Virus record (IMG/VR): IMGVR_UViG_3300028920_000041
Span: 56,931 to 120,930 of that record
DNA length: 64,000 nt
Direction: 5' to 3' (one strand)
From: a virus
A program made the position numbers and the translations under genes. The first letter of the stretch is position 1. Each line of letters starts with the position of its first letter. Positions 1 through 64,000 of the stretch are shown in pieces. The notes beneath the pieces are model-generated. The model was not told the DNA's origin. It worked only from the letters and a program-made list of their open reading frames with translations, and ran no database searches.

Positions 1-1
1 T

Positions 2-1669
2 AACATTAAGATCTTGAATTCCTCTGGTGTTGTAGAAACCAGTTCGTTTAGCTGGGACATCAGAGAGCCTTATATGATCGGTGACGATATCAACTTTGCT
101 CGTACCGATAGAAAACTCATCAAAGGCACTACCAACTACTATGATGCTGTTCCGACTTATGAGCGGCCTACAGCTATCGGTACTGACGTTGATGCAAACC
201 TGACAAACTTAGCAGGTAAGACAGCGGATGCTTTGACCACTGTCAGGAATGTTAAGCAGGAAGGTATCAAGCTTCGTCCATCGATTACCGATGGTGATGC
301 AACGCTAGCTATTGGTGATGAGACTTTCACCACAACGAACTATCACTTTACTTCAGACGATCTGAATTCGTTTATCACAATCAGTGGGTCAACGGATGCA
401 GACGGTACTTACCGTATTAAGACAGTAACAAGTGGTAACACACTTGAACTTGATGGACTCAATAGCGCCACAGCAGAGGGAACCATTACATGGGTCCTGG
501 AAGCAGATTTGAAGGGCGTTCTTTCTTCCAGGAAGTATGCAGACGCTGCCAATAGGATCGGTCTTCCTATTGCTGATAGCGGCGAGTATGACGAAACAAA
601 CTATGATGCTACTTACACCATGGTTGCCAATGGTGTTTCCGGTGGTGGGTCACCCCAAGAGGAAGATGGGGATGGGATTTATGGTCGTATGTTTGGTGAT
701 GAAAAAGATCCAAACAACACGACTTCAAATGAGGATACCAGGTTCTTTGTCCAGCTTGTTACCGGAGACAATGACGGGACAGCCGTAGACAGCTCGTTAG
801 AGGCTATCTCTGGTAGATCTGGTGCTGCAGCGTCGTTAGCGGGTAGCAATACCAATGTCTCTGGCCTTTCAGGCATGGTAACTGAGGACATTGGTCGATA
901 CATCTCCATTTGGAACCTTGCAGCCGATGAAGCAGGTCACTATCTCATTACTGCTGTGGTTTCTGCTACGGAAGTTACAGTAAGCCGTGGTTCTAGCTTC
1001 ACAGCAGATGCTTCCGGAGCTATCAACTGGCAGGTTTCTAGGCATCCCGATACTTGGGATTTCTATAACGGTGATAGGTACCGCAACGATCAACTTGATG
1101 AAGCGTGGGCAAGAACGCTTTTGGTTGGTGGTCTGGTTTCTGGTAGCGAAGTCACCGGCGCTATTGATGACTTGAGAGAGTTTGTTGGTGCTGCTGCTGG
1201 TGACACGACGCCAGGACTTACCAACACAGGTAACTACTACACGTTTTCAGATCTTGCTAATCCTGCAGATACGAGCCTTGAAGAAGCTGTCAACGTTATC
1301 AACCAAGAGATTGGGTCTAGAGACTACTCTGCAGGTGCTATTGCCAATGTTTCAGGCCTTGCAGACGGACAGGACATCACAGCCAGTATTGAGGCTATCG
1401 CGCTGGCTATCGGTGCTTCGTCTGTAACCAGAACCATTGAAAGGCTTGCTGCTGCTATCCCCAAAAACACAGCTTATACTATCCCGGTAACGTACACACT
1501 TGATGGGACAGGCAACGGTCGGAACCTTTGGGTTTTTGTCAGAGGGGTTCTGCAAGATCCTGGCACCAAAGCTGCTGGAGACAACTACGCTGAAACGTCT
1601 ACTACACAGCTTACGTTCTATAAGCTTGTTTCAAGTGGAGACCACATCAACTACTTCTTACTCCAGTAA
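2..1669 (+). CDS. Virion structural protein, 5' truncated by window edge
   Basis: Frame is open from position 2. Thr/Ser/Gly/Asp-rich beta-type sequence with two copies of the 'GD.i.i....DG.Y.I..V.s...l' module also seen in the sheath; C-terminal 'LWVFVRGVLQ...NYAETSTTQLTF' segment typical of phage virion proteins. Confidence 0.7.
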   Translation, partial: NIKILNSSGVVETSSFSWDIREPYMIGDDINFARTDRKLIKGTTNYYDAVPTYERPTAIGTDVDANLTNLAGKTADALTTVRNVKQEGIKLRPSITDGDATLAIGDETFTTTNYHFTSDDLNSFITISGSTDADGTYRIKTVTSGNTLELDGLNSATAEGTITWVLEADLKGVLSSRKYADAANRIGLPIADSGEYDETNYDATYTMVANGVSGGGSPQEEDGDGIYGRMFGDEKDPNNTTSNEDTRFFVQLVTGDNDGTAVDSSLEAISGRSGAAASLAGSNTNVSGLSGMVTEDIGRYISIWNLAADEAGHYLITAVVSATEVTVSRGSSFTADASGAINWQVSRHPDTWDFYNGDRYRNDQLDEAWARTLLVGGLVSGSEVTGAIDDLREFVGAAAGDTTPGLTNTGNYYTFSDLANPADTSLEEAVNVINQEIGSRDYSAGAIANVSGLADGQDITASIEAIALAIGASSVTRTIERLAAAIPKNTAYTIPVTYTLDGTGNGRNLWVFVRGVLQDPGTKAAGDNYAETSTTQLTFYKLVSSGDHINYFLLQ

Positions 1670-1677
1670 TCAGTAAC

Positions 1678-1899
1678 ATGCTAAAAGCCAACCTCACCCT
1701 TAATCATTTGCTGGAAGATCACGAACTATATCCTCGCAACGGTTTGTGTAAGTCTGGTCATAAGGTTGAGGGTGAGGTTAGGTTCTTTTATATCTCTGGT
1801 GAAACCCTACCAAGCCATAGGTGGGGTGCTTACTGTGAAGGTTGTGTCAAAGCAGCGTTTGACTTGAACCATGCAAGGAAGACTAATGTCAACAGATGA
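1678..1899 (+). CDS. Small hypothetical protein with possible Zn site (CKSGH...CEGC)
   Basis: 73-aa ORF packed between neighbours, with paired Cys/His motifs. Confidence 0.55.
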   Translation: MLKANLTLNHLLEDHELYPRNGLCKSGHKVEGEVRFFYISGETLPSHRWGAYCEGCVKAAFDLNHARKTNVNR

Positions 1900-2422
1900 A
1901 GTGTCAACAGCTCAAAAGAGGCATGGTACGCTAAGAGAAAACATCGCTAGGCTTAGAGTAGAGCTTCGTTCTTTGCTCGAAATGGGTGCTGGTATAGGGG
2001 ACTTTGAAGTTATCTTGTTTCGGTTGTTGAAAGAGTTTGAGACGAGTAGGATAAGAGCAGAAGCAGCACATAGAGATCTAGAGAAGAAACTAGCTTATGT
2101 GGAAGCAGATATTCGCGCTGCATCGGCTTACAGTGAATCTTTGATTACACTTGTCGAAGGCTATCGCAGCGAAGCCAAACAAAAGCAAGAAAAAGTGGAG
2201 TATAAGCTTACAGAAGATGTTATTCAGAATGTTTGTGCTTGTGGTTGTACGGACGAAGAGGACGAAAAAGAGTGTAAATGTTCTTGTCATCAAGGGACTC
2301 CTTGTGATGTTCCATGGTGTGTACCTTGCAGGGAGATAGAAGGTGTGAAGCCAACACCACATCCACATGCTAGAAACAAAACTACGCCACTCCATGGATC
2401 TGCCCGGCCCGGAACACAGTAA
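1871..2422 (+). CDS. Coiled-coil protein with Cys-rich C-terminal cluster
   Basis: Helical heptad-like N-terminal half, then CACGC...CKCSCH...C....C..C (9 Cys). Confidence 0.65.
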   Translation: MQGRLMSTDEVSTAQKRHGTLRENIARLRVELRSLLEMGAGIGDFEVILFRLLKEFETSRIRAEAAHRDLEKKLAYVEADIRAASAYSESLITLVEGYRSEAKQKQEKVEYKLTEDVIQNVCACGCTDEEDEKECKCSCHQGTPCDVPWCVPCREIEGVKPTPHPHARNKTTPLHGSARPGTQ

Positions 2423-3147
2423 TGACAGGTCTTCGTAAAGCAGACTTTGTTGATGTTGAGATTGTGGACCAAGAAGAGCTTGGTTCTGATGGCTCTTTGT
2501 CCATATTCACCGGAGCTACTGTTACTTCGTGTACGTCTTCAACAAAGAGGGTTGTCTGTTCAGGAACCCTCTTCATAAACGGTGATACAGATGAAACACT
2601 GGAGCCAAAAGACGTTGTCACAATAGCAGGATCTACAGCCGCAGATGGAACGTACACAGTAGACTCTATTGTCAGTGATACTGAATTTGATGTAGTTGAA
2701 GCTATATCAGACTCTACAGGCGGAACGCTAAGCGCGGTTCACCCTCCAGGAGCTAGGAAAGTAGGATTTGATTCAACAGGCCTTACACATACAACAGCAG
2801 ACAATTTACAAGATGCAATAGAAGATCTAGACGGGGCAATTTCTGATGGGGGTATAACAGAAGCCCAACACGAAGCTCTTGATACCCTAACCCATGATCT
2901 GACAGAGAGCCACACGGTTACTATTACTAAAGCGTCTGGTAAGGTATCTCAAGTACTAGCTGAAGTCACTCCAGGCGGTACGGATATTAGGAAGGTAGAT
3001 ATACTGACTAGAACGGGCGGTAAAGTGAATACTCTTCGAGTCACACAGTATGCAGCAAATGGAACGACTATAGAAAGACAACTTGATTTAACTCTCAATC
3101 GAACGGACGGTAAAGTAACGTCTATCACCGTAGTAAGGACTGTGTGA
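2422..3147 (+). CDS. Putative virion structural protein
   Basis: TAATG coupling to the previous gene; contains the 'DVVTIAGSTAADGTYTVDSIVSDTEF' beta module. Confidence 0.65.
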   Translation: MTGLRKADFVDVEIVDQEELGSDGSLSIFTGATVTSCTSSTKRVVCSGTLFINGDTDETLEPKDVVTIAGSTAADGTYTVDSIVSDTEFDVVEAISDSTGGTLSAVHPPGARKVGFDSTGLTHTTADNLQDAIEDLDGAISDGGITEAQHEALDTLTHDLTESHTVTITKASGKVSQVLAEVTPGGTDIRKVDILTRTGGKVNTLRVTQYAANGTTIERQLDLTLNRTDGKVTSITVVRTV

Positions 3148-3148
3148 T

Positions 3149-3778
3149 ATGTTCTTTATTGTCGAAGTAGACAATGACGGGTTCCAGATACTGGACGTAA
3201 ACGGCAACCCAATCATCTCTAAAGATAGGGGTGACGGAGATAGGTTAGGCGTTGATGCTACTATTGCTCCAGGCCAATCAATCAGTTTAGAGCCTGTCTC
3301 ATCTAACGTAAGCCAGTCCTTTAGGGAATACTGTGAGAATGGTGGTTCTGAAGATCTAAGGGTTGATGGGAGTAGCTCTGCTGTTGATTTTGTGGTTAAT
3401 GCTGACGCTACCGATGATATTCGTATAAGTGAAATTCGTTTTTTGTTAACTATAACCAATTTCAGAGAGAATGGATCTATGTTTGGACAAGATCCAGAGC
3501 TTACCAATGGTATCCTCTTGTCTATTAGGTCGAATAGCATTGATAAAGACTTAATCAATATTACGCTATCGGAGCATTTTAGAGAGTTATTTAGTCATTC
3601 AGGAACAACGGTAGATCGTAGCGGCAATAATGATGTGGTTAGTGCTGGTATTTATTTTGGTGGTGCTGTTTCTCTTGTCGGAGGGAGCAGTGATTATGTC
3701 AGAGTTAGAGTTAGAGATGATCTGACTGATAATGAGTATAAGTATTTTACATGCACAGTCACAGGAATCAAAGGTTAG
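3149..3778 (+). CDS. Putative virion protein, paralog family A (DGSS...ELTNG...RDDL)
   Basis: Motifs shared with the C-terminal domains of 3782-5020 and 5406-6425. Confidence 0.65.
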   Translation: MFFIVEVDNDGFQILDVNGNPIISKDRGDGDRLGVDATIAPGQSISLEPVSSNVSQSFREYCENGGSEDLRVDGSSSAVDFVVNADATDDIRISEIRFLLTITNFRENGSMFGQDPELTNGILLSIRSNSIDKDLINITLSEHFRELFSHSGTTVDRSGNNDVVSAGIYFGGAVSLVGGSSDYVRVRVRDDLTDNEYKYFTCTVTGIKG

Positions 3779-3781
3779 ACT

Positions 3782-5020
3782 ATGCCGGTCACTACTGAAG
3801 AGTCTAAGGGCTTAAATGCTTCTGACGAAGAGACTCCTTTACGGATAGATGTTAACAACCGTTTGTTGGTTTCTACACAAGATGAACTTCATCCTGGTTT
3901 TCTTGCTGTAAAGACAACTGCTGCAGCTTTACCCGCTTGCATTACTTCTACAGGGACAGCGCCTTTTGCTATTGGTGGCGAGACGCTCAATATCAAGGTC
4001 AACGGGGTGGCGCAGTCCGTAACGTTTTCGACGACGCCTGCCACGGCCGGAACGTCAACATCTGACTACGACCCAGCCACCTCGAATGCGTCGAAGAACA
4101 AGTTCAAGATCAGCATTGATGGTGGGGCTTCTACAGAAATTGAAATTAGTAAGAGTCTGACAAGTGGTGTGGCTATAGCCGCTGATATTGAGGATGAAAT
4201 TCAGTCTGAGGTACCTAACGGTGGTAGCGCAACGTGTGACTATGATTCATCTGCTCCGGGTAAATATCGTGTTACAAGCGGTACCACAGGATCTAGTTCT
4301 AGTGTAGTTATTGTTGATTCTGGTAAGAGCAATATGGCTGCTATCTTAAAAATGGGAGTAGTCAATGGAGGACTTGAGATTGTAGGCACAGATGCTAACT
4401 CGTATAGTGTTTATGATGTTGTTGAAGAGCTAAACTCTCAGCTTTCAGATATTAGTGCATATGTTATTGATGGTGATGTTGCAATAAAAACACTAGATAT
4501 AGGGGCTTCTACAACCTTAGAAGTGACCGGAGGGGCAGCCAATACAGATCTAGGATTCACGACAGACGAAGTAACAGGCTCTGCACCTTCCGGAGCAACA
4601 GATTTAGCTGTAGATGGCAGTTCAGTACCTGTGGTTTTTAGAGTACCGCTTCATTCTCAGTACAAGTACGTTGTTACAAGGATCGTTTATGCTATCCGTG
4701 ATGCCTCTGCTTCCAACAATACATTTGGAGGACTCGCAGAGCTAACAAATGGAGTCAAGGTGGAGGTTGAAAACTACAGTGAGCCATTACACGAATGGTT
4801 TATCGTTAAGACGAATTCAGAGTTACTCTCTCGGGCTGGTAGAGGTCAGCTCATAATCAGTGCATACGCTACAGACGATCTTGTGTATGCTGATTTTGTT
4901 CTGAGCCCCGGTATTGTTTTAAGACCCGGAAGCTCTGACACTGTGCAGTTTACAGTTCAAGATGATCTGTCCGGTCTTACAGCGTTCGATATATTGGCAG
5001 AAGGATACTTGTATACATGA
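3782..5020 (+). CDS. Putative virion protein, family A with N-terminal beta domains
   Basis: C-terminal DLAVDGSSVPVVFRV...FGGLAELTNG...VQDDLSGL domain; Ser/Thr/Gly-rich N-terminal part. Confidence 0.65.
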   Translation: MPVTTEESKGLNASDEETPLRIDVNNRLLVSTQDELHPGFLAVKTTAAALPACITSTGTAPFAIGGETLNIKVNGVAQSVTFSTTPATAGTSTSDYDPATSNASKNKFKISIDGGASTEIEISKSLTSGVAIAADIEDEIQSEVPNGGSATCDYDSSAPGKYRVTSGTTGSSSSVVIVDSGKSNMAAILKMGVVNGGLEIVGTDANSYSVYDVVEELNSQLSDISAYVIDGDVAIKTLDIGASTTLEVTGGAANTDLGFTTDEVTGSAPSGATDLAVDGSSVPVVFRVPLHSQYKYVVTRIVYAIRDASASNNTFGGLAELTNGVKVEVENYSEPLHEWFIVKTNSELLSRAGRGQLIISAYATDDLVYADFVLSPGIVLRPGSSDTVQFTVQDDLSGLTAFDILAEGYLYT

Positions 5021-5415
5021 GAATTTGTGCTGAATGTGCAGCTTGTTGTCGGTCCCTTATAGTTGAAGAACTTTCTAAGCCAACTAATACGAAGTGTAGG
5101 TTCCAAGACATTGGATGTTTGGTTTACCACAATAGGCCTAAGTCTTGTAGAGGCTTCGATTGTGCTTGGAAGATTAATATGATCGGGTTTGAGTCAGAGA
5201 GCATGAGACCTGATAGGTGTGGTATTGTAGCAACTCCTTGCTCTACAGATCATGGTACTGGGTTAGCTCTTTTCGAAGTATGGTTAGATGCTGCTATAGA
5301 CAGTCGTATACAAGACATCATCATAAAGTACAACAAAAGATATCCTATCATGATAGTTCCTCCAAGTGGCAATAAAGGTAACCTCTTCGATATACATGGT
5401 GCACTATGCGAGTAG
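5017..5415 (+). CDS. CxxCxxCC (YkgJ/UPF0153-like) cysteine-cluster protein
   Basis: CAECAACC...C......C..Y..RP.SC..F.C pattern of the YkgJ/FliB Zn- or Fe-chelating family. Confidence 0.75.
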   Translation: MRICAECAACCRSLIVEELSKPTNTKCRFQDIGCLVYHNRPKSCRGFDCAWKINMIGFESESMRPDRCGIVATPCSTDHGTGLALFEVWLDAAIDSRIQDIIIKYNKRYPIMIVPPSGNKGNLFDIHGALCE

Positions 5416-6425
5416 TAGAGCTTCCAGCAATACGATCTATAGATGGTGTTCCTGTTTCTGCAAAGAGGATTCTTAAACCGGGTCAAGTATCTTTTAAGAG
5501 ACATGACAACAATACAGAGCAGATGAATGTTAATGGAGAGTCTTCTGGTACGGCTCTTGTTGTTTGGAATGGAACCGGAGTAGGCGATACGGGAGGAGAT
5601 TGGTCTGTATCAGGAGTAGGTTCTGAAACTTCAGGATCTATGTATTCAGGTACAAATGGATGGGATACCGGAGTCACGTCTTCTGGCAACAATACAACGC
5701 TTGACAATGGGTCTATGATTGATGTTGATGGCACCTATGATGAATTGAAGTTTTGGTTACAGCCGAAAGCGTATCCTGCAGGATCTAGGTTAAGAGTTGT
5801 GTGGTTGGATTCTAGCAATACAGCTATCGGACGCAGTATTCTAGTATCTAATTACACTGAAGACATGGATCTAGACACTTGGCAACAGATAGCTATACCT
5901 ATCAGTGATTTCAACTTGACGGGAAATGTTCAGAAGCTTCGTTTTATGTACATGAATGCCAGTGGACAGCAGTACTATCTAGATGACATAGATCTAGTCC
6001 ATTCAGGTGGTGGAGGCCCTTATAGATTTCAAGTTGAGGCACCGGACGCTAACACTAGATACCATCTTTCTATGCTCGTGTTGATGATAGCAGGGCCGGG
6101 GTCTTCGTGGAGTCCGTCCACATTTGCAAACATATCTGCGCTTTCAAAAGGGCTATTGTTAAGGCAAAGAAGAAAGTCAGATGGTGAGATCTTGTGGAAG
6201 AGAAACAGTAAAGACAACCTAGCTCTGTTTGGTAGGTACCATCCTCAAGATGATATCACTTACTCAGATGGTACACTTCAGTTAGGTTTTATGATGAAAC
6301 CAGGTAGGGCAGATGTTCTTATTACATATGATGAGATACTAGAGTTTGTTGTCAGAGATGATCTAAGTAGCATAACAGAGGCAAGAGCTTATGCAGAATT
6401 TGGTATAGAAGAGGCTTCATCATGA
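5406..6425 (+). CDS. Putative virion protein, family A with inserted carbohydrate-binding-like jelly roll
   Basis: Central LKFW...WQQIAIPISDF...LRFMY...YYLDDIDL pattern (galactose-binding-domain-like); C-terminal ALSKGLLL...VVRDDLSSI family-A motif. Confidence 0.65.
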   Translation: MRVVELPAIRSIDGVPVSAKRILKPGQVSFKRHDNNTEQMNVNGESSGTALVVWNGTGVGDTGGDWSVSGVGSETSGSMYSGTNGWDTGVTSSGNNTTLDNGSMIDVDGTYDELKFWLQPKAYPAGSRLRVVWLDSSNTAIGRSILVSNYTEDMDLDTWQQIAIPISDFNLTGNVQKLRFMYMNASGQQYYLDDIDLVHSGGGGPYRFQVEAPDANTRYHLSMLVLMIAGPGSSWSPSTFANISALSKGLLLRQRRKSDGEILWKRNSKDNLALFGRYHPQDDITYSDGTLQLGFMMKPGRADVLITYDEILEFVVRDDLSSITEARAYAEFGIEEASS

Positions 6426-7141
6426 GTGTTAATCTGAAGAGACCCTTAGAGACATCAGACCGTAAGCAGTACATTAGATCTTCAGCGTACACTCTTGGTA
6501 CACGTCTTTACATAGCCGGGTGTGGAGATCACAGAACCAATGGTACAGGTAAGGGGTCTCGGTTTGAAAAGGAACACAGTTCGTCAGGACTTTCTTCTTG
6601 GTATCCTTTTCAATTTAACGATTGGGTGGAATTAGGTGGCGGTGGGATGTGGTATAAGAATGCTGTTTACGGTGACTATGTCACATTCAGAATGTACGCA
6701 CCAGCTACAGAGATAGTTGAAAACGCGGGTAACGGAAACTGTAATGTGCACGCTTCTGGGATCTTAATCCCTGCTAGTGATGATGGCTCACATGATGTGG
6801 ACTTGACAACAGCGGACAAAGCGATTCCTTTGATTACATCCGGTGGATTCTGGGACTGGAGCTATCCGGATACAGGCCTAGGATCTTGTACTCCAGCACC
6901 TTCAGGGACTGGTAACTGCAATTTGGTGCCTGCCGAGGTTGCTATACACACCTACGTTGCCGATGTTGGGATCTTAGGTGATGGTTACTTGAATGTCACT
7001 TTCCCTGGAGTAGACCCAACACGGTTTTTACCGCATTGGAAGATGGCTTGTAGGATCTATAATACAGATGGCTCTCACACTATACAGCTCACATGGGAAC
7101 TTGAGGTAGCTCGAATGAGCGGAGTTATAGACTACTCATGA
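6422..7141 (+). CDS. Hypothetical protein, probably virion-associated
   Basis: 239-aa ORF coupled by ATGA overlaps at both ends; Gly/Trp-rich beta character. Confidence 0.55.
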   Translation: MSVNLKRPLETSDRKQYIRSSAYTLGTRLYIAGCGDHRTNGTGKGSRFEKEHSSSGLSSWYPFQFNDWVELGGGGMWYKNAVYGDYVTFRMYAPATEIVENAGNGNCNVHASGILIPASDDGSHDVDLTTADKAIPLITSGGFWDWSYPDTGLGSCTPAPSGTGNCNLVPAEVAIHTYVADVGILGDGYLNVTFPGVDPTRFLPHWKMACRIYNTDGSHTIQLTWELEVARMSGVIDYS

Positions 7142-7215
7142 GTACAACAGACACAATAGTCATTATTAGTCTGTTTGTGCTGTTTCTGGCTCTAGTTATC
7201 ACAACGGTAAGATAA
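7138..7215 (+). CDS. 25-aa single-TM micro-protein (not in ORF track)
   Basis: MSTTDTIVIISLFVLFLALVITTVR; ATGA overlap with the upstream stop and TAATG overlap with the downstream start fill the gap exactly. Confidence 0.6.
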   Translation: MSTTDTIVIISLFVLFLALVITTVR

Positions 7216-7538
7216 TGGACTACGGACCTATTTTAGACTGGTGGATCTTGCCTCACTTTTGTTTCTTTCTGTTCTTGGCATCTTCTATCCATGCAAAGTG
7301 GGAACCTGTGTGGTGGGAACACATAATTCTCTGTGTTATGCTTTCTATTGCGTGGGAAGTGCCAGAGTATTTTTTGCAGAGAAAGTACATAGAGACATGG
7401 GTTGTGGTAGAACACCCTGTCAACTCATGGGTGATAGATCCTATTTCTAATGGTGCAGGTTGGTTCGTCGGTACTCTCATTGGTGCGTGGTCCAAATCTC
7501 GTAAGAGGTATTCACCTAGCAACAGGCACCTAAAATGA
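7215..7538 (+). CDS. Small polytopic membrane protein
   Basis: About three hydrophobic segments with H...WE...D residues reminiscent of VanZ/DUF2238-like membrane proteins. Confidence 0.55.
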   Translation: MDYGPILDWWILPHFCFFLFLASSIHAKWEPVWWEHIILCVMLSIAWEVPEYFLQRKYIETWVVVEHPVNSWVIDPISNGAGWFVGTLIGAWSKSRKRYSPSNRHLK

Positions 7539-8071
7539 CCCATAGAGGCAGGGGTCCTATAGACATCACGATAGGGTTCTCAACGACTAACAAATTTATG
7601 TCAAGGGTGATCCGGTTTGTCACAAGAGCACCTTGTAGTCATGCTTGGATTTCTTTCTATGATGCTACGCTTGGTATGAAGATGGTAATGCAGGCGGAAT
7701 GGTGGGGGTTTGAACTCAGGCCTTGGAAGAGATGGCAAAAAGAAAACACTCTAGTAGCAGAATTTGGCGTTTATGGAGGTGGCTACTACTCAAGTCTTAC
7801 AGACTTAGCGAAATGGCTTGGATCTCGATACGATTTTAAAAGCGCTCTATTGGTTGGTGTTTCTAGCTGGTTCAAGTATTGGTTTAAGTCAAAATTCAGC
7901 ATCCGGCCAAGTAGAACACCACACAAGCTCATGTGTGCAGAGTCCGTAGTTCGCTTTTTACAGAGTAACGATTGCTCCGCTGTCTATGACTTAGATCCTG
8001 AGACCACTTCTCCAGGCGAGCTATTAAAGGTGCTTTCATCATCAAAGAAGTTTCTAACAAGAGGCCAATAA
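7535..8071 (+). CDS. Permuted papain-like NlpC/P60 (YaeF/YiiX, C92-like) enzyme
   Basis: N-terminal 'CSHAWISF' His, central 'G.RYDF', C-terminal 'LMCAESV' Cys and 'SPGEL': the permuted His-then-Cys order. Confidence 0.75.
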   Translation: MTHRGRGPIDITIGFSTTNKFMSRVIRFVTRAPCSHAWISFYDATLGMKMVMQAEWWGFELRPWKRWQKENTLVAEFGVYGGGYYSSLTDLAKWLGSRYDFKSALLVGVSSWFKYWFKSKFSIRPSRTPHKLMCAESVVRFLQSNDCSAVYDLDPETTSPGELLKVLSSSKKFLTRGQ

Positions 8072-8740
8072 GTGCCTACGCTAGAGGACAAGTTCGATCT
8101 AGGTAAGACAATAGGGTCTATTGAATCCAGTGTTGGTTCAATTCAAAACACTGTTGATAAAGTCAACCTCAAGGTTGATTCACTAGGCGACAAACTCAGT
8201 CACTTGAACCATACCACAGTCAAGAAAAATGAATGCTCAGAGGGTTGCGGCAAAGTAGAGAGAAAGGTTGATTCTGTACGTCAAGAGCTTGTAGGGATCA
8301 GACAAGACCTTGCAAAGAAGCAAACACGTAAGGAAGTCCCAACACTCAATTCATTTGCAGATGACACGAAACGATTTAGGGTAAGCTCTGTTATAAGTCC
8401 TGTTGCTATAGAGGAAGAAAAACCTTCTAAGAGGAACATCCTTCAGAGAGTGAAAGATAATGCTGTAGCGATAACAGCGATCATAGGATTCTTGACACTT
8501 GTTGGTGCTGGGTTCTTAAACCTAGCTCGATTCGTTGTCAGAGTAGAAACTGTGTTAGAAGAAAACAAGCAAGCCACAAAAGCACAGACAAAGAAGCTTG
8601 AAAAAGAGATCCGACGTATTGACGAATCCAAGCCCCGTATCGTCTACCTGCCGGCCAGGCCAGATGCGCGAGTCAAGCCAAGACCTGCCCGGCCAAGGCC
8701 TCGGCGCAGTCGTCGGACAAGCCGCCCCACGCCTCCCTGA
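8072..8740 (+). CDS. Coiled-coil membrane protein (holin/XhlA-like candidate)
   Basis: GTG start; N-terminal coiled coil, one TM (AITAIIGFLTLVGAGFL), Arg/Pro-rich tail. Confidence 0.5.
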   Translation: MPTLEDKFDLGKTIGSIESSVGSIQNTVDKVNLKVDSLGDKLSHLNHTTVKKNECSEGCGKVERKVDSVRQELVGIRQDLAKKQTRKEVPTLNSFADDTKRFRVSSVISPVAIEEEKPSKRNILQRVKDNAVAITAIIGFLTLVGAGFLNLARFVVRVETVLEENKQATKAQTKKLEKEIRRIDESKPRIVYLPARPDARVKPRPARPRPRRSRRTSRPTPP

Positions 8741-8816
8741 ATCGCGGTTAGGGACATCTGACCCATAGGACTGCGGCCAAGCCCAAACTCAGCACACAGA
8801 GGCTCTGAACCCTCCC

Positions 8817-9257
8817 ATGCCGACTCTGACAGAATCCATCAAACAGCTTGGAGCAAATTACGTGATTACCCAAGGCAGGTACAACCTCACAGCGGATGCA
8901 CTTCGGTTAAGAGACATCAAACCAATTCACTGTGGTGATAAGTATGTTTTTGAATTCAGTCTACAGAACCCGGATGGATCTGAATACGACCTTACAGGCA
9001 AGACTGTCAGGTTTACTGCAAAGTATGTGGTTGGGGATGGTGAAGCAAGCGCTATTGTCCAAAAGACAGGCGTGATAACCAATCCTCCAGGAACCGATGG
9101 ATTAGTTACAGTGACTCTAACTCCGACAGATGTATCCGGTCCAGAGTTGATAAGAGGACTTTATGATCTGCAAGTAGCAACAGATGCAACAGACCCTGAA
9201 ACGTTCATTTGGGGTGACATAGAGTTCCTGCCAAACATCACAGAGACAGTGCCATGA
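8817..9257 (+). CDS. BppU-like Ig-fold virion protein
   Basis: GDKYVFEFSLQNPDGSEYDLTGKTVRFTAK...GLVTVTLTPTD...YDLQV pattern of the BppU N-terminal family. Confidence 0.65.
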   Translation: MPTLTESIKQLGANYVITQGRYNLTADALRLRDIKPIHCGDKYVFEFSLQNPDGSEYDLTGKTVRFTAKYVVGDGEASAIVQKTGVITNPPGTDGLVTVTLTPTDVSGPELIRGLYDLQVATDATDPETFIWGDIEFLPNITETVP

Positions 9258-9397
9258 ATGAGTCTATAAGAGAAGTGTTGAAAGAGCATTGTCTAACAGA
9301 AGACAAAAAGATTGTAGCATACCACGGTGGACCTAAACCTATCCGTAGATTTGATCCAAAGAGAGTCAAAGTTGTTAAGACAGAAAAGATTAAGTAA
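9254..9397 (+). CDS. 47-aa protein with YHG motif (not in ORF track)
   Basis: MNESIREVLKEHCLTEDKKIVAYHGGPKPIRRFDPKRVKVVKTEKIK; ATGA-coupled to the upstream gene. Confidence 0.5.
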   Translation: MNESIREVLKEHCLTEDKKIVAYHGGPKPIRRFDPKRVKVVKTEKIK

Positions 9398-9406
9398 AGT
9401 ATATCC

Positions 9407-9541
9407 ATGACAGCTAATTTCTTCTGGGACTGGTTACGCATCGTAGGTTTCCTGACTATAGGTTTGATTGTATCTATCATCATCGCACTTTTTGGTATCA
9501 GTATCTCTCACCAGAGACGGAAAAATGATAACAAATCCTGA
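9407..9541 (+). CDS. 44-aa single-TM peptide, paralog 1 (not in ORF track)
   Basis: MTANFFWDWLRIVGFLTIGLIVSIIIALFGISISHQRRKNDNKS; aligns with the next ORF. Confidence 0.6.
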   Translation: MTANFFWDWLRIVGFLTIGLIVSIIIALFGISISHQRRKNDNKS

Positions 9542-9677
9542 TATTTTGGATTACCTCAAGATCATAGGGTTTGTAGCTGTTTGTTTGTTGATAGCTGTTC
9601 TTATTGCACTTATTGGAATTTACGTTTCAGATAAAAGAGACGAAAAGAAGATAAAGAAGATCAGGAGACGAAGATGA
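9525..9677 (+). CDS. 50-aa single-TM peptide, paralog 2
   Basis: ATG at 9525 within track ORF 9468-9677: MITNPDILDYLKIIGFVAVCLLIAVLIALIGIYVSDKRDEKKIKKIRRRR. Confidence 0.65.
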   Translation: MITNPDILDYLKIIGFVAVCLLIAVLIALIGIYVSDKRDEKKIKKIRRRR

Positions 9678-10099
9678 GTGCCTTTTGCCGTATCAGAGCA
9701 AACGACGTAGCCGACATTTCCAGACTGGCTCTAGCCAGAGGCCTTGAGCATAACATCATGCCGTTTGAAGGAGATGACTACGCTGATTGGGTTACGGTTC
9801 AGTTAACCAATGATAGAAGCCGCAGAGCTTTCGAGAATCTGTGTGCTGAAAACAACGTTACGGTTGACGGTAGGCAGGTGATCCACCGTATGACCGATGC
9901 TGTGCTAGCAGGCACTTCTCCAGAGCGTGCAATGGATGAAGCTCTAACAGGCGGCATGAAACGAGCTATGACAAACGGAGCTAAGTATACCTGTGGTGAT
10001 TGCGGTTTGCCGATCCCTAGGTACAGAGGCAGGTACCCTACTACTTGCCCGGAGTGCAATGGCGAGTTGACTCCACCCCATGAAAGACCGGCAGAGTAG
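9674..10099 (+). CDS. Hypothetical protein with shared leader-like motif and C-terminal zinc ribbon
   Basis: MTDAVLAGTSPERAM motif followed by CGDC...CPEC. Confidence 0.7.
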   Translation: MSAFCRIRANDVADISRLALARGLEHNIMPFEGDDYADWVTVQLTNDRSRRAFENLCAENNVTVDGRQVIHRMTDAVLAGTSPERAMDEALTGGMKRAMTNGAKYTCGDCGLPIPRYRGRYPTTCPECNGELTPPHERPAE

Positions 10100-10108
10100 G
10101 AAACTCCT

Positions 10109-10975
10109 ATGGAACACCTAAAGAGCGTTATCCGTCAAAGTATTTTAACTGAAAGCTTCCTAAAAGAAGACGATGCAGGTGATCCACCCAAGACGCTCAA
10201 AGTCAAAGACACAGCCGGTAAAGATGTTCTGAGCTACTTCTATAGCGGTGTACTGGATAACTACAAGCTAAAGCCTGATCAAGTCATGGCCATGATAGGT
10301 GGTGGTGACATTGATAAAGGCAAACAGATGTTCGTTGCCAACTTCAACACACTTCGTAAAGCGGCGAGCAGTAGTGGCAAGCCTCCCAGAGCTTGGATGC
10401 CTGTCATAAAACCTAATGACATACCAGGCCTTGTAAGAGCGCTCAAAGCAGGCCAGATAGACATCGCTATCCCGCATGCAGATCTCAAGAAGAAAACAGA
10501 GAGCTTTCTATCAGCGTTGAATGACATGTTGACAGAGGCTCCAAAGTATAAAGACAAAGAGATTGATATGGCTAAAGGCAAAGGACAGCCTAAGCCAGCG
10601 CCTGACAAAAAGACCTTTCTCAAGAAAGGGACTATGGACAATGTCAAAGCTGATGACATTGTCAGAGGCATCAAAGTTGCTGAGATACCGGTTAAGCAGC
10701 TAAAGCCGTCTCAAGATGAAATCTATGGATCTAAGATTGCTTTGAACATGACAAAGATGGGACCAACGGTAGGTGGCAAGACTGCTTTTGGTGAGCCTGA
10801 CATCATTGTTACTTCAGATAACTACATACTAGATGGTCATCATAGGTGGGCTACAGCGTGGGCCGGTCACCCAAGCAACAAGATAAAGGTTACTGTGATC
10901 CCACTGCCACTAAAGCACCTGTTCTTGGTTCTGAGAGCATATGGTGCAGCACTTGGCAATCCACAGCAGTCCTAG
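10109..10975 (+). CDS. ParB/sulfiredoxin-like domain protein
   Basis: C-terminal IPVKQLKPSQDEI...IIVTSDNYILDGHHRW motif; GGAAA-type RBS upstream. Confidence 0.8.
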   Translation: MEHLKSVIRQSILTESFLKEDDAGDPPKTLKVKDTAGKDVLSYFYSGVLDNYKLKPDQVMAMIGGGDIDKGKQMFVANFNTLRKAASSSGKPPRAWMPVIKPNDIPGLVRALKAGQIDIAIPHADLKKKTESFLSALNDMLTEAPKYKDKEIDMAKGKGQPKPAPDKKTFLKKGTMDNVKADDIVRGIKVAEIPVKQLKPSQDEIYGSKIALNMTKMGPTVGGKTAFGEPDIIVTSDNYILDGHHRWATAWAGHPSNKIKVTVIPLPLKHLFLVLRAYGAALGNPQQS

Positions 10976-10984
10976 GAGATAACA

Positions 10985-11293
10985 ATGGTTGCTGAAAAGA
11001 TGATCGAAGCAGTACTCGAAGGTAACACTGCTGAAGATGTTATGACTCAAACTCTTTCAGAGAAGAGCGAAAGAGTACATACCATCTGGCGTCATATACC
11101 CGATGACTGGAAAGCACAGTTTGAAAAAAAGAAGCTTAAAAGGAAGTCTGGCGAAGATGAAGTGATCACCATGATACCTGACTATGGCGAAGTATCAGCC
11201 GGTAAGGGTATGTTCAAGCTAAAGACAATAGAGCCAGGAAAAGCGTCAATCAGAAAAGTCATCAGAGGCCTAACCGGAATGCAGAAGTGGTAG
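10985..11293 (+). CDS. Small protein with shared leader-like motif
   Basis: GGAG RBS; N-terminal MIEAVLEGNTAEDVM. Confidence 0.7.
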   Translation: MVAEKMIEAVLEGNTAEDVMTQTLSEKSERVHTIWRHIPDDWKAQFEKKKLKRKSGEDEVITMIPDYGEVSAGKGMFKLKTIEPGKASIRKVIRGLTGMQKW

Positions 11294-11303
11294 GGGATCT
11301 ATT

Positions 11304-12014
11304 ATGAACGAAACTATACTAGATGTTATCAGTAAGAATCTTGTAGTAGAAGCAACATCACTTCAACCTGTAACAAGGACTTTTAAGAGGTTTTTGAAAT
11401 CAAAGGTTGTTCCTTATCTAACCAGATCCACAGGGCAGGAGTGGCAGGTTTCTAATCTTGGAGGTAAGTCTTCTGGAAGGTTTGTAAAATACTATGTCAA
11501 TACAAACGGATCTCCAAGGTTAGAAATTAGTTGGGAGTTTGAAGTTGCTAAAGCTGCAAATGAAGATGAGTTCAACCTGAGAATTTACTTCACCAAGGAC
11601 AATAACATACTTGGTCAGTATATTTATGGAGTTCAGGGGCAAGGTAATAGCTATATTAAACAAAACGATTTGAAAGACTTAAATAAGTTGGTTCCAGAAG
11701 TGATTATAACCGCTATAGAAGGATCAAAAGTTACTACAGTTCCCACTAAAGAGATTGAAGCTATAACTAAAGAGATTGAAGCTATAAAATCATTATCAGA
11801 AAGCTTGGATAGAACTTTATCTAAAGTTCAAAACTTTGTTCCAAAGTTTAATGATATAGTTAAAAAAGCTCTTAAATCTAAAGATCCGCAGAGGGAATTA
11901 GTTAATAGCTATAAACTTCTTTCTAGCATAAAAAAGACTCATCTCAGCGGGTATATATCACCACCGGATAGATCAGCTAAGAGTATACTTGAGCGTATTA
12001 AAGATCTATCTTAG
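11304..12014 (+). CDS. Hypothetical protein (AT-rich)
   Basis: 236-aa ORF with GGGG RBS-like sequence; visibly more AT-rich than neighbours. Confidence 0.65.
   Translation: MNETILDVISKNLVVEATSLQPVTRTFKRFLKSKVVPYLTRSTGQEWQVSNLGGKSSGRFVKYYVNTNGSPRLEISWEFEVAKAANEDEFNLRIYFTKDNNILGQYIYGVQGQGNSYIKQNDLKDLNKLVPEVIITAIEGSKVTTVPTKEIEAITKEIEAIKSLSESLDRTLSKVQNFVPKFNDIVKKALKSKDPQRELVNSYKLLSSIKKTHLSGYISPPDRSAKSILERIKDLS
11745..11786 (+). repeat. Perfect in-frame 21-nt tandem duplication
   Basis: actaaagagattgaagctata x2, encoding TKEIEAI twice. Confidence 0.9.
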
Positions 12015-12378
12015 GCTAAATAAAAATCAACATGACAGCTCAAGAGAGAGACAAGTTCGCAAGAGCAGTATTCGACGGTTCGTTCTTCCAGTACTGGAAG
12101 CTAAAGGACATGACTACTCTGGCGATGAAGACATAAACAGTAACTTTCCCATTGTTGCTAGACGGATGAAAGAGGAAATAGACAAATACGATGTCTGGCA
12201 AGTGTACTTCACAAAGCACATGATGGCTATCGAGACATGGCTAGAAGACAGGGAAGTCAAGAGTGAGCCGATCCACATGAGAATAGTGGATGCTATTAAC
12301 TATCTCATCATCTTATGGTCTATGGCAGCAGACCAAGGCCTTATGCCAAGTGCTATAGACGTACCTCAACAAATGTAA
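11989..12378 (+). CDS. Nucleotide-modification-associated / MazG-like all-alpha NTP pyrophosphohydrolase (DUF1599-like); 5' end possibly frameshifted
   Basis: KGHDYSGDED...NF and SEPI..RIVDAINYLIIL motifs. The natural-looking start (ATG 12032) lies in another frame. Confidence 0.6.
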   Translation: MSVLKIYLRLNKNQHDSSRERQVRKSSIRRFVLPVLEAKGHDYSGDEDINSNFPIVARRMKEEIDKYDVWQVYFTKHMMAIETWLEDREVKSEPIHMRIVDAINYLIILWSMAADQGLMPSAIDVPQQM

Positions 12379-12388
12379 AGGATCTACC

Positions 12389-12982
12389 ATGCCGCCTGCA
12401 ATGGTTAAGAAATGGGCCAAAGAAAAGGGTATGAGTACCAAAGAAGCAGAACGCAGGTGGGCCAAAGCTAAGCTACTCGCTTCAAAGCAAGGTCGCAATC
12501 CAGAAATCACTGGTGTTAACAAAGACTGGGAGTATGTAGTCGGTATATACAGAACTATGATGAAAAAGAAGCCTAAAACAGAGTCTCTGATACACAAAAG
12601 TTTAATCGAGACAATGATCGACCAAGTACTGAACGGCAAGTCTCCCAGTCAATTGATCCATAGTTTCTTTGCAAGTAGTTCGTCAGACAGTACACCGATT
12701 CGGGAAAGTGATAACACTATCAACGTTGGCGATAGCTACGTCCAAAACAAAAATTTGCGTACATTTTTCGACGGTGAGGGAAAACTTAGGTTTTGCACTA
12801 CCGAGAATGTACTAATCAGGCCAAACAGTGATCCTCGATTATTAGAACTTGTTGCATACGCTGACTGTTTGAGTGTTGATAACCCTCTGTTTGATGTGTT
12901 TGAGTCTTACGAGGGTTCGTTAGAAGATTTGTATGATCAAGTAACAAGTGCATACTCTTTGGTAACACAAACAGGTGCATAA
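12389..12982 (+). CDS. Putative head-associated protein
   Basis: N-terminal MP..MVKKWAKEKGMSTKEAERRWAKAK helical domain of a type I recall from large-phage head regions; internal MIDQVLNGKSPSQLI motif. Confidence 0.65.
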   Translation: MPPAMVKKWAKEKGMSTKEAERRWAKAKLLASKQGRNPEITGVNKDWEYVVGIYRTMMKKKPKTESLIHKSLIETMIDQVLNGKSPSQLIHSFFASSSSDSTPIRESDNTINVGDSYVQNKNLRTFFDGEGKLRFCTTENVLIRPNSDPRLLELVAYADCLSVDNPLFDVFESYEGSLEDLYDQVTSAYSLVTQTGA

Positions 12983-13496
12983 AATGCTAGTTGGACAAGA
13001 ATACACAGTCATTGGTTGGTGTAAGAACAGACTGATTTTGCGTGACAAGATCATGTTGCAAAATCTACTAGAGGAAGTCTGTTTTGTTATTGACATGACA
13101 TCGCTCGGATCTATCGGAGTTAATGTTCCTATCGAACTTGACAAGTTGAACAAAGATAAATTCGAAGATGAAGGTGGTTCTACGTCTTGTGTTCTGGCTG
13201 GAAGAGTAGACGCGAATCAAGCTTCACTGGTCTTGTCTACCAGTCACGCAAACATTCATGGCTGGCCAGACAGAGACGTTAATAGAGATGATGGTGGCTT
13301 CTTTTGGTTTACGGTAGGTTCCTGCAGGCCTTTTAAGACAATGAAAGTTGATAACTGGCTACATGAGTACTTGAAAGCTACTCACGTAAAGCGGATCTCC
13401 AGGTGGATTGAGTACAAGGATGGAGTGTTCATGCACTCCGAACAAGGCCTCCCTTCAGGAATTGGAGTATCTTCTGAACAAGGATTCATAGGATGA
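12975..13496 (+). CDS. speD: S-adenosylmethionine decarboxylase proenzyme family (pyruvoyl)
   Basis: GG.T....(insert)LVLSTSHANIHGWPD and downstream GSCRPF match the 'l.eSHi.iHtwPe...d.fsC..f' pattern. Substrate not determinable from sequence. Confidence 0.65.
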   Translation: MHKMLVGQEYTVIGWCKNRLILRDKIMLQNLLEEVCFVIDMTSLGSIGVNVPIELDKLNKDKFEDEGGSTSCVLAGRVDANQASLVLSTSHANIHGWPDRDVNRDDGGFFWFTVGSCRPFKTMKVDNWLHEYLKATHVKRISRWIEYKDGVFMHSEQGLPSGIGVSSEQGFIG

Positions 13497-13807
13497 TCAC
13501 AGCACAAGAGCTTATAGAGAACTATCTGACTTCTGATATGGATGCAGAGGAAGTTATTGATGAAGTCATTGGACGCAGTAAAAGAACGTTTCGTAGACCT
13601 AGAAAACGAAGGTTCAGGAAGCGTGGCTCTGCTGTAGATCCTATCACCGGAAAGAGGAAAGACCCGCGCCGTAGGCGTCTAATGCGCAAAGTACGTAGAC
13701 GCTTCAAGTCCAAGTTCAAGCGTGCAGCAAAGCTTAGGGCGAGAAAGCTCAAGTCCAGAGGCTTCTATAAGAAGCTTGGCAAGCTTGCCGCTCGCATCCG
13801 TCGATAA
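13493..13807 (+). CDS. Acidic leader plus extremely Arg/Lys-rich protein (putative DNA-condensing core protein)
   Basis: First ~25 aa acidic; the remaining ~78 aa are roughly half Arg/Lys (RRPRKRRFRKR, PRRRRLMRKVRRRFK). Confidence 0.7.
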   Translation: MITAQELIENYLTSDMDAEEVIDEVIGRSKRTFRRPRKRRFRKRGSAVDPITGKRKDPRRRRLMRKVRRRFKSKFKRAAKLRARKLKSRGFYKKLGKLAARIRR

Positions 13808-14071
13808 ATGCCAAGATACTACAAACCAGTAGATCCAAAATACATCATCAAGATTGATGTCTTGGAACTACCTCAAGTCTATGCAGCAGGTGAAGGACAG
13901 TACGAGCTAAGGCAAGCTGATACTCCAGATAAGTATGAACTACATGATCTATTCTCACTTAAAAGAACGTTGAAAACGATAATGCCGAAACGAGTTGATG
14001 ACATCTTGTGTCGGCTGCAGAACTTCAGAGTTGCCTATTTGAATGTAGCAACCGGAGAAATTACGTCATGA
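13808..14071 (+). CDS. Hypothetical protein
   Basis: 87-aa ORF; ATGA overlap with the protease start. Confidence 0.6.
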   Translation: MPRYYKPVDPKYIIKIDVLELPQVYAAGEGQYELRQADTPDKYELHDLFSLKRTLKTIMPKRVDDILCRLQNFRVAYLNVATGEITS

Positions 14072-15507
14072 CACAACTTGTTGAGGTACAGCCTTTTAAC
14101 TATGCAATCGTTGAAGGGAAGGCTAAGCCTGGAGTCCTTTTGACTCTGGAAGGGACTTTTCAACGGGCTGGTACAAAGAACGCTAACGGTAGGATCTATC
14201 CGTTGCCTCTTTGGAAAAAGTTGATGTCTGATGAAGATGTCAACGAAAGGATCCAAGCCAGAAGGATGCTTGGCCACTTGGACCATCCTTCAAGTGGTGC
14301 GACTTCTCTAAGTTGTGTGTCTCACGTAGTTACAGAGCATAAGCTTCAAAGCGATGGCAGTGTAAAGGGTAAGCTTGAAATACTTGATACACCAATGGGT
14401 CAGATTGCTTCTACACTTGCTAAAGCAGGTGTTCAGTTCGGTGTGTCTTCAAGGGGTGATGGTTCTGTCGAAAGGAAAGGAGATGTAGACGAAGTACAGA
14501 ACGATTATCGACTAGAAACGTATGATCTTGTGTTAAAGCCTTCGACTCCAGGCGCTTACCCTCAGATTGTTGAGTCAGAGGAAAAAGCAAAGGAGAATCT
14601 AGATCTCATCGCACAAGCAGTTGAAGGACTTGTCAATCGCACTAATGAAGTTGATGTGCTATTAGAGTGTCACAAAATAATCAGTGTCCTGGAAGGCTGC
14701 AACGAGCGTCGAGAGCAGATCTTAGCCGAGCTAAAGACAAAGCTTGGTACTGGTCAAGAGGAACAAGAAAAAAGAGAAACTCACGATTCGGAGGGACTAA
14801 AGATGACGGGAACTAATGCTGTTCCGAATGCTCCGACTGCTACGCCACAGCTTACAATTTCTCCTGAGATGAAAGACTATCTCCAGGAATGGGTTGATAA
14901 AGGTGTGGAGGAAGCCGTTGCAGCTAAGAACGAAGAGATTAACGATTTGAACGAAAGGATCGTTGGTCTGGTCAATGAACGAGATGAGCTTGTTTTACGT
15001 ATGGGTGCGGCTGAGCAGTTGATCGAGGAGTTCACTCGTAAGGTCAAATCTCTGAGTGACAATCGCACTACAGACGAAGAGCTTCACGAAAGGTTTGACG
15101 CTTCTGTGTCATTGCTTGATGAAGCGATGTCAAGGTTGCAGGAGCTAGGCGAGACGCAGAGGCGTTTAGCTGCAGCCGAAGAGCTTCTTCAGGCTTCTAT
15201 TTGTCGAGCGCAAGTGGAGTCTGTTGCAGCTAGCATTGAAGAGAAGATAGAAGACCTTGACGAATCAACGCAAGAGACGCTTAGGACGTTGCTTGAGGAC
15301 TGCGAATCTGCCGAGGAAGTAGATAGCAAGTTTTCTCAGCTTGAGAGTCTGATTGAAAGCCAGAGTGATGGTTTTCCGGAGCCTGTTGTCAGGGAACCGC
15401 TGCCATCCAGAACAGGGAATCTGACAGAAGACCAGATCGGTAACGCTCGTTCGAACGGACCTAAAGACTTCATTACCAGTAGGCTTCTTTCGAAGATTGC
15501 TGGTTAA
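14068..15507 (+). CDS. gp21: Prohead protease (T4 gp21-like) fused to coiled-coil scaffold
   Basis: NANGRIYP...LGHLDHP...VSH...GKLEILDTPMG...GVSSRG.GS motifs, then ~280 aa acidic coiled coil. Start placed at ATG 14068. Confidence 0.9.
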   Translation: MTQLVEVQPFNYAIVEGKAKPGVLLTLEGTFQRAGTKNANGRIYPLPLWKKLMSDEDVNERIQARRMLGHLDHPSSGATSLSCVSHVVTEHKLQSDGSVKGKLEILDTPMGQIASTLAKAGVQFGVSSRGDGSVERKGDVDEVQNDYRLETYDLVLKPSTPGAYPQIVESEEKAKENLDLIAQAVEGLVNRTNEVDVLLECHKIISVLEGCNERREQILAELKTKLGTGQEEQEKRETHDSEGLKMTGTNAVPNAPTATPQLTISPEMKDYLQEWVDKGVEEAVAAKNEEINDLNERIVGLVNERDELVLRMGAAEQLIEEFTRKVKSLSDNRTTDEELHERFDASVSLLDEAMSRLQELGETQRRLAAAEELLQASICRAQVESVAASIEEKIEDLDESTQETLRTLLEDCESAEEVDSKFSQLESLIESQSDGFPEPVVREPLPSRTGNLTEDQIGNARSNGPKDFITSRLLSKIAG

Positions 15508-15550
15508 GGTCAAAGACGACAACACACAAGTTAAATCAACTTCGGAGGAC

Positions 15551-16972
15551 ATGATGATTATTGGAATTGACGAACACAAGGCAGAGCACAATAAGATGCT
15601 TAGTGTTGGGCACTCTTTGGCCTCGAATTACAACATGACCCTTTACGAGAATGAAAAAGAGGGTCGTAAGATGTCCATGGGGGAGCTTCTGGAAGGCCTC
15701 CCGGAAGATTCTTTGGTTCGTGCTCACACAGCAGTTATGGTTGAAAACACTCGTCGCTATTTCAACTCGCTAGATGAGACAACCAAGCTTGTGAACATCG
15801 GTGATTTCGAAAAGTACGCTTACCCGATGGTTCGGGCGGTGTTCCCGAACCTTGCTGCGCACAACTTGGCTTCTGTACAGCCGATGCTGGGTCCCGTCTC
15901 TTTAGTGTTCTACATGAAGTTCATCTATGGTCTGACCAAAGGATCTGCGGTCGCGGGTACAGACATCATCGAAAACCCGAATCAGAACTATGCTTCTGAG
16001 GATATCGATGAAGAAAACGTCGGTACGGGCACTGGTGTTGCTACTGCTTTTACAGGAAACCTGTCTTACCTTCCGGTGAAGCCTGGTACGGTGAAGTTCA
16101 CAGGCGATGTTAGTGGTGTTCTGCTTGAGGTAACGGACGATGGCAACGGGAACATGATCGGTGATATTGGTGTTGGTACCAATACCATCAATTACGTTAC
16201 CGGCGCTTTCAACTTCGATTTCTCCAGCGCTATCGATAGCGGAGATCCGGTCAATGCTGCTTACAGCTATGACTTGGAAGGTAACGATACCATCCCCGAT
16301 ATTGATATGCAGCTTACTTCGAGTCCGGTTGTTGCCACGACTCGTAAGCTTAGGACTCGGTGGAGCCTTGAGGCTGCGCAAGATCTTAGGAACCTGCATG
16401 GTCTTGAGGCAGAGGTTGAGCAAGTCGCGGCAGTGTCCAATGAGATGAAGTTTGAGATTGACCGCGAAGTGATCGACAACATGGCGGCTATTGCTAACGG
16501 CTCTGTTGCAGCGTTTAGCAAGACACCCCTTACTGGTATCTCGTTCACAGAGCATAAGCTCGGTTTCGTAGACACACTGATTGCTGCCTCTAATGTGATC
16601 TTTGGTGCTACGCAGCGCGCTCTTGGAACGTGGATTATCGCCGGTCTGAATGTCACCAACCTGATCGAGTCCCTTCCGGGCTTTGTCCCCTCGCCACGTC
16701 CAAAGGGAACGAGGGCGGTTTACAAGGCTGGCGTGTTAAATGGCCAGTGGGACATCTGGAAAGATCCAAACTACGGTGTTAACAACTACCTCATGGGGTA
16801 CCAGGGTGATGCAATGTGGGAGGTTGGCTATATCTTCGCTCCTTACATCCTGGCCTACACGACTGCTACGATCATGCTGGATGATTTTGTCGGTCGTAAG
16901 GGTATCTCTTCGCGGTATGGCAAGAAGGCTATTGATGGTAACTTCTACTGCCAGGGCAGTGTAACCGCATAA
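15551..16972 (+). CDS. gp23: Major capsid protein (T4 gp23 family)
   Basis: VQPMLGPVSLVFYMKF.YG, TRKLRTRWSLEAAQDLRNLHGL, EIDREVI, GYIFAPYI, KGISSRYG motifs; GGAGG RBS before ATG 15551. Confidence 0.95.
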   Translation: MMIIGIDEHKAEHNKMLSVGHSLASNYNMTLYENEKEGRKMSMGELLEGLPEDSLVRAHTAVMVENTRRYFNSLDETTKLVNIGDFEKYAYPMVRAVFPNLAAHNLASVQPMLGPVSLVFYMKFIYGLTKGSAVAGTDIIENPNQNYASEDIDEENVGTGTGVATAFTGNLSYLPVKPGTVKFTGDVSGVLLEVTDDGNGNMIGDIGVGTNTINYVTGAFNFDFSSAIDSGDPVNAAYSYDLEGNDTIPDIDMQLTSSPVVATTRKLRTRWSLEAAQDLRNLHGLEAEVEQVAAVSNEMKFEIDREVIDNMAAIANGSVAAFSKTPLTGISFTEHKLGFVDTLIAASNVIFGATQRALGTWIIAGLNVTNLIESLPGFVPSPRPKGTRAVYKAGVLNGQWDIWKDPNYGVNNYLMGYQGDAMWEVGYIFAPYILAYTTATIMLDDFVGRKGISSRYGKKAIDGNFYCQGSVTA

Positions 16973-17010
16973 CCAGTTTTTCAAGTCGCATGCCATCTGC
17001 GGCACTCCTA

Positions 17011-17059
17011 ACCGAAGGGGGTTAGGACTTCGCCCCCTAACCCCCTTCGGTGCTTTTCT
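17011..17059 (+). terminator. Intrinsic terminator after major capsid gene
   Basis: Perfect 16-bp stem accgaagggggttagg / cctaacccccttcggt, 9-nt loop, followed by gcttttctc. Confidence 0.75.
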
Positions 17060-17080
17060 CTAGCAAGTCAAGGACAGCAA

Positions 17081-17800
17081 ATGTCAGCGTCTGTTACATC
17101 AGATGTGATCAAGCGGTACGTAAGACGCATGCTAGGGGAACCTGTTGTTGAAGTTGAAATAGAAGACGAGACAATAAGCGAGATCATAGAGCAAGCTCTA
17201 GGTATCTATGGAACGTACAAGCCAATTGAAAAAGTAGGTACTCTAAACATCCTGTCTGGACAACAAAAGTATGAGTTGACAGCAGCCGAGGTAGGCAAAG
17301 GAATAATCGAAGTCTTTCGTCCAGACTTGCTAAGAGCACCACTTTCTTTAGACCAATTTGATGTGTTTAAATACCATACGCACTTGCCGAACCTAGATCC
17401 AGGTGACTACTACATGGAACGTCTCTGGTGGAAAGAAGTGCGTATGTCTGCCGGGTCAGACGATGATTGGTTTTTGGACTTTAACTATGATGATGGGTCA
17501 GCGACGTTTTACGTGAATCCTATTCCCAGTAGTTCTTACACACTAAATTACAGGTATGTGGTAGATCCTACTTTGGCACAAGTCCCTGCTAGTGATGATG
17601 ACTTAATCAAGGACTACATCCTAGCTCTTTGTAAAATCGTTGTTGGTGAGATAAGAAGCAAGTTCCAAGGTGTCGAAGGCGCTGAAGGCTCTATTGTGAT
17701 GAATGGTGAAGCCTTGAAAGCAGAAGGCAAAGAAGAGAAGCAGACCTTTGATGACTACTTGGCTAATAGAGGACAAATTATACCACCTATCAGAGGCTAG
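17081..17800 (+). CDS. Neck/head completion protein (T4 gp13-like)
   Basis: YVRRMLGEPVVEVEIED..I; IKDYILALCKIVVGEIRSKF...NG..L..EG..EK pattern; directly after MCP. Confidence 0.8.
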   Translation: MSASVTSDVIKRYVRRMLGEPVVEVEIEDETISEIIEQALGIYGTYKPIEKVGTLNILSGQQKYELTAAEVGKGIIEVFRPDLLRAPLSLDQFDVFKYHTHLPNLDPGDYYMERLWWKEVRMSAGSDDDWFLDFNYDDGSATFYVNPIPSSSYTLNYRYVVDPTLAQVPASDDDLIKDYILALCKIVVGEIRSKFQGVEGAEGSIVMNGEALKAEGKEEKQTFDDYLANRGQIIPPIRG

Positions 17801-17802
17801 TT

Positions 17803-17952
17803 ATGGGTCAGTTTCCTTGGCAATCTCCTGTTATTGAAGACAGTAAAGCAAAGACTAAGGATAAAAAGAAAGAAGCAAAGACCTCACTAGATCAAGAGGT
17901 AACTGGACTCCGGTATGTTCCGTGGCTTTTCAAGACTGTAAAAGATAAATAA
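17803..17952 (+). CDS. 49-aa hypothetical protein (not in ORF track)
   Basis: MGQFPWQSPVIEDSKAKTKDKKKEAKTSLDQEVTGLRYVPWLFKTVKDK; fills the gap, TAATG-coupled to the next gene. Confidence 0.55.
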   Translation: MGQFPWQSPVIEDSKAKTKDKKKEAKTSLDQEVTGLRYVPWLFKTVKDK

Positions 17953-18659
17953 TGCCCACCTTGAGATTTTCTTCTGGTAAAGACGCTAAGTACTTCAGGA
18001 AGAGATCTGCCGAAAAGGCAAGACTGTACTATCCCCCGCTGCGTTGGCTTCTCAACAGCAATACTATCACGTTAAATCTGTATGGGGAGCCTGGTAACCC
18101 TATTTCAGGTACAGACGGAGCTACATCGGTAGCAGCTACACAGCAGTTCACTTCTGCCAGTGCTGATTTTGTAGATGATGGGATCAGTCCGGGTGACATT
18201 TTGGAGATTGAAACGCCAACGTGTAACAGTGGCGACAATGGCAGGTACCAAGTAAGCTCTGTCATTGATGAGAACACACTAGACATTGGCGAGGACTGGC
18301 CTGCAGGTAACCTTTCGAACTTGGTCTATAACGTCCATCTATTGAAAGAACGCTACACAGAACATCCTCAGTTGATCCCGTTTAATGTAAAGCTACGCCC
18401 TACAGAAAAAGAGCTAACCCGGTGGGGTATTGGTGAGAGAAGAGACTGTATGTTTGTAATGAGCATTTACTTGTGTGATGAGATTGGTTTGATCCCAAAG
18501 ATAGGGGATAGGTTCCTTTATCCGTACCAAAGAAGTGGAAGACCTAGAGTCATTCACATGGAAGTCAAAAACCTCTACGAAGAAACACAGCTAACGAATA
18601 GTGCTGTACCCATTGACTATATTGGTTTTGCTGTCAGAACGACCAATAAGTTGCCGTAG
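17952..18659 (+). CDS. Neck/head closure protein (gp14-like) with inserted beta module
   Basis: NLYGE...EKELTRWGI...PKIGD.F pattern and position after the gp13-like gene; ~75-aa insertion matching the sheath repeats. Confidence 0.6.
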   Translation: MPTLRFSSGKDAKYFRKRSAEKARLYYPPLRWLLNSNTITLNLYGEPGNPISGTDGATSVAATQQFTSASADFVDDGISPGDILEIETPTCNSGDNGRYQVSSVIDENTLDIGEDWPAGNLSNLVYNVHLLKERYTEHPQLIPFNVKLRPTEKELTRWGIGERRDCMFVMSIYLCDEIGLIPKIGDRFLYPYQRSGRPRVIHMEVKNLYEETQLTNSAVPIDYIGFAVRTTNKLP

Positions 18660-19205
18660 ATGCCGAGAGCAAAGAGAACAACTAAAGCTGGAGTCCGCAA
18701 AAAGAAAAAGAACTTCACTTCTCTGATCTCTGTCTTTACTGAAGAAGTAGAGCTACACGCTTACAAGTGCAACAAAGAGATAGCCAGAGCATACACCAAA
18801 GAAGCCAAAGAGGTTATAGAGTCACAACGGTACAAATGGGCACCTTTAAGTCCTAGGTATAGAGAAGAAAAGATACAAAGAGGCTACGACCATAGGATCT
18901 ATATCAGAACGGGAGAGTTTTTAGACTCCATATCTTGGGGCGTAACACATAAGAAGGTTTGGATGGGAATTCCTTCCAGAAAGATGCATACAGGCAAGTT
19001 TGCTAGATCTGATGAGCCAGATAGAGAGCCTATTCCACTAAGAAAGCTTGCCCGGTGGTTGGAGTTTGGTACAAAGCACATTCCACCTAGACCTATTTGG
19101 AGGCCTCTTTTAGCAAAGTACGTTAGGTTATATCCTGAGTTTGGTAGGCGGTATCGTACAGCAGCAATGAGAGCTGCTAAGAGAAAAGCCAAAGTCGGTA
19201 AATGA
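18660..19205 (+). CDS. Virion morphogenesis / tail completion protein
   Basis: KWAPLSP.Y..K...L..TG.F..SI and WLEFGTKHIPPRP motifs. Confidence 0.75.
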   Translation: MPRAKRTTKAGVRKKKKNFTSLISVFTEEVELHAYKCNKEIARAYTKEAKEVIESQRYKWAPLSPRYREEKIQRGYDHRIYIRTGEFLDSISWGVTHKKVWMGIPSRKMHTGKFARSDEPDREPIPLRKLARWLEFGTKHIPPRPIWRPLLAKYVRLYPEFGRRYRTAAMRAAKRKAKVGK

Positions 19206-20122
19206 TAGATCAAATCCTTCTATATGACCAAGCCGTTGTGACGTGGCTGAATAACACGCTTCCTCCTTTGTTGGAAGGTAGGAGTACGCAGATCTTGGTC
19301 TCGACAGCCAGGAAAGCGTATGCTGAAGTTACTACCGCACGACTCGCAGACAATGAGACGTTAACCACACCGAGGATCTCTCTAACACGGCTTGATTACG
19401 TTAATGACCCTATGCGATTCAACTCTAACAGGGTTCGTAGACTGGGATGGTGCTCTACTCCAGTTAACCAATCTTTGAGAAACGCCAAATTCCCAGCGCC
19501 GGTTACTATAAGCTACCAAGTAGATCTATGGACTCGTTTTGCTAAAGAAATGAATCTATGGGTTCAGCAACTGATGTTTGACTTTGCACAACAGTACATT
19601 TACTTGAGCACAAGACCTGACTCTGTTTGGCAAGACAAACTCTTTATCATGTTCTTGGAAGGTGGGATTTCGGATAACTCCGAACTAGAACCGGGTGAAG
19701 GCGATAGGTCTATAAGAAGGACGTTTACCCTGAGAGCAGACGGCTGGATTTTCGATCAGTCTTTCTTGGACACAAAAGTTGTCAAGTCTTTGGAGTTTCA
19801 GTGGTACGACAAAGACCTGGGAACGCAGTACGAGCTGTCTTTTCTTCCACCCTTAGAGGTAGTCGATCAAGGAACGGGCGGGCAAACCACGTTTAGCTTC
19901 ACGGTCCCAAGGCCTCCAGTTTTAGAGCATTCTTTTGTTCTTCAGACATTGATAGGAACAGAAATAGAGCATGTTCAAGATGACGGTTCTGGTAACCTAT
20001 CTGGTGACAATGTCTCTTCAGGAACTTTGAACTATACAACAGGTGAAGTGTCTATCACGTTCTTTACAGCGCCGGATTCTGGTGCTGATTTGACGGTGAC
20101 ATACTTCACAGATCTGAGTTGA
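19202..20122 (+). CDS. Tail terminator/sheath stabilizer (gp15-like) with C-terminal beta domain
   Basis: P.ISL.R..Y..DP.R; P.PV.I.YQV.LWT; DNSELE.GE..R.IR..F.L...GW.F pattern; position before the sheath. Confidence 0.7.
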   Translation: MIDQILLYDQAVVTWLNNTLPPLLEGRSTQILVSTARKAYAEVTTARLADNETLTTPRISLTRLDYVNDPMRFNSNRVRRLGWCSTPVNQSLRNAKFPAPVTISYQVDLWTRFAKEMNLWVQQLMFDFAQQYIYLSTRPDSVWQDKLFIMFLEGGISDNSELEPGEGDRSIRRTFTLRADGWIFDQSFLDTKVVKSLEFQWYDKDLGTQYELSFLPPLEVVDQGTGGQTTFSFTVPRPPVLEHSFVLQTLIGTEIEHVQDDGSGNLSGDNVSSGTLNYTTGEVSITFFTAPDSGADLTVTYFTDLS

Positions 20123-20457
20123 CAATGATTATTGCTCAAATAAAGAACTTGTATCATGAACCACTTGTTATATCACTCCTTGCCAAGGGCTTTGGAGGAT
20201 CTGTACAAAACCGTCTCATGCTGCAGCTCCTAGTCGGTGACTGCATTGAAGTAGAATACAGCTCTGTTTCACCAGAGCTTATTAGTATGGCTAAAAAAGG
20301 ACGAGTGCAGATTGTAAAGATTACAACTGAAGTTGTTCCAACCGTCGAGCCAGAAAAAATTGATACGCCCCATGACGATCCGTCAAGTGTCAGTGCTGAA
20401 TCTGATGATGTAGAAGAGCAGTTTAACAAAGAACTTGAAAGAGAACTTCTTGAGTAG
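20119..20457 (+). CDS. Hypothetical protein
   Basis: 112-aa ORF (TTG 20119 or ATG 20125) with acidic tail, between terminator protein and sheath. Confidence 0.55.
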   Translation: MTMIIAQIKNLYHEPLVISLLAKGFGGSVQNRLMLQLLVGDCIEVEYSSVSPELISMAKKGRVQIVKITTEVVPTVEPEKIDTPHDDPSSVSAESDDVEEQFNKELERELLE

Positions 20458-20462
20458 CACAA

Positions 20463-20480
20463 GTTGGCACTGATGCCAAC
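20463..20480 (+). promoter_or_regulatory. Short hairpin upstream of the sheath RBS
   Basis: gttggca-ctga-tgccaac, 7-bp perfect stem about 12 nt before AAGGAG. Function unknown. Confidence 0.3.
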
Positions 20481-20503
20481 AAGCAATATAAGGAGAAAAA
20501 CAA

Positions 20504-22738
20504 ATGGCGTTCGTCAGTGCTGGAGCTTATGCACGAGAAGTAGATCTTTCTCTGTATGCAGAGACCATTACCTCAACCATTCTTGGGATGGCCCACACGT
20601 TCAACAAGGGTCCTATTGGTACTCCTACTCTTATCACGAATATTGATAGGTTGATTGCCGAGTTTGGGGAACCCATAGATCCAGGCTCTAGCTCTTCAGC
20701 ATGCCAAGGTTGGTTTGCTGCCAGAGAGTATCTCAGAAAAGGTAATAAGCTTTATGTCAATAGGGTTGAGTCTACAGCTACTCCTGCAGCCTATGCAGCA
20801 CAGTCCGTTCGTGGTGTAACGGATCAAACTCTGGCAACAGGTACAGACGGAGCTACTTCTGTTCCAGCAACCAGAACACTAACATCGGCTACCGGGGATT
20901 TTGTAAATGATGGGATTTTGGTAGGCGATGTTTTGGAGGTTGACGAAGGTGGTGCCGATGATGGGTTCTATGTTTTAACTGCGGTTGCTGCTACGGTCCT
21001 AACGATTGACAGAGACTGGCCTACAGGCTCTTTGGCCGATCAAGACTTCACGGTTTGGACAGCAAAGAAAGAGGAAGGTGAAGACGGTGTTACAAGCGCT
21101 CTTGGCGTTCGTACACTAACCTCTGCAGCATCCACGTTCCAGACCAATGGTGTTGCGGCTGGAGATATCCTCAAGATTGCGGATCCCGGTGACACGGGGG
21201 ATAACGGTGTCTATTACATTGCATCGGTTGACAGCGAAACGCAGCTAACGGTTAACAGGGACTGGCAGGAAGGTGGCCTGTCTACGCTTACCTTTACGGT
21301 TTATGGTCCAAACAGCTCCGGAGCAACAGGAAGCACCGCTACAGCCGGTGAGTTTGCCGATACGAACGCCAAGTTCCAAGATCACGGTGTTCAAGCTGGA
21401 GATATCCTCTGGATTAAGGACGCTGTTGATATTGGTGATAATGGCTATTACATGATCACAGGCCTCAAGACAGGCTCTGAAGATACCACGCTAGAGGTTA
21501 ACGAAACAGCGTGGCCTGCAGGATCTCTGACGGGTCTTACCTATGAGGTTTTTCCAGGCTCTGTTACGTATCAAGGTGCAACAAAGGGAACCGCTTTCAG
21601 TGGTCTCAGAATTATCCCTTCTGTTAATGCCAATGACAATACCAAGGTGGACCTTGAGACCAAAAACTCTGCTGGTACATTCAGGCTTGAAAAAGTCTTT
21701 TCCATGGATCGCACTGATGCGGATACGGTGATGTCTTCTGACAGTGCGTATTGGACAGCAACCATAAGGTCTAACCGGTCAGACATCGTTGCAGGGGATA
21801 CATTTACGGTCTCTGGTGGAGATGATGGGTACACAGGGATCGTAGATAGTGACTACATTGGCAACTCTACTTTAGGTACAGGACTCCGAGGCTTTAGCAA
21901 TGCAGAAGCAATTGACGTAAACTTGCTTGTGTGCCCCGGGCAATCGAGCCAGAACGTACAAGATGAGCTAATCAATATCTGTGAGTCAAGAGCAGACTGT
22001 ATGGCGATTGTAGATCCGCCAGATTGGTCTGCAATCGATACAGTCCAAGAGATTTTGAACTTCCACAATGGGACTCTAACGCGCACTACAGCGCTCAACA
22101 CAACCTATGGTGCTTTGTATTGGACTTGGCAGAAAGTTTATGATGAGTACCATGATGTTGATGTGTGGACGGCACCCTCGGGTCACATGGCAGCAGTCTA
22201 TGCCAATAACGATAACGTTCAGGCTCCTTGGTTTGCCCCGGCTGGATTAAAGCGTGGTAAGCTGACTGGATCTACCGATGTTCGTTACTCGCCCAATCAG
22301 GATGACAGAGACGCTCTTTATGGGCCTGGAGCACGGGTCAACCCCATTGTCAACTTCACAGGCTCTGGGATCTATGCTTTTGGTCAGAAAACACTAACCA
22401 CAGCGACTACAGCACTTGATAGGGTCAATGTTCGTCGGATGCTGCTTTATGTGGAAAAGGTCATTGCTACAGCATCTAGACAGCTTGTTTTTGATCCGAA
22501 TGATGATGTACTAGAGAGGGAGTTTAAGCAGCTAGTAGAGCCTGTGCTGGACGATGTTTTGTCCAGGCGCGGGATCGCTGAGTACCTGATAACAACGGCT
22601 ACGACAGATTCAGACAGAGACAACAACAAAGCCGTGTTTAAGATCTTCATCAAACCGATAAAATCAGCCGAGATTATCGAGATAGTCTTTGCTTTAACCT
22701 CGCAAGGGGCAAATTTTTCTGAGCTTATAGCAGCATAG
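20504..22738 (+). CDS. gp18: Contractile tail sheath protein (gp18 family) with three inserted beta repeats
   Basis: MAFVSAG.Y.RE.DLS; F.KGP; C-terminal PWFAPAG..RG, NPIV.F.G.G...FGQKT, RVNVRR.L, VF.PND motifs; AAGGAG RBS. Confidence 0.95.
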   Translation: MAFVSAGAYAREVDLSLYAETITSTILGMAHTFNKGPIGTPTLITNIDRLIAEFGEPIDPGSSSSACQGWFAAREYLRKGNKLYVNRVESTATPAAYAAQSVRGVTDQTLATGTDGATSVPATRTLTSATGDFVNDGILVGDVLEVDEGGADDGFYVLTAVAATVLTIDRDWPTGSLADQDFTVWTAKKEEGEDGVTSALGVRTLTSAASTFQTNGVAAGDILKIADPGDTGDNGVYYIASVDSETQLTVNRDWQEGGLSTLTFTVYGPNSSGATGSTATAGEFADTNAKFQDHGVQAGDILWIKDAVDIGDNGYYMITGLKTGSEDTTLEVNETAWPAGSLTGLTYEVFPGSVTYQGATKGTAFSGLRIIPSVNANDNTKVDLETKNSAGTFRLEKVFSMDRTDADTVMSSDSAYWTATIRSNRSDIVAGDTFTVSGGDDGYTGIVDSDYIGNSTLGTGLRGFSNAEAIDVNLLVCPGQSSQNVQDELINICESRADCMAIVDPPDWSAIDTVQEILNFHNGTLTRTTALNTTYGALYWTWQKVYDEYHDVDVWTAPSGHMAAVYANNDNVQAPWFAPAGLKRGKLTGSTDVRYSPNQDDRDALYGPGARVNPIVNFTGSGIYAFGQKTLTTATTALDRVNVRRMLLYVEKVIATASRQLVFDPNDDVLEREFKQLVEPVLDDVLSRRGIAEYLITTATTDSDRDNNKAVFKIFIKPIKSAEIIEIVFALTSQGANFSELIAA

Positions 22739-22752
22739 GCAGGGGTTACGGG

Positions 22753-23085
22753 CTAGGCAGGGGTAGGGCTTTCGATAACGTCTTCGACAGTTTCACCTCT
22801 GCTTAGTCTTGCTTTTATCTCTTTTGAGTCTAGTAGCAAGATCTCTGCAATATCTTCCAAAGTAAACACTTCACCTCGGTATTCAAACAGCTCGGGTTCT
22901 TCTTTCGCTGGTAGGATCAAGACTATTCGTTTAAGAAAGCTGTTTGTCAGGAGTAAGAAGATCTTCGTTGTTGTCAAGTACAACATACTAGCCAGTTTAC
23001 AAATAGTCCCATTACGAATTGACATAAGGTGTCTCCCTTTTGACAGTATCTGTTGATGTTCAGGCAACTCTGACTTTTCAGGCAA
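22753..23085 (-). pseudogene. Minus-strand ORF with HNH-endonuclease-associated HTH remnant
   Basis: C-terminal FEYRGEVFTLEDIAE.L.....I.ARL.RG.T.E..I resembles the DNA-binding tail of phage HNH homing endonucleases; no nuclease motif upstream. Confidence 0.45.
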
Positions 23086-23149
23086 ACCCTACCGGCGACG
23101 AAGTATATAGCGTAGATCTCGAAAGTCAACAACATTCAGGAGAAATTTT

Positions 23150-23695
23150 ATGGCTCTCACAAATCCGATGTCTGCGGACCACATAGCTGCAGAAGCAGGA
23201 TCTTTTGAACCCCAAAGGTCCAATAACTTCTCTATAGAAATTGCTCTGGAAGCAGCGGACAAAGACCTTATTATCATGGGTCTTCAGTCTGTACCACTTC
23301 CAAACGAAAGCAATGATGAAATAGAGATCCAGTATCAGAATGAAAAGAGGTACATTGCTGGCCAATACACAATAGACTCGACAACGCTGATTGTCAGAGA
23401 CTTTGTCGATCAGGACACGCGTGGTGCTTTAATGCGTTGGCGAAAGAAAGTCTATGATCCGGCTACAGGTCAGGTAGGCTTAGCAGCGGACTATAAGAAG
23501 TCAGCAAACATCGTCCTTACGGCTCCAGATGGATCAGAAAAGCGCGTTTGCAAGCTCAAGGGAACGTGGCCACAGGCTTTGACCGGTGGAAACCTTGCTA
23601 TGGATGCAAGTGACCAAGTGTTAGTTGAGTTGACCCTTCGGGTAGACAAAGCAATCTGGGATCTGCCCGGTGCCTCTGGTGGGGGTGCTGGTTAG
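23150..23695 (+). CDS. gp19: Tail tube protein (gp19 family)
   Basis: FEPQRSNNF.IEI; L.V..F.DQD...L..WRK.VYDP.TG..G.A..YKK; L.G.WP motifs; AGGAG RBS. Confidence 0.9.
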   Translation: MALTNPMSADHIAAEAGSFEPQRSNNFSIEIALEAADKDLIIMGLQSVPLPNESNDEIEIQYQNEKRYIAGQYTIDSTTLIVRDFVDQDTRGALMRWRKKVYDPATGQVGLAADYKKSANIVLTAPDGSEKRVCKLKGTWPQALTGGNLAMDASDQVLVELTLRVDKAIWDLPGASGGGAG

Positions 23696-23753
23696 GCCTA
23701 AACCTATCTTCAACTAGCTTACTCAGTCAAACAATTGTCAATAGGGGTGTCAA

Positions 23754-24539
23754 ATGGGGAAAGAGTATATTGGTGAGTTGCAAGTTGCTTCTAAGGGATT
23801 ACTCTATGATGAAAAATTTCCATCTGGAAAGCTTCATGTAGAGCCATGGGGAACCCAAGAAGAGCGGCTTTTGATCTCGCCCAACATAGACTATGATGAG
23901 GTTATAGATAGGCTCGTAAAACGTCTTACCGATTGTCCTATTCCCGCCGACGATCTAACCCTCCCTGACAGGCAACACATTTTCATTTACATGCGGTGTC
24001 TTTCTTTTGGAGGGGACTACTCGTTCTTCTTCCAATGCTCGGAGTGTAAAGAGAAAGTGAAACACTCTATGGATTTGGAAAAAGAGCTTGATGTCAAGTA
24101 CGCTGATGATCCTGAGTTGCTTAGTTCGCTAGGTTTTGATGATGCTGAAGACTTCAAAGAACCCTTCGAGTTTGTGCTACCTCTAAAGCAACAACGGGTT
24201 GGCTGGCGTATGCTTCGCGGCAAGGATGAAAGGAAGGTTAAAAAGTACGTACAAAAGATGACCAAGAGGCATGGATCTGATGAGCGTTATGACTACATCT
24301 ATAGAGCGGCTTTGCGCATTGTCTCAGTAGATGGTAAAGACCTAGAGATTACAGACAAGCTCTCTTTTGTCTCCAGCCTCAAAGGCAAAGATGCTTTAGC
24401 TATTCGTCAGGCAGTGGATAAGGTTGATTTTGGGTTGGACACAGAGCTTGAGGTTAAGTGTCGAAGTTGCGGCTATCCAAATGATCTGATTATGCCGATA
24501 GATAAGAGCTTTTTTCGTCCTGAGCGGTCAGTTATATAG
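23754..24539 (+). CDS. Tail assembly chaperone / baseplate hub assembly protein (gp26-like)
   Basis: EE.LL; DLT..DR..I.IY.R..S.G..Y; two CxxC pairs; ends DKSFFRP; lies between tube and tape measure. Confidence 0.8.
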   Translation: MGKEYIGELQVASKGLLYDEKFPSGKLHVEPWGTQEERLLISPNIDYDEVIDRLVKRLTDCPIPADDLTLPDRQHIFIYMRCLSFGGDYSFFFQCSECKEKVKHSMDLEKELDVKYADDPELLSSLGFDDAEDFKEPFEFVLPLKQQRVGWRMLRGKDERKVKKYVQKMTKRHGSDERYDYIYRAALRIVSVDGKDLEITDKLSFVSSLKGKDALAIRQAVDKVDFGLDTELEVKCRSCGYPNDLIMPIDKSFFRPERSVI

Positions 24540-24717
24540 CGTCCAAGATCAGGCTAGTATCATAAATGACCTAGTCTTCTATGGAGGTTTTAGTTACGAA
24601 GCCGCCGTAACGATGCCAGTGTTCGAAAGAGACTTTCATCATCAGGAGATAAAGCGCAAGAGATCTGAAGAAAGAGATTTTCAACTAGCAATCCATGGCG
24701 TGAAGAAGAAGAGCTAA
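24502..24717 (+). CDS. Start-less chaperone extension ORF (gp51-like/'G-T' type), probably reached by frameshift
   Basis: +1 frame open from a TAG at 24499-24501 to a TAA at 24715-24717, overlapping the tape-measure ATG; encodes ...LVFYGGFSYEAAVTMPVFERDFHHQEIKRKR...; no ATG/GTG/TTG in its first ~35 codons. Confidence 0.7.
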   Translation: MRAFFVLSGQLYSVQDQASIINDLVFYGGFSYEAAVTMPVFERDFHHQEIKRKRSEERDFQLAIHGVKKKS

Positions 24718-27122
24718 TGCCGAACGACAAAAAAGACAATCCGTTTTTCTTTGAAGCTGGGCTTGATGTCTCAGATCTTCAGAAGTCTTTGACAAAAGCG
24801 GAGAAGTCTTATCTGGCGTTTAGCAAGCAAATAGGTGAGACGGTTGAAGGCCTCGAAGAGCAAGAACAAGTCCATAAAAAGGTAGGCGAGAGAGCTAAAG
24901 AGTCAGCGGAGAAAGAAGAGGAAGCCGCTAAGAAGACAAGCAACTGGCTTAGCCGTTTATTCAAGAAAAGACAAAAGTCAGAACGAGATCGCAAGAGGAA
25001 GGAAAAGGATTCAGAGCAGTCTGGAAAAGATAGACTTAGCTTTACCAAGTCTGTAGGTGCTGGCGTTACCAAAGTGTTGCAAAGGGAGCGTTCTGCAGCC
25101 GATGCACTAGGGCTTTCTTTTTCCAATTTAGCAGCTCTTATAGGTGGTGTTACTGTAGTTGGGTTGATCGGAAAAGCTATAAAAGACTACCTTGAATTTG
25201 ACTCTCAGATACGGTCTTTGAATGTTTCGATGGGATCTACTCCAAAGATTATGCAGGTAGCAGCGACAAGCATCCGAGACTTGACAGGCTACTTGAACGT
25301 AACCCGGGAAGAGCTTTCATCCGTAACAAAGCTTATGGGTGAGACCCGGATGTTTGCAAAGAACACAGATGAAGCAGCGCGATCGTTCCGTGCTTTGACA
25401 ATGGACGTTATTCACTTGAGCAAGTCCATGGATGTCTCTATGGATTCCGTTGTTGGCATGTTCGAAAACTTTACAAGAGTCTATAAGTTGCCACACCATA
25501 GATTGAGAAACATAGCAGCATCCATGAAATTCATTCAAGAGCAGACTTCAATCAGTGGTCAAGAGCTTGTCTCGTTTAGTGAAGGCCTTGATGAAGTCAT
25601 CTCCAGAATGATCCGTACAACAGAGGAGGGAAGAGCCCAAGCAACTGCTGACTTGATGGCTATGGCTGGAGTCTTAAAGTATATGGGAGTTCAGCCGCAA
25701 AAGGTTTCTCAGATGTTTGGGGAAGCCATGAAACTGCATTCAGAGCAAGGCGCGCAGTTCCTTTCGTTCATTACAGAAGGTACGGACAAGTCTGCAGAGC
25801 AAGTCAGGCGTATGATGCAGGCAGGAGATATGCAGACGCCTTTGACAATGCTGATTAATAGGATCAAAAAAGAAGGTCCGGAGTACTTAGAGCGTAACGA
25901 AGAGTGGTTGACAGAAGTAACAGGTATGACGTTTGCTGAGCTAAGAAACATACAGCAGTCTAGCACTCAAGGTATGCAAGATCTATTTGAGCGAAATCGT
26001 AAGGAATACATTCGTGGTCAAAAGCATGCAGAGGAAGCACAAAAGAGGCAGCATGCTTTGTCGAAACTGTGGAACAACCTAAAGCGCGTTGCGGAACGTG
26101 TCTGGCTCGGTATTGGTAAGGTGTTTGTGTCTGTAGCATCCAAGGTATCTAACATCTTGGTTCCTGTTCTTCAGAACATGATGGAACGGCTAGACAGATG
26201 GCTCAGTGATCCAAGGGGTGCTGAATCTATAAACGAGTGGGCAAAGCGCTTGGTAGGTTGGTTTAAGTCAATCTACGAATGGGCAGTTAACGCACTCGTT
26301 CCAGCGATTGCCGCTGTTGCAGGTGTTGTCAAGTCTGCAATCAATTGGTGGCAGAATTTGTCTGGTACAGAGCAGAGTATTGTCAAATGGGGAATGGCTG
26401 TTGGTGCTGTAATGACCATGATTGGAGGCAAGACAGGCCTTGTCGTGGGTGCTTTTAGCGCTGCTTTTAGTGTGGGTATGAAGCTTGGTGAAGCCATTCA
26501 CGAGATCACAGGCGGTGCTGATAAACTGCGTATGACTATGGAGTCTTTAAGATTCTACAAGAGGTTGAATAAAGCAGAATCGACTCAAATGGAATTTAAA
26601 GACATGATGCAGCGTGCTAGCCATATGCAGACTGGTAAGAACATTGCCATTGAAGAACTCCAAAGGTTCATAGCATCAGGTGTTATAGATAGCAGTGGAG
26701 CAGTTAACTTAAACCATCCTGTGATTCGTGCCATGACAGCAGATCAAGGAATTGGTCCAGTTAAAGCACTTCAAAAAACCATCTCAAAGTCTTTGGCAAA
26801 TGCAGCCTCAATAGAGACAGCCATAGGATCCAAGGCGGTTACTTCAGGCGATATACTATCAGAAGCTGGATCTTCTTTCCGGATAGCAGCACCTACAGCA
26901 AAGCCTACAGGTGTCCAGGCAGCTCCATCTATGCCGCTTCCAGGGGTTGGTGCACCACCTGTAGATGTCCAACCGGCCGCACCACCACCTTCCCCTGTTG
27001 TCAAGGTCAGCACAGATAGCCCAAAGGAAGAAAGGCTCCTTGGAGAGATCAGAGACACGTTAGTGCGTATCTCTGGTAAGGGTATAGCTCACCCGTCCAG
27101 ACAACTCTTGCATGCTACGTAG
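24717..27122 (+). CDS. Tape measure protein
   Basis: 801 aa, long helical Ala/Leu/Lys-rich protein with Trp-spaced repeats (WLS, WAK, WFK, WAV, WWQ); canonical position. Confidence 0.9.
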   Translation: MPNDKKDNPFFFEAGLDVSDLQKSLTKAEKSYLAFSKQIGETVEGLEEQEQVHKKVGERAKESAEKEEEAAKKTSNWLSRLFKKRQKSERDRKRKEKDSEQSGKDRLSFTKSVGAGVTKVLQRERSAADALGLSFSNLAALIGGVTVVGLIGKAIKDYLEFDSQIRSLNVSMGSTPKIMQVAATSIRDLTGYLNVTREELSSVTKLMGETRMFAKNTDEAARSFRALTMDVIHLSKSMDVSMDSVVGMFENFTRVYKLPHHRLRNIAASMKFIQEQTSISGQELVSFSEGLDEVISRMIRTTEEGRAQATADLMAMAGVLKYMGVQPQKVSQMFGEAMKLHSEQGAQFLSFITEGTDKSAEQVRRMMQAGDMQTPLTMLINRIKKEGPEYLERNEEWLTEVTGMTFAELRNIQQSSTQGMQDLFERNRKEYIRGQKHAEEAQKRQHALSKLWNNLKRVAERVWLGIGKVFVSVASKVSNILVPVLQNMMERLDRWLSDPRGAESINEWAKRLVGWFKSIYEWAVNALVPAIAAVAGVVKSAINWWQNLSGTEQSIVKWGMAVGAVMTMIGGKTGLVVGAFSAAFSVGMKLGEAIHEITGGADKLRMTMESLRFYKRLNKAESTQMEFKDMMQRASHMQTGKNIAIEELQRFIASGVIDSSGAVNLNHPVIRAMTADQGIGPVKALQKTISKSLANAASIETAIGSKAVTSGDILSEAGSSFRIAAPTAKPTGVQAAPSMPLPGVGAPPVDVQPAAPPPSPVVKVSTDSPKEERLLGEIRDTLVRISGKGIAHPSRQLLHAT

Positions 27123-27130
27123 GATCAATC

Positions 27131-27664
27131 ATGCCAGTTGGAGTTGAAGGTCATATTATAGATTATGACGCTAGGCGAAGTCCTTCCAGGGGTACTGAGA
27201 AAGACTCTGTCAAGTTCTTGTATTATGAAGATATAGAAACGTCTGTAGACACTGTTTATGAAGACCAGTCTGTTAGAGGTAGATCTGAAGAACACGTTTT
27301 CTACTCCCACACTTCAGGTGAGAGCTATAGCTTCTCTGTAAGACTGCCATCATCCGTCAATGAGTCTGACGGATCTAATGCCAAAAAGTCCTATCAAGAT
27401 TATCTCTTTATCAAGTCTTTTGCATACCCGGACTATGGACCCTCTTTCACAGGCCCAACGATCCCACCTAGGAAAGCCATCATCACAATAGGAAGGTGGT
27501 TCAAAGAAGTAGGAATCATAAAGAGCCCATCGGCTACGTTTTCCAAAGTCTGTGATGAGGACGGGTATCCACACTTGATAGATGTTAGGTTCCAATTCCG
27601 TGTTATCAATTCCCGTGCTTTGAGCTTTAGAGATGTCAGAGCAAACAGAGGCAGAGATCTCTAA
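27131..27664 (+). CDS. Tube initiator / baseplate hub-proximal protein (gp48/gp54-like)
   Basis: Y....V.GRSE..VFYS.T.G....FS..L; I.S.AYPDY; PP....I.IG; follows the tape measure. Confidence 0.7.
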   Translation: MPVGVEGHIIDYDARRSPSRGTEKDSVKFLYYEDIETSVDTVYEDQSVRGRSEEHVFYSHTSGESYSFSVRLPSSVNESDGSNAKKSYQDYLFIKSFAYPDYGPSFTGPTIPPRKAIITIGRWFKEVGIIKSPSATFSKVCDEDGYPHLIDVRFQFRVINSRALSFRDVRANRGRDL

Positions 27665-28053
27665 TGGCTGAAACAAACAAAGTCAAAGAGGACAGCCAGG
27701 GAAAAACGGTTTTCATCGAAAACCAAGAACCCAATAGGCCTCTTTCTCGATACAACGGACTTCGAACGCTACTTAATGCGAACCGTTTCCCTGTCATGGA
27801 AACTTGGGAAATGGACGAGATAGAAGAGTCAGAAGACGATACATACTTTCGTGTGACAGTAGAGTTTGCACATAGACCAGACATCATCTCTCAGATCTTT
27901 TACGGTACCGAACAGCTTTATTGGGTCATTGCTTTTGTCAACAAGCTGACAGAGCCCTTTGCACAAACTATTGTCGGAAAGACTTTCAGAATACCTAGTA
28001 GAGAGAACGTATTTCAAACGATCTTGGTTAATCAAAACGCTCGAAGTTCATAA
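27664..28053 (+). CDS. Baseplate wedge protein gp53-like (LysM-like)
   Basis: RPDIISQIFYGTEQLYWVIAFVN...G..FRIPS motif. Confidence 0.85.
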   Translation: MAETNKVKEDSQGKTVFIENQEPNRPLSRYNGLRTLLNANRFPVMETWEMDEIEESEDDTYFRVTVEFAHRPDIISQIFYGTEQLYWVIAFVNKLTEPFAQTIVGKTFRIPSRENVFQTILVNQNARSS

Positions 28054-29525
28054 TGCCAGAAGTGCCAAAAATAGTTGAGCCGTACCATCCTGTTGTACAG
28101 CTACGTTTTGGACGTAAGCCATTCATTATAACTATCCCACCGGATTATTTGGTTGAGTTTACGGCAACAGAGGTTAGGGGAGGCAAGGACCAAGCAACTC
28201 TGGTTTTCATAGATCCTACGTTCGTAAAGATAGAATCTTTCTTGCTCCAATTGGACAAAGAAACAGCGGAGTCACGAAGCAGTAAAGACGTACCTACCGA
28301 TGTTCTTTTCTACAGGTGGGGCTTTCCTGGTTTAGGCTTGGAAGAAAGGCCTTGGCGTCAAGGTGCTATTGCAACGTATACACCAACGCTATCAACAGCA
28401 GGAATGCGGATCTCACTTGATATCTGGGCCAGAGGAACAACCTTCCAGTTCATTACAGAGCCGAAGACCTACAAAGGAAAGATTAGCTCTGTAGTAACAC
28501 AAATGGCCTTAGAGATGGGTTACCCAAAGGCTAATGTTTTTGTAGAAGAGACAGACGATGATGAAATGGAGGAAGATCCAAGAGCTGAATGGTCTGTTAA
28601 GAACCAAAGTCGTGTTGACTTTATGGAATCACTAAAGCAGTCTGCTAAATCAAAAACCAACCCGTCTAAACCCTACTTTTTCAAGCTCTCACTTGATGGC
28701 ACATTCCACTTTCACACGATTGATTTCAGCAGAACAAAGAAGCGAAAAAGAACAGAGCCAAGGATCTTTAAGGTCTTGTTCGCAGGACCAAATACAGGAG
28801 TAACAAGCTTTACTCCAGCCTATAACTCTCGCCGTATAGGAAACTTTGCGCAGACTGTACTTGCTACTACTTATGATCCAAGAACCAAGCAATACCAGAA
28901 ACGGGTTCTGACTCGAAAGACACTTGGACTGCAAACCAAAGATGATCCAAAGAACGCCAGAACAACCTCCGGTCCTTTGGTTAAATCAGATGATAGAGAA
29001 GAGCTTGAAAAGGTTGTTAACGCTGCAACGTTCAAACCAAGTCAACAAGTAGCATTAGGCGGTAGGTGTTCTGGTAAGACCAAACAGATCTATGCAAGTC
29101 CACAAAGAGCATTCGCTTACCTCGAACATAGCTTCAAAGTGCTCCATGAGACTGTTTCAGGTGCCCAATTAGAGTTAGTTGGCTTACCTGAATTTTCAGA
29201 CTTCACTCCCGATGAGCACTATTGCGATGTACACGTGGTCCTGCCACCACAGGCCTACCAGGACGCTGTACAGACCGGATCTTGGCCAGAGCTGTCCCAA
29301 GGGGCCAATGTTCGATCTGGCGTCTCCAGGGATGCACAGCTCGACGTGACAGCCGGTCTGCACTGGTCTTCGGGCCGCTACCAGGTCAAACGGGTCACCC
29401 ACACGATCACCTCGGGCTATACCATCTCTGCAGAGCTTGGAAAGCCCACTATGTTGGTTGGCCCGGATGAAGCCCGAACGGGTCCACCGGCTAAAGCCAA
29501 GCCAGCAACTGTCAAAACAACCTGA
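28053..29525 (+). CDS. Baseplate hub protein (gp27/P2 gpD-like)
   Basis: Position between gp53-like and spike genes; GKISSVV..MA...G; Q....F...L; HWSSGRYQVKRVTHTI..GYT...EL motif. Confidence 0.75.
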   Translation: MPEVPKIVEPYHPVVQLRFGRKPFIITIPPDYLVEFTATEVRGGKDQATLVFIDPTFVKIESFLLQLDKETAESRSSKDVPTDVLFYRWGFPGLGLEERPWRQGAIATYTPTLSTAGMRISLDIWARGTTFQFITEPKTYKGKISSVVTQMALEMGYPKANVFVEETDDDEMEEDPRAEWSVKNQSRVDFMESLKQSAKSKTNPSKPYFFKLSLDGTFHFHTIDFSRTKKRKRTEPRIFKVLFAGPNTGVTSFTPAYNSRRIGNFAQTVLATTYDPRTKQYQKRVLTRKTLGLQTKDDPKNARTTSGPLVKSDDREELEKVVNAATFKPSQQVALGGRCSGKTKQIYASPQRAFAYLEHSFKVLHETVSGAQLELVGLPEFSDFTPDEHYCDVHVVLPPQAYQDAVQTGSWPELSQGANVRSGVSRDAQLDVTAGLHWSSGRYQVKRVTHTITSGYTISAELGKPTMLVGPDEARTGPPAKAKPATVKTT

Positions 29526-29526
29526 T

Positions 29527-31257
29527 ATGGAAAGCTACGAAAAAGAAGCGCTCTTAGTAGCGCTTGACTCATCCAAGAAGATTTGGCCTGGCTGCTATCG
29601 TGGCAAGGTTGAATCAATTGATGATCCAGACAGGCTTGACAGAGTAAAAGTTAGAGTGTGGGCAATTCACAGAGATGATACAGCGACTCCGGACTCGGCT
29701 CTACCATGGGCAGATGTAAATGAGATAGGCGGTGGAGGTTATGACTTCGGTGGTTACAATCCCCCTCCTGTTGGTTCTAGCGTTTGGGTTATGTTTGAAG
29801 GAGGCGATTCTGATTACCCTGTTGTCATTGGAACGTTTCGTGGTGTACCTAAAAGAGATGACATTAACTCTAATGTATTTCTTGTCAAAGATCAGTCACC
29901 GGTTGTTGAGAGTCCTTGGACTCCTCCAGATGAAGAGACAGAAACACCAAAGGATGTATTTGAAGATGTAGATGGTGGAGATCCTCACCCAACCAAGAGA
30001 GTCTGGCAAAAGAGCTACAAAGGCCACACCATTGTTATTGATGATGGGGATGGCAAGGAGTCTTTTAAGATAATAGACAGGGCAGGTCAGATCATAGAGT
30101 TTGACTGCGCCGTTGATGCTGAGTATGCAGCTAGCAATAATGCACAAAGGGGTGTAAGGGATGCATCCAGGGGAGATCAATTGCCTCATGATGCACTAAG
30201 AGACAAAAGGGCTGCCATTCGTATCAAGGATTTGTCCGGTCAAGAGCTTGTTTTTGATTCACGGAATATGGATGAAAGAATTACATTAAAAAGCAAGAGC
30301 AAACTAGGTGGGGAGAATAAAATTGTACTCAGATCTGGCAAAGGCAAGAATTCCATTGAACTTAGAGACAGCGGTGGAGATTTTGTTAGACTTGACCCAC
30401 ACTCTGACACACCGATTGTTATACAAGATTCTACTGGTAATGGAATCATTTTCGATAAGGCTACAGGACAAGTTCGAATTGTTGGCACTAAGACTAGAGA
30501 AGAGGACTTACCTCAGAAAACCACTACGGTAAGAGGCAAAAAGAGGTCAGACATAAGAGGTGATGAAGTTAAGCAGATCTTAGGCAACAAAAAGACATCG
30601 GTAATGAACGATGTTTTGCAGAGTGTTTTAGGCAATGCACAGGTCTCTTTAGGTGGTGCGTTGAAGATGATGCTAACCAATCAATCACCGTCTGGATCTG
30701 AAGAGAAAGCTTTAGACATCCAAGTCAATAACCCTACAGGTGGGGACTTTGCGTTTCAAACACTAAATGGAAATATTGACTGGAATACTATTCTTGGTAG
30801 CATCCAAATGTCTGTGGATACTACTGGAGATATGGTCACACAATCTGGACAAGTCTCAGGCAACAACAACGTTGACGCTCCAGCCGCTACAGGTAAGGTT
30901 TTGCTTGGTAACGCTCTTTTACCTGTGGGTCCTAATCCTGTACCCGGTGCTAGTCAAGAATCCTTGATCCGTGGCAGCTACTTTAATCAAATGCTGACTG
31001 TATATTTGACAGCTCTTAGTGCTTCGTGGAGTACTCGCGCTGGCGTTGCTGCATCGTTTTCAAACACACTGCCAATAGGGTTGGTTTTGAACTTTATACC
31101 CGCTGTAGGTAACACGCTTTTTACGACATTGATGGGGCCACTTTGGGAAGCTTATGCAGTAGGAGAAACTACGGCATTTGGCGTTCAGTCTGCGGCAGCA
31201 GCGGCTTTGCTAGCAGCACTCCCTGCAACACTATCGACAAAAAGTAGCACACAATGA
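29527..31257 (+). CDS. Baseplate central spike (gp5/VgrG-like, OB domain plus beta-helix)
   Basis: YRGKVE..DDPDRLDRVKVRV...LPWA...PPVGS.VWVMFEGGD..YPV.IG; SYKGHTI.IDD; no lysozyme domain recognised. Start at ATG 29527. Confidence 0.9.
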   Translation: MESYEKEALLVALDSSKKIWPGCYRGKVESIDDPDRLDRVKVRVWAIHRDDTATPDSALPWADVNEIGGGGYDFGGYNPPPVGSSVWVMFEGGDSDYPVVIGTFRGVPKRDDINSNVFLVKDQSPVVESPWTPPDEETETPKDVFEDVDGGDPHPTKRVWQKSYKGHTIVIDDGDGKESFKIIDRAGQIIEFDCAVDAEYAASNNAQRGVRDASRGDQLPHDALRDKRAAIRIKDLSGQELVFDSRNMDERITLKSKSKLGGENKIVLRSGKGKNSIELRDSGGDFVRLDPHSDTPIVIQDSTGNGIIFDKATGQVRIVGTKTREEDLPQKTTTVRGKKRSDIRGDEVKQILGNKKTSVMNDVLQSVLGNAQVSLGGALKMMLTNQSPSGSEEKALDIQVNNPTGGDFAFQTLNGNIDWNTILGSIQMSVDTTGDMVTQSGQVSGNNNVDAPAATGKVLLGNALLPVGPNPVPGASQESLIRGSYFNQMLTVYLTALSASWSTRAGVAASFSNTLPIGLVLNFIPAVGNTLFTTLMGPLWEAYAVGETTAFGVQSAAAAALLAALPATLSTKSSTQ

Positions 31258-31451
31258 ACCTTGACAAGTTAGCCGATTCACTTTCTCAAGATATCTTCGA
31301 TCAATTCCCAAAAGAGACTAAAGAGCACAAAGTTGTTATACGTGATTCTATTGTGAAGATACTCAAAGCATTGCCTAAAGGCTACTCCAGAGAGAAGTAT
31401 ATAGAACACGTTAGGAAAGGGTTGAATTCAGTGAACTATGAAAAAACTTGA
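31254..31451 (+). CDS. Small hypothetical protein
   Basis: 65-aa helical ORF, ATGA-coupled. Confidence 0.55.
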   Translation: MNLDKLADSLSQDIFDQFPKETKEHKVVIRDSIVKILKALPKGYSREKYIEHVRKGLNSVNYEKT

Positions 31452-31716
31452 AGAGGTGATAGATCAGTCTATCAGTGACTTTATCAAAGAGATAGTAGAT
31501 AAGATTGATGATAAAGCACTAACAGACATTGGTCCAAAGATACTTGAACTTTTGGAGAAGAAGAAACAAGGCACTTTGGACTTGAACGATCTGAAGTCAC
31601 TATTACTTCTATATCGAAATGTCATAATCCCTGCTTCTATGGTTCAAGAAGCAAACAAGCTTAGAGCAATCAGCGGAATAGTCAATGGCGCAATGGGTAT
31701 CAGCAAACCTCGCTAA
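31438..31716 (+). CDS. Small hypothetical protein
   Basis: 92-aa helical ORF overlapping both neighbours. Confidence 0.55.
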   Translation: MKKLEEVIDQSISDFIKEIVDKIDDKALTDIGPKILELLEKKKQGTLDLNDLKSLLLLYRNVIIPASMVQEANKLRAISGIVNGAMGISKPR

Positions 31717-32902
31717 TCTACTACCGGGAAGCGTAGATGCGATCTTCGATTCTATTCGTGCGTTAACATCTACTGTATCTGTGCCGCTGACTGCCGTTAA
31801 AACGATAATGAATAAATACAAGCTTGCTTTGTCAAGCTTGCCAGCCTTTGACTTTGTATCCATAGCCAGAGGCCTTGTGGAGGACTTCAAAGAAGACTTG
31901 ATAGGATCTGGCTACTACGTATTGGATATGTGGGACTACCCGGTAAAACAGCTTCAACCTGCTACATTTGGGTTCGATCAGACATACAGCAATGCTGATA
32001 TGTCTGGTCACTTGTTCTCAGAGTCTTTCCAGCAAGACTTGATTAATAGCTTTGATGATACAAAGGATGTAAGTAGGCCACAGTTTTCTGGTAACGTTGC
32101 CATGTTGGTTATTGTAGTGGCTCGCGGTACACTTGATGATATGGGAGTTGATACCGAAGAAGATCATATAGGAGAAGCTTGGAAGGGTTTTGACACTGCA
32201 ATTCATGGCGCGGCAAGAGCAATTGAAGAGATAAGGTGGAAGGCTTCTTTCGGTCTTATACGAAGTGCGGCAGAAGTACAAGAATCAGAAAAAGTAGCAA
32301 CTCGTGTTGCAAGAGCACAAAGAGCCTTTCGTTTACTAACCTATATGACTCAAGAAGAGCTAGATCTACTGCCAAAGCCTCTGAACCCTGAGACTGGAGA
32401 AGCCTTCTTTGAAGGTATGACGGCTTCTGATATAGATTGGGAAGAGGATATTGTTCCTATCTTGGAAGCAGTAGAGAGCAATTTCGAGCCTTACTCTTAT
32501 CCAGACTGGCAGAGTTCAACACTCTATGATGTCTATCCAGAGCTTGCTGATTTGGTGAACACTATCTTCGATCCTGTGATTGAGCTTTTAGAGTCCGGTG
32601 GAACCATAGTTCAGTCTATCATTGACTTGATTGATGCGATTACGGCGAAGTTGAATGAACTGCAACGCATCATAGACGATATAGATGTTTTCTTGGAGCA
32701 GATTGAAGATCTATTGAGTGCTACGGGGTTTCATGCAGTGTTCATTAGTTCAAGTAGCGGTGTGGAAGGGCTAAAAACAGAGCTTGAAAACGCTACAGAC
32801 TTTCCGTTTTCAGGAAAAGGGTTTTATGCCGGAATGTCCATTTTAGTTGGAAGTGATGCTGTAGCACCTTTCACAGCGTTGTTTCAACCTGTTGTGTCAT
32901 AG
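31685..32902 (+). CDS. Hypothetical helical protein in baseplate cluster
   Basis: 405-aa acidic helical ORF; conserved-looking G.H...I....G...L...L..A.D.P end. Confidence 0.6.
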   Translation: MAQWVSANLANLLPGSVDAIFDSIRALTSTVSVPLTAVKTIMNKYKLALSSLPAFDFVSIARGLVEDFKEDLIGSGYYVLDMWDYPVKQLQPATFGFDQTYSNADMSGHLFSESFQQDLINSFDDTKDVSRPQFSGNVAMLVIVVARGTLDDMGVDTEEDHIGEAWKGFDTAIHGAARAIEEIRWKASFGLIRSAAEVQESEKVATRVARAQRAFRLLTYMTQEELDLLPKPLNPETGEAFFEGMTASDIDWEEDIVPILEAVESNFEPYSYPDWQSSTLYDVYPELADLVNTIFDPVIELLESGGTIVQSIIDLIDAITAKLNELQRIIDDIDVFLEQIEDLLSATGFHAVFISSSSGVEGLKTELENATDFPFSGKGFYAGMSILVGSDAVAPFTALFQPVVS

Positions 32903-33343
32903 ATGAGCTATACATACACATTCACAGTAGGAGTTGCTCCAGTTGTAAGATCAACAACAGATTCAGACTTTCTAAAGGCTTTTGACTTTCCACTTCAGTT
33001 CAAATCGAATGGTGATTTAACTCTAACGTCAAACGATCGTGCAATTGAGCATGATTTGAAGCATGCTGTAATGCTGCTTATAGGTGGTATACCTCTTTCT
33101 GGGCAGATTGGAAGCAGGGTGCCTACCATGCCGTTTGACCCTAATGATTCTGTTAACAGCGATATCATTGTAGAGGAAATAGCAAGGTCTTGTAGACTAA
33201 ACGTACCTCAAGCTCTAGTTGACAAAGACATATTCATAGTTGAAGAGGATCATAGTGTAAGAGCTGTGGTTCCTTACGTAGCTCCAGGCAGAATGAATCT
33301 GAAGATTTTGAATTTGGCTATTCCTGTGCAAGACATTGACTGA
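32903..33343 (+). CDS. Baseplate wedge gp25-like, paralog 1
   Basis: FPLQF...GD......I...L...V....G..P.....GS......F..ND pattern. Confidence 0.7.
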   Translation: MSYTYTFTVGVAPVVRSTTDSDFLKAFDFPLQFKSNGDLTLTSNDRAIEHDLKHAVMLLIGGIPLSGQIGSRVPTMPFDPNDSVNSDIIVEEIARSCRLNVPQALVDKDIFIVEEDHSVRAVVPYVAPGRMNLKILNLAIPVQDID

Positions 33344-33399
33344 CCTGTCTATAGCTTCTCTTAACCAACATAAGAACAAGCAAAGAAAAGGAGTTATAG

Positions 33400-34977
33400 A
33401 TGGCTGTTCCAGTTGTAACCTGTTCTGCGGATATAGTTCTTTCTTACGATGCATCTGGACGAACAATACAGTTAAATGCATCTGCCACGAATTCTCCAAC
33501 CTCTTGGCAGTGGACAATACTACACGTTCCTCCAGGATCTACAGCTAATGTAGGCACTAAAGGAGATTTTGTTGATGGTGTGTCAGCAGAGCAAAATCCG
33601 CAATTGGAGATAGATGGTGGAATAGACGGGGGTTATTGTATTCAAGCAATGGCTCTAAATGGAGACGGTAGCTCTAGTTCTTTAAATTCCGGATCTCAGC
33701 AGTTGATCATTGTAAAAACCCAAGATGGTGAGTATTCGCTACCTCCGGATTATGCCTATGATTGGGGCGAGCGATATTTGAATGAGACCATAAGAGCTAT
33801 TGAAGCAGATCTAGAACTTGCTGGGGAAACTCCTTTAACAACAAAAGGAGACATTTTAGGATACGATACTGCCAATGCTCGTATTCCTATAGGATCAGAC
33901 TATGGGGTTTTGACTTCTGACAGTGGTCAAAGTCTAGGGGTTAAGTATTCCCGTGTTGTCAACGCTAGTCTTGATGACATGGCTCAAGAAACCATAAAAG
34001 GTAGAGCTTCTGGTGCTGGAACAGGGGCACCTACAGATCTAACTCCTACTCAAGTTACTGCGATGCTGAATGAAGTAACTTCCTCTTTGAAAGGCCTAGC
34101 GCCTGCATCTGGTGGGGGAACTGATAATTTTCTTAGAGCTGATTTGTCGTGGGAAGAGCCAACTTTACCTGTTACGACTAAAGGCGATTTACTAGGGTAT
34201 GACACTACAAAAAATCGTGTACCTGTAGGATCAGATGATGAAGTACTAACGGCTGACAGTGGACAGGGTCTAGGTGTTAAGTACTCTCGTGTTGCCAATG
34301 CTAGTCTTGGTGACATGTTAGAAAGCACAATAAAGGGTAGGGCAGACGGTGCTGGAACTGGGGCACCTACAGATCTAACTCCAGCACAAGCAACAGCCAT
34401 TATCAATGAACTGTCAGACTCTGAAAAAGGCTTAGCTCCTGCATCTGGGGGTGGCACGGATAACTTTTTAAGGGCTGACAAAAGTTGGGCAGTTCCTCCA
34501 GGTACAGGAATAAATCCTCTAACGACAAAAGGGGATCTATATGGCTATGATACAGAAGCTACTAGAATTCCTGTAGGAGTCAATGAGAGAGTCCTCACAG
34601 CGGATGATACAGCTAGCTTAGGTGTTATCTGGCAGGAACCGCAGAAAAGCCATGAACAGATAATTGATTCTAGTTCAAGTGGAAATATTGATACACAAAT
34701 CGACTACCTTGTTTATGGTGACGGCAATCTGGATACGCCTTCTGGTTATGACCTTATGGTGTTTAGAGATGGTGTTAAGATGACGTATTCAGCAACACCC
34801 TCTGCTTCCAATGAGTATTGGTTTAATGATTCTTTGAACGAAGTTCGTGTTATTGGAGATGGTTCTTCCCATCGTTGGGAAGTCTATTATAGATCTACCG
34901 CTGTTAGCGGTTACTCAGCAAATAACCCTGGAACCTTTGGTACTGCGAACTTTGGTACATCCACATTTGACGGATAG
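33400..34977 (+). CDS. Tail fibre-like protein with PKD-like N-terminus and internal repeats
   Basis: A.NSPTSWQW (PKD-like); PLTTKGD..GYDT...R.P.G repeats; AAGGAG RBS. Confidence 0.75.
   Translation: MAVPVVTCSADIVLSYDASGRTIQLNASATNSPTSWQWTILHVPPGSTANVGTKGDFVDGVSAEQNPQLEIDGGIDGGYCIQAMALNGDGSSSSLNSGSQQLIIVKTQDGEYSLPPDYAYDWGERYLNETIRAIEADLELAGETPLTTKGDILGYDTANARIPIGSDYGVLTSDSGQSLGVKYSRVVNASLDDMAQETIKGRASGAGTGAPTDLTPTQVTAMLNEVTSSLKGLAPASGGGTDNFLRADLSWEEPTLPVTTKGDLLGYDTTKNRVPVGSDDEVLTADSGQGLGVKYSRVANASLGDMLESTIKGRADGAGTGAPTDLTPAQATAIINELSDSEKGLAPASGGGTDNFLRADKSWAVPPGTGINPLTTKGDLYGYDTEATRIPVGVNERVLTADDTASLGVIWQEPQKSHEQIIDSSSSGNIDTQIDYLVYGDGNLDTPSGYDLMVFRDGVKMTYSATPSASNEYWFNDSLNEVRVIGDGSSHRWEVYYRSTAVSGYSANNPGTFGTANFGTSTFDG
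33832..34639 (+). repeat. In-frame ~112-116-codon repeat, two full copies plus one partial
   Basis: Copies begin at 33832, 34168 and 34516 (P(L/V)TTKGD...). Confidence 0.85.
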
Positions 34978-34988
34978 GAGCCTCAGAA

Positions 34989-36611
34989 ATGCCACTCCCA
35001 GATCAACCATGGAGCACTTCGTTTCCAACGTCGCAGGACACTCCAGGTGTGGAGCAACCGGACCTTACTCCTGATTCAACTCCAGGTGCGGAGGATGGTC
35101 ATCGTGTTCTTGTACAGCACTTTCATGCTCTAAGAGACAAGCTCCAAGACTTAGCAGACGATCATGGTGATGATTCGAACCTTCCAGCCGGTTGTACTCG
35201 TGACAAGGTAGCAGACCTTGAGGAAGCTGGTTTTAGCAAAGCCGTAGGATCTACAGTAAAGTACTACATTGATGGTACAGCCGGTAATGACTCTACCGGT
35301 GATGGTGCGGCATGGGGAACTGCATTTGCTACATTTGATCATGTTTGGAACAATGTATTACCTGTTGTTCTTAGAGATAAATACATCATCCAATTCCGAA
35401 ACGTTGGAGCTGTTGCAGATACAAATCCCAACAGTGGTATCCATACCGGTAAGATGCTTCTTGGAGCAGATTCCAAGTTCGTTCTTGTTGGCGAAGATGG
35501 GTACAACGTAGTTTCTGCAGGAAGCACCTTTACTGGTGGAGACACCAAAACTGGTACTCTTGGTGCGGCCGGCTGGACTATTAACGATCACGCTGGAAAG
35601 TGGGTTCGTATCACGACAGGACCGGATGCAGGGTATGTTAGAAGTGTTATTAGAAATACAGCAGATACACTTTACTTTAACGTAGATCTAGCTAATACAG
35701 CGTCAGGACAAACATGGGAATGGGTAGAGCCTAACGCTACTGCGTCTGGTCAGTTCACAACGGTTTGGACTGCCGGAACACAAGATGGTGGGGGCGTAAC
35801 TTATGACCATTTCAAACACTCAGGAGATCTATTAGAAGTCTTGGGTTCTCCAGGGGCTGTTTCTTTCGGCAACCTTTACAATGTTGGTCAAAGTCGTGTG
35901 AACCTTAACAAAGAAGGTGGTAATTCCTTTTCAGCGACTGCAGTGAAAACTAGTTCTACTACCGGCGATGATCTTTCAGATGGGGTTGACAGAGGTGGAC
36001 TTTCTCATGATTTATCAGGGACTGAAAACGGTTTGCTAGATCTACAAGGATTGAATACTTTGGATGTTCAGGGTTGGATTGCTGCTGGACTTGAGATGTC
36101 AGATTGTTCTTTGTGGGGAAACCTTGGGAGCAATGGTGATACAGATACTATTCGTGCATCTATTATAAATCCAAGCAACGCAAACCGTTGTGCAATGATG
36201 CGTATGTGCAAGGTTCAAGATTCAACCAAAGGTCTTGGTTTTTACATTGATTCTGAAAGCGGAGGACAGGATGGACTTCGCGCTTTAGGATCTAGTCTTA
36301 TATTAATAGCGGGTATGGAGGCGAATAATTGTGTAGATGGGTTGAGTCTTATTGAGTCTACTATTGTTATGTCTAGAGGTATGACAGGTACTGGAAATTC
36401 CGGTTGGGGTGTTAGAGCAAGACGCGGATCATTCATAGTGATAGATAGGACAACGTCTGACCCGTCCGTGACAGGTACATCAGGCGACGTTCAGCTCGAC
36501 AGCGGCCCGTCTACCTGGGCAGCAATCCTCGCCGGGACCGCCCTGGTAGATCCGGTGGAGTTTTCTTCGGTCTACGTAGACACGACCCTTATCCAGGAAG
36601 CTGGCTGGTAG
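34989..36611 (+). CDS. Tailspike/receptor-binding-like beta-helix protein, paralog 1
   Basis: YYIDGTAGNDS...AFATFD motif (DUF1565-like beta-helix cap), then Gly/Ser/Asn-rich repeats. Confidence 0.65.
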   Translation: MPLPDQPWSTSFPTSQDTPGVEQPDLTPDSTPGAEDGHRVLVQHFHALRDKLQDLADDHGDDSNLPAGCTRDKVADLEEAGFSKAVGSTVKYYIDGTAGNDSTGDGAAWGTAFATFDHVWNNVLPVVLRDKYIIQFRNVGAVADTNPNSGIHTGKMLLGADSKFVLVGEDGYNVVSAGSTFTGGDTKTGTLGAAGWTINDHAGKWVRITTGPDAGYVRSVIRNTADTLYFNVDLANTASGQTWEWVEPNATASGQFTTVWTAGTQDGGGVTYDHFKHSGDLLEVLGSPGAVSFGNLYNVGQSRVNLNKEGGNSFSATAVKTSSTTGDDLSDGVDRGGLSHDLSGTENGLLDLQGLNTLDVQGWIAAGLEMSDCSLWGNLGSNGDTDTIRASIINPSNANRCAMMRMCKVQDSTKGLGFYIDSESGGQDGLRALGSSLILIAGMEANNCVDGLSLIESTIVMSRGMTGTGNSGWGVRARRGSFIVIDRTTSDPSVTGTSGDVQLDSGPSTWAAILAGTALVDPVEFSSVYVDTTLIQEAGW

Positions 36612-36620
36612 GAGATAACC

Positions 36621-37934
36621 ATGACAAAGAAATTTGGTTTTGATCTCAGTGGTCGCAGAAGCATGCAGGCTGACCGGGCGTATGGGTCCCCTGGATGGGC
36701 CACGCAGAACTATTACCTGGATCCTGTCTCCGGCAATGATGATAACGATGGCAGGAGCGCTGGAAGCCCCATCCAAACGTTTGATCATTACTGGAACAAC
36801 ATCCTGCCGGATGTTGTAATGCAGTCCCACACGCTTACAATGGCGGAGGGAGTGGTCTCAGTCTCCGGAACGTATGCGCAGAAGCAACTACTTGGGACCG
36901 CGAGTCTGCGGTTCCAGGGGGATACTACCGGTTTTGATTTTACTGGGTCTGGCGGCCCCCTGTCGGTCAGCTCGGGGAGTTCCGGGGTAATGACATTCTC
37001 CCCCTCGCCTGGTTGGGTTACCAATACGCACGCTGGCAGGATGATCTACAATCACACCAAGGGCTATATGGCGTATGTTTTTAGAAACACCGCCGATACG
37101 CTCTATCTCTACTACGGGTATTCCGTGAGTGCATCGGACTCCGTGGAGTGGTGCAAATTCAAAACGTCAATCGATGGCTACTGGGACATCCGGGTGATTG
37201 GAGGAGATCCCGGTCTTAACGCCGTTCGTTTTAACGATCTAAATCTTACAGGTTTTAGCAAGACTTTCTTCGGTGATGTGGAGTTTCGGTTTGATTATGT
37301 TTGTAGTGAGCAAAACTTGGCCGTTTGGGGGACAGCCATGGGCTGGCGAATGCCTGCGTTTGATTTCTATGACTCTTGCGTGAAGGGGCGGCTACTAGTT
37401 CAGTCTTGCATTTTTGACGCGGAGTACCCGTGTGTAACTGGTGGCCTGCAATTGTATGGGTGTGATCTCCAGTCTTACTACATGGATGGTAAATTTCTAG
37501 GCTCTGGCTATGATCCAGCGATTAAACTCTACCGCTGTGACTGTTTGGAAGAGGACGGATTTGGGGATATCGAGGTAGATCCAAACGGCAACGATATTGC
37601 AATAGATATCAAGAACTGCCCCCTTGTTCGTCTCTACCGAGATCTTAACATTACCAACCCTGGAGCCAACGGTATCCGAGTGCAAAACTCTCAACTCGTC
37701 GTCAGCCACAACGGGTTGTCAGGGGCACCCACATCCTACGGAGTTATTCTGCGACACGGATCCAGGCTTCGTTTAAAATCATTCGTAATTCCTACTCTTA
37801 ACGGGGGAACAGCGGATATATACGACGGCAGCGGAACGTCCACATGGGCTGCTGTCCAGGGAGGTACGCCGCTCGTTAACACAAATGAGATGACCTCGGC
37901 CGTTTTGGATACCATCGCCCTTGAAGACGAATAG
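36621..37934 (+). CDS. Tailspike/receptor-binding-like beta-helix protein, paralog 2
   Basis: YYLDPVSGNDDNDG...PIQTFDHYWNNILP aligns with paralog 1; similar C-terminal cap (STWAA..GT.LV..E). Confidence 0.65.
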   Translation: MTKKFGFDLSGRRSMQADRAYGSPGWATQNYYLDPVSGNDDNDGRSAGSPIQTFDHYWNNILPDVVMQSHTLTMAEGVVSVSGTYAQKQLLGTASLRFQGDTTGFDFTGSGGPLSVSSGSSGVMTFSPSPGWVTNTHAGRMIYNHTKGYMAYVFRNTADTLYLYYGYSVSASDSVEWCKFKTSIDGYWDIRVIGGDPGLNAVRFNDLNLTGFSKTFFGDVEFRFDYVCSEQNLAVWGTAMGWRMPAFDFYDSCVKGRLLVQSCIFDAEYPCVTGGLQLYGCDLQSYYMDGKFLGSGYDPAIKLYRCDCLEEDGFGDIEVDPNGNDIAIDIKNCPLVRLYRDLNITNPGANGIRVQNSQLVVSHNGLSGAPTSYGVILRHGSRLRLKSFVIPTLNGGTADIYDGSGTSTWAAVQGGTPLVNTNEMTSAVLDTIALEDE

Positions 37935-37942
37935 GAACGGAC

Positions 37943-38197
37943 ATGCCGAACCCAAACAAAAACTACATCATCAAGACGTGTCCAAGCTGTTCGGACACCA
38001 ACCTTTCCGTACTGCGTGGCCACGCAGAAAGTTATTATGGTCGCAATGCGCAGGGAATTCCACTGAGCGCAAAGATTGAAAGAGGACTCCCCACGCAGAG
38101 CGTTGCAAAATGCAGGGTTTGTTTTGCTACATCGACGTGGAACTTGGTCCAGACTGATCTGTCATCCCCTGATATCGACTACACAGAGCAGACCTGA
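37943..38197 (+). CDS. Small zinc-ribbon protein
   Basis: CPSC...CRVC; AGGA RBS. Confidence 0.6.
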   Translation: MPNPNKNYIIKTCPSCSDTNLSVLRGHAESYYGRNAQGIPLSAKIERGLPTQSVAKCRVCFATSTWNLVQTDLSSPDIDYTEQT

Positions 38198-38254
38198 TCT
38201 GTTCTCCTGTAGAATCAAGTTGCATGCAATCGCGGTAAGGGTTGAGGTTAGTGT

Positions 38255-39631
38255 ATGAGTAAACAAATCACTCTTTGGACCGCTTCAGCAGACGGTCTTG
38301 CATACAGCTTGGATTGGGGTGCGACATGGACTGAAGTTTCTACGGCTCCCATTTTTTCAGGAGGCATTGTAAACGCGCTTTGGGGGCCACGTGACTCTTG
38401 GAAGATATATGTACTGTATGGCCCGAACTTTGGTGGCCAAGGGGGGATTTGGTACTACGACGAAACGGGTTGGCATTCTGAATTGATAGGGTTCAATACA
38501 GAGCCTATTTATTCTACTTGGCCTACTCGGCGCGGAATTTGGTGTAACGAAGACGATACGTATGTTGTTCATGTCCACAAAGGGATCATCCGGGAAAGAG
38601 ATGGTGCTCCAGGAACTTCTTGGACGGAAACTGTTGTTTATTTTCCTGGTAGCTGGTGGGAAGGATTTTATGATGTTCATGGTAATCCCGATGGGTCTGC
38701 TGTGTATGCTGCTTATAGCGAGACACAGCTTTATAGAAAAGACCCAACCACAGGGGTTTGGGCAAGGGCAACACTTGTACCTTCATATAGACTTCACTGT
38801 GTACGTGTAGTTAGCGATACCGAAGTTTGGATCTGTGGTCAAGGTAACACTGGCGGTCTAGGGCGTAGTGGGAACATTTGGAAGTGGGACGGTGCTACTT
38901 TAACTGAAGAGTTTGTTAAATCAGACCCCTTTGGTACTACGCGAATAACCTCACTATACATGGAGGACGACGGATCTGCGGGTTGGGCCATTTGGCACAA
39001 CAATAATGATCTTTCCTTTCTTCAGTACAACGGATCTGTCTGGTCCGAAGTTCAAGCAGCAGATTTCGGCTCACGTCCTACGGAAATTACTCAGCTTGCG
39101 GGTGATTTGCCAAGTGCAAGACTGGTGCTTGACGACAGTATTCTCGTTGCCTATGACGGCGCGACATGGAGTGTCTTACCTACGTCTTTTCCCATCTCGG
39201 GGGACTTTCTCAGCTTACAGTACCTCGGTCCAGATCTTACACCTGAACCGCCTGCAACAGTACAAGAAAGACCTGCTTACGGACTACAAAGGTATGGCTC
39301 TAGTTCTCTTTATGGCAAATCGTTTACGGATGGTCCACTTATACAAAATCAAGATCCTGCCCCAGACTCTGTTGATAATTCTGTAGACACTCCAATAGAA
39401 ACAGAAGTTAATGGGATATTGTATCCTACAGATCCTGCAACTGTTGTAATCAGAGTAAATGGAGTCATTGCGTGGGAAAGTGACTCACCACAAAATGGGT
39501 ATACAGGCTACAAAACAAACTCTATGAACGGTTTTAGGTACCACTTAGAAGCTCCAGGATCGTTTCAAAATTATTCTCAAGTTGTTATAGAGATAGATGC
39601 AAAAGACACGAATGGCAGTGCTATTACATGA
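38255..39631 (+). CDS. Beta-propeller plus C-terminal Ig-like virion protein
   Basis: Repeated 'IW.YD...W', 'W.G..DV.A', 'W+wDG..w' propeller blades; C-terminal NQDPAP....VDTPI...D.NG Ig (Big_5-like) domain lacking its last strand. Confidence 0.7.
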   Translation: MSKQITLWTASADGLAYSLDWGATWTEVSTAPIFSGGIVNALWGPRDSWKIYVLYGPNFGGQGGIWYYDETGWHSELIGFNTEPIYSTWPTRRGIWCNEDDTYVVHVHKGIIRERDGAPGTSWTETVVYFPGSWWEGFYDVHGNPDGSAVYAAYSETQLYRKDPTTGVWARATLVPSYRLHCVRVVSDTEVWICGQGNTGGLGRSGNIWKWDGATLTEEFVKSDPFGTTRITSLYMEDDGSAGWAIWHNNNDLSFLQYNGSVWSEVQAADFGSRPTEITQLAGDLPSARLVLDDSILVAYDGATWSVLPTSFPISGDFLSLQYLGPDLTPEPPATVQERPAYGLQRYGSSSLYGKSFTDGPLIQNQDPAPDSVDNSVDTPIETEVNGILYPTDPATVVIRVNGVIAWESDSPQNGYTGYKTNSMNGFRYHLEAPGSFQNYSQVVIEIDAKDTNGSAIT

Positions 39632-40071
39632 GTTATACGTATTCATTCACTGTAGGATCTTACACAGCCCCAGATCTATCGAGTAGTCTGGATAACGCTT
39701 ACTTGATAGGACCATCTTTCCCTCTTCAGTTTTATCCTAATGGAGATATTCTGCTAGATACAGATGAATCTGTTCTGAACAGTGACATAAGGCTATCAGC
39801 TTTTGTTAGACCCTATGGGATACCTCTTTTCCCCCTAGGTGTCGGGATAGAAGACTTCGCATTTGATCAACTTGATGAAGTAATTAGAGCAGAACTAGAG
39901 ATACATGTATCGGATGGTGTGTCTAGCAGTGTAGATGGGATTGTAATTGACAGATCTTTTTACTTCGAAGAGAGCGAGAACTCTCTTAAAGTCATTGTCC
40001 CTTACGTAAACACAAGAATCAACAAGAACCAAAGTTCAGTGATTGTCACTGAAAGGCACAAGGTTGGATAA
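39628..40071 (+). CDS. Baseplate wedge gp25-like, paralog 2
   Basis: MSYTYSFTVG start and FPLQF..NGD shared with 32903-33343; immediately before the gp6-like gene. Confidence 0.75.
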   Translation: MSYTYSFTVGSYTAPDLSSSLDNAYLIGPSFPLQFYPNGDILLDTDESVLNSDIRLSAFVRPYGIPLFPLGVGIEDFAFDQLDEVIRAELEIHVSDGVSSSVDGIVIDRSFYFEESENSLKVIVPYVNTRINKNQSSVIVTERHKVG

Positions 40072-41789
40072 TGGCACTTGTACAGGCTAAGAGACTTTCT
40101 TATACCAGAAGAGATCTACTGAGCCTTCACACTGAAGTGTCCAAGTACTGGAAGGAGTTTATTCCTGTTATCAACGATACGAGCGAGATGAATTCTGGAC
40201 GTGTCTACCTGACTATCCATGAAGCGCTACTAGACAACGCAAATTTCGCCATTGATCAGAATTTCTTGGAAACCAAGCTTTCAACAGCAAGGCAAAGGAA
40301 AAACATCCTTCGTATTGCTTACATGCTTGACTATGAGCCTACTTCAGTATCTGCGGCTAGTGTTGATTTGACTGTTTCAATGCTTTCAGGTACAGCCGGG
40401 GCAGGTGGACAAGCTATCCCCATCTACACACGGTTTAGATCTGTTGTCTCGCCTGTTGTAGAATTTATTGCTATAGAAGCGTCCACTATACCCGAAGGAG
40501 AGTCTTCAGTAGAAATACAGGTTGTTCAAGGTATACGCATATCAAGGACTCTCACAACTTCGGCAAGCGGATCTGCAAACCAGCGGTACACACTCTCAAA
40601 TGCTAAAACTCCACACAGCTTGGTTGAGATAACAGTTGATGGAAAACTATGGACCAAAGTACAGGACTTTTCAGAATCCGATGATGAATCAGAGCACTAT
40701 AAGCTTGAGTATGATGAAAATGACTATACTACAGTGATCTTTGGTGATGGAGAATTTGGAAAAGTACCGGATAGTGGTGCTGTAATAACATCAGGCTATA
40801 TCCAAACGGATGCAGACGATGGAAACGCTCCAGCCAATACAATTACAAAAGTCATTGGTTCACTTGCTTCTACAATAGGTAGTACCAACGATGAAGGGGC
40901 TTCTGGTGGTGCTGTTAGTGAGACCAACGAATCAATCAAAAGAAATGCCCCGGCAGTAAGGCGAAGCTACAATAGAGCTGTTACACGAGAAGACTATGAA
41001 TCTTTAGCTACAGCCATGGAAGGCGTTTACAAGTCCTTTGCAATACGAGGTGAAGGTGCAAGAACAGACATCTATTTGCTTCCAGAAGGTGGAGGTATCG
41101 CAAGCAACTTTCTGATTAGCTCAGTTCAAACAGAGCTAGACAATAAAAAGGTTGATGGTGCGGTACCTGCAGTAGACACACTTCAGCAAGCTGGCGTTGT
41201 GATCTCTGTGAACGCTGTAACATTTACAAACAGAGTCTCTAAATCAACTGTCAAAGCAAAGATTATAGCAGAGACAGAAGCTAACCTTATCTATACAGAG
41301 CTTACTCGCGGAAGAGCTTTTACACGGTCTGACTTGTCTAAGCTTTATGAAAACCTTGAGGACGGAGATCTTATCGACTACGTTGATTACACTATATTGA
41401 CCCGTGTTCCAAGGGTTGTCAAAAGCAATGCAAGTGCTCCGGACTTCCAAGGTAGGGTGAAGGTCTTTTCTGCAGCTAGCTATGATACCTATCTAATTAC
41501 AGCGACGAGTACAACACAGTTCACAGTGAGCAAGAACGGAACACCACAAACATCGCAAGGAACTGTTGCAACAGAGTACACAACCAGCGGCAGTGAGATC
41601 ACATTCACGCTAGGTGTCTCTGGTGACACTCTGACAGCGGGTGACACATGGATTTTCAAGACTTCTGCTTATGTGGATAACATCGTAATTGATGACAACG
41701 AAGTGATGCAGCTAGAGTCGAGTTCGGACTTGAATGTATCAGTGTTCTTCCCGGGCGAATACGACATTGCCACCAAGAGTGCAATCTAA
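40071..41789 (+). CDS. Baseplate wedge protein (gp6 / baseplate J-like)
   Basis: E..L.TARQRKNILRIA.ML.Y.P; V.FGDG.FGK.P..G..I...Y....G; GG...E..E.IK..AP.....NRAVT.EDY motifs. Confidence 0.9.
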   Translation: MALVQAKRLSYTRRDLLSLHTEVSKYWKEFIPVINDTSEMNSGRVYLTIHEALLDNANFAIDQNFLETKLSTARQRKNILRIAYMLDYEPTSVSAASVDLTVSMLSGTAGAGGQAIPIYTRFRSVVSPVVEFIAIEASTIPEGESSVEIQVVQGIRISRTLTTSASGSANQRYTLSNAKTPHSLVEITVDGKLWTKVQDFSESDDESEHYKLEYDENDYTTVIFGDGEFGKVPDSGAVITSGYIQTDADDGNAPANTITKVIGSLASTIGSTNDEGASGGAVSETNESIKRNAPAVRRSYNRAVTREDYESLATAMEGVYKSFAIRGEGARTDIYLLPEGGGIASNFLISSVQTELDNKKVDGAVPAVDTLQQAGVVISVNAVTFTNRVSKSTVKAKIIAETEANLIYTELTRGRAFTRSDLSKLYENLEDGDLIDYVDYTILTRVPRVVKSNASAPDFQGRVKVFSAASYDTYLITATSTTQFTVSKNGTPQTSQGTVATEYTTSGSEITFTLGVSGDTLTAGDTWIFKTSAYVDNIVIDDNEVMQLESSSDLNVSVFFPGEYDIATKSAI

Positions 41790-44746
41790 TGGGTCCGGAA
41801 TTCTTAACACAACTAGAAGCCAGGACAGCGTTAGAGACGCCTCAGATCGTCTTGACGTGGACCTACGATGACGATCTGACCTCCCCACTTTTCGGCGTAC
41901 CCTGGCCCTGGGACGCCATGACGCTCCAGCGCAGCGCTGAGCGCTTCCCAGAGGACGAGACGGAAGGAACCACGGTCCTTTCAGAGAGCCTGTCAGACAG
42001 CCCTACAGAGGCTGTGGGCGATACCTCGGTGGAAGGGTTGACCGAGTACTACTATTCACTTTTCTTGCAATACACAGAGCACAATACAGCAGCAATCAAC
42101 CAAGACCTTGATATTTCCAGGATAGGATCTCAGTTCGGCGCTGTTATCTACGATGAGCGCTTGACTTACACTGAAGGAATAGATGGTGCTTCTAATGCAA
42201 CAGCTATCTTTACATCGGCTGGATCTGAGTTTTTAACCAGCGGAGTACAAGCTGGTTTTATCCTGGAAATCATACAAGGTGCAGGTGCGGATGATGGGTT
42301 CTACATCATTCAATCAGTGGACTCAGAGACTCAGGTAACACTAACCTCTTCTTTAACTCTAACAGATACAAACATTGGATTTGCCATCTACTCACACCAT
42401 GAAAGATATTGGATTGCAGGAGTCAGCTACGACAGAAAGGCTACTCTTTGGAGATATAACACTCACACGGGAATGGTAGATAAGAAAGTAGACCTTTCAG
42501 AGATCTTAGACCTTGACGAATTTGTATCAGCAATGGCTCTTGCAGAGACTATTTCAGGTACGAAGTACTTAGCATTTTTGACTCCAAAACGTTACGTTAA
42601 ACTGCCTGAACCTGCAGACCTTGTTGCAACAGTAGAAAGCTCTGACATCACAACAACGTGGCTCTTAACAGGGATGCCACCGAATCATGTTGTTGCAGGA
42701 GCTTTTTTAGACCTATCTGTATTTCAAGGATCTGATACGGTCTATGTTCTGGACTCAAACAACACAGTAATAAGGCTTTTGACAGAGTCTACAGGCGCTT
42801 CTGCGGGAACCATAGATCTATCTGGTTTAGATGATTCGGACTCTAGCCAACTTCAAGGCCTTGCGCCTGACTACACAAATGACTATTTGCTTATAGGTAA
42901 CAGAAACTATGTTTATTTGGTTGATGAATCACAGACTTCTCCAGACTCTAGTGATGTAGCTTCAATTGTTGTTTTAAGAGAAGACTTTTTAGCGGATATT
43001 GGTCTATATGAGGATGAGTTTACAGGTACTCAGTATATCTGTGTGGCTCACCATGGTGTAGATCAGTTCCGGACGTATGAGATAGAAGAAACAAAAGCAT
43101 ATCTTTGGCAACAACCTTACGTGGCAGACTCTGATTGTGTAGCTTTGTATCATCTTGACGATGAATCTGGGTCTCTAGTTGACGCTACGGCCAATGGTCA
43201 TGATGGTACGAATGGAGGGATGGATTATCAAGCAACAGGTAAGTTCAACTATGGTATTGAGTCTGACAGTGCTACAGATAATGTGGACATAAGTGCTATT
43301 TCAACATCATTTAATGGATCTGAAGGCACTCTTGAGCTTTGGTTTCAAGCCAGTATCGCTACAGTCCTTGACTCTGGAGATAGCACACTCTGTACACTCG
43401 AAGTTGACGCCAACAACAAAGTTACTATAGCGATAGTCTCTGGACAACTGAGCTTCTCTTATGTGGCAGGTGGAACCACTTCGAGTGTTGTTGCTGACCA
43501 TCCATCGGCTGATACTGAGTTTCATCATTATATGATCTCTTGGTCCAGTACTTCAGATGAGGTTAAGGCATTTGTTGATGACAGTCAGTTTGGGACAACT
43601 CAAACAGGTCTCGGTACATGGGCAGGATCTATCGCTACTGCATACATTGGACATAACACACAATCCGCACTTGGTATCTATGATGATGTTCGTATCTCTT
43701 CTGTAGCAAGACAGCGTTACACAACAGTTCAGTCTTATACCTCTGCAAACAAGATGTATGCATTTTCCGGAAGAGATTATGATGCTACTTACGAAGAGGA
43801 CGATCCTCTAGGATTTTACTATAGAGATGAGTTTTTTACAAACAAGTTTATGGGCGGTGATTTCATCATTCGCAATGACTATGAGCCAGAAAAGCTTTAC
43901 CCACAAAACAAAGTCATTGATGACAATGAAGTGATCTTTCGGGGTCCCAGCACGTTGCCCAGCTTAGGCCATACCGGTCGGTTGTCAAGGCTCTTGGGGC
44001 TTTATTTAGACAGGATTGCAGACGCTAGAGAAGAGTGGCTCAAAATCTACGATCGCTATTACACAGACTTTGATAGTATCCAGGCTATTTCTGACCTGCT
44101 AGGTTTACAAGGATTGGATACTCTTAACTGGAACGTTGATAAGCAAAAACGGTTCCTAAGAGTGATGTCTTCTATACTGAAAGCAGGTGGGCGAGCAGTC
44201 TCTTACGATGCATACGCTCATCTCTTAGGGTTTCTTGTTGTTGGAGATCATTTACAGGCCAAGTTTCGATTTGACTCTGTCCATTATAACTCTGTATTTG
44301 ATTCGTTGGTTCAGGCCATTCCGTTTGACACAATGGGGTCGTTTGATACTTATGACGAAAGGTTCCCTTTAGCTCTGCTTCGTTGGAGGATCTATCAGCA
44401 ATCAACAAAGTCATTACTAGGGGCTACCTCGGCTGTAGTTAGCGATAGACTCTTGACAGACGCATCGGCCACGTTTACCAGCACAGCACAAGTCGGCAAT
44501 CTAATCAAAATCTATGATCAGGATTCTACAGGGGATAACGGAAAATATATTATTGAGGAAGTCCATTCAGACACAGAGCTTAAAGTTGATACTGACTGGC
44601 CTGTAGGAGGACTATCAGGATTGACGTACAGTAACAATTGGGAAGTCCCTTATCCAGATCCATGGTCTGATTACTTACTCAATAGATTTGATGAACACCT
44701 TAGCCCAAACTGCATGCGTACAATGCATAGAGACGAAACCGTTTAG
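41789..44746 (+). CDS. Baseplate protein (gp7/P2 gpI-like) with FN3-like, propeller and LamG domains
   Basis: N-terminal I.LTWT...YYYSLF (FN3-like); LYHLDD.SG...D.T.NG..G and TLELWF...HHY...W...YIG...G.YDDVRIS (LamG); L.RLL.L.LD.I...W....R..LR....I.K..G (gpI-like). Confidence 0.7.
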   Translation: MGPEFLTQLEARTALETPQIVLTWTYDDDLTSPLFGVPWPWDAMTLQRSAERFPEDETEGTTVLSESLSDSPTEAVGDTSVEGLTEYYYSLFLQYTEHNTAAINQDLDISRIGSQFGAVIYDERLTYTEGIDGASNATAIFTSAGSEFLTSGVQAGFILEIIQGAGADDGFYIIQSVDSETQVTLTSSLTLTDTNIGFAIYSHHERYWIAGVSYDRKATLWRYNTHTGMVDKKVDLSEILDLDEFVSAMALAETISGTKYLAFLTPKRYVKLPEPADLVATVESSDITTTWLLTGMPPNHVVAGAFLDLSVFQGSDTVYVLDSNNTVIRLLTESTGASAGTIDLSGLDDSDSSQLQGLAPDYTNDYLLIGNRNYVYLVDESQTSPDSSDVASIVVLREDFLADIGLYEDEFTGTQYICVAHHGVDQFRTYEIEETKAYLWQQPYVADSDCVALYHLDDESGSLVDATANGHDGTNGGMDYQATGKFNYGIESDSATDNVDISAISTSFNGSEGTLELWFQASIATVLDSGDSTLCTLEVDANNKVTIAIVSGQLSFSYVAGGTTSSVVADHPSADTEFHHYMISWSSTSDEVKAFVDDSQFGTTQTGLGTWAGSIATAYIGHNTQSALGIYDDVRISSVARQRYTTVQSYTSANKMYAFSGRDYDATYEEDDPLGFYYRDEFFTNKFMGGDFIIRNDYEPEKLYPQNKVIDDNEVIFRGPSTLPSLGHTGRLSRLLGLYLDRIADAREEWLKIYDRYYTDFDSIQAISDLLGLQGLDTLNWNVDKQKRFLRVMSSILKAGGRAVSYDAYAHLLGFLVVGDHLQAKFRFDSVHYNSVFDSLVQAIPFDTMGSFDTYDERFPLALLRWRIYQQSTKSLLGATSAVVSDRLLTDASATFTSTAQVGNLIKIYDQDSTGDNGKYIIEEVHSDTELKVDTDWPVGGLSGLTYSNNWEVPYPDPWSDYLLNRFDEHLSPNCMRTMHRDETV

Positions 44747-44757
44747 GAGCTTAGCAA

Positions 44758-47700
44758 ATGTCAAGGACACGTTACATTGATTATCGCGCGGAAGACTCGA
44801 CAGAACTCCTAAACAATCAGTACCGAGGGGTATTCGAAGCAGGTGTATACCTAGGGTTCAATGTTTCTACAGGTACAAGCGGCGGTTTTTGGCTAGCATT
44901 CAGTCACGACACAGATCCTGATAACACCGGCGAAGTCTTGGGTGTATTGGTAACTCATGATGGGGTTACGATACAGGAAAACGAAGACCAAGATGATGTT
45001 TGTGTTGGCGCGGCACCTGGCGGATCTGACGAAATCCATTGGGTAGTTGCGTCTTATACGTACAACAAAGCCCTGCCTAATAACGATGTTGTCTATTTTG
45101 TCAAAACGGCTGTAGCTCCTGCAACACCTACTCTGACAGATGATGAAGTACAGCTAGCTGAAATCACCGTTCCTGCAGGATCGATTTCTTATGGCGTAGC
45201 CGGTGTTGATATAAAGACAGTCGCCAAGAAATCCATCTATGACATTAACCTTTACAATCTGTTTTCCAAGTTTGACAAGATCTTAGACCCTGGCATCTAT
45301 GATGGGATGGTGGCCAGTCAAGGAGCTACAGAGCTTCAAGTAAGCCTTTCTTCCGGTGTGTGGATTACTCAGCAAAATGCCCCTATTGTTGAGGCTGCAC
45401 AAGCCGATGTTTTCACATTAACCAACCCTGGAAACGACTCTTATAAGTATGCCTGGATTGTAGGCATGCATAAGAATGAAGACCTAGATCCTCAACCATC
45501 GGTCGATTACCTCCTTGTCCAGGGAACTGCTGTTGCTATTGGTTCTCAAGCAAGCCTTCCTTCAAATTCTGACATTCTAACAGCGGCATCCGCAGTAGAT
45601 GCCAAGTATGATGATAATTCCTATATCAATAAGCTTGGCTATATTCGTATTGAGAACCAAAGTGGTACATATGTCATATCGTACTATCTTGGTGAGACTG
45701 TCTTAGATCAAGAAACGGTTATTGTCTATGGTGCAGAGACTAACTCTCTGAGTAGATCGGGTAAGTACTACGGAGATGAAGGACTCAAGCAAGCTATTGA
45801 AGACATCTATGCTATCAGTAAAGACAGAAGCGATATTCTAAACCAGAAATATACAGTGTTGCTTGATGGTGTGTTCAAGCTTGATGATACCTATTTGACA
45901 ATACCTAGTAACATTCTGCTTAGAGGCTACGGTGCGCCAGCAACCATTGAAAGCGATGAAGGATCAGAGGGTGTTGTTCGTGCAGTTGGCTTTAATGCTA
46001 TTTATAATGCTGCTGATGATACAGTCACACAAACCACTTGGGGTGGGGGTAGTCCACCGTCTGGTTATGTTGCTCGCAATTTTGAGATTGCTTCGACATA
46101 CCGAGTCGGAGAAGACTTAGTAGCACGTAAGCTTAGCATTGGAGATCCTATCATTGCTGTTGATGATGGGACAGCCAACGTCTATCAAGGTACTATCCAG
46201 GGATACGAAACGAGTAGCAACAACTGGACCGTTCGTGTTTATATCTCAGATCAATACAACACAGATGGGAATCCACAAGAGCTAGATTTTACAGTCTACA
46301 AACGAAACTTTGGTTTTGAAAACGTTGATATTGGACGAAAGACCTCGGCAGGTACAGGTGCTTTAGTTATCAACTACGCAGAAGAGATCTATCTTGATAA
46401 AGTTACAGCCAGAAACATAGACTTTCAGCACATATCAACCTCTGTTTTTAGCTCTCTCGAAGTGACAAATGATATTGATGCGTGGGAGTCTTGTGCACAC
46501 AATACATTTGGTATCTTGAAACTTGTGTGTCCCCAGACTTCTTTGACAGTAGGATCTACGACAGACGAACACAACTCTTTTGACTTGATTGATTCTGATG
46601 CAGGTACAGCAGTCCAGACATTGACCTTGCAGGCAGGTATCAACATCTACGGTAAGGTTATCTTGGATGGTGGATCTGGGAGCAAGATAAGCCTTGATTT
46701 AGAGGATTCTATTGTTAAAGAAATAGTGGTTGAAGCTGCAAGTGGTGAAGTGGAAACCACTGGCTCCAACACCTCTATGGGTCTGGTTTCAGCCGCAAGT
46801 ACAGTCACTTTTCTTGCTGGTGCTGGATCTCAAGTCATAGACCTCTTAATAGGTGGTGCAAGTCTTGTAAATAACGGCGATGAAGACAATAAAGTACTGT
46901 CTATGCCTGGTACGACCTACCAAGGCTTTTTAGACCATGCTAACTCTGACAGAAACCTACGCATTATGTCTAATGCTGATCTGTCATGGGATTTAACAAC
47001 AGGTGTTTTTTCCTGGAGTGATGTACTTCGGTTCGATATTCCTTGGACAACAGGTTACTCAGAAATAGCTGCTGGCAGTGCCACTTTGAGTACAGACGGG
47101 GATCGGCTTGTTATTGACGTAGACAGGGATGCTACCGGAGTTTCAGCCGCTACGACTTCAGTGGTCTCTAAGGCAAGTGCAGCAACGAATGCCTGGAAGC
47201 AAGATCTGGTTTTTGTAGCTGTTCGGTATGGCGATACTATCTATCTTTTTGACGGTACTCGAATTGAAGACACACAAACGGTTCAGATAGGATCTACACC
47301 GCCCCCAGATGGCTCTGTTACTCATGCAAAGCTTGGGGGCAGTGCTCTGGCTTTTCACAATGAATTCTTTAGAGACTACATCTCATTAGAGGGTACGACA
47401 GATTGGCCAAGCGAAGCAGTTGTGTTAAACACAGATCTTCGTACCATGACGTATACCATCGGAACAGGTGTCATTCAGTATTCAGATACTATAGACCTTA
47501 GTAATGTTCGTGCTGGCGATATGGTTATTTTGTCCAATAACGCTGAAGACAGTACAGATTGCTGGACACGGGAAGAGATTTACGATGTTGATAACGTCGC
47601 AAACCAGATTACGATCAGCTCTGGCCTAAACTCCCTTGTCGAAGGTGCGGCTACTGTTTGGAATGGTGCTATTGTTCGTGGCGATATGGCTGTTAGTAAC

Positions 47701-50544
47701 TACAGCCTTTCGACAACGGCTTACGACAGAAGTACCGGAAGAGTCACGTTCACTCCAGGCCTCAACTTTTCAGACTACCAGGTCAAAGATGGTTACGTTT
47801 TTGTTGACAACGCAGGTAAGAAACATGTGATTCGGGATCATGACACAACGGGTAATGGTACTTGGGTTGATATTGGTGTCCACAAACGGGATGTCAGTGT
47901 CGGAGTACCTGCAGACTCTTCTTATGGCTCTATTCGAGTGAACAATAACCCCCATGGTATCAACACAGCAGATCTCAGAGCAAGCTCTGGCATGGAGTTT
48001 ATCCCCATTGATTGGTTTGGTCAAAAGGACAGAGTTGATGACTCAGATTTAACTCTGTTTGTAGATACGGACGAAGCGACACAGTGGTACTATCCGGAGC
48101 CACGTGACGATCGCGTTCGTGTATCAATGGATTGCCAAGCTCGGGGGACAAAGAGGCAGTCTGCCGGACATGAAAGTGCCACACCGGACGAGACTTCGGT
48201 TCAAGCCTTGTCCCAGCATTTTTATGATGTAGACGTTACAGCCGTGTGTACTGGCGCAATGCTTGTGGTTGAGCATATAAGCGGAGTGTCTTCAGCGGTA
48301 CCTGTTTATGTTGACGGAGATGTACTTCAGTATAACGCTCGTTATTCTGGATCTGACGAGTGTGCAAATACCTATACTCCTTTAAGACACTTCCATTCAA
48401 ATGGAATTATACAGTACAGAACCCATAGGCTCCCTTTAGGTGTTCACAACATTCGTTGGAGGATACCTCAAGACTTTATTAACGGAAAGAATCCTGTGTC
48501 TGTAAGAGGTATCGTTCTTTTCACAGCGCCAGGCTCAGATGATGAAAAGCTTGTGTGTTCTCCGGGAACATTGGTCAGAGATGGTGGTGTGACAACGATT
48601 TCAGATCCGGAGATTGTGGACCTTCCATCTTCTACAGAAGATTTAGACAAAGGTGGCAGGTCTGTCCTTTATCTCAATACGTCTGATGCTCTTGCGTGGG
48701 CGAGCCAATGGGTAAGAGGCTTTTCTGGTACAGGCACTACAGCAAGCGGCCCGGATATTGTCTCTGTGTCAAATCCCGATGCGTGGCGCATAGGAGACTT
48801 GATGCTTTTGAGTAATGGGACAACACGCTACATTCATGTGGTGACAGTCATTTCAGGATCTACAATCACAGTATCTCCAAACGCAGCATTTACTCAAGCT
48901 GGAGCAACACTAAGATACTATGGTCATGTTCCGTATGACTCTGCTAATGATAGGTATGATCGTCCAGAAGAAGAAGTAACAGCACAGTTTAACTTCGCTG
49001 AGTTTGCCTGTGGTGGCTCTGCAGGAGATCATCGCGGGTCAGCAATTCACAGATCAAGCGATGTCAGAACAGTAAGCTTAGGTGTCCGTCTTTCAGACCA
49101 TGCAACTATTTTGGAAGGCTCTGTAGGGTTTTCAAACACAACAGCCGATGGGGATACAGATATTGGTCCTTTCGATTGGTTGAAGTGGCCTAATAACGGT
49201 ACACTAAGGCTTAGGTTTATCGGTACAGGTCTGTCTTTAGCTATCAAAGGAACGACAGATCTAGGTATTCGTGTGGACGGTGTGACAACAAACCTGGCAA
49301 CGCTTCAAAGCTCTAGCACACGAAAGGGTGACCGTATTGGCGGGACCTATGTTATAGGGGAACTTCCTTATGGCTACCATTTTGTGGATATCATAGATAC
49401 GTCTGGTGCAGCCGATCAAAGGGTGCAACGTGTAACCATCTTCGGCCCTAAGAAACCAACGCTTCCAGATGGGGCGTTTGAGCTATTGGATACAAACATC
49501 CGTGGAGCAACAGATACAGAGCTTGGTTTTGATGTATTGGACGAAGTTCAACAGGTACAGTTTGGCAATATAAACTACGATGCAGGCGCTATTGTGAGTC
49601 TAGAGATACTGGACTCTTTGAGTGATAGTGCAAGTACATTCAACTCTTCTATTGGCTGCAAGGATTGGAACTGGTCTGCAGCCGGTGCGCCTGCTTCATC
49701 TGAATATGAGTTCATGTTCATAGGAAAAGAATTTACCATTGTTTGGGACACACTAACTTTGGGTGATGTTAACCCTATAGATATCCTTGTCAAAGATCAT
49801 GATGGTGTGTTCAGGGCACCTTCTGCCGTTACGGGCTTTACAGTGACCGGTGTTGATACCGTTTCTAGTACATCTGCTATTGCCGAAAGAGAGACTTGGA
49901 CATTTTCTCAAGGTGGAGTCCATGTCATAAGGATTGCAGCGGGTAACGTTGGAGATCAAGTCTATATGAATAGCGCTGAGTTTGCACCTAAACTCCATAA
50001 CTACAGAACAAAGAAGCCTTACGGGTTTGAGCATTACATGCCATATCAGCACAGCGGTTTAGATGTTCGAAACTTGACACCGATACCGGCGCATCTTATG
50101 CCGGTTCCTCACTATCAACATATCCAGTTTTTTACACAGGCCACGGCTATTACCCAAGATGATCAAGTACCATTTTTCTTTTATTGTCCAGGCGGAATGA
50201 TGGAGATAGGTGTTGCTGGTAAGGTTGATCAGGTTACTTCTGCAACTACATGGTCTGTTCTTATTGATGGTGGCTATTTCGATGATTTCAACTTTGTGCC
50301 TAATACGCTTGATACTATTGGTACAGGTGGAGCAAATTTAGCAGGATCGACACTCCATATAGTTTTACCGCCCGGTATGCATTGGGCAATTTTGATGCCG
50401 ACAATAGAAGCTGGAGCAGACGAATTAGACAATGTTTTTTGGTCTGCTAAGTTCATTCCAAGTGGCCACCCGAACCATCTGTCAAACAGAGGGATCTTGC
50501 CAGCCGTAGGCACGCAGGGACGAAGAATCGAAAGGTCTTATTAG
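44758..50544 (+). CDS. Giant multi-domain tail fibre / virion protein (1928 aa)
   Basis: N-terminal G...G.Y.GF.V baseplate-attachment-like domain, beta-helix stretch, several 'G.H....' jelly-roll modules. Confidence 0.7.
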   Translation: MSRTRYIDYRAEDSTELLNNQYRGVFEAGVYLGFNVSTGTSGGFWLAFSHDTDPDNTGEVLGVLVTHDGVTIQENEDQDDVCVGAAPGGSDEIHWVVASYTYNKALPNNDVVYFVKTAVAPATPTLTDDEVQLAEITVPAGSISYGVAGVDIKTVAKKSIYDINLYNLFSKFDKILDPGIYDGMVASQGATELQVSLSSGVWITQQNAPIVEAAQADVFTLTNPGNDSYKYAWIVGMHKNEDLDPQPSVDYLLVQGTAVAIGSQASLPSNSDILTAASAVDAKYDDNSYINKLGYIRIENQSGTYVISYYLGETVLDQETVIVYGAETNSLSRSGKYYGDEGLKQAIEDIYAISKDRSDILNQKYTVLLDGVFKLDDTYLTIPSNILLRGYGAPATIESDEGSEGVVRAVGFNAIYNAADDTVTQTTWGGGSPPSGYVARNFEIASTYRVGEDLVARKLSIGDPIIAVDDGTANVYQGTIQGYETSSNNWTVRVYISDQYNTDGNPQELDFTVYKRNFGFENVDIGRKTSAGTGALVINYAEEIYLDKVTARNIDFQHISTSVFSSLEVTNDIDAWESCAHNTFGILKLVCPQTSLTVGSTTDEHNSFDLIDSDAGTAVQTLTLQAGINIYGKVILDGGSGSKISLDLEDSIVKEIVVEAASGEVETTGSNTSMGLVSAASTVTFLAGAGSQVIDLLIGGASLVNNGDEDNKVLSMPGTTYQGFLDHANSDRNLRIMSNADLSWDLTTGVFSWSDVLRFDIPWTTGYSEIAAGSATLSTDGDRLVIDVDRDATGVSAATTSVVSKASAATNAWKQDLVFVAVRYGDTIYLFDGTRIEDTQTVQIGSTPPPDGSVTHAKLGGSALAFHNEFFRDYISLEGTTDWPSEAVVLNTDLRTMTYTIGTGVIQYSDTIDLSNVRAGDMVILSNNAEDSTDCWTREEIYDVDNVANQITISSGLNSLVEGAATVWNGAIVRGDMAVSNYSLSTTAYDRSTGRVTFTPGLNFSDYQVKDGYVFVDNAGKKHVIRDHDTTGNGTWVDIGVHKRDVSVGVPADSSYGSIRVNNNPHGINTADLRASSGMEFIPIDWFGQKDRVDDSDLTLFVDTDEATQWYYPEPRDDRVRVSMDCQARGTKRQSAGHESATPDETSVQALSQHFYDVDVTAVCTGAMLVVEHISGVSSAVPVYVDGDVLQYNARYSGSDECANTYTPLRHFHSNGIIQYRTHRLPLGVHNIRWRIPQDFINGKNPVSVRGIVLFTAPGSDDEKLVCSPGTLVRDGGVTTISDPEIVDLPSSTEDLDKGGRSVLYLNTSDALAWASQWVRGFSGTGTTASGPDIVSVSNPDAWRIGDLMLLSNGTTRYIHVVTVISGSTITVSPNAAFTQAGATLRYYGHVPYDSANDRYDRPEEEVTAQFNFAEFACGGSAGDHRGSAIHRSSDVRTVSLGVRLSDHATILEGSVGFSNTTADGDTDIGPFDWLKWPNNGTLRLRFIGTGLSLAIKGTTDLGIRVDGVTTNLATLQSSSTRKGDRIGGTYVIGELPYGYHFVDIIDTSGAADQRVQRVTIFGPKKPTLPDGAFELLDTNIRGATDTELGFDVLDEVQQVQFGNINYDAGAIVSLEILDSLSDSASTFNSSIGCKDWNWSAAGAPASSEYEFMFIGKEFTIVWDTLTLGDVNPIDILVKDHDGVFRAPSAVTGFTVTGVDTVSSTSAIAERETWTFSQGGVHVIRIAAGNVGDQVYMNSAEFAPKLHNYRTKKPYGFEHYMPYQHSGLDVRNLTPIPAHLMPVPHYQHIQFFTQATAITQDDQVPFFFYCPGGMMEIGVAGKVDQVTSATTWSVLIDGGYFDDFNFVPNTLDTIGTGGANLAGSTLHIVLPPGMHWAILMPTIEAGADELDNVFWSAKFIPSGHPNHLSNRGILPAVGTQGRRIERSY

Positions 50545-50554
50545 GAGATTTGTC

Positions 50555-51151
50555 ATGGCTATAGAGAATGCAACAACAACGGTTCTAACGATCAAGTCTG
50601 CGCAGTGTCCCTATAGTCCATGCAAGGGACTTCGTCTCTATTTCTTGCATCCTGATACCGGATATCCAACACCTGTTGATGCAATTGACGTTAATATTGA
50701 TGCAAAACGCGTCAAGAATGCTATTGGTGGTGCCAGAGAAAACGATACGCCCTACAACGTAACAGTTACAAGGCAAAAAGAGCTTATCAACGTAGGTCAA
50801 GAGGATGAACGATATAAAGCTACAGATTCGTTTGTGCTTTCAGGTGAGTCTTTAACAGTAGATGAGCTAGAGGGTAACACTGTAATCTTAGACTTTGAAG
50901 ATCCACGCGGACAGAACAGACGAAAGGTTCGGAGAAAGGTAGCGTCAAACACAGAAGACACACTGACTTTGGTCAAACCTCTTCCTATCCAGATCAATAC
51001 GACGCTTGAAGATGTAAATGTGACTGTCTTGACAAAGCAATCAGACTTGACAAGTAGGAAAATCAAGAGACTAGTCCAGAGAAAGCTTTGGAAAAGATAT
51101 ATCTTCATTTGTGATGAGTGCAATAAGCCCTATTTCGTTGACAAGCCATAG
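50555..51151 (+). CDS. Zn-ribbon protein with inserted beta module
   Basis: CPYSPC ... CDEC flank an insert with LEGNTVIL...RKVASNTEDTLTL; AGGAG RBS. Confidence 0.6.
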   Translation: MAIENATTTVLTIKSAQCPYSPCKGLRLYFLHPDTGYPTPVDAIDVNIDAKRVKNAIGGARENDTPYNVTVTRQKELINVGQEDERYKATDSFVLSGESLTVDELEGNTVILDFEDPRGQNRRKVRRKVASNTEDTLTLVKPLPIQINTTLEDVNVTVLTKQSDLTSRKIKRLVQRKLWKRYIFICDECNKPYFVDKP

Positions 51152-51160
51152 GAGAAAGCT

Positions 51161-51706
51161 ATGAAAAAACTTCTACAGATCTTATTGGTCCTGGTTTTGG
51201 CTCTGTCCTACTCGAAAACCGTAGCACAGCCGACTACACAACCTGCTTTGCAGCCAACTACACCAACTTCGCAGCCAGTTACAAAAACAGTCGCTAAGGA
51301 GGCTCCTAAGAAGATTGATACACAAGATCTGCAAGCATGGTGGCAGCATCTGGTGATAACGGTGATCTCCACAACCGGTGCTGTAGCCGTACCTGTACTG
51401 ACTACGCTCCTGATAGTCCTGCTGCGTAGGTGGAATATCAAGCTGGAGTACCAAAAGGCAGAATGGTTTGCTATACAGGGGAAGAACTACGCCGAACAGA
51501 TGGCCCGTAACGTACTGCGCGAGGGTAGGGCAGTGGATACGAGCGAGTCCGCAAAGCTGGCACTGCGGTACTCCCGAGAGCTAGCTACGGGTAAGCTCGC
51601 TCCATGGGCTTCTAAGGAGCTAGCAGGCCTTATCGAGGCCAGACTCGGTGCGGACAATCAGTACAAGCCCAAACCCGAGCCCAAAGACCCTACACAAGGG
51701 GCCTAG
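51161..51706 (+). CDS. Holin-like protein (LL-H type) with N-terminal signal peptide
   Basis: MKKLLQILLVLVLALSYS..A signal, P/T/Q linker, one TM, then A......YAEQ...K...A....LIEA pattern recalled from LL-H holins. Confidence 0.5.
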   Translation: MKKLLQILLVLVLALSYSKTVAQPTTQPALQPTTPTSQPVTKTVAKEAPKKIDTQDLQAWWQHLVITVISTTGAVAVPVLTTLLIVLLRRWNIKLEYQKAEWFAIQGKNYAEQMARNVLREGRAVDTSESAKLALRYSRELATGKLAPWASKELAGLIEARLGADNQYKPKPEPKDPTQGA

Positions 51707-51822
51707 CGTCCCTCTCAATCGATTCTGGCCGGTCGGGTAGTCCCTGAGACCGGCTGTAGGCCTCTAAGCGATTCTGGGGCCGCTAGGGCGCTGACATCTA
51801 CAAAAACATAAGTGGTGATAAA

Positions 51823-52224
51823 GTGGCTTGGTATGGTTGGTTAATACTAGGGATACTCATAACAACTATCTTTGTGTTGATTCTGATTATCATAAAAAGA
51901 GAGCCCGTGATCGTCCGTGGCTTAACAGATGAAGAAAGACACCTGCTAGCTAAGATAGAAAAAGACAGAGACAAAAGGGCTGCAGAATTTGATGCTCTAA
52001 GGATAGTCAGACTTGAAGAAATCGCTAAGAAGCAAAAAGACAGACTACGAAAACTGGAAATGGCATACCATGCTTCCAAGACACTTATTAGTAAGCAAAA
52101 ACAGAGCCAATTCGAAGAGTATCTTAACGATGCTAGTAGTGCTGGCAGGGAACTTGACACCATCCTTAGCTCCAGCACAACCCGAGAAGATACAATCAGA
52201 CTTGATCAAGAGAGTGAGGCTTAA
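51823..52224 (+). CDS. N-terminally anchored coiled-coil membrane protein (i-spanin-like)
   Basis: GTG start, N-terminal TM, charged coiled coil; in lysis-like cluster. Confidence 0.5.
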   Translation: MAWYGWLILGILITTIFVLILIIIKREPVIVRGLTDEERHLLAKIEKDRDKRAAEFDALRIVRLEEIAKKQKDRLRKLEMAYHASKTLISKQKQSQFEEYLNDASSAGRELDTILSSSTTREDTIRLDQESEA

Positions 52225-52597
52225 AGCTGGCCAGAAGGCACCATTTGATGGACAGCTTCTAAGTGACGCAGCAGCGGCAAAGCTTTTAGCAGAGTTGTCG
52301 TCCGAAATCAAGTTAGCAGAAGCCGAAATTGAGCATTTGTCAACAACACACAGAATCAAGGTGCAAGCTTTGAAAGACTCTTGCCAAGCCAATGTAATTG
52401 CGGTAAACAGCAAGCTCAAGTCTTGTCTTGACTCATACACAGAAGCTAAGAGACTTCATGATAAGGCTATAGCTAGGCTAAACAGAGATCTCGCAAAGAA
52501 GAACAAGACATCTTGGTATAAGAGTCCTTATTTGCATGTGACATTAGCGGCTGTACTCCTTACTGCCGGAAGCATTGCTGTAATTGCCTTAAAGTAA
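52070..52597 (+). CDS. Secreted coiled-coil protein with C-terminal TM, overlapping the previous gene
   Basis: ATG 52070 inside track ORF 52013-52597 gives a signal-peptide-like start; LKAGQKAPFDG.LL motif; C-terminal WYKSP..hydrophobic anchor. Confidence 0.55.
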   Translation: MLPRHLLVSKNRANSKSILTMLVVLAGNLTPSLAPAQPEKIQSDLIKRVRLKAGQKAPFDGQLLSDAAAAKLLAELSSEIKLAEAEIEHLSTTHRIKVQALKDSCQANVIAVNSKLKSCLDSYTEAKRLHDKAIARLNRDLAKKNKTSWYKSPYLHVTLAAVLLTAGSIAVIALK

Positions 52598-52656
52598 CAA
52601 CCATGTTAAGGTCAAAATTTGTGATTCCGATAATGATATCAAGGAGTCCTAGATCG

Positions 52657-52665
52657 TTATCCACA
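52657..52665 (+). promoter_or_regulatory. Perfect DnaA box
   Basis: TTATCCACA at the start of the ~900-bp non-coding region. Confidence 0.5.
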
Positions 52666-52993
52666 GTTTTGGCCAAAAAACTTGGTTGTAATCCTTACAA
52701 AACCCTTTTTTCAACTTAACTGAGTAAGGAGAAATACTGCTTTAAAAAAATTTGCGGAAAATAAGATTTCTGGGAATATTTCGTTTTGCTGGCGGGTTCG
52801 CTCTTCGATCGACCCATGGGAGTCTCTATCCTTCCCCTAAAGCTTTTACTACGCGATCTATCTGGCAGGGAGTACCGGATAGCACTACGTAGTACCGATA
52901 GGCTGGAAGAATGCCTCTCCGAAGTCTCAATAGGCTTAGCGCCAGCTTTTACAAGCAATACCAGTAAAAGAAAATCTGGAAAGAAAAGGTGAT

Positions 52994-53024
52994 ATGGTTA
53001 ACAGGTATTTAACCTGTTAACCAT
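52994..53024. repeat. 13-bp perfect inverted repeat
   Basis: atggttaacaggt-attta-acctgttaaccat. Confidence 0.85.
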
Positions 53025-53090
53025 GCATTGCATCCCTTTTGATTCCTTCGGATTTTTTGTAATGTTTAATGCATTTTCAATTTTCTTTTC

Positions 53091-53165
53091 GATATTCAAA
53101 TACATGTATTTCAATGTTTTTGATATTCAAATACATGTATTTCAATGTTTTTGATATTCAAATAC
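53091..53165. repeat. 31-bp AT-rich tandem repeat (2 full plus partial) with 14-bp palindrome
   Basis: gatattcaaatacatgtatttcaatgttttt; internal aaatacatgtattt is self-complementary. Confidence 0.9.
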
Positions 53166-53178
53166 TTCTATTTATATT

Positions 53179-53445
53179 ATACATAGATCTATATACTTAT
53201 GTTATACATAGTTAAGGAGTACTACTAGCACTAGGTACTGGTACTACGAGTAGGTACATATACATAGATCTATATACTTATGTTATACATAGTTAAGGAG
53301 TACTACTACCACTACTACTACCACTAGGTACTGGTACTACGAGTAGGTACATATACATAGATCTATATACTTAACTTATTATACTTACTAAGGAGTACGA
53401 GCACTACTACGACTACTACTCGGTACTACGGACTAGCACTATACA
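53179..53445. repeat. 81/93-bp tandem repeat (2 full plus degenerate third) with CTA-triplet runs
   Basis: Units start at 53179, 53260 and 53353 with atacatagatctatatactt...; unit 2 has 12 extra nt in the CTA/CCA triplet run; each has palindrome atagatctat. Confidence 0.9.
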
Positions 53446-53508
53446 CTTAGCAGTACGGAGTACGAAATCAGCGCTTGACAAAAACGATAACTCTGAGCGA
53501 GAGTCCAA

Positions 53509-54297
53509 ATGCCTTATTTGTTGGATTTGGCAAGACAACAAAATCTTAAAGGTCCAAATGGAGAATACGCTTGGTATTGGGTGGAAGACAACTCTGGATC
53601 TCCCAGATACACAAAAGGTGGTTTACCGCCAGATGCACCAAATCCAGGTTCTAATGATGTTTGGCCACTTTTAAGAAAGAGGCCTTTAACAGTTTACAGG
53701 TTTATGACCGGAAAAGGACCCAATGGTGCTAGATGCATTGGTTATAGAAGAGGAAACGGATCTAGGTGTCATGCTGGTATAGACCTTTGTGCTAAATACG
53801 GTGACACAGTTGTTGCTGTCGCAGATGGTACTATTGTAAACTTCTATTGGTTTTACAAAGGTGTGTTTGCTCTTTTCATTGATCATGGCAGTTACGTAGT
53901 GAACTATGGAGAAGTGGACAGGAGTAGTCTTTCCAGGTTCAATCTGAAGACACCAAGCTTTGCTGATGGGAATAAGTTAAGACGAACAACACGATTCTAC
54001 ACAGGTACTGATATCAGTGCAGTAGGTAGTTCCTATCCGTGGTTAGCTTCTGAAGGTTCTAGTGTCAAAGCTGGAGATCCAATTGCCATCGTTGGTAAGA
54101 TGGAAAAGAGTTCAATGCTTCATTTTGAGATGTATAGTTCTGGTGTAACCAAGAACAAGCGTTGGACCGGATTTCCTGACTCAAGTCCTCCCAGTGGTTT
54201 GTTGAATCCGACAAATTTCTTACTGTCACTTGCTGGTAAAAAGAGGGAAGCACAACCTTCTGCTAAAGAAACGTCAATTGCTAGTGTCTGTAGATAG
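53509..54297 (+). CDS. M23 family metallopeptidase (endolysin/virion lysin candidate)
   Basis: HAGIDL.A..GD.V.AVADG.I; G..VKAGD.IA.VG; LHFE; LNP..FL. Confidence 0.85.
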   Translation: MPYLLDLARQQNLKGPNGEYAWYWVEDNSGSPRYTKGGLPPDAPNPGSNDVWPLLRKRPLTVYRFMTGKGPNGARCIGYRRGNGSRCHAGIDLCAKYGDTVVAVADGTIVNFYWFYKGVFALFIDHGSYVVNYGEVDRSSLSRFNLKTPSFADGNKLRRTTRFYTGTDISAVGSSYPWLASEGSSVKAGDPIAIVGKMEKSSMLHFEMYSSGVTKNKRWTGFPDSSPPSGLLNPTNFLLSLAGKKREAQPSAKETSIASVCR

Positions 54298-54308
54298 GAG
54301 CTAAGAGA

Positions 54309-57119
54309 ATGGCTTTCAAGACTCGGCTACGCGGTATCTTTGGTTGGTCTTCGAACAAAAGACCAATGTCAAGGCCTACACTCAAAGATATTGCTCTACA
54401 GACACAGCAAGTACAGTCCGCTGCAGATCGCTATCACAGCGAAATGGACTTTTTACACAGAAGACGACAAGACAGATATGATGTCTATGATGCTATGGAT
54501 AACATGTCTGATGTTGCTTCTGTGCTTGATGCTTATGCCGAGGATGCTGTCCAGCTAGATCCAGAGCACAAGAAGTCAGTTTGGGTAACAGCAAAAAAGA
54601 CTAAAACAAAAAAGCTACTAAACTCATTTTTACATGAAACGCTGAACACTGAAGACTATGTAGAGGGTCTGTGCAGAGATGTTGCCAAGATGGGTGATGA
54701 CTTTGCTCTAGTCAAAGCTCAGAGGGGTAAAGGTGTTACGTCTTTAGTCTGGAGAGATCCTAGGGACATTGAAAGAATTGAAAACCTCGAAGGTATCTTG
54801 ATAGGCTTTGAAGAGACAGCTTTACTTGGTTCCTACAGACAAAGAGTCAACTCTGAAAGACAGCAGGGACGAGATGGCTCCAGTGTGAAACCATCCTATG
54901 AGCCATGGGATGTTATCCACTTTAGGATCTTCAAAAAGAAACGACTGCCGAAAGAGAAGAAACCAAACATCTACGGAACGTCTGTACTAGCAGGTTCAGA
55001 GAGAGTAGCGAAGCAAGTTAAGATACTGGACGACTTGCTTATGATTATGAGGCTCACAAGATCTCTAGACAGATATACATACTACGTTGACGTAGGTCGG
55101 TCACCGGTAGAAGAGGAAGTCAATATCTTACGTCGGTGGAAACAAGCGCTTAAAAGAAAGACCTATTTCGACCCTGCAACAGGACAGTTCGACTCCAGGT
55201 TCGATCCCTATGCTTGGTGTATCACAGGAGATACTAAAATATCTCTACTCGACGGCCGTGAAAGGACTGTTGAGCAACTTGTTGAAGAGTATGGAACAGA
55301 TAAATCTTTTTGGGTGTATTCTAGGGACAAAGAAGGCTATGTTGTTCCAGGGAAAGCAAAGTGTGTAGGCAAGACACGACTTGATGCTGAGCTAGTAAAA
55401 GTAACTCTTGATAATGGTCAGTCTGTCAGGTGCACACCGGATCATAGGTGGATGCTCAAAGACGGCTCATACAAGGAAGCAGAGAAACTAACATCAGGGG
55501 ACAGCTTGAGTCCTCTGTATAGATCTGTCAATAGAGAGGGGTATGAAACCTTCCTTCAGAAGGCTAAAAGAGGTGGTAGGTGGGACTGTACCCATATAAT
55601 GGTAGCTGAAGCTATGTATGGAGCAGAGGCTGTAAGGTACAATGATCCTCCCTTAGACTACACAGGGATTAACAATGTACATCATCTAAAAAAACACAAT
55701 AACAATTCCCCTGAATGCTTGGTTCTTATGGGGAAAGCCGAGCATATGGAAGAGCATAGAAGGTTAAGGGAGAATGATCCGGTTGCTCTCGAAGAATTTG
55801 AATGTAAGAGGATAGAAGCGCTAAGGAAATCAGGATATTCTCCAGCTAGAGCTAAAGCAATGCGGGTTAGGTGGGAAGATCCTTGTTTCAAATCTGTGAT
55901 GTCTCAAGCTGTTTCTGAAAGTTGGAATGATGAGAATAGCAGAGCCAATAGAGTAGAAGCTATCTCTTCCAGGAATAAGAGGTTATGGAGAGATCAAGAC
56001 TACAGAGAAATGATGAAGAGAAGCGCTCGAAAGGAGTTGAGAAGAAGATACCTAGAGCTTGTTGAAGAAGCTGTGTCTATGATGGTCAAAGAGGGTTTCG
56101 ATCCTATGACTGAATGGGATATTGCTAGAGACTATCTTATGACTATAGGGTTGCTACCACCAATCACTCCAAAATGGGAGAAAGCTTTAGGGTACATAGA
56201 ACTTGGGGAAGGTATCCTAGGTGATGCTAACCATAAGGTTGATTCTGTTGAATTTTTGAGTGATCGTGAAGATACTTATGATATTACAGTTAAGGACCAC
56301 AACAACTTTGCTTTGACTGCAGGTGTTTTTATTCATAACTCCGAAGACATTTTTTGGTCAGTAAAGGAGAATAGGAATTCACGTGTCGAAGTACAGCAAG
56401 GGATCACAAACATATCAGACATTGTAGATATTGACCACTTCAGAGATAAGTTCTTTGGTTCTTTAAGAGCACCAAAGGCTTATTTCGGATATGACGGTGA
56501 ACATAATTCTAAGGCTTCCTTGTCAAGCCAGTCTTTAAAGTGGTCTAAAGCAGTGACTTCGATACAAAGAGCTGTTAAGCAAGGCTTGACTCGTTTGTGC
56601 CAGATACATTTGGCTTATCTAGGTCTTGACACAAATGCAGATCAATTTGAAGTCCATATGACACCACCTTCTATTGTTGAATTACTGGATAAGCTGGAGG
56701 CCTGGCAGAATGTGGTTGATGTGGCTGAAAGGATGTCAACGCTTGGTGAAACACTGAATCTTGATAAGTATGACTGGACAGTGTACATTCTCGAAAACGT
56801 TATGTGGTTGTCTAAAGACGAAGTTAAAAAGTTTACTAAGAAGATACCGAAAGATGCACCGCAAGAAGAGCCAGACGATCAGCAGCAGAAACCCACAGAG
56901 CCTCCACAGCCATTTGACACACCGTTTACAAAGCCTGGTGGACAGCCACAACCGGCTGATGTAGTTGGCAAGGGTCCGAAAGAGCCAGAGGAAAAACCTC
57001 AAGCACAGCCTGAAGAAGGCTATGGTGCAAATGGTAAAAGCACAGTACAGCTTGCTAGTATGGAAGTGGATAAGTTGCTTTTAGAGATCAAAGATTACAT
57101 GGAAGCTAGAGTTAACTAA
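54309..57119 (+). CDS. gp20: Portal protein (T4 gp20 family) interrupted by an intein
   Basis: YD.MD...DV...LD.YAED; YG.S.L....R..KQ...L.D...I.RL.R...R..YYVDVG; after the intein EDIFW...DI.DI.HFR.K.F..L..PK. Confidence 0.92.
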   Translation: MAFKTRLRGIFGWSSNKRPMSRPTLKDIALQTQQVQSAADRYHSEMDFLHRRRQDRYDVYDAMDNMSDVASVLDAYAEDAVQLDPEHKKSVWVTAKKTKTKKLLNSFLHETLNTEDYVEGLCRDVAKMGDDFALVKAQRGKGVTSLVWRDPRDIERIENLEGILIGFEETALLGSYRQRVNSERQQGRDGSSVKPSYEPWDVIHFRIFKKKRLPKEKKPNIYGTSVLAGSERVAKQVKILDDLLMIMRLTRSLDRYTYYVDVGRSPVEEEVNILRRWKQALKRKTYFDPATGQFDSRFDPYAWCITGDTKISLLDGRERTVEQLVEEYGTDKSFWVYSRDKEGYVVPGKAKCVGKTRLDAELVKVTLDNGQSVRCTPDHRWMLKDGSYKEAEKLTSGDSLSPLYRSVNREGYETFLQKAKRGGRWDCTHIMVAEAMYGAEAVRYNDPPLDYTGINNVHHLKKHNNNSPECLVLMGKAEHMEEHRRLRENDPVALEEFECKRIEALRKSGYSPARAKAMRVRWEDPCFKSVMSQAVSESWNDENSRANRVEAISSRNKRLWRDQDYREMMKRSARKELRRRYLELVEEAVSMMVKEGFDPMTEWDIARDYLMTIGLLPPITPKWEKALGYIELGEGILGDANHKVDSVEFLSDREDTYDITVKDHNNFALTAGVFIHNSEDIFWSVKENRNSRVEVQQGITNISDIVDIDHFRDKFFGSLRAPKAYFGYDGEHNSKASLSSQSLKWSKAVTSIQRAVKQGLTRLCQIHLAYLGLDTNADQFEVHMTPPSIVELLDKLEAWQNVVDVAERMSTLGETLNLDKYDWTVYILENVMWLSKDEVKKFTKKIPKDAPQEEPDDQQQKPTEPPQPFDTPFTKPGGQPQPADVVGKGPKEPEEKPQAQPEEGYGANGKSTVQLASMEVDKLLLEIKDYMEARVN
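55218..56339 (+). mobile_element. Intein (374 aa) with HNH-type homing endonuclease region
   Basis: Block A CITGDTKISLLDG, block B CTPDH.W...DG, block F DTYDITV..HNNFAL, block G GVFIHN followed by Ser; internal THIMVAE...VHH...NNNSPECL...EH..EH and basic helical repeats. Confidence 0.93.
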
Positions 57120-57394
57120 TGTGGAAGGCACTGGCGTCTGATTATGAGAGGTTGATGAGCGCTGAAGTAGCACTCAAAGTGTGTCCAGAGTGTGGCCTGA
57201 ACCCTTTTGTACCGTTTCTTAGAGGACAAGTCAGAGCGGGTGTTGTCAGAAGTTGGTCAGAAGATCTCAAGTCCAGTATCCACAAAAGACTACCAAGAGT
57301 ATTTGCTGTCATTTGTTGTAAGTGCAAAGAGGTTGTGGCTTATGAGAATATAAACGGTGAGTCAACGCTGAAAAAGAAGTACAGAAAGCACTAA
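57119..57394 (+). CDS. Small zinc-finger protein
   Basis: CPEC...CCKC; TAATG coupling at both ends. Confidence 0.6.
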   Translation: MWKALASDYERLMSAEVALKVCPECGLNPFVPFLRGQVRAGVVRSWSEDLKSSIHKRLPRVFAVICCKCKEVVAYENINGESTLKKKYRKH

Positions 57395-58353
57395 TGCTAT
57401 TTCTAGGACATGAACACAGTGGTTGGTGTGAGCATACTCTAGATCACAAAGAGCATGTTCTAGAGCAATACATAGAGCGAAGGGCTGGCGAGTTAGGTCT
57501 TTCTGAGACAATCACGCCCTATGTGATTCAAGAGCTAAAAAGAAGGCTTGAATTTAAGCATAACCTAAGATCTATAGGAAGCTTAGAAGAGTCCAAAGCC
57601 TTCTCCAGTGCAAAGCCACGAGGCAAAGGATCTAATACCAAGCGAAGAGATATACGCAACCTGCAAGGTGGTAGCAGGTTCAAATCATCTCAAAGGCAGC
57701 ATGCAAGGATTGCAGGCAAACGACTTGAAAAAGAGGTCAAGGACTTTGCGAAGCACATAGAAAAGCAGGTACAGCTTTATCAACAAGAGTACTTGTCGTT
57801 TACTCGATTAGGTACTCGTTGTTCCATTGCTTTCAAGTCTACTGTTGAGGAAGTCTTTAAGCTAGGTATGAAAGCAGTAGGTCTCGTTAAACCAGCCGGT
57901 TCGTCTTATGACTTAACAGATAACGAGAAAAAGTGGATCAAGAGCTACATCCGAGAGGAAATGAAGTACTTTAACAAGTTCTTGAGACAGATAAGAGACA
58001 AGCCAGGCAGAAAAGATGTAAAGAGAAGAATAGGACTATACGCTAGCTCTTTGAAGTCTGTTTACGAGGCAGGACGCTTGATGTCAACCGGTCCAGAGGT
58101 TCTGATTTACTGGACGCTTGAAAGTTCTAATCCTTGTCCGGATTGTATTTTGTTAAGCAAGTACAATCCATATACTCCAGATACACTTCCCTGTACTCCG
58201 AAGAGTGGCAGTACTCGGTGTTTGAGTCATTGTTATTGTAAATTGCGGATCGATAAAGCGACACCTTACCAGGTTAGAAAAGCAAGAGAGAAACACAGGA
58301 AGCCTAGTTGGCTACTAAAGAAGATAAGAGACCAACGGAAGAAGAAAACCTAA
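57394..58353 (+). CDS. Head morphogenesis protein (Mu gpF/SPP1 gp7-like)
   Basis: E..YF.KF...I; R..LY; YW.L....PCPDC..L...PY....LP..P..G.T.C..HC.C.L; follows the portal. Confidence 0.7.
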   Translation: MLFLGHEHSGWCEHTLDHKEHVLEQYIERRAGELGLSETITPYVIQELKRRLEFKHNLRSIGSLEESKAFSSAKPRGKGSNTKRRDIRNLQGGSRFKSSQRQHARIAGKRLEKEVKDFAKHIEKQVQLYQQEYLSFTRLGTRCSIAFKSTVEEVFKLGMKAVGLVKPAGSSYDLTDNEKKWIKSYIREEMKYFNKFLRQIRDKPGRKDVKRRIGLYASSLKSVYEAGRLMSTGPEVLIYWTLESSNPCPDCILLSKYNPYTPDTLPCTPKSGSTRCLSHCYCKLRIDKATPYQVRKAREKHRKPSWLLKKIRDQRKKKT

Positions 58354-58613
58354 GCCTTGGTCGTAAGCGATACGGCCGGATGGTTCGAATGTTCCGTGAA
58401 GGTTTTCTATCCATCTGTGTCTATAAGAATGTCTATGAGAAACGGACTTTCTTTGATGTTGTTGTGTACAGAAAGATTAAGACAAATGGAGGTTACGACT
58501 ACAAGAGAGGAACGAACTTGAAGCCGACAGATCTACCTGTGCTGTCTAAGTTGCTGACGGAGGTACAAGATTTCTTGGCGGTTACAAATCTCGAAGAAAA
58601 TATAGTACAGTAA
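58308..58613 (+). CDS. Small PC4-like ssDNA-binding-fold protein (start uncertain)
   Basis: G...I.V..N......F.DV.V.R......G.Y......KP.DLP.L..LL..V..F pattern. Confidence 0.45.
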   Translation: MATKEDKRPTEEENLSLGRKRYGRMVRMFREGFLSICVYKNVYEKRTFFDVVVYRKIKTNGGYDYKRGTNLKPTDLPVLSKLLTEVQDFLAVTNLEENIVQ

Positions 58614-58657
58614 GACCCCATAGGGGTATATCTATCATGGGGAAGCCTTGACCCTCG

Positions 58658-59464
58658 TTGGGTTATAGGCTATTTTTGCGTCTAACTCTTTTGGTATCCT
58701 TCATGTCACCATCCATTGGGTCCGCTGAGTATCGGGCGCTGTCCTTTCGAGATCAGCTAGAGATAACAGCGCTCAAGCTGTTTGATCCAGGCAAGTATGA
58801 AGAGCTTCATGAAGGTATTGTAAAGAAGAAAGACCCTAGCGGCCAAACCTGGACCCTCCCGTATCCTCCCCTCCCAGATGATCTAGACGTAGCAGATTTG
58901 CCCATAAGTGTTCTTCGTAACTATTGGGCAGGCTATTCGTGTCTCTATAACGCTAAGTGGTATGCAGAGGATTACAAGGGACTGACACCACTTGATGACT
59001 ATGGTATTGATGCTAAGAAGATGGTGAACATATGGACGTTTACTTTGCCACTTTTTTGTGTAGATCCAGCCGTTCATTATGCTTTTTTGTGGCTAGCCGA
59101 ACGGTACCAGTCCACATCAAGAATTCATTTGGTTATTTCTGCAGCAAAGGTTTACTTGAATCTTTATATGCGAATGTTGGAAGATACGTCTCATGACCTT
59201 TTCAAGGGTAGGAGTACGACAGATCCAAGAGCTGTTGTTAAGGCGTCTCTAATGGAGTATAACACTATCTTCAACTTTGTTGGGTTGAATAACTATTGTC
59301 CTATTGTGGAGGAGTGTCACGAATTGACGTGGTTCGAAGTTGGGGAGTTTTCGCTATACGAGAAGCCTAGGCAGAAGGGAGGTAAGTGGTTTTATCCGTT
59401 GATCCCGGCTGGTTTATTTACAGCACCTAACTTTAGCATAAAGACATGGCAGTTTCTGAAATGA
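58658..59464 (+). CDS. Hypothetical protein (start uncertain, TTG 58658 or ATG 58703)
   Basis: Long ORF overlapping the helicase start; no motif recognised. Confidence 0.6.
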   Translation: MGYRLFLRLTLLVSFMSPSIGSAEYRALSFRDQLEITALKLFDPGKYEELHEGIVKKKDPSGQTWTLPYPPLPDDLDVADLPISVLRNYWAGYSCLYNAKWYAEDYKGLTPLDDYGIDAKKMVNIWTFTLPLFCVDPAVHYAFLWLAERYQSTSRIHLVISAAKVYLNLYMRMLEDTSHDLFKGRSTTDPRAVVKASLMEYNTIFNFVGLNNYCPIVEECHELTWFEVGEFSLYEKPRQKGGKWFYPLIPAGLFTAPNFSIKTWQFLK

Positions 59465-60921
59465 GAGTGAAAAGGGGTATTGTCAAGTCCACAGTCACAG
59501 ACTTGACAGAGAAAGAGCTAGCTGTTATACAGAACTACTTTAATGAGTTTGAATGTGGCAGCAAGTTGTTTAACGAAGATGACAATTCTGTTCTATCTGG
59601 TTTGACGACATGGCTTGAGAGGCAAGGACTTGATATAGAGATAGACGAAGATCAGTATCCTGAAAAGTTTGACATAAGGCTTATTGATGTAGATGACACG
59701 ATCCTTGAGCAGAGGACTTTAAGAGATTACCAAGTTGCTGCAGTGAAAAAAGCGCTTCACTTTGGCCGAGGAATTATCCAGGTGTCAACGGGTGGTGGGA
59801 AAACAGAGATAGCTGCAGCGCTCTATGCACATCTAATCTTCTATGGCTACGCACAGACAGCAGTCTTTTTGGTACCTACTGTGTTTTTAATGGAGCAGTT
59901 AGCTAATCGGTTAGAGATGTTTGGTTTTAGTTCTGTTTGTCGTGTTGGTGGTGGTAATAAGTTCAAGCCAGATCATGAGATTTATGTGTTTGTAGTTGAT
60001 TCGGCGTACAGAGGCTTGAAGAAACAAGAAATCAAGGAGTACTTGGAAAATGTGGATGTGCTGATACTGGACGAAGCACACCATGCAGGCTCAAACTCCT
60101 GGACTCAAGTGTGCGAGACCTGCCAAGCACCTTACAGGTATGCTTTCACAGCGACAGTCTATGACGATCCAAGCCGATACAACAAGATGGACTTAACACT
60201 GATAGGGTTAACGGGACCTATTGTCTACGAAGTACGGTCCAAGGAACTTCGAGAAAGGGGCTATCTTGCAGATCCATTGGTTACTATCCTTTCAATGAAA
60301 GCACCAAAGGTTAGAGCTTGGGACTGGGACAGTGTCTACAAGATAGGAATCGTAAGAAATAGGTTAAGGAATGATGCTATAAAGAAGCTAGCTTGCAAGT
60401 GCTACGAAGCAGGCAGTAAGGTTATGGTGTTTGTCGGAAGAAAGAACCACGGGCATAGTCTGGCAAAGTCCATTGCTTTCCAGCTTGGGTGTGATGTTTG
60501 CTTTGTGCATGGTAACAGCACAGCCTATATCTACAAGTCGATGGATCGTGTGAGTCGGCAGAAGTGGTCTGTAGAGGATGTAGCGTCCTATATCAACGAA
60601 AAAGACAGAGCAATTCTTATCACGACAACGGTTCTTGATGAAGGCTTAGATGTTCCTGTGATTGATGTTTTGATTATGGGAACTGCTATGAAGAAGTATA
60701 GAAGGACTGTTCAGCGTTGTGGACGTGGCATGAGACCCAAAGAAGGTCATAACAAGGTTTATATCTTCGATTTCTGGGATGATTGTCACCCATTTTTAGA
60801 GAAGCATTCCAGGTACAGGCTCTGGACGTACAAGTCAGAATTTTTCGATCTGTCCAAGTCCCTGGCCGAGACATCGCAGGTGATGGGGGTGGACATTTTG
60901 ATTGACAAAATGGCCAGTTAG
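59446..60921 (+). CDS. uvsW: SF2 helicase (UvsW-like)
   Basis: LRDYQ, STGGGKT, ILDEAHH, AFTAT, VLDEGLDVP.IDVLI, QRCGRGMRP motifs. Confidence 0.9.
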   Translation: MAVSEMRVKRGIVKSTVTDLTEKELAVIQNYFNEFECGSKLFNEDDNSVLSGLTTWLERQGLDIEIDEDQYPEKFDIRLIDVDDTILEQRTLRDYQVAAVKKALHFGRGIIQVSTGGGKTEIAAALYAHLIFYGYAQTAVFLVPTVFLMEQLANRLEMFGFSSVCRVGGGNKFKPDHEIYVFVVDSAYRGLKKQEIKEYLENVDVLILDEAHHAGSNSWTQVCETCQAPYRYAFTATVYDDPSRYNKMDLTLIGLTGPIVYEVRSKELRERGYLADPLVTILSMKAPKVRAWDWDSVYKIGIVRNRLRNDAIKKLACKCYEAGSKVMVFVGRKNHGHSLAKSIAFQLGCDVCFVHGNSTAYIYKSMDRVSRQKWSVEDVASYINEKDRAILITTTVLDEGLDVPVIDVLIMGTAMKKYRRTVQRCGRGMRPKEGHNKVYIFDFWDDCHPFLEKHSRYRLWTYKSEFFDLSKSLAETSQVMGVDILIDKMAS

Positions 60922-60960
60922 GCGGTACGACCGTGGGAACCCGAGATCAGAGAGACAGGC

Positions 60961-61248
60961 ATGAAACCTACACAGGTACGTGTTGTTATTCGACAAAAGC
61001 TTAGTGTTGGGTGCTATGAAAACATCGAACCGGAGGTAGAGATCTGCGCAGAGCTAGAGCCAGGAGATGATCCCGCCAAGTGCCTTTCTCAGCTTCACCA
61101 GTCCGTACAGGCAGCGTGGGCCAAGCAAGCGTTGACAGAGCTTGCGTGGGTTGCCCAACGCAGGAAGCTTGACAAAGAAGAAAAAAAGTTTTTTGAATAC
61201 ACGAACGTTACTAACTCTACTAGATCTCAACTCAAAGGTTTGCTTTGA
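60961..61248 (+). CDS. Hypothetical protein
   Basis: 95-aa ORF; K...G.YENI..EV pattern; no function assigned. Confidence 0.6.
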   Translation: MKPTQVRVVIRQKLSVGCYENIEPEVEICAELEPGDDPAKCLSQLHQSVQAAWAKQALTELAWVAQRRKLDKEEKKFFEYTNVTNSTRSQLKGLL

Positions 61249-61251
61249 TTT

Positions 61252-62703
61252 ATGCTCGATATGGAAGACCCTAAATACAAATTTCAGGAACCTTTTCAGC
61301 GCAAGATAGCCGCACTTTGTCTCAAGGACCCTGTATTTCTCCAGGACTATGAAGATGTCGTAGATCCTAGGTTCTTTGAATTTGATTACATCTCCAGTAT
61401 TGTTCGCATCGCTAAAGGACACGTTGAAAAGCACAAAGAACTCCCTTCCAAGTCTACGCTAGTAGAGTCAGTGAAAGAACATTGTGACACCTACCGAGTC
61501 AGTGAAAGAGACTCCCAGGAGATACTTGACAAGCTTGAAACACTCTACACGATAGATGTTGCAGATCCATCCTCTGTAAAAGACAAAGTCATACGATTTG
61601 GTAAACGCCAGGCTTTAAAGTCTGCTGTTATGGAGATAGCAGACTTAATTGACACAGATAGTGAGTATGAACGTTCTGTAGAGCTAATAAACAATGCGAA
61701 TCAAGTAGGTCAGAATACCCGTGACCTTGGCATACAGGCTTTTGGGTCCTTTAGTGACTTGCCAAGGCTTTTAGCCGAAGAAGGAAGTTACGATCCTGCA
61801 AAGAAGATTTCTACGCTACTTCCATCATTAGACAAAGCTATCTATGGTGGCCCTGGAAGGAAAGAGGTCTGGGTCATTATGGGTCTGTCAGGGTTCGGTA
61901 AGAGTCAATGGCTTGTCAATATGGGTGCGGCTGCTATTAACCAGGGATATAATGTTGTTCATGTGACGGTAGGGGATTTAGATCAACTCGACGTGATGAC
62001 ACGCTATGGTGCCCGACTAACGCACCTGCCTATTGAGGAAGTGGCCGGTAACTCCGAGGCATACAAGCGGTGTGCTCAAAAGATTGATAAGTTCACCGGT
62101 AGGTATCTAAGAATCAAGTACTACTCTGCAGGCTCTGTAACTACCGGAATGATCAGAGCTTACCTTTCCAGGCTTATGGCGAGAGATGGGATCAAGCCTG
62201 ACTTGATTCTTCTTGACTACCCGGACAAGTTCCGGCGAATGCATGAAAATGACTATACGAACATGGGAATCATCTATCAAGATATCTGCGGTATGGCTGG
62301 AGATTTTAACTGTGTGATCTGGGCTGCGTCCCAAGTCAAGCGTTGGTCGGCATGGAATGATGAGAAAGAGTACTTGACACAAGACAAAGTAGCGGATTCG
62401 TTTCACAAGGCTCAAGATGTTGATGGTATTGTAACGTTTAATCAGACGATGGATGAAAACAACCGAGGTCGGGCGAGAGCTTGGGTCGATAAGGTACGGC
62501 GAGGAAAGAAGCAGTTTTTGATACACCTTGAGTGTGATTTTGCGAAGAGCTACTTACGAGAAATGACACCTCAAGAGCTTGCAAGAGAAGAAGAGTACTT
62601 AGCTGTAGATCGTGAAAGAGAAGCTGAGATAAGAAAGCAGACTAGAAACAAAGCTAAAAGGAACAACGCACTAGAGGCTAAACGATTGGAAGAGGAACGA
62701 TGA
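61252..62703 (+). CDS. Replicative DnaB/gp41-like helicase
   Basis: Walker A MGLSGFGKS, PDLILLDYPD, WAASQV, D.VADSF.K...VD motifs. Confidence 0.9.
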   Translation: MLDMEDPKYKFQEPFQRKIAALCLKDPVFLQDYEDVVDPRFFEFDYISSIVRIAKGHVEKHKELPSKSTLVESVKEHCDTYRVSERDSQEILDKLETLYTIDVADPSSVKDKVIRFGKRQALKSAVMEIADLIDTDSEYERSVELINNANQVGQNTRDLGIQAFGSFSDLPRLLAEEGSYDPAKKISTLLPSLDKAIYGGPGRKEVWVIMGLSGFGKSQWLVNMGAAAINQGYNVVHVTVGDLDQLDVMTRYGARLTHLPIEEVAGNSEAYKRCAQKIDKFTGRYLRIKYYSAGSVTTGMIRAYLSRLMARDGIKPDLILLDYPDKFRRMHENDYTNMGIIYQDICGMAGDFNCVIWAASQVKRWSAWNDEKEYLTQDKVADSFHKAQDVDGIVTFNQTMDENNRGRARAWVDKVRRGKKQFLIHLECDFAKSYLREMTPQELAREEEYLAVDREREAEIRKQTRNKAKRNNALEAKRLEEER

Positions 62704-62909
62704 GACTAGTTGTTACTGCTAATGAGTATTTGTTTAACAGATTCAAGGAACTGGCAATCTCGATAGATCAGTTGAAGGGCATTGTTCAGAACGATATTCA
62801 CATAAGTCAGAGACAGTTTGCTACATGGCGTAGACAAGCCAAGCAAATTGAAAATGAGTACAGGGTGCTTATCGAAAGAACAATAAACCATGTGCTTGAT
62901 GAAAACTAG
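62700..62909 (+). CDS. Small hypothetical protein
   Basis: 69-aa helical ORF, ATGA-coupled. Confidence 0.55.
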   Translation: MRLVVTANEYLFNRFKELAISIDQLKGIVQNDIHISQRQFATWRRQAKQIENEYRVLIERTINHVLDEN

Positions 62910-62912
62910 CTA

Positions 62913-63863
62913 ATGTTTAAGCTCATCTCATCTTTGGGCAACTACAGACAAACGACAACAGGGGAATACAACTTCTGTTGTCCTCTATGTGTTCGCAGGG
63001 TAGGGCAACCTGATAAGAATTATCATCTCTATGTCAACCCTACACGGTACCTCTACGGGATCCGAGGTTGGTTCTATTGCCACCGATGCAAGGCGAAAGG
63101 ACCCCTACATAGACTACTCAACAATAGCGATACATCAAACCATGCTGTATCAGAATGGTCATCTTTTGTCTTAAAGCTAAGGGGAGCGTTTAAGAAAGAA
63201 AAAGAGCCTAAGCCTAGTGTGTCTTTGCCGAAAGACTACGTAGAGATGATCCAGGGTACACAGGCTTATGAATACTTGCAGAAAAGGGCTATCACAGACG
63301 CTCAAATAGAGTTTTACAAGATTGGTTTTGGAGTAAAAGACATAAGACAGCTCGAAAAAGAAGACAGGCCGAACTATGCTGGCAGTGGCCGAATCATCTT
63401 TCCAGACTATGATGATGATGGGGATTGTGTTTATTGGGTTGCCAGGACGTACAAAGGCCACAAAGTAAAGTACAAGAATCCAGCAAAGAGCAATGCACGG
63501 GATAAGATCTTCAACTTGTCAAAGGCATCAAGGTACCAAACCTGTGTTATTGCGGAAGGGGTTATATCTGCTATTGCCTGTGGGTATAATGGCATTGCTA
63601 CTTACGGGAAAGAGGTTACTCAGCAGCAAATAGATATGCTTGTGTCAGTGAGTTTCGATCATTACCATATAGCTCATGATGGGGATGCTCGTAAGGAGTC
63701 GTTGCATTTGGCAGAAAGGCTGTCCTGCAGAGGGTGTGATGTTTCTTTGGTCTGTTTCAGTAGAGACGAAGATCCAGCTAGTGTTAGTAATATGCTAGAG
63801 AGAATTCAAGGATCTATGTCGCTATCTTTTAAGAACAAACTAAGGTTTAAATTAGGGTATTAG
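62913..63863 (+). CDS. DNA primase (Zn finger plus TOPRIM)
   Basis: CPLC...CHRC Zn domain; YL.KR.IT; IIFP; YW.AR; AEG; HDGD TOPRIM motifs; after the helicase. Confidence 0.88.
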   Translation: MFKLISSLGNYRQTTTGEYNFCCPLCVRRVGQPDKNYHLYVNPTRYLYGIRGWFYCHRCKAKGPLHRLLNNSDTSNHAVSEWSSFVLKLRGAFKKEKEPKPSVSLPKDYVEMIQGTQAYEYLQKRAITDAQIEFYKIGFGVKDIRQLEKEDRPNYAGSGRIIFPDYDDDGDCVYWVARTYKGHKVKYKNPAKSNARDKIFNLSKASRYQTCVIAEGVISAIACGYNGIATYGKEVTQQQIDMLVSVSFDHYHIAHDGDARKESLHLAERLSCRGCDVSLVCFSRDEDPASVSNMLERIQGSMSLSFKNKLRFKLGY

Positions 63864-63876
63864 TTTTAGATATGAC

Positions 63877-63905
63877 TTGACATCAAACTGGAAGTGGTCT
63901 ATAAG
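63877..63905 (+). promoter_or_regulatory. Sigma70-type promoter
   Basis: TTGACA (63877-63882), 17-nt spacer, TATAAG (63900-63905), then AAGGGG and ATG 63918. Confidence 0.6.
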
Positions 63906-63917
63906 AAGGGGTTTCGA

Positions 63918-64000
63918 ATGAGAGCTTTACGGATACGGATGGTAGGCAAGCAGGACGTTAATAAGGATGATTACTATTTTACGACTACTCATGTTCCTGC
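63918..64000 (+). CDS. ORF start truncated by window end
   Basis: MRALRIRMVGKQDVNKDDYYFTTTHVP, open to the edge; RBS and promoter upstream. Confidence 0.45.
   Translation, partial: MRALRIRMVGKQDVNKDDYYFTTTHVP

Follow-up and report, generated by a model that had tools for sequence, protein, structure and literature searches.

A portable helical hairpin on unrelated proteins of an uncultured, distantly T4-like phage as a candidate capsid-targeting tag

Motif A, a segment of about 19-20 residues that recurs in the genome of a distantly T4-like phage, itself uncultured as is its host, is a real and portable module, carried by unrelated proteins and conserved at the peptide level. Its best explanation is that it acts as a tag by which the proteins carrying it would be loaded into the forming capsid, a reading by analogy with T4, whose own tag is a different and shorter one, that has about an even chance of being correct.

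Detection of motif A and its place in the genome

The window analyzed here is the whole stretch of 64,000 nucleotides, in which an initial annotation had described four proteins, unrelated apart from a common motif, encoded upstream of the prohead protease. Re-reading of the ORFs at 9674, 10985, 12389, and 13493 located all four proteins together with their motif strings, in the following arrangement of genes.

9254..9397, plus strand: 47-aa basic mini-protein with a type B leader (see below), which ends LTE and is followed by D
9674..10099, plus strand: 141-aa protein with a 70-aa N-terminal extension, motif A at aa 71-91 (nt 9884-9946) and a CxxC...CxxC zinc ribbon
10109..10975, plus strand: 288-aa protein with a type B leader, which ends ILTE and is followed by S; phrog_2859; C-terminal DGHHRW element
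10985..11293, plus strand: 102-aa protein with N-terminal motif A at aa 4-24 (nt 10994-11056), TLSE and a K/R-rich body
11304..12014, plus strand: 236-aa protein with a type B leader, which ends LVVE and is followed by A
12389..12982, plus strand: 197-aa protein with a helical N-domain (aa 1-59), motif A at aa 74-94 (nt 12608-12670) and an alpha/beta C-domain (aa 121-195)
13493..13807, plus strand: 104-aa protein with a degenerate motif A at aa 5-26 (nt 13505-13570) and a tail with 49% K+R
14008..15507, plus strand: prohead protease of the T4 gp21 type (phrog_207, 9.9e-47)
15497..16972, plus strand: major capsid protein of the gp23 type (phrog_138, 2.9e-50; PF07068)

The mutual unrelatedness of the four motif-bearing proteins holds, since pairwise BLASTP among them is blind even to the motif (E>2), so that motif A is all they share. 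Their number was set too low: an HMM seeded with only these four instances recovered three non-seed copies at >=10 bits from the same 121-kb contig, with 7.2 as the best score in 100 residue shuffles of the proteome, and seven copies at >=3 bits vs 0.49 expected, and the iterated profile search converged on 11 copies in 10 proteins of that contig, i.e. at least 10 carriers. The resulting pattern reads [LM]-I-[ED]-x-V-[LVI]-x-G-x-[SDT]-[PAV]-x-x-[VL]-[VIL]-[ED]-x-hydrophobic. When relatives were pooled and both strands scanned, 40 copies were obtained, 39 of them on the coding strand and one on the non-coding strand. No match at E<=1 came from six complete cultured phages of the gp23 type (T4 included; ~1.0 Mb), against 12 in the positive control, the genome of the window itself, and no cultured relative was found to have the motif. 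Only 24 of 1.84e9 representative proteins match the motif profile at E<=1e-3. Identity among the copies averages 32% at the amino-acid and 48% at the nucleotide level, and the same codon is used at only 39% of identical residues, which together rule out a recent DNA duplication or gene conversion as the source of the copies.

All 10 motif A proteins are encoded at 40.0-70.7 kb of the genome, in the 31 kb upstream of the gp21-type protease gene, which confines the carriers to the 47 of 148 genes immediately preceding it (hypergeometric P=5e-6), and the profile scan of the 121-kb contig found none in the replication and tail regions. As far as gene position can tell, the motif is thus not equally frequent in non-virion proteins, the outcome that the initial annotation had named as refuting its proposal. 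Within the window, the four motif genes lie in a gapless arrangement ahead of the protease and capsid genes; the one at 13493..13807 is the last before the protease (14008), with only an 87-aa ORF (13808-14071) in between. Relatives were recovered through an alignment of capsid proteins, which was required because the single protease protein as a query returned no related loci; the closest of them lie on metagenomic contigs, and their capsid proteins are 70-88% identical. In the relatives L006, L008, L021, L023, and G002, the distance by which motif genes precede the protease gene ranges from ~0.5 to 4 kb. The single strong copy of the complete genome G004 is separated by 1.6 kb from a second gene for a gp21-type protease, and the complete relatives that are more distant contain just 1-4 copies per genome.

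The 31-kb block also includes enzyme-like genes, one weakly AdoMet decarboxylase-like and one ParB-like, because of which the block could consist of early host-takeover genes. The T4 late promoter (TATAAATA), sought as a clue to timing, was not found on the coding strand, and a scan for generic promoters and terminators was uninformative.

As for the head genes themselves, the C-terminal region of the protease protein looks like a fused, acidic, scaffold-like coiled coil, and there is no separate scaffold gene between the protease and capsid genes. A weak 1.4-bit match to motif A inside this region was rejected, as it is not conserved in relatives. PF07068 matches all homologues of the capsid protein, whose start is probably at 15554 because the homologues have 472 aa; counted from there, an invariant SLDE-TT occupies residues 72-77 (E75 and T77 are invariant in 20 sequences) and is the likely maturation site of the capsid protein.

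Architecture of the hairpin and of its carriers

In the AlphaFold2 model of the 12389..12982 protein, motif A forms a helical hairpin with helices at residues 72-81 and 86-96, flanked by disordered stretches at 62-70 and 100-115; it thus models as an acidic module of helix, Gly turn, and helix between disordered linkers. The net charge of the motif averages -2.9, its Gly turn is near-invariant and its hydrophobic face strictly conserved, and the conservation ends directly after the hairpin. In 17 of 28 copies, column 22 of the motif holds E or D after a pair of hydrophobic residues (V/L, then V/I/L), whereas the other 11 have neither acid there; this hydrophobic-hydrophobic-Glu/Asp ending resembles the T4 (L/I)xE cleavage site and would, as a sequence, be compatible with cleavage.

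About 25 of the 40 copies are N-terminal and about 14 internal or C-terminal. Within the window, the motif is N-terminal in two of the four proteins, and in relatives it is usually N-terminal, with further copies at sites of module fusion and sometimes at the C-terminus. With about one third of the copies lying away from the N-terminus, a small docking domain is suggested rather than a strict N-terminal signal. The same cargo can have an N-terminal motif in one phage and be fused behind another domain in the present one; L008:1408-1623 has the motif and zinc ribbon of the 9674..10099 protein with the motif at the extreme N-terminus. In relatives, the 12389..12982 protein corresponds to separate genes, one combining its N-domain with the motif and another the motif with its C-domain (alignment A2), a comparison of L021:382 with L023:7609 reveals ~170 aa inserted directly after the VVE of the motif, and some metagenomic proteins carry 2-3 copies between modules. 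The copy in the 13493..13807 protein is the least canonical, and its orthologue L006:5098-5415 has a canonical motif.

The attached proteins gave next to no matches to Pfam, PHROGs, the PDB (sequence search), Foldseek (viral and PDB), the ESM Atlas, or 50,697 phage records searched by tblastn, the only output being faint zinc-ribbon, PARP, and AdoMet_dc hints; the zinc ribbon of the 9674..10099 protein shows in a faint DZR match, and the 10985..11293 protein had no match in Pfam, PHROG, or the ESM Atlas. Outside the motif, carriers contain 20% K/R vs 12.7% elsewhere (p=0.003), with g53691, g53422, and g40562 as carriers of no basic character. Some carriers in relatives have glycine-zipper stretches with a membrane-active look, an appearance that is frequent among ejection proteins.

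The LxE sites that the initial annotation had pointed out in neighboring proteins (ILTE-S, CLTE-D, and LVVE-A) are present, but they terminate a separate N-terminal leader of the form M.E.I..V[LI]...L[TV]E, referred to here as type B, which is found above chance (three non-seed hits at >=5 bits vs 0.20 expected); an LxE by itself is too frequent to serve as evidence. The DGHHRW element of the 10109..10975 protein looks ParB/Srx-like to the authors and is without a Pfam match.

Capsid targeting and competing explanations

The capsid-targeting reading is favored because a T4-type protease and capsid protein, protease-adjacent motif genes, K/R-rich cargo, and the hydrophobic-hydrophobic-Glu/Asp ending occur together. 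In the mechanism envisaged, motif A would dock its carrier onto the prohead core, where its likely partner is the N-terminal propeptide of the capsid protein or the protease protein's scaffold-like C-terminal region. The attached proteins, often rich in K/R, would become enclosed as the shell forms, following which the gp21-type protease may cut at the Glu/Asp closing helix 2 or immediately behind it, and the freed cargo would either remain DNA-associated or pass into the host by ejection. Counted against this are the missing likeness to the T4 capsid targeting sequence (CTS), the ~14 of 40 copies that are not N-terminal, contrary to what the classic N-terminal propeptide model predicts, the 11 of 28 copies without a terminal E/D, the enzyme-like genes in the block, the motif-free scaffold region of the protease, and the 1-4 copies in distant relatives. 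The earlier proposal that the phage has its own "load into head" tag is partly supported, in that the portable module, its protease-adjacent genes, and the gp21/gp23-type system stand; entry of the carriers into heads, binding to the scaffold or capsid protein, and cleavage would be its predictions.

A broader version, offered tentatively and as rather doubtful in its full extent, takes the hairpin as a portable "load and cut" domain, placed N-terminally, internally, or C-terminally, which would load cargo, direct the prohead protease to the junctions of polyprotein-like ejection proteins, and, through its recurrence at module boundaries, give the clade a means of exchanging and joining cargo modules; hairpin and type B leader would jointly make up a two-tag sorting code for capsid contents. 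If capsid targeting by motif A is true, the T4 lineage would have a second signal for addressing proteins to the capsid, structurally defined, unlike the T4 CTS in sequence and independent of position, and the proteins that an uncultured phage clade injects could be predicted by a sequence rule from the genome alone; the set predicted here includes PARP-like, zinc-ribbon, polybasic, and membrane-active-looking proteins. Motif A would also provide a new tag for protein packaging in phage-derived particles and an example of cargo shuffling at a common tag.

A different role is possible, though unlikely, in which the hairpin binds a common hub or pairs its carriers with one another and so gathers host-takeover or anti-defense proteins on a cytoplasmic phage or host partner, the capsid not being involved. 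A linker-flanked hairpin at N-terminal, internal, and C-terminal sites suits a docking domain better than a propeptide, several proteins hold 2-3 copies, and all attached proteins are orphans without structural annotation; however, such a role does not account for why motif genes recur beside genes of gp21-type proteases in several genomes, for the K/R-rich tails, or for the hydrophobic-hydrophobic-Glu ending, and the gapless packing of the four genes before the protease and capsid genes likewise speaks against it.

In T4, with the gene order 20-67-68-21-22-23, the small genes of gp67 (PF17634) and gp68 lie directly upstream of the protease gene, and the carriers could be minor scaffold-core proteins of this kind, expanded into a family, with the motif as a core-assembly element and not a cargo tag. 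The ORF at 13493, the last motif gene before the protease, resembles gp68 in combining an acidic N-terminal portion with a polybasic tail, and the N-terminus of gp67 (MEGLIEAIKSNDL) resembles helix 1 of motif A. Homology to either protein was nonetheless rejected, as Pfam GP67 (PF17634) matches T4 gp67 only, BLASTP of the 13493 ORF against gp68 gives E=4, and the motif HMM scores at noise level on T4 (100-164 kb scanned), with no match in the whole genome. Since the attached domains (zinc ribbon, PARP-like, alpha/beta) are moreover too diverse for a single structural role, this origin is considered improbable.

Slightly more improbable still as the whole explanation is that the acidic hairpin is an internal pro-domain, which would keep the basic, DNA-binding portion of its carrier masked until a protease removes the hairpin. 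The average net charge of -2.9 against a K/R-rich remainder, with the 49% K+R of the 13493 ORF as the extreme case, would fit such masking, but g53691, g53422, and g40562 are not basic, a 20-residue hairpin is too small to offset a 75-residue polybasic tail, and the strictly conserved Gly turn and hydrophobic face imply a specific fold or partner. Masking is compatible with capsid targeting, and both can hold. That the resemblance is one of chance or composition, i.e. a generic amphipathic helix pattern, has a negligible probability, for although pairwise BLASTP is blind to the motif and the profile also matched an unrelated bacterial repeat protein (P0145), the shuffles, the non-coding-strand ORFs, and the six control genomes gave essentially no matches, which rules it out, and orthologues retain the motif amid diverging surroundings.

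Comparison with known head-loading systems

The capsid-targeting interpretation has its closest model in the CTS of the T4 proteins IPI, IPII, IPIII, and Alt, reportedly described by Mullaney and Black in 1996. In both systems, a short conserved leader is the sole similarity among unrelated, often basic proteins, the leader ends hydrophobic-x-Glu, and the cargo genes are fast-evolving and shuffled; this phage, too, has a protease of the gp21 type and a capsid protein of the gp23 type. Motif A differs in being twice as long, in forming a hairpin with a near-invariant Gly, and in occurring also internally, C-terminally, and in multiple copies per protein, and its packaging and cleavage are predicted. 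There is no sequence relation between the two, the motif profile (A3) giving nothing at E<=1 across the whole T4 genome. The T-even internal proteins have only the CTS in common, which is cut off by gp21 after (L/I)xE (PMC3012670, PMC9026906, PMC7411985), and its presence on IPI, IPII, IPIII, and Alt has been reviewed (PMC9026906, PMC3012670).

In the giant phages phiKZ and SPN3US, many head-internal proteins are processed after Glu by gp21-like proteases, and the propeptides of ejection and inner-body proteins have been proposed to target the prohead; these propeptides exceed 100 residues, and the excerpts of the papers drawn on here make no mention of a common 20-residue consensus (PMC7411985, PMC5694885). 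For DarB of phage P1, an N-terminal segment suffices for a foreign protein to be packaged in the head of a myovirus (PMC9024508). The Dar proteins differ from the carriers of motif A in having no common consensus, and the sequences show no relation. In phage P22, the C-terminal helix-turn-helix of the scaffolding protein is the coat-binding domain, which docks inside the procapsid and can carry foreign cargo; that hairpin is basic and part of the scaffold itself. Motif A is also a small helical hairpin, but an acidic one, spread over many proteins.

Head module and clustering of the motif

The 120,930-base IMG/VR contig, of which the window covers bases 56931–120930, is rated ~57% complete by CheckV; it carries every sizeable gene on the + strand and has a T4-like head module, with the portal gene positioned 40 kb downstream of it.

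Features of the contig (window coordinates unless marked as genome coordinates)
14008–15507, +: head maturation protease (phrog_207, 9.9e-47), running on into an acidic coiled coil
15497–16972, +: major capsid protein, gp23-type (phrog_138, PF07068)
20504–22738, +: sheath
54309–57119, +: T4-type portal, 936 aa, Portal_T4 match in two pieces
Genome 40054, 40562, 44494 (1005 aa), 52843, 53422 and 53691 (two copies): motif carriers beyond the four of the window
9254–9397, 10109–10975 and 11304–12014, +: ORFs with the second leader
Genome 42552, 43113, 43700 and 52099 (contig piece L003): four genes upstream of the window with the second leader

The two pieces of the Portal_T4 match (model positions 1–249 and 255–432) are separated by ~380 aa containing a Hint-like string (..DTKISLLDG..), which suggests that the insert may be an intein. 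The closest cultured capsid proteins, those of Listeria LIS04, Bacillus SP-15 and HSE3, and Maribacter phages, show only 29–36% identity. Homologues are 472 aa long, so the capsid protein of the contig probably starts at 15554; SLDE-T is invariant in its propeptide. An 88-residue stretch, probably a shared insertion domain, is common to ORF 19202–20122 and capsid protein residues 174–261 (491-aa numbering from 15497), at 34% identity. Two long GC-rich hairpins of the ACCGAAGGGGG...CCCCCTTCGGT type (window 16973–17080, genome 55272–55357) bracket a gap-free gene run to which the protease and capsid genes belong along with the window's four motif genes, and which may for that reason be one transcription unit.

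The initial annotation had placed a ~20-residue motif in ORFs 9674, 10985, 12389 and 13493, and its positions and sequences are exactly right; BLASTP between the four proteins matched neither the motif nor other parts, so that the carriers are indeed unrelated outside it. An HMM seeded with only these four 21–22-residue strings, and scanned over the 179 candidate genes that a simple greedy ORF caller gave for the whole contig, found three more copies at 10–11 bits and several weaker ones. Shuffling the residues of the proteome 100 times gave scores of at most 7.2 bits, and with the cut-off at ≥3 bits the contig has 7 copies where the shuffles predict 0.49. With iteration the search settled at 11 copies, spread over 10 proteins and all located at 40.0–70.7 kb of the contig, in a block reaching up to the protease gene (hypergeometric P = 5e-6), with zero copies in the first 40 kb and the tail region. 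The proposed scan of the full genome and relatives did yield more copies, those of the contig being confined to this protease-proximal block.

The sole minus-strand ORF with a motif-like match (window 22753–23085, 9.7 bits, ..RLSRGETVEDVIES..) sits between the sheath gene and the next gene and may be either a chance match or a small antisense gene. A 112-aa protein of contig piece L004 (genome 27001–27339), whose N-terminus MTIDGLIDVILEQNPGMIKEDVRKIV.. resembles the start of HU/IHF-type DNA-binding proteins, scores at noise level with the motif HMM; by eye, then, generic helix-turn-helix starts can be mistaken for the motif.

Anatomy of the leaders and reshuffling of cargo

Column statistics give the consensus [LM]-I-[ED]-x-V-[LVI]-x-G-x-[SDT]-[PAV]-x-x-[VL]-[VIL]-[ED]-x-hydrophobic, with Gly in 27 of 28 copies, a mean net charge of -2.9 and a hydrophobic-hydrophobic-Glu/Asp ending, directly past which conservation is at background. 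In the AlphaFold2 model of ORF 12389 (six-row alignment, mean pLDDT 73) the motif is predicted as helix 72–81, a turn and helix 86–96, flanked by disordered stretches (62–70 and 100–115) that set it apart from the helical N-domain and the alpha/beta C-domain. Within the contig, the copies share a mean identity of 32% at the amino-acid and 48% at the nucleotide level, and only 39% of identical residues use the same codon; it is the peptide and not the DNA that is conserved.

ORF 12389 is a fusion: its N-domain followed by the motif is a gene of its own in relatives (L008:1623, L011:5949, L016:2827, L023:862, and metagenomic protein P0148), as is the motif followed by the C-domain (L006:4403, L008:2169). 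Likewise, a 71-aa protein (L008:1408–1623) consists of the motif and zinc ribbon of ORF 9674 without its 70-residue N-terminal extension, and L021:382 and L023:7609 differ by a ~170-residue insertion immediately past the VVE of the motif. The motif thus marks module boundaries, around which cargo has been reshuffled. The orthologue of ORF 13493 (L006:5098–5415) has a canonical N-terminal motif and then the same polybasic tail.

The LxE sites noted in neighbouring proteins mark where another N-terminal leader, separate from the motif, ends. This leader, M.E.I..V[LI]...L[TV]E, is followed by a small residue and present on at least 7 proteins (3 non-seed matches at ≥5 bits vs 0.20 in shuffles). 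Its bearers include a 47-aa basic mini-protein and one protein with a ParB-like DGHHRW element.

Distribution among relatives

Capsid-protein homologues are plentiful in metagenomes, and their alignment was used to fetch 28 related viral loci, in which all ORFs on both strands gave 20 motif matches at ≥8 bits, 20/20 on the coding strand. Most of them open a small protein at its extreme N-terminus and read M-x-x-LIExVLxGxSPxxVVE. The pooled, re-iterated search reached 40 copies (39 on the coding strand), ~25 N-terminal and ~14 internal or C-terminal. Close relatives are copy-rich (five in 12.7 kb of L008), and three distant ones, complete or near-complete at 205–241 kb, hold 1–4 copies each. 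A 28-row profile (A3), which gave 12 matches in the phage's own genome as a positive control, had 0 matches at E≤1 in six complete cultured gp23-type phages (LIS04, GXN1, SP-15, HSE3, Colly_1 and T4; ~1.0 Mb). Among 1.84 billion representative proteins only 24 matched at E≤1e-3. Several of these have the motif two or three times, and at least one of them, the bacterial repeat protein P0145, is unrelated.

The complete 205-kb relative G004 carries an additional gp21-type protease gene, a short paralogue (L051:9742–10296, -, phrog_207, 8.6e-11) that lies well away from the head module and is neighboured by the genome's only strong motif protein and a lysozyme-like gene.

Proposed role and attached proteins

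The diverse internal proteins of T-even phages have only the capsid-targeting sequence (CTS) in common, which directs their entry into the scaffolding core and which gp21 removes after (L/I)xE (PMC3012670, PMC9026906, PMC7411985); an analogous signal is described for P1 DarB (PMC9024508). The best explanation of the motif, to which we give about an even chance, is a comparable leader that would dock its carrier to the capsid core and then be processed. In favour of this are the T4-type protease and capsid protein with the invariant SLDE-T, the repeated location of motif genes beside protease genes (the G004 paralogue among them), the ending of the motif in two hydrophobic residues and Glu/Asp, the predicted disorder on either side, which cleavage junctions would be expected to show, and the basic nature of the attached proteins (K+R outside the motif 20% vs 12.7% in the contig's other proteins, p=0.003). 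Counted against it are the one third of copies that are not N-terminal, the absence of a binding partner among the findings of this analysis and that the motif-bearing block could hold early genes; a hairpin binding some hub independently of the capsid is a minority possibility, though an appreciable one.

That the carriers form a core family like T4 gp67 (N-terminus MEGLIEAIKSNDL) and gp68 is unlikely: gp68 and ORF 13493 share a polybasic tail and a position just upstream of the protease gene, but kinship was rejected as Pfam GP67 had 0 matches among the carriers, BLASTP against gp68 gave E=4 and the motif profiles found nothing in T4, which limits the resemblance to position and appearance. 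A pro-domain masking the charge of its cargo, to which the acidic motif and basic cargo would also conform, is a slightly poorer prospect still.

The attached proteins are all orphans in Pfam, PHROGs, PDB, Foldseek and the ESM Atlas, with 0 relatives among 50,697 phage records. Some carriers in relatives (L016:2827–3540, L011:5949–6518 and P0140) have long Gly/Ala-rich glycine-zipper stretches of membrane-active appearance, reminiscent of membrane-inserting ejection proteins. The 1005-aa carrier (L003:6494–9511, genome 44494–47511) has a faint Pfam PARP match and a PARP-like FHGT...GGTYFST pattern. Its N-terminal stretch DWPW..YGKNIAFNKP recurs in metagenomic proteins P0128 and P0149, which bear HELGH or HEFGH instead of that pattern; in this sub-family a conserved EKVSYxYDxRxxQN comes after the motif.
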